12,735 nt of DNA from the IMG/VR virus record IMGVR_UViG_3300040801_002714, positions 84,436-97,170 of that record, one strand, 5' to 3'. This DNA comes from a virus. Taxonomy: Duplodnaviria > Heunggongvirae > Uroviricota > Caudoviricetes. The position numbers were made by a program, and so were the translations under genes. Positions within the stretch are counted from its first letter, which is position 1; every line of letters starts with the position of its first letter. Below, piece by piece: positions 1 to 12,735 of this stretch. Below the pieces are notes generated by a model. It saw only the letters and a list, made by a program, of their open reading frames with translations. It was not told the DNA's origin and ran no database searches.

Positions 1-125
1 TGGAATTCGACAAATTGTCCGACTCCGCCGCCGTATTCTTTACTGATCTTAACAGCTTCGCCTGCTTCGAAGGGCATTTCTGTGCCTTCTTTTATAGCAG
101 AGATCCAGCGATACATGTCTGTCAT
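1..125 (-). CDS. Late-expressed hypothetical protein, runs off the left edge (MTDMYRWISAIKEGTEMPFEAGEAVKISKEYGGGVGQFVEF...)
   Basis: Not in the ORF track; translated by hand. ATG at 125, open to the window edge, AGGTG SD at 136-140, GATAAATA late-promoter-like motif at 155-162. Confidence 0.75.
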   Translation of the reverse strand, partial: MTDMYRWISAIKEGTEMPFEAGEAVKISKEYGGGVGQFVEF

Positions 126-154
126 ATTCGATAAACACCTAGTAATGTTTCTAG

Positions 155-162
155 TATTTATC
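155..162 (-). promoter_or_regulatory. T4-like late promoter (GATAAATA) forming the 5' arm of an RBS-occluding hairpin (130-162)
   Basis: Minus strand reads GATAAATAC-TAG-AAACATTA-CTA-G-GTGTTTATC. Matches the T4 late consensus TATAAATA at 7/8. Confidence 0.65.
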
Positions 163-175
163 AAATAAAACAGTT

Positions 176-460
176 TTAGGAGGGAAGTTTGGAAGTCCTT
201 TCTGCAGGAGTTCGGTGGGTATGGTAATACTTTAATTTCCAAGTCACCTTGGTCTTAGATCTATACCAGGGCTTTAAGACGGAATCACTTTTATATCTGC
301 GATTCTTACCTTTCTTTTTTGAATTCATCACAGGATGTCGAAAGACGAACTTGTATCGAGACTGTTTATTCTTTAGCGCAAATGGTCGAGTTCCTCTTTG
401 TCTCCACTTGAGGTTCATGCGCCCGGCTATCCACGATGATGCACCGTAATAGAATCTCAA
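176..460 (-). CDS. Small, very basic (K/R/W-rich) hypothetical protein; start uncertain (TTG 460, or ATG 418)
   Basis: Fills the gap between the stop at 463 and the late promoter, on the same strand as all neighbours. No recognisable motif. Confidence 0.5.
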   Translation of the reverse strand: MRFYYGASSWIAGRMNLKWRQRGTRPFALKNKQSRYKFVFRHPVMNSKKKGKNRRYKSDSVLKPWYRSKTKVTWKLKYYHTHRTPAERTSKLPS

Positions 461-462
461 GC

Positions 463-753
463 TCAATCGCCTACTTTCTGAGAATACCAAGATTGCGAGT
501 ATTCGTGCTTAGTTTTGAACCAAAACTTTGTACGATTTCCTTCAAACCACGATTTTGTGCATTTACGCATGACTCGAAATTTGAACATGTGGCGAAAACG
601 GTTTCCGCCAAAGCAGTGGCGTTGCTGACGACCGATCGGAAGCCACGGAATAATCTTAACGTCCGATTGGTTAATGCTATTCTTGTAGCAAGGCAATCTT
701 CTGTACTTTTGGATCAAAGTATTGCGACGCTTTTTTGCAAATGTCTTTCTCAT
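463..753 (-). CDS. Basic hypothetical protein (96 aa)
   Basis: TGATG stop/start overlap with the upstream SLOG gene (751-755). No recognisable motif. Confidence 0.6.
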   Translation of the reverse strand: MRKTFAKKRRNTLIQKYRRLPCYKNSINQSDVKIIPWLPIGRQQRHCFGGNRFRHMFKFRVMRKCTKSWFEGNRTKFWFKTKHEYSQSWYSQKVGD

Positions 754-1187
754 CAGATATCCGATCTTGTTTCGCCGTCGGGCTGTATGATGATCAGATT
801 GTCGGGATAGTTCTTTGCAGAGTAACGCATGGTTGCCCAGGTGCCGGATCGAACCTGTTCTCTGGAACTAGAAGGTGCACCGATCAAATAATCCGAAACA
901 TCCACAATGTCGTGGTTGCGATCTATGTATTCCTTTTGCTCCAGTATTTTGTCACCAAGACAAAATGCACGAGCAGACTCGTTGATCGGAGGATGAACTA
1001 TCACACGATAATCGAGATCTTTAGCAATCTTGTGTGCTTCTTCGTCGGCACCGACACAGTCGCCGTGATGGAGTTCCGGCTTGTCCCAGGGCGGCGTGTG
1101 TTCTTTGAACCAGATCAGCAGTTCACGAAAGGACTCCTTCTGAGCTTCTGTCATGCCATGCCTGGTGCCTGTCATTCCGATAATCAT
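753..1187 (-). CDS. Stand-alone SLOG superfamily (DprA/YspA-like Rossmann fold) nucleotide-binding protein
   Basis: Motifs IGMTGTR, HGDCVGADEEAH, RNHDIVDVSDYLI and RSGTWATMRY. ATG at 1187 preferred over GTG at 1211 because it starts at the first beta-strand, just after the upstream stop at 1196. Confidence 0.75.
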   Translation of the reverse strand: MIIGMTGTRHGMTEAQKESFRELLIWFKEHTPPWDKPELHHGDCVGADEEAHKIAKDLDYRVIVHPPINESARAFCLGDKILEQKEYIDRNHDIVDVSDYLIGAPSSSREQVRSGTWATMRYSAKNYPDNLIIIQPDGETRSDI

Positions 1188-1195
1188 GTCAGTTG

Positions 1196-1654
1196 CTAAA
1201 TCTTCGTGCACAGTTCGCTAGTTTCGGGACAAATCCAAGTTGAATATTTGTCTTCGATATGGCGCTGCTGTACGTTAATAGATTCGCCGACGGCAATTGG
1301 TACATTTTCCGGCACACGGACAACATAGCCTGCAGATGTAACTGCAAGCAAAGATCCGCCTGCAGGATTGAAATAAATCTGCTCAATTTTTCCGACAGTT
1401 CTGATGTACCTTTTGTCTTTGCCTTTCAGGTCGCCTTCTGCCGAGTAATCGTACGAATTGTACGAATGGCCTCTTTCGGCAACCAATTGAAGGTTGCTTC
1501 CCTGAGGCAACGTAATCTCAGGGCGCACGGTGACTTCAACTGGGTCGGGCACTTCCGCAGAGTTCCCACTGAAAATACTGATCAGGCTGGCAGTGAGTAT
1601 GCCTGCGCCAGCAAAGATCGCTATATTCTTGTAACCAGCCTGGGTATCATTCAT
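1196..1654 (-). CDS. Hypothetical membrane-anchored/exported protein (152 aa)
   Basis: N-terminal hydrophobic segment IAIFAGAGILTASLISIF, C-terminal Cys pair, ATGA overlap with the upstream gene, AAGGA upstream. Confidence 0.75.
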   Translation of the reverse strand: MNDTQAGYKNIAIFAGAGILTASLISIFSGNSAEVPDPVEVTVRPEITLPQGSNLQLVAERGHSYNSYDYSAEGDLKGKDKRYIRTVGKIEQIYFNPAGGSLLAVTSAGYVVRVPENVPIAVGESINVQQRHIEDKYSTWICPETSELCTKI

Positions 1655-1932
1655 GCTCTCGATTTCCTTCTACTGTTGAACCAGGCAAAGCCCTCGGTTC
1701 CTTTCATTCGAAAAAAGTTTTCTCGTAGTATCACAAACCACGGCTTGAGCATCTGGCTGCGGCGCTGAGCAGAGAGGCCTCTGTTCTTTGCGTTTTTGCG
1801 ACCGTAAGGTCCGTACATCAGCAGATGATCGAATGTGATGTATCCGTGTTTGCGATGAAAATAACGATCCGAGCTGCGCTTAGTGAACTCAGTGAAGCGT
1901 CTAGACTTGGACCGACCAAAATACTCGTCCAT
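1651..1932 (-). CDS. Basic hypothetical protein (93 aa)
   Basis: TAATG overlap with the ligase stop (1930-1934) places the start at 1932 rather than 1944. Confidence 0.65.
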   Translation of the reverse strand: MDEYFGRSKSRRFTEFTKRSSDRYFHRKHGYITFDHLLMYGPYGRKNAKNRGLSAQRRSQMLKPWFVILRENFFRMKGTEGFAWFNSRRKSRA

Positions 1933-3278
1933 TATAGATCCCATACCGTAGCAAAGTCATCAGCAACAGTTTTGTCTGTGCGAATCTCTATAAATCTGGG
2001 CAAAAACAAACTCCAATCCACGCCCCAGCGGTTCTTGCCTCTGGCGTCGATCACCTCGTTAAATTTTACGGCCATTATGCTACCTACAACATCGGGCGTG
2101 ATCGTTTTGCGCTCTTCGTCTGTGAAGCCGCTGCCCACAGACACGTACAGCATACCGTCGCTGGTCTTACCGACTAGGGCGCCCAGCATGCCTTGGTACT
2201 TGCCTGTACCTTCAATCCACTCAACGATCTCCAGGTCGCAGTCTTTTTCTGCTTTGAACTTGAGCAGGTCCGGGCTGCGCTTGTTTTGCCAAATACCGGA
2301 GGAATTTTTGAGCATGATACCTTCTTCGCCCATCTCCAGTGCGTCGCCGAAGTAGTCGTTGGCAGCATCAAAATTCTCCAGTGTGCGAGTCTCGATGATC
2401 TCGTACTGGTCTGCAGGATTCGCTTCAACTAGATCTTTCACTGTGCTAAAGCGAACCGAGTAAGGTGTGGTGTCTTTGTATGCGCGGAACTTCTCCAGGG
2501 GGATCACATCCCAGATGCGCATACGCACACGAGAAGCTTCATCTTCGGAAATGGTACCTTTGATTGCCTTGCTTAAGATTCCGTTTCCTTTTTTCCTCGA
2601 CATGATGGATCCGTCGTCTTCGACGAGCACAAGTTCTCCATCAAATACCGCGCTCCGCCCGTAAGCTTCACCCAGCATACTGAAAGGATTATCGAAGTTA
2701 CCAAGCAGATCAACCATGCGCCCAGAGCGACCATACACACTGACCACACAGCCGCGTCCATCAATGAATTCCACATGAACGTTTGCCCTCATACCATCGG
2801 CCTTGAGCTGTCCAAATGCAGGCCACTGAATGTTTTTGATTGTTTTCTCGTCGTAAGGCTTGCCAAGCAAGCACGGGTAGGTTGGGATAAGACCCTTCCA
2901 AACTTTATTTACCGTGCTTTCTTGGACACCGCATCGCAAGTCCTTCTTGACGATGCGTTCGGCAACAGAGGCCGCTTCGGGGGTGAGTTGACTGAGCACC
3001 TCGGACATCTTGTCCTGGGCTGCATGACCGGTTACTTCTCGATTGGAGAACTGAGACAGTTGCTCGAAGAACCAGTCCAGACCTTTATCTCCAGTCGCTA
3101 CATACGCGGGTAGCTTGCGCATATAGAACTGAGTGTAAGGGTCTAGGGCATAAAGAAAAGCAGAGGAAAGATTGCTGTTAAATTTCCCCTGCTCAAGCAG
3201 TGCGAGTTTATCGTTGCGACTGCGTGTGGCCGCAACTTGTTCGAGGAGATCATAAACGTCGCAGATACCTTGTCTCAT
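1932..3278 (-). CDS. lig: ATP-dependent DNA ligase, T4 gp30-like
   Basis: Motif I QLKADGMR (KxDG), III FDGEL, IIIa IWDVI, IV EEGIMLK, V LLKFK, OB-fold VGSGF, and a T4-type N-terminal helical domain. Confidence 0.96.
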   Translation of the reverse strand: MRQGICDVYDLLEQVAATRSRNDKLALLEQGKFNSNLSSAFLYALDPYTQFYMRKLPAYVATGDKGLDWFFEQLSQFSNREVTGHAAQDKMSEVLSQLTPEAASVAERIVKKDLRCGVQESTVNKVWKGLIPTYPCLLGKPYDEKTIKNIQWPAFGQLKADGMRANVHVEFIDGRGCVVSVYGRSGRMVDLLGNFDNPFSMLGEAYGRSAVFDGELVLVEDDGSIMSRKKGNGILSKAIKGTISEDEASRVRMRIWDVIPLEKFRAYKDTTPYSVRFSTVKDLVEANPADQYEIIETRTLENFDAANDYFGDALEMGEEGIMLKNSSGIWQNKRSPDLLKFKAEKDCDLEIVEWIEGTGKYQGMLGALVGKTSDGMLYVSVGSGFTDEERKTITPDVVGSIMAVKFNEVIDARGKNRWGVDWSLFLPRFIEIRTDKTVADDFATVWDL

Positions 3279-3309
3279 CTGTGTAGCCTTTGCCTAACTA
3301 TTTGTACAC

Positions 3310-3338
3310 AGTATATGACGAATATCTTCAACTGTCAA
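3310..3338 (-). promoter_or_regulatory. sigma70-type (early) promoter for the ligase operon
   Basis: TTGACA (3333-3338), 17-nt spacer, TATACT (3310-3315), 31 nt upstream of the ligase ATG. Confidence 0.85.
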
Positions 3339-3345
3339 GATCTGT

Positions 3346-3864
3346 TTACGGAGATTTTCCTTGGCTCTGTGGCATTACGTATGCTGCGCCAGCTTGCATT
3401 GCATCGGGCTCGCCCATGTGTGACTTGGGCTGAGTCTTCAGCTTGTCCACTACTGCTTTTTTCTCAGGGTCCCACATGCCGTCGGGTGGGGTGTCTGATT
3501 TTGAAATTGACTTTGGTATCTGATAACGAGACAGACCGGACCTTTCGCCGCCGGCTGTTTCATACGTAGGCGGACTCTCTGCATGTGCTCCGTTCCAGCC
3601 TTCCGACCACCAAACAATCTCCGGTATGTTTCGGTAGTTACTGTTTTCGGGCTCCCAGAAGGGAATACCGTGTTCAAATGCTTTCTGACCGATCATAAAA
3701 CAGGCGATACGGTTGCCCCAGGGAACATTGTCGTAAACACTGTCGATGTAATCTGTAATGAAGTCTACATCGTTCTTTCGCTTGGCACTGTTCTTGTACC
3801 AGATTGCCAACAGATAACAGGCAAGACCAACAGCGATTCCGATTAGCAGTATTATCAGTCCCAT
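3346..3864 (-). CDS. Membrane-anchored hypothetical protein with an Rmf-like G-x2-A-x3-G...Y...W-x2-GW motif
   Basis: GAGGT SD 7 nt upstream of the ATG, N-terminal TM helix (LIILLIGIAVGLACYLLAIW), low-complexity C-terminal tail. Confidence 0.75.
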   Translation of the reverse strand: MGLIILLIGIAVGLACYLLAIWYKNSAKRKNDVDFITDYIDSVYDNVPWGNRIACFMIGQKAFEHGIPFWEPENSNYRNIPEIVWWSEGWNGAHAESPPTYETAGGERSGLSRYQIPKSISKSDTPPDGMWDPEKKAVVDKLKTQPKSHMGEPDAMQAGAAYVMPQSQGKSP

Positions 3865-3951
3865 GTACTTAACCTCATGTGTATAGTCCAGTTCACTCCG
3901 TCCAGGTTCACTACCATAGGAGAAGAGAAATAGATTGGTTGGGGAAAACGA

Positions 3952-4236
3952 TCAGTGTAAGATTCTTGCCAGGTCGTATGAATTTGAAATGTATTTGTCT
4001 GGGTCTGCGTCATAGTCTTGCATGGCCTGTTCAAGCGCTTCCTGGTTGTTGATGTCAAAGTCAGGCATGCCTATGACTCTGATAAAGCTGCATCCACAGA
4101 ATACATCGCAAAAGAGATACTCTCTCTGTAGATATGACCCCGGTGATACAAACTGGAATTTAAAGTCCTCTATTGCTCCCTCTTCATTCAACCCTAACAG
4201 TAGGCAGGTCTGTGTGAAGCTGATCGTCTGTGTCAT
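3952..4236 (-). CDS. Acidic hypothetical protein (94 aa)
   Basis: AAGGA SD upstream of ATG 4236; overlaps the 3' end of ftsH by 53 nt. Confidence 0.7.
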   Translation of the reverse strand: MTQTISFTQTCLLLGLNEEGAIEDFKFQFVSPGSYLQREYLFCDVFCGCSFIRVIGMPDFDINNQEALEQAMQDYDADPDKYISNSYDLARILH

Positions 4237-6016
4237 TGCTCTGTCCTTTCATAATATCCGCAATCTGATCTTGGTCGATCGTCTCATGTTGTACTAGAGC
4301 ACGAGCCATCTCGTCAAGCTTATTTTTATTTTTGACCAACAGTTCTCTAGCGCGATTCTGCGCAGTAGAGAGAATTTTGTTGATCTCTTCGTCTATAGTG
4401 GCCTGTATAGTCTCACTGAACACACTAGAGCCCATATAGTCTGTTTTTGCGTAATTTACGGGGCCTAACGACCCAAAACCCCACTCCGTAACCATGCGTC
4501 GAGCAAGCTCTGTCGCACGTACAATATCGCTGCTGGCACCAGTTGTTACAGCTTCAGCACCGAACTGAATCTCTTCTGCTAGTCGCCCGCCATACAGTGT
4601 AGCGATTGCGCTGTTCAGGTATGTGAGGCTGTGACTGTAGCGATCCTGGTCAGGCATAAACTGTGTTACACCAAGTGCACGGCCCCTCGGCACAATGCTG
4701 ACCTTGTAGACCGGATCGTGCTCAGGACTGAGGTAGCCAACGATAGCATGACCAGCTTCATGGTATGCAGTCAGGTTGCGTTCCTTCTCGTCCATGGGCT
4801 TAGGACTTTCCGCACCCATGATCACTTTGTCCTTTGCCATATCCATGTCGTTCATGGTAGTAGTCGACCGATTCTCACGTGCTGCAAAAATCGCTGCTTC
4901 TTGTACCAGCTTGGCCAAGTCTGCACCACTCATTCCTGTTGTTCCTTGTGCGATGCGCATGGTGTCAATGTTCGGGCCTCGATTAATCTGCTCCAGGTGC
5001 AGATCCAAAATCTGCTTACGAGCATCGAGGTCGGGTAAGCTAACATGAATAGTGCGGTCGAACCTTCCAGGACGTGTGAGTGCAGAGTCTAATACCTCTG
5101 GCATGTTGGTTGCGGCAATTACCATCACGCCACTGTCCTTGTCAAAGCCGTCCATTTCTACCAGCAGCTGGTTCAGCGTTTGATCAGCTTCTCGGTGTCC
5201 GCCACCGGCAGAGTCTCCCCTGCTGCGACCTACTGCGTCAATTTCGTCAATGAACACGATGCTAGGTGCGTGAGCGCGAGCTTGTTCAAACACACTCTTT
5301 ACCCTGGCGGCGCCAACCCCCACAAACATTTCCACAAACTCGGAGCCGCTCACGGTGAAAAAGGAAACACCAGCTTCGCCTGCAATAGCTTTCGCAAGCA
5401 GAGTCTTACCTGTGCCCGGAGGACCTGCAAGAAGAATACCAGTTGGCACATTTGCTCGTGCTGCGCGGTAGCGTTCGCGATCCTGGATAAACTGGATAAT
5501 CTCTTTGGCTTCGTCGTGTTCACCTGGATTCGATATCACATCTGTGAGTCGCGTCGTGTTCGACTTGGGATCAATCATCTTGGCTTTGCTTTTGCCAAAG
5601 TCGAGCAATCCTCCTGCGCCGCCGCCTTTGGACATTTTTGCAAGGAACAGGATCAGTAGCAGTATCGGCAATATGCTGAGGAAGATGATCATACCGATGC
5701 CCATGGGCTCTGCTGGCTGGGCAACTTCGACGTTGACACCTTGTGCAGCAAGAACATCCACGATGTTCGATACGTTACCAGGGGTAATGGTTTGATAGAT
5801 TTGGCCGCCTAGTTCAAAGGTGTACCAAATTGTGTGGCCGTCTTGATGGACTTGCAGCTCTTTGACTTCGCCCATCGTGCTGAGGAATTGCGAATAGGTT
5901 GCGTTGATTACCTGGGGATCAAAAAACATCGGTTTGATGATAAACCAAAACGCTAACAATAGAACCCCAATCACAATCAACGGAGTAAGACTGGGCTTCG
6001 GTGCTTGTTTGCTCAC
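4184..6016 (-). CDS. ftsH: ATP-dependent membrane zinc metalloprotease FtsH
   Basis: Two N-terminal TM helices, Walker A GPPGTGKT, pore loop FVEMFVG, Walker [27 protein letters not shown] zinc motif and third ligand in GASSD. GTG start with GAGGA SD. Confidence 0.97.
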
Positions 6017-6040
6017 ATCACAATCCTCTTTGTTACAAAA

Positions 6041-6268
6041 TCAGTCGCTATCTTCAACTTGCCAATCGCTGTCGCGTTTGTCTAGCCTCTTTAACTGTTT
6101 CTCAACTACAGTATCAATGTCGCTGTCTGTAGCTGTCTGGTAAGCCTTATTATAATGTTCTTCACAATAAGACTTTCTAACCTGTGTTGCAGTACCGCAC
6201 TTCCCCTTGCTGTCGATCCATTGGCATGTACGTGGCCGAAACTCGACAGAGAACCCATCCGTGTGCAT
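6041..6268 (-). CDS. Small Cys/His protein resembling the C-terminal domain of the alphaproteobacterial regulator GcrA (75 aa)
   Basis: TCQW...CG...SYCEEHYNKAY matches the C-x-W...CG...YC-x2-H-x3-AY pattern as recalled for GcrA. AGGAGGT SD (6276-6282) places the start at ATG 6268, not GTG 6277. Confidence 0.65.
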   Translation of the reverse strand: MHTDGFSVEFRPRTCQWIDSKGKCGTATQVRKSYCEEHYNKAYQTATDSDIDTVVEKQLKRLDKRDSDWQVEDSD

Positions 6269-6300
6269 TGTCAGCACCTCCTATTTTTATTATTGTGTTC

Positions 6301-6329
6301 AGTCTAGCACCGAAGTGCAGAATAGTCAA
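6301..6329 (-). promoter_or_regulatory. sigma70-type (early) promoter for the GcrA-like/ftsH operon
   Basis: TTGACT (6324-6329), 17-nt spacer, TAGACT (6301-6306). The spacer contains the inverted repeat GCAC-TTCG-GTGC. Confidence 0.75.
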
Positions 6330-6631
6330 TCAGTGAATTCTACTATTAAATACTTGCATCTGCGGTCTACACAGTTAGCAACAGCATCCATAAAATCGTA
6401 TTCTTCTTTGGTGCTAAGGTGCCAATAGATCTCGCTAGTGTAATCTGCAAATCCTGTGAAATTCTTATTGCACTCTGTTAGGTAATCCTCGATAGACAAT
6501 TCGCCATCGAAGTCGTATGGTGGGTATTGACTTTCTAGATCCTCAGCAAAGATAACCTTAATGAGGCCTAATACATCTCCCGACTCTTCCACGACATTGT
6601 ATCGTGTTCCTAGATTTTGTAAGTTTGTCAT
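6326..6631 (-). CDS. Acidic hypothetical protein (101 aa)
   Basis: GGAGA SD upstream of the ATG; operon packing. Confidence 0.75.
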   Translation of the reverse strand: MTNLQNLGTRYNVVEESGDVLGLIKVIFAEDLESQYPPYDFDGELSIEDYLTECNKNFTGFADYTSEIYWHLSTKEEYDFMDAVANCVDRRCKYLIVEFTD

Positions 6632-6644
6632 TATGTCTCCAGTT

Positions 6645-6659
6645 GGCCCGTTGCAGGCC
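6645..6659. terminator. Small GC hairpin between genes (possible weak terminator or stabiliser)
   Basis: Minus strand GGCCUG-CAA-CGGGCC. No U-tract on the coding strand; only a short TTTAT on the plus side. Confidence 0.25.
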
Positions 6660-6660
6660 T

Positions 6661-6945
6661 TTATATGTCGTAAAAAGAAATCGTGTGTTCATTCTCAACT
6701 TCTGCATGAACACCTGGTATTGATACCAGTTGAAAATCCTGTGTCCACTCCGGACCTTCTGCCCAGTGAACTTGTGCGTCTGCAATACTTCCTTGTGTGT
6801 CTGCTTGTTCTTTTGTGTACACCTTTACTCCGTTAGGATCGAAGCCATTGCCTCTAGCAATCTCTTTCAACTGCTGGGCAACACTTTGAGCCGAATGGTA
6901 CGATGGTAAGTTTTTGCAAGCTTCCCAATGCTGTTTGGTTCTCAT
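6661..6945 (-). CDS. Hypothetical protein (94 aa)
   Basis: AAGGGG SD upstream of the ATG; operon packing. Confidence 0.75.
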   Translation of the reverse strand: MRTKQHWEACKNLPSYHSAQSVAQQLKEIARGNGFDPNGVKVYTKEQADTQGSIADAQVHWAEGPEWTQDFQLVSIPGVHAEVENEHTISFYDI

Positions 6946-6984
6946 AGGACATCCCCTTATTGATATTGTGTCTCCTATGCTGTG

Positions 6985-7530
6985 TCACTGTGTGTTGCCA
7001 AGTCTGGCATTTACAATTTGCCAGTCTACAATTTTCCAAATGTTTGCAAGGTATTTCTTTTTGTCGGGACCGTAGTCCATATAGTATGCATGTTCCCACA
7101 TATCTACAATAACTGCAACATCGGAAACTGATTTGTGATTCTGGATAGTTTTGATAGTGCCGGTTGTACTCAAATAGCACCATCCGCTTCCTTGTATCGA
7201 TAGTGCCTCTTCAGCAAAAGCATCTTTAAAATCTGAGAAATTGCCAAACTGTTTTTCAATCAATGCGCCGGATGCATCGAACGGAGAGTTTCCAGTTTGG
7301 GCAGGTTGCATCTGTTCGTGCCAAAGATTATGTAGCTGTACTCCTGCTAGTGCAAAATCGTCACCCGATTGTGCTCGGTCAACATAACCTTTGTGGAGAG
7401 TATTATAATGAAAGTCTATGCTTTGTTTGCTTAGTACAGGTTCTGCGTCAGCAAGAGCGATGGGGAGCTTCACTCTGTATGCTGTTTCTTGAGCTTCTAT
7501 TATTGTGATGTATCTTTTCAGCTCTTCCAT
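6985..7530 (-). CDS. sod: Fe/Mn-family superoxide dismutase, shortened, with an N-terminal leader
   Basis: FHYNTLHKGYV, AGVQLHNLW, QGSGW and DMWEHAYY; all four metal ligands (H, H, D, H) are present. Confidence 0.92.
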   Translation of the reverse strand: MEELKRYITIIEAQETAYRVKLPIALADAEPVLSKQSIDFHYNTLHKGYVDRAQSGDDFALAGVQLHNLWHEQMQPAQTGNSPFDASGALIEKQFGNFSDFKDAFAEEALSIQGSGWCYLSTTGTIKTIQNHKSVSDVAVIVDMWEHAYYMDYGPDKKKYLANIWKIVDWQIVNARLGNTQ

Positions 7531-7536
7531 AATGTA

Positions 7537-7851
7537 TTATTTATCGAACTCTTTCCTTATAATGTAGGATCCCCATTCCGATAGTGTGAAAAAACTGGCG
7601 TCTTCTGAGTCACTGAAGTATAATCGAACTCTGCGATTATCACCAAACTGACCGAGAGCGTCTTCGTAGATTATTACTTCACCTTTGAGGTATTTGATTA
7701 GCCAGGCTCGCAGTTCGCTATAGCGATGCTCCGGGACTCCTTGATGTGGTCGTATGCCATACTCAGTGATGTACACATAGGTATATTGTTCTTTGTTGAT
7801 CCAACGTTTGGCATCGTCAGATAGTTGTGTCCAGAATAATACCTGTGCCAT
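7537..7851 (-). CDS. Hypothetical protein with a C-terminal F-x-D-x2-DA-x2-F-x-L-x2-W pattern typical of small large-phage proteins
   Basis: TAATG overlap with the upstream gene; sequence RLYFSDSEDASFFTLSEW. Confidence 0.75.
   Translation of the reverse strand: MAQVLFWTQLSDDAKRWINKEQYTYVYITEYGIRPHQGVPEHRYSELRAWLIKYLKGEVIIYEDALGQFGDNRRVRLYFSDSEDASFFTLSEWGSYIIRKEFDK
7538..7545 (-). promoter_or_regulatory. T4-like late promoter (GATAAATA) for sod
   Basis: Lies 7 nt upstream of the ATG with no SD in between. Confidence 0.65.
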
Positions 7852-8330
7852 TACGGGAATGCTCTATCAAACAGTTCGTCTTCACTTAGTTCGACTTGGC
7901 CTTGCATCTTTCTGATTGTTAGCAGTTCAGGATCGCTGCGCTCGGCCTTTAGCCTTTTACGTAGCTTTCCGTAGAGAACAAGCTTATCTCGAAAAGTGAA
8001 CTCACCGCTGTATTCTATGGTTCTTGGGGGTCCAGCGGCGGAGTCTTTTTCTGTCCAACATTTCAGTGATCCGCAATCTAGACCGTATTGTAAGATAATG
8101 ATGTTGTGCCCTTTGGGTGGCAACAGATCAAAGAATAGAATCTCGGTACTAGAAAGTTTATTAACGTCTCGAGTTTCGACCCAGGCAGTAATTAAGCATT
8201 CTCTCCACCAGAGCTGCTGATCGTCTAACAGCAACCAAACTTCTTTTCCGAATTCACTTAGCAGAATTCGCGGAAAGAAAGGTACAGAGTCAGTTGACTT
8301 CTTCGTATGTGAGTTGTAGAGGATGCCCAT
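7851..8330 (-). CDS. Hypothetical protein (up to 159 aa; start uncertain)
   Basis: Long ORF filling the space, coupled to the downstream gene by TAATG. Overlaps clpS by 41 nt and has a weak SD. Confidence 0.6.
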   Translation of the reverse strand: MGILYNSHTKKSTDSVPFFPRILLSEFGKEVWLLLDDQQLWWRECLITAWVETRDVNKLSSTEILFFDLLPPKGHNIIILQYGLDCGSLKCWTEKDSAAGPPRTIEYSGEFTFRDKLVLYGKLRKRLKAERSDPELLTIRKMQGQVELSEDELFDRAFP

Positions 8331-8622
8331 GCTTTTCTGCTAGCTGTCTGCCTTCGAATGCTTTTGTTTCTGCAATTTCTTCTGTGTACACACCTGCAAC
8401 GGCGTGACCGCTTTCGTGGACTTTAAACATGAGCTCGACTGCTTCTTCTTGTGTCTTTTCGAACAGAAGCACGAGGAGGCCGACCACAAAGTCCATAGGA
8501 GTGTAGTCGTCATTCCAGATGATGACCTGGAATAGACTGGGCTCTTTGACTTCGATTTCTGTCTCAGTCTCGGCTTCAATGTCGATTTCTGAGGTCATGG
8601 CGAATTCAAAATCTGAGATCAT
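8290..8622 (-). CDS. clpS: ClpS N-degron adaptor (alternative start at ATG 8598)
   Basis: Signature NDDYTPMDFVV, the conserved His in KVHESG, and the EIAETK ClpA-contact motif. Confidence 0.93.
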   Translation of the reverse strand: MISDFEFAMTSEIDIEAETETEIEVKEPSLFQVIIWNDDYTPMDFVVGLLVLLFEKTQEEAVELMFKVHESGHAVAGVYTEEIAETKAFEGRQLAEKHGHPLQLTYEEVN

Positions 8623-8626
8623 AGCA

Positions 8627-8673
8627 AGCTCTCTGCAAGGTATATTCTGTTACTGTAACACTCGCAGAGAGCT
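8627..8673 (-). promoter_or_regulatory. 13-bp stem-loop occluding the clpS ribosome-binding region on read-through transcripts
   Basis: AGCUCUCUGCGAG (8673-8661) pairs with CUUGCAGAGAGCU (8639-8627), with one G-U pair. The 3' arm holds GAGAG and ends 4 nt before ATG 8622. Confidence 0.6.
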
Positions 8674-8680
8674 GCGTCAA
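8652..8680 (-). promoter_or_regulatory. sigma70-type promoter for clpS with an extended -10
   Basis: TTGACG (8675-8680), 17-nt spacer, TACAGT (8652-8657) preceded by TG-n. Confidence 0.65.
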
Positions 8681-8688
8681 CTTAACAA

Positions 8689-9132
8689 TTACTTGATAGT
8701 AAATGTCTTAGGCTGGTCTTGCTCCGGCACATTGCGACGAAGCACAATGCTTAAGATGCCGTGATCAAGTGTTACACTGACTACTTCGATGTGCTCGGCT
8801 AGTGTCCAGTTCTTGGTAAAAGAACGAGATGAAATGCCTTTGTGAATATAGCCGTTTCCTTCACTGCTTTCATCATCGAGCTTTTTGCCTTGTACTTTTA
8901 GTACGTTCTTGTGCTGCTCGATGTCAAGGCTGTCACGAGTGAAGCCTGCAACTGCCAATTCGATAACATAGTTGTCTTCGTCAATCTTGACCAAATTGTA
9001 AGGCGGGTAAGATTGACCCAGAGTCTGATGAGACAGTTTTTCGAAAAGTGGCTCAAAGCCCACTCCGTACTGTGCAATGTTATCAAGTAGTGTAGGAAGT
9101 GTATCCGTGGTGATACGTCTTTGGTTTGTCAT
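8689..9132 (-). CDS. hsp20: Small heat shock protein Hsp20/IbpA family (147 aa)
   Basis: YPPYNL, YVIELAVAGF, YIHKGISSRSFTKNWTL and LDHGILSI. AAGGAG SD at 9140-9145 places the start at 9132. Confidence 0.96.
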   Translation of the reverse strand: MTNQRRITTDTLPTLLDNIAQYGVGFEPLFEKLSHQTLGQSYPPYNLVKIDEDNYVIELAVAGFTRDSLDIEQHKNVLKVQGKKLDDESSEGNGYIHKGISSRSFTKNWTLAEHIEVVSVTLDHGILSIVLRRNVPEQDQPKTFTIK

Positions 9133-9138
9133 TTTTAT

Positions 9139-9191
9139 ACTCCTTATATTAAGCAAGTTAAATATTGGGGGCCCGAAATTCGGCGCCCCCA
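9139..9191 (-). promoter_or_regulatory. ROSE-like RNA thermometer in the hsp20 5' UTR
   Basis: Hairpin I: UGGGGGC-G-CCGA-AUU-UCGG-GCCCCCA. Hairpin II: ACUU(G)CUU-AAUAU-AAGGAGU, with the UUGCU motif and a bulged G opposite the SD. Confidence 0.75.
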
Positions 9192-9199
9192 GGTAGTGC

Positions 9200-9207
9200 T
9201 ATTTATA
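9200..9207 (-). promoter_or_regulatory. T4-like late promoter (TATAAATA) for hsp20
   Basis: Exact T4 late consensus, immediately upstream of the two-hairpin leader. Confidence 0.75.
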
Positions 9208-9223
9208 TTTTATTATTATCAAA

Positions 9224-9290
9224 TACGATCATTAACGATCGCAGGGTTGTCACGATGAAATAGCTACATCGCATTACACCTAAGTGTAAT
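9224..9290 (-). other. Three back-to-back hairpins between rpsU and the hsp20 promoter
   Basis: AUUACAC/GUGUAAU (9290-9273), GCGAUG/CAUCGU (9272-9252) and UGCGAUC/GAUCGUA (9243-9224), followed by UUUG. Confidence 0.5.
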
Positions 9291-9293
9291 TCT

Positions 9294-9533
9294 TTATGCC
9301 CATTGGCTCTCTTTGGACATTTGTTCCTGCTTCTTTAGCCAACGCTTACGAGCCATTTTCTTATCGCGTTGCTTTTTGACAGCAGGCTTTTCATATTCCA
9401 TGCGCTCTCTTACTTCGCGCAGTTTGCCGGACTCATTTACCTTTTTGCTGAACAGCTTCAGCGCACGATTAAAGTCACGGTCTACAGTAACAGAAAGACC
9501 CTTGATCGGTCCTCTATTATTATTTTTTCGCAT
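9294..9533 (-). CDS. rpsU: Phage-encoded ribosomal protein bS21
   Basis: FNRALKLF...G-x-L-x-EVRER-x2-YEKP...R-x-K-x2-ARKR matches the bS21 pattern; overlaps the clpX stop. Confidence 0.9.
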   Translation of the reverse strand: MRKNNNRGPIKGLSVTVDRDFNRALKLFSKKVNESGKLREVRERMEYEKPAVKKQRDKKMARKRWLKKQEQMSKESQWA

Positions 9534-10734
9534 TTTGGTTTACCTTTTTCTTGGCGCGTTTGTATATGTATTTAACCTCGCCTTGCGGTGACACCGTGAT
9601 TTTTCGAACTCCCTTCTTGGCAAGATCTGGAAGTTCAAATTGTGTAGATTGTAGTGTTGCTTCCACTAAAGACCTAAGACCACGTGCACCTGTCTTTTTC
9701 TGAATGCTTTGTTCTGCGACACTTCTGATATAATCCGGGTGAAAATCTAGGAGAACTTCGTCGACGGAAAATAAATGTTTGAACTGGTTAACAATGCAGT
9801 CTTTTGTTTCTGTCATGATTTCACACAACATGCTTTCGTCAAGCTGGTCCAGTGTGACCACAACTGGCACACGGCCTACGAACTCTGGAATGATGCCGTA
9901 CTGTATAAGATCGTCGGTGGTCACTGTTGCAAGAAGATCTGCGTCTTTTTGTTCGTCGTGAATGTTTGCGCCGATACCAATTGAACTGATCTTTTTATTC
10001 TTCTTGATAATTTTATCTAGTCCAACAAACGCACCACTGGCCACAAACAGTACATTTGTTGTATCAAAGTCTACAGTTTCGCTTCCTACTGTGACTTTGA
10101 GTGCAGTGCCTTCGATTAATTTAAGCAGTGCCTGCTGTACACCTTCTCCCGATACGTCTCGTGCAACTGTAGCACTCTCGGAGCGTTTGGCAATTTTATC
10201 CACTTCGTCGATGAACACAATGCCTTGTTGTGCCTGTTCGACGTCGCCATCAGCAGCATCAATCAATCTACTGATCAAATTTTCAACGTCGTCGCCTACA
10301 TAGCCCACTTCTGTAAGAGTGGTGGCGTCGCCGATTACGTATGGAACATCAAAAAGATCAGCAAGCGTTCTTACGAGGTGTGTCTTCCCGCAGCCGCTTG
10401 GGCCGATTAATAGTAGGTTGGACTTATCTAGTCTAAGGTCTGTGTGGTTATTGATTCGCTTGTAATGATTATATGTGGCAACACTGATCGCAACTTTTGC
10501 TCGATCTTGGCCAACAACATAATCATCTAGGTATTCTTTGATTTGTGCAGGGGTATAGCTTATTTCTACGTCGTCGGCTTCTTCTTCCTTGCCAGTGTGT
10601 AGTACCTGATGACAATAGTCTACACAAACATTACAGATGTAAATAGTTTCATCATTATGGACCGGGCCTTCGATTAACTGCTCAACTCTGCCTCTGGTCT
10701 TCTTACAAAAGGTACATCTCAGTGCTTTTGCCAA
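9520..10734 (-). CDS. clpX: ClpX AAA+ unfoldase (divergent)
   Basis: Zinc-binding domain CTFC...ICNVC, Walker A GPSGCGKT, pore-1 GYVG, Walker B FIDEVDKI, RDVSGEGVQQALLK, GARGLRS. TTG start with AAGGAG SD. Confidence 0.96.
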   Translation of the reverse strand: MAKALRCTFCKKTRGRVEQLIEGPVHNDETIYICNVCVDYCHQVLHTGKEEEADDVEISYTPAQIKEYLDDYVVGQDRAKVAISVATYNHYKRINNHTDLRLDKSNLLLIGPSGCGKTHLVRTLADLFDVPYVIGDATTLTEVGYVGDDVENLISRLIDAADGDVEQAQQGIVFIDEVDKIAKRSESATVARDVSGEGVQQALLKLIEGTALKVTVGSETVDFDTTNVLFVASGAFVGLDKIIKKNKKISSIGIGANIHDEQKDADLLATVTTDDLIQYGIIPEFVGRVPVVVTLDQLDESMLCEIMTETKDCIVNQFKHLFSVDEVLLDFHPDYIRSVAEQSIQKKTGARGLRSLVEATLQSTQFELPDLAKKGVRKITVSPQGEVKYIYKRAKKKVNQNAKK

Positions 10735-10744
10735 CCCCGACTCC

Positions 10745-11653
10745 TTAGGTATCTGTATCTATATTATTCTTTATTTTGTCTTCGGCTCTAACAGACGCTG
10801 TATCTGTTATGCTTATAGAATTTTCTCTAAGATCTTCATCTGGTGTTTCCGGTACTTCATCAGCTTCTGCGCTTTCTTCCTGGGCTGTGTTTTCTAAAGG
10901 TTTCGTTTCACGCAATTGTGCCAACGATGCGTTAGCAGCGATTAATAGTAGCACAGCTAAAGGATCGAACACAACTACTAAAATAATTATTACCCACCTA
11001 ACTGCACTTTCTAGGTTGCTTTGGGCGTCTTCGTATACGAGCTCTGCAACATATCGGATTGGACCGACTTCAAGTTCAAGTTCTCGGACTTCGGCTTCAA
11101 GAGAGAGTTTGGTATCTTCATAACCATCAATTGTTGCTTGTGCTTGGTCAATAATATCTCGAAGTTGGGCTCGCTCATCGGTCTGCGATTTACGTACTGC
11201 CAGTGCGCCCTCTGGGCCTCGTATGCGGTCGTATTCTTGTAGGATAGCAACAGCTTGGTCAAGCTGTTCAATAACTTTTTCGGCGTCATTGATTTCTCTT
11301 TGTTCTCTTGCAATCATCTGCTCAAGTCTTTCGATCTTAGCAGAATTGTTTCCAACGGGTTGTGTTTGTTCTAAGTGTGCCTTGCTCAAGAATCCAAAGA
11401 TTCCCATGCTGGTAATAAACATGAGAATTATTACTGCGGAAGTTAAATACGCTTTTAATAACAGTCCAGGTCTATCCCAGTTCTGGTATAGCCAGCTTGC
11501 AGTTACAAGCTTTCCAATTTCTAGAACTGATCCCATGATAAGGATTGGAACTGCGGCAGCAGCAAATATAGCCATTAGTCCTGCAATCGAGAACCAAGCT
11601 GCAACAGCAGCAATAGACAGAGCCGTAATGAATGTCAGAATAGCAAAAGGCAT
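10745..11653 (-). CDS. Membrane protein: about 3 N-terminal TM helices, a long coiled coil, a C-terminal TM region and an acidic tail
   Basis: Hydrophobic segments at about aa 3-55 and 66-90, a heptad-rich stretch at about aa 100-195, and VIIILVVVFDPLAVLLLIAA. Its stop overlaps the clpX SD. Confidence 0.9.
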   Translation of the reverse strand: MPFAILTFITALSIAAVAAWFSIAGLMAIFAAAAVPILIMGSVLEIGKLVTASWLYQNWDRPGLLLKAYLTSAVIILMFITSMGIFGFLSKAHLEQTQPVGNNSAKIERLEQMIAREQREINDAEKVIEQLDQAVAILQEYDRIRGPEGALAVRKSQTDERAQLRDIIDQAQATIDGYEDTKLSLEAEVRELELEVGPIRYVAELVYEDAQSNLESAVRWVIIILVVVFDPLAVLLLIAANASLAQLRETKPLENTAQEESAEADEVPETPDEDLRENSISITDTASVRAEDKIKNNIDTDT

Positions 11654-11661
11654 AATAACAC

Positions 11662-11669
11662 TATTTATC
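11662..11669 (-). promoter_or_regulatory. T4-like late promoter (GATAAATA) for the membrane protein-clpX-rpsU unit
   Basis: Lies 8 nt upstream of the ATG with no SD in between. Confidence 0.65.
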
Positions 11670-11671
11670 TG

Positions 11672-11929
11672 TTAAAGGATGCCTTTTAGCTTGAGAACCG
11701 CAGCATCTTCTCCGCATACTTCATACACATTTACGTCTGCGCCCATTATCACACAAGTGACTCCTGGGAATTGTTCATTTAAAACTCTTTTTGCGTTATT
11801 AACATACACTTCGGATAAATGTTCAGTGCGCCTTGGAAGCTGAAAAATTAAAATAGACCCCTGTTTAATGTCCAGTTCGTGTATCTCGCCTGTGTGGCCA
11901 TATCTGGGGTCATTTACTGTGATTGGCAT
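11672..11929 (-). CDS. Hypothetical protein (85 aa)
   Basis: Starts 2 nt after the queD-like stop; operon packing. Confidence 0.75.
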   Translation of the reverse strand: MPITVNDPRYGHTGEIHELDIKQGSILIFQLPRRTEHLSEVYVNNAKRVLNEQFPGVTCVIMGADVNVYEVCGEDAAVLKLKGIL

Positions 11930-11931
11930 TA

Positions 11932-12426
11932 TTAGCCCTCATACCATGCTGCATTACTAGGTGTTTCTCTCACCACAACTTTGCGACAGCGTATGCCACC
12001 GTTCGGATAATGATCTGGTAACCAAATAACGTTCAGGTAATCGAACAGGTACTTGCTTAGTGCTTCGCATCCTGTTGCTTCAACCACCACCATTTTTGCT
12101 AGTGCTTTATTGTGTAGCATCTCGAATGTCTCAAACTCCGGATCATCTTCTGCCACAAGCATTGTGTGATCGAAGTTTTCTTTGAGAAACTCCTTGAATG
12201 TGCGTAGTGAACCGAAGTCCACTACCCAGTTTCTTGCGTCTAATGTCTCACACTCAAACTCAAAGTAAAAGCCAAGTGCATAACCATGCAGTGCATTACA
12301 GCCCGGGACTTCGTCACGAGTATACAGTTCTGTCGGGCCTTTGCCACTTTTCCTATCAGCACGCCATTGTCTATAGCAAACTGCAAAGCCTTCTTCGGGC
12401 CCGTAGTTTTTAGTTGATACGTACAT
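11932..12426 (-). CDS. queD: QueD/6-pyruvoyl-tetrahydropterin synthase-like T-fold protein (COG0720 family)
   Basis: C-x3-HGY (CNALHGY), NWVVDFG, FDHT and the C-terminal VRETP. Confidence 0.8.
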   Translation of the reverse strand: MYVSTKNYGPEEGFAVCYRQWRADRKSGKGPTELYTRDEVPGCNALHGYALGFYFEFECETLDARNWVVDFGSLRTFKEFLKENFDHTMLVAEDDPEFETFEMLHNKALAKMVVVEATGCEALSKYLFDYLNVIWLPDHYPNGGIRCRKVVVRETPSNAAWYEG

Positions 12427-12728
12427 TACGATTCCTGCTCCGCTGTGGTTTCTTCTTTTTCTTCTTCCGGAACTCTAGTTATAAAATGTCCGAAGTTCGC
12501 AACTATTTTCATAGTTGTCGTTCCTTCTGCACTGTAGTCAAAAGAAACAACACTTTTAACATTTGAAAGTGTTCTAAAAGTTAGGCGTCTTGCGGGATCG
12601 TCCGCTGCTCCTGGCATTAGATCACAATGTATTTCCCCAGTCGGATTTCCGAAAAATCTTGCAACATCGCGTTCCACGCCGCCAACATGAAGTGGTATAG
12701 TTAGCTTTACTTCGAGCTTATTGTTCAC
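12426..12728 (-). CDS. Hypothetical protein; the frame is open to the right edge, so the true start may lie outside the window
   Basis: TAATG coupling to the queD-like gene. The in-frame codons upstream of GTG 12728 are GTT and GAT (no stop). Confidence 0.7.
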   Translation of the reverse strand: MNNKLEVKLTIPLHVGGVERDVARFFGNPTGEIHCDLMPGAADDPARRLTFRTLSNVKSVVSFDYSAEGTTTMKIVANFGHFITRVPEEEKEETTAEQES

Positions 12729-12735
12729 AACATCA

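Follow-up and report, generated by a model that had tools for sequence, protein, structure and literature searches.

Why an unfoldase, an N-degron adaptor, a holdase, a membrane protease, and a ribosomal protein should lie side by side in a viral genome is the question raised by the 12,735-nucleotide stretch analyzed here (the window), which comes from a giant uncultured phage and closes, over its final 12.7 kb, a viral contig 97,170 bp long that represents approximately 25% of the genome.

Genes of the island

Pfam and NCBIfam profiles, together with conserved motifs, bore out the gene content initially claimed for positions 4184-11653: all of the island genes are on the minus strand, real and intact, and are separated by intergenic gaps of 6-137 nt. 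In minus-strand order they are:

10745..11653, minus strand: 302-aa membrane protein, DUF4407-like by predicted fold
9520..10734, minus strand: ClpX unfoldase, passing both NCBIfam equivalog cut-offs
9294..9533, minus strand: ribosomal protein bS21 (Pfam and TIGR00030)
8689..9132, minus strand: IbpA/IbpB-like small heat-shock protein, Hsp20 (Pfam HSP20)
8290..8622, minus strand: ClpS N-degron adaptor (Pfam)
7537..8330, minus strand: two ORFs (159 and 104 aa), function unassigned
6985..7530, minus strand: short Fe/Mn superoxide dismutase, SOD (Pfam and PDB alignment)
6326..6945, minus strand: two small ORFs (94 and 101 aa), kept in a few close relatives
6041..6277, minus strand: 78-aa protein, weakly GcrA C-terminal-like, first gene of the ftsH unit
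4184..6016, minus strand: FtsH membrane AAA+ zinc protease, intact (TIGR01241)

ClpX scored 478 and 442 bits against its two NCBIfam models (cut-offs 359 and 371), and alignment to E. coli ClpX showed an intact zinc finger, Walker A/B motifs, GYVG pore loop, and sensor/Arg finger. In the same alignment the RKH loop is missing and IGI stands in place of the ClpP-docking IGF motif, changes that a comparison across the clade identified as a subclade trait; the protein is thus the ClpX variant that the initial annotation had described. The RKH loop of E. coli ClpX is reportedly needed to recognize ssrA-tagged substrates (work of the Baker and Sauer laboratories). Because the phage enzyme lacks this loop and carries an IGI docking loop, it is probably blind to ssrA-type tags; IGI could also weaken its docking to ClpP. 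The beginning of the bS21 gene and the end of clpX share 14 nt, and the bS21 protein scored above both cut-offs (Pfam, 43.7 bits against 27; TIGR00030, 36 bits against 28.95).

No Pfam or PHROG family was found for the sequence of the membrane protein, which is laid out as three N-terminal transmembrane helices, a long coiled-coil hairpin, a fourth transmembrane helix, and an acidic tail. Its AF2 model (pLDDT 84) matches the fold of AFDB DUF4407 entries at E 1e-6, and 7 of 42 homologs match DUF4407 weakly; the 49 distinct homologous ORFs mostly end just before clpX.

The Hsp20 ORF spans 8689-9156, with its start corrected to the ATG at 9132 on the basis of the Shine-Dalgarno sequence and the ROSE alignment discussed later; it scored 54 bits against Pfam HSP20 and resembles IbpA/B (E 1e-26), below the equivalog cut-off. 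ClpS, at 101 bits in Pfam and likewise below its NCBIfam equivalog cut-off, retains both the pocket motif NDDYTPM and the conserved His when aligned to ClpS crystal structures. FtsH reached 655 bits against TIGR01241 (cut-off 600), with Peptidase_M41, AAA, and FtsH_ext domains and the HEAGH, Walker A/B, and SRH motifs. The SOD (Sod_Fe_C, 87.6 bits; Sod_Fe_N, 27.6 bits) has all four metal ligands when aligned to PDB structures and is missing approximately 25 residues of the N-terminal helical hairpin. The 78-aa protein, with homologs in six relatives, matched Pfam GcrA below threshold (E 0.008). No Pfam or PHROG match, and no homolog in relatives, was found for the 159- and 104-aa ORFs, nor was a family match found for the 94- and 101-aa ORFs. 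For every component of the E. coli ClpXP/ClpAPS/FtsH/IbpA network, the phage counterpart carries the motifs that define it; the phage set differs from that network in the altered ClpX loops and in the clustering of the genes with bS21 on a virus.

Phage-encoded ClpP and ClpA

The initial annotation had reported neither ClpP nor ClpA, which is true inside the window only, as a search of the 97-kb contig recovered both genes:

75910-76509 of the contig, elsewhere than the window: ClpP, canonical
37432-39702 of the contig, elsewhere than the window: ClpA, 756 aa

ClpP has an intact Ser-His-Asp triad and passes the NCBIfam ClpP subfamily cut-off (NF001368, 257.8 vs 249), whereas against the model for head-maturation ClpP-like proteins it scored 104.5 bits, under the cut-off of 120. 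ClpA fell below its equivalog cut-off (872 vs 993), as did ClpS and Hsp20, so the exact specificities of these three are not fixed by the profiles. The genes lie 10 kb (ClpP) and 50 kb (ClpA) from the island, and ClpP and a ClpA-like protein were present in 5/5 relatives searched, four of which are complete.

The phage therefore encodes its own ClpXP and ClpAPS, and redirection of host ClpAP is not needed. This bears against the proposal in the initial annotation that an early ClpS hijacks host ClpAP alongside an early FtsH, with an altered ClpX, Hsp20, and bS21 following late, for morphogenesis, in a strict temporal split. Although a phage ClpS feeding host ClpAP has been suggested in a review (PMC7824862), and the loss of the RKH loop would suit such a take-over, we consider this explanation improbable, given the phage's own Clp proteins and the lines of evidence on conservation and timing given below.

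Conservation of the block and its nearest relatives

The comparison set comprised 80 ClpX-bearing loci on related viral contigs (40-57% ClpX identity). Hsp20 was found in 68, ClpS in 67, a homolog of the membrane protein upstream of clpX in 47 (50%-coverage filter), and bS21 downstream of clpX in 43, with orientation and order the same throughout. Approximately 68/80, and the cultured phage PA5oct as well, have the core arrangement membrane protein-ClpX-(bS21)-Hsp20-ClpS, and ClpX-(bS21)-Hsp20-ClpS is held in about 85% of the loci, down to 40% ClpX identity. FtsH, by contrast, lay within 10 kb of ClpX in 0/80 relatives and was found in 0/4 complete ones, and SOD gave only two matches within 10 kb of ClpX among the 80. 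Both are present on one viral contig, L095, as ClpS-SOD-FtsH-ligase, with ClpX, Hsp20, and bS21 not found within 7 kb upstream; syntenic FtsH occurs there and in the cultured phage PA5oct. The co-conserved module first proposed thus stands for the ClpX/Hsp20/ClpS/bS21/membrane-protein core but not for FtsH and SOD, which are lineage-specific additions to a conserved block and, being absent from most relatives, show that no single obligate unit unites the seven genes.

These differences could instead point to a loose set of host-derived auxiliary genes, each acting alone on host physiology, that are neighbors through common descent and because this part of the genome tolerates insertions, not through functional coupling. 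Such a set would explain why bS21, the membrane gene, SOD, and FtsH are variably present and why the block is modular, as in L095; further, ClpS serves ClpA and not its neighbor ClpX, the ClpP and ClpA genes are distant, and the unrelated flanking genes QueD and DNA ligase are in the same order in PA5oct. We nevertheless regard this explanation as unlikely, in view of the persistent core order, the clpX/rpsU overlap, the membrane gene that abuts clpX, and the spread of the ROSE-type leader to a dnaK inserted in the island, which points to shared control of the chaperone genes.

Annotations of cultured jumbo phages already contain the core of the block, and published gene lists for such phages include ClpP, ClpS, ClpA, ClpX, and Hsp20 (PMC7824862); the window holds a richer copy, not a new system. 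The closest match in order and orientation is EST35_0254-0272 of PA5oct/MIJ3 (Pseudomonas phage vB_PaeM_PA5oct, Wroclawvirus), which reads QueD, ClpX, bS21, two hypotheticals, Hsp20, ClpS, hypotheticals, membrane protein, FtsH, DNA ligase, with ClpP a few kilobases past the ligase (identity to the window, ~43% for ClpX and ~40% for FtsH). PA5oct ClpX also lacks the RKH motif, but its loop is degenerate and full length (20 aa), whereas that in the window is deleted. PA5oct further differs from the window in lacking both an SOD and a DUF4407-like gene ahead of clpX; no ROSE leader was detected in it, and its ftsH is preceded by a membrane protein annotated as FtsH-interacting, instead of the 78-aa gene.

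Among cultured phages, the closest DNA polymerases (41-43% identity) belong to Agrobacterium phage Atu_ph07 and the Sinorhizobium phages Phosso and AP-J-162, which encode ClpX, ClpA, Hsp20, bS21, and several Clp proteins (PMC7824862, PMC11242549). The clpX of Atu_ph07, however, adjoins IF3 and topoisomerase genes and not bS21, Hsp20, and ClpS, and its loop reads GGRKNP and is not deleted. The bS21 encoded by freshwater Bacteroidetes phages has been proposed to join host ribosomes in the late phase of infection (Chen et al. 2022, PMC9723584); there the gene lies among capsid and terminase genes, while in the window it is coupled to clpX within a proteostasis block. Across 900 phage genomes, the count within ten genes of bS21 was 127 for Hsp20 and 50 and 47 for two Clp protease pVOGs (PMC9723584).

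Promoter motifs, the hsp20 leader, and a proposed role for the island

The regulatory features identified in the window are:

11662..11669, minus strand: late-type promoter motif GATAAATA, 8 nt before the membrane-protein ATG
9200..9207, minus strand: motif TATAAATA before hsp20, identical to the T4 late-promoter consensus
9127..9192, minus strand: ROSE-type RNA thermometer, hsp20 leader (Rfam, fold, covariation)
8652..8680, minus strand: sigma70-like promoter TTGACG-17-TACAGT before clpS, with TG preceding the second hexamer
7538..7545, minus strand: late-type motif GATAAATA, 7 nt before the sod ATG
6301..6329, minus strand: sigma70-like promoter TTGACT-17-TAGACT before the 78-aa gene and ftsH

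Both promoter classes are present where the initial annotation had placed them, and both exceed chance across the contig. The late-type class, (G/T)ATAAATA, has 16 coding-strand copies of its ATAAATA core, and 13 of these lie no more than 70 nt ahead of an ORF start (binomial P ~2e-11); the upstream fraction of ATAAATA on both strands (14/19) is the highest among all 21 7-mers of the same composition. Of the strict TTGACN-16/18-TANNNT matches, 15/26 fall inside the non-coding 5.3% of the contig. Relatives share these sites in part. (N)TAAATA stands 3-8 nt before the orthologous membrane-protein ATG in about 28/41 (counted by eye), a position at which the window has no Shine-Dalgarno sequence between motif and ATG, and 35/54 distinct relatives have ATAAATA no more than 160 nt ahead of hsp20. 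TTGACN-17/18-TANNNT is found in the hsp20-clpS spacer of 11/12 closest distinct relatives scored (the exception being L068) and of 21/53 overall. A gp55-like late sigma factor is encoded by 4/4 complete relatives; none was found on the contig itself.

While the sigma70-like sites before clpS and the ftsH unit, and the late-type sites before membrane-clpX-rpsU, hsp20, and sod, are as the take-over proposal has them, a strict early/late split is not a constant of the block. In many relatives clpS is preceded by ATAAATA or by both motif types, and FtsH of PA5oct is reported to be transcribed throughout infection (PMC7318152). The genes stand close together, and terminator-like sites occur at background level (13 found, 11.2 expected), with no signal above background separating the units; the split is therefore not established, and read-through is expected.

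The late-type motifs also bear on the idea of a morphogenesis device, in which ClpXP, Hsp20, and the membrane protein act late, at the membrane, and mainly on phage structural proteins rather than host proteins. Virion structural genes are likewise preceded by ATAAATA, other phages express bS21 together with their structural genes (PMC9723584), and help by ClpA and ClpX in virion assembly has been suggested as possible (PMC7824862). ClpP is nevertheless of the cellular type, and capsid genes are not adjacent to the island; we judge this idea, of which scaffold or prohead processing or tail-fiber folding would be examples, very improbable.

The hsp20 leader matched Rfam RF02523 at 46.1 bits (gathering 43; E 5.5e-7), with a fold z-score of -3.2. 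Hairpin I contains a bulged G, and in hairpin II the AAGGAG Shine-Dalgarno sequence is base-paired with UUGCU. The covariance model that we built detected 59 copies in relatives and none in PA5oct. The element is also present upstream of phage dnaK genes in relatives. Covariation, strong in helix I, amounted to 135 double-change cells vs 50 in shuffles (0/500 as high). Gating by RNA, as first proposed, is therefore predicted for hsp20. The family matched, ROSE_3, is one of bacterial small heat-shock genes, but the leader in the window follows a T4-type late promoter, whose motif ends 7 nt before the first ROSE base, and not a sigma32 promoter.

In sum, the genes and promoter motifs first described were upheld, as were the core block, the altered ClpX, and the RNA gating, whereas the absence of ClpP and ClpA beyond the window, the host-ClpAP model, and the membership of FtsH and SOD were not. 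We favor, with a probability of roughly 0.7, the reading that T4-like huge phages related to Atu_ph07, Phosso, and PA5oct share an old proteostasis-plus-S21 island passed down by vertical descent, that the window carries its local copy, to which FtsH and SOD have been added, and that the phage is self-sufficient in regulated proteolysis. Its binding partners, substrate range, timing, and benefit we infer as follows. Host sigma70-type promoters would drive clpS and the ftsH unit, and gp55-type late promoters the membrane-clpX-rpsU unit, hsp20, and sod, with read-through between units likely. The phage ClpX presumably docks on the phage's own ClpP, and ClpS presumably passes N-degron substrates to the phage's own ClpA-ClpP, while FtsH would contribute membrane-protein quality control. 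The IbpA-like Hsp20 would hold unfolded proteins, its translation gated by the putative thermometer at the 5' end of the late-promoter transcript, and bS21, translationally coupled to clpX, may be destined for host ribosomes. The most likely benefit would be that folding, turnover, and translation capacity are kept up through a long, protein-heavy infection after shut-off of host gene expression.

Source contig and gene content of the island

The window (G000:C1:84436-97170) is the terminal 12.7 kb of a 97,170-bp IMG/VR contig, C1, whose completeness was estimated by CheckV at about 25% and whose minus strand holds 133 of its 154 crude ORFs. Because C1 encodes a T4-family DNA polymerase (40-43% identical to its best cultured matches, Sinorhizobium phage Phosso, Agrobacterium phage Atu_ph07 and the Rak2/121Q group) and, elsewhere, baseplate, tail and virion structural proteins, and because its complete relatives measure 328-369 kb, with direct terminal repeats, the source is, judged by its genes, a fragment of a huge T4-like phage. 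Further host-like maintenance genes on the contig encode an RtcB-type RNA ligase, preceded by an ATAAATA motif, and a nicotinamide phosphoribosyltransferase (C1:69424-70659 and C1:59255-60748, both minus strand). A megablast search of the phage collection returned no nucleotide match to the 7.5-kb island, and its relatives were detectable at the protein level only.

Every gene named in the initial annotation was confirmed by Pfam and NCBIfam. The minus-strand block contains the following:

Features of the proteostasis island (window coordinates)
4184-6016, minus strand: FtsH, exceeding the TIGR01241 cut-off, with intact HEAGH, Walker A/B and SRH
6985-7530, minus strand: Fe/Mn-SOD-like protein; all four metal ligands align; N-terminal hairpin shortened
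8290-8622, minus strand: ClpS; N-degron pocket residues conserved relative to crystal structures
8689-9156 (ORF), minus strand: IbpA/B-like Hsp20; true start is the ATG at 9132
9294-9533, minus strand: bS21; its start overlaps the clpX stop by 14 nt
9520-10734, minus strand: ClpX; passes both NCBIfam equivalog cut-offs
10745-11653, minus strand: membrane protein, 302 aa, multi-pass

The predicted FtsH is complete, with an N-terminal transmembrane (TM)/periplasmic region, an AAA module with the SRH, and an M41 HEXXH peptidase. The SOD (6985-7530, minus strand) is about 25 residues short in the N-terminal helical hairpin and carries about 15-20 additional N-terminal residues; an SOD 51% identical to it lies in the same position on L095, a related viral contig. 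A 78-aa protein (6041-6277, minus strand), with homologues in six relatives, matched the C-terminal part of GcrA weakly and below threshold (E 0.008), and its gene is the first behind the sigma70-like promoter of the ftsH unit. About eight small ORFs without a family match yielded nothing usable in PHROGs and lenient Pfam scans.

Clp machinery and the conserved core

The initial annotation had noted that ClpP and ClpA were missing, which holds inside the window only, as a search of the rest of the contig found both. The ClpP gene (C1:75910-76509, outside the window) encodes a full-length protein that scores 257.8 bits against NF001368 (cut-off, 249) and whose Ser-His-Asp triad positions align to solved ClpP. 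The ClpA (756 aa, C1:37432-39702) has a Clp_N domain and two AAA modules and matches TIGR02639 over its full length at E 2e-262, below the equivalog cut-off; a candidate cognate ClpA, with an N-domain, is thus present on the same contig. ClpP and a ClpA-like protein were likewise found in all five relatives searched. ClpS itself (Pfam, 101 bits; below the NCBIfam equivalog cut-offs) keeps the NDDYTPM motif and the conserved His in a residue-by-residue alignment to 3dnj and 3g1b. Since ClpA and ClpP are encoded on the same contig, the earlier proposal that an early phage ClpS redirects host ClpAP loses its premise.

The ClpX has intact Walker A/B, pore-1 loop, Arg finger and sensor-II elements (GPSGCGKT, FIDEVDK, GYVG, GRVP and GARGLR align to E. 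coli ClpX). Its zf-C4_ClpX domain (Pfam, 40.4 bits) carries a five-residue insertion relative to E. coli, and the zinc-finger cysteines (CxxC...CxxC) are invariant across the clade alignment. The RKH loop, however, is deleted: 13 residues separate the flanking motifs, seven fewer than the 20 of E. coli-type proteins. This deletion is common to the window's subclade, the closest 15 or so phage relatives (contigs L014-L027, L056 and L068), and GGRKHP is kept in more distant phage ClpX proteins at the same synteny. The ClpP-docking motif ([LIVM]-G-[FL]) reads IGI in the window and in most of the RKH-less subclade, of which L023, for example, retains IGF; elsewhere it is IGF or MGF. In E. coli the RKH loop is required for recognition of ssrA-tagged substrates, and by analogy we reasonably infer that an RKH-less ClpX may differ in its choice of substrate.

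The 302-aa membrane protein encoded just upstream of clpX belongs to no Pfam or PHROG family. We collected 49 distinct homologous ORFs of 289-686 aa, most of which end just before clpX; of 42 aligned homologues, seven matched DUF4407 (PF14362) weakly (best E 2e-4), and the window protein itself did not match that Pfam model. In an AF2 model (pLDDT 84), three N-terminal TM helices lead into a long coiled-coil hairpin, which is followed by a fourth TM helix and, at the end, an acidic, disordered tail; the predicted fold matches DUF4407 entries in AFDB (E 1e-6), and a fold search of the PDB returned nothing at E <= 0.001. We thus describe the protein, on its modelled fold, as DUF4407-like, short of established membership. 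Its weak matches to tetraspanin were judged to reflect compositional TM similarity, and that assignment was rejected. Gene adjacency gives rise to the hypothesis that this protein might tether or regulate ClpX at the membrane.

Co-conservation in huge phages, which the initial annotation had suggested checking, was borne out for the core of the block by a synteny check of 80 IMG/VR loci whose ClpX relatives are 40-57% identical to that of the window. Within 10 kb of ClpX, and in the same orientation and order throughout, lie Hsp20 (68/80 loci), ClpS (67/80), the membrane protein (47/80), bS21 (43/80), QueD (23/80), DNA ligase (19/80) and ClpP (15/80); SOD was found at two of the 80 loci and FtsH at none. 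FtsH is also absent from all four complete relatives, and a single-sequence search found no relatives of it in viral contigs. A profile search added one contig, L095 (IMGVR_UViG_3300034417_000033, 7475-20731), from a second uncultured phage, which has ClpS-SOD-small ORF-FtsH-ligase, and ClpP 10 kb downstream, at 42-52% identity to the window; no ClpX, Hsp20 or bS21 lies within 7 kb upstream. Seen from L095, the island divides into two sub-blocks.

In PA5oct, a cultured Pseudomonas jumbo phage, the corresponding genes run QueD, ClpX, S21, two hypotheticals, a heat-shock protein, ClpS, hypotheticals, a membrane protein, FtsH, DNA ligase and then ClpP, an order that corresponds to that of the window, and FtsH holds the same position in the window, L095 and PA5oct. 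Because FtsH and SOD are so rare among the 80 loci, because FtsH is missing from the complete relatives, and because of the arrangement in L095, the conserved core, as read from gene order, is membrane protein-ClpX-(bS21)-Hsp20-ClpS; ClpP and ClpA are encoded elsewhere in the genome, and FtsH and SOD make up a sporadic second sub-block. A QueD/PTPS-like gene (11932-12426, minus strand) and an ATP-dependent DNA ligase gene (1932-3278, minus strand) flank the island as in PA5oct, so that the synteny reaches beyond the proteostasis genes.

Promoter classes and the hsp20 leader

The promoter-like motifs described in the initial annotation are present, and their distribution was examined over the whole contig. 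The coding strand holds 16 copies of ATAAATA and the other strand three; 13 of the 16 coding-strand copies are found at most 70 nt ahead of an ORF start (binomial P about 2e-11), and the upstream share over both strands (14/19) is the highest of 21 same-composition 7-mers. Several genes behind it encode virion structural proteins. As in T4-type late transcription, which uses the gp55 sigma, a TATAAATA-like -10 element that lacks a -35 is enriched ahead of genes, virion genes among them. For the second class, 15 of 26 matches to a strict TTGACN-16/18-TANNNT fall in the non-coding 5.3% of the contig, nearly always on the coding strand. No match to a gp55-like late sigma (phrog_234) was found on the contig, a 25% fragment; such a factor is encoded in all four complete relatives (E about 1e-20). 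Given these contig-wide statistics and the sigma factor of the complete relatives, both promoter classes are credible.

The proposed division of the block into early genes (clpS, ftsH) and late genes (membrane protein-clpX-bS21, hsp20, sod) fared less well: the two promoter classes stand, but the evidence stops short of a strict temporal split, as (i) intergenic gaps are 6-137 nt; (ii) terminator-like sites number 13 against an expected 11.2, no more than background; (iii) the class of promoter before clpS varies, since 11 of the 12 closest distinct relatives that were scored retain a sigma70-like site but other relatives have ATAAATA or both; and (iv) FtsH of PA5oct is reported to be transcribed throughout infection (PMC7318152).

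Two genes behind late-type motifs show a further peculiarity. In the window (11662-11669) and in about 28 of 41 relatives (counted by eye from a listing), no more than 3-8 nt separate (N)TAAATA from the ATG of the membrane-protein gene and there is no Shine-Dalgarno sequence, and sod (motif at 7538-7545) has the same arrangement. This close spacing, together with the missing Shine-Dalgarno sequence, suggests that the late mRNAs of both genes may be leaderless or nearly so.

The hsp20 leader matches the Rfam thermometer ROSE_3 (RF02523) at 9127-9192 (minus strand; 46.1 bits, gathering score 43), in an alignment that ends at the AUG at 9132. It has the form of a ROSE element, with a 5' hairpin followed, directly before the small heat-shock gene, by a hairpin that pairs U(U/C)GCU with the Shine-Dalgarno sequence, and with a bulged G, and it folds better than 200 of 200 shuffles (z = -3.2). 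As TATAAATA ends 7 nt upstream, the element would begin the late transcript. Of 54 distinct relatives, 51 have a TTGCT...AAGGAG...ATG hairpin ahead of hsp20. Because a scan at the Rfam gathering threshold detected ROSE_3 in only one of 15 related loci, we built a covariance model from 26 of the relatives' hairpins; it recovered 59 copies in relatives, every one in the ClpX orientation. Among 46 distinct relatives, eight of the ten pairs of helix I have compensatory changes, and double-change cells number 135, compared with 50 in shuffles (0/500 shuffles as high; slid controls far lower). RNAalifold on a plain MAFFT alignment under-called this structure because of misalignment. PA5oct gave no match.

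In four relatives the ROSE-like leader found before hsp20 also directly precedes a phage dnaK placed right after clpX (L086:3434-3494, L087:1238-1295, L089:9485-9543 and L090:3457-3515), and two of these contigs have another copy before a gene of about 100 aa (L087:10292-10355 and L089:18723-18786). This recurrence suggests a small thermometer-controlled phage regulon.

A phage-encoded proteostasis island

The reading that best accounts for these data is that of a self-contained, vertically inherited proteostasis-plus-S21 island, in which the phage would have its own ClpXP and ClpAPS, plus FtsH in the window's lineage, a holdase that would be gated by the thermometer, and a ribosomal protein that would be coupled to clpX. 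On a looser, less likely reading these are independent auxiliary genes held together by descent, which would suit the modularity of the block and the fact that ClpS is not a ClpX adaptor. Against this reading, gene order is deeply conserved, genes overlap or abut, and ROSE leaders are shared. Going beyond the self-contained island, one could combine four proposals: that (i) phage Hsp20, and in relatives DnaK, is under the control of ROSE thermometers on late transcripts; (ii) the DUF4407-like protein tethers or regulates the RKH-less, IGI-type ClpX; (iii) the gene for that membrane protein is read from a near-leaderless late mRNA; and (iv) the co-translated bS21 of the phage adjusts host ribosomes to favour phage messages of this kind. 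Taken jointly, these would make the island a heat-shock regulon that is autonomous to the phage and follows a translation logic of its own, a combination that we consider improbable.

Overall, the initial annotation is partly confirmed in what it observed and partly supported in its interpretation. The gene inventory is not new. The PA5oct record and that of the PA5oct-like phage MIJ3 already annotate these genes in this order, attention has been drawn to FtsH in PA5oct-type phages (PMC7318152), Iyer et al. listed ClpP, ClpS, ClpA, ClpX and Hsp20 in jumbo phages (PMC7824862), and Hsp20 and Clp proteases were among the neighbours of bS21 that Chen et al. counted (PMC9723584). New here are a copy to which FtsH, SOD and a contig-borne ClpA are added, the definition of an RKH-less/IGI ClpX subclade, and statistics over the whole contig for two promoter classes. 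The distinctive points are a natural RKH-less ClpX clade, a conserved putative membrane partner, and a putative RNA thermometer of bacterial type that has been moved behind a phage late promoter.

Evidently, huge phages carry a complete set for regulated proteolysis and chaperoning: two Clp machines with an adaptor, a small heat-shock protein, sometimes FtsH and, in relatives, DnaK. The order of the block has survived deep divergence, an argument that long infections are limited by the control of protein turnover as well as by nucleotide metabolism.
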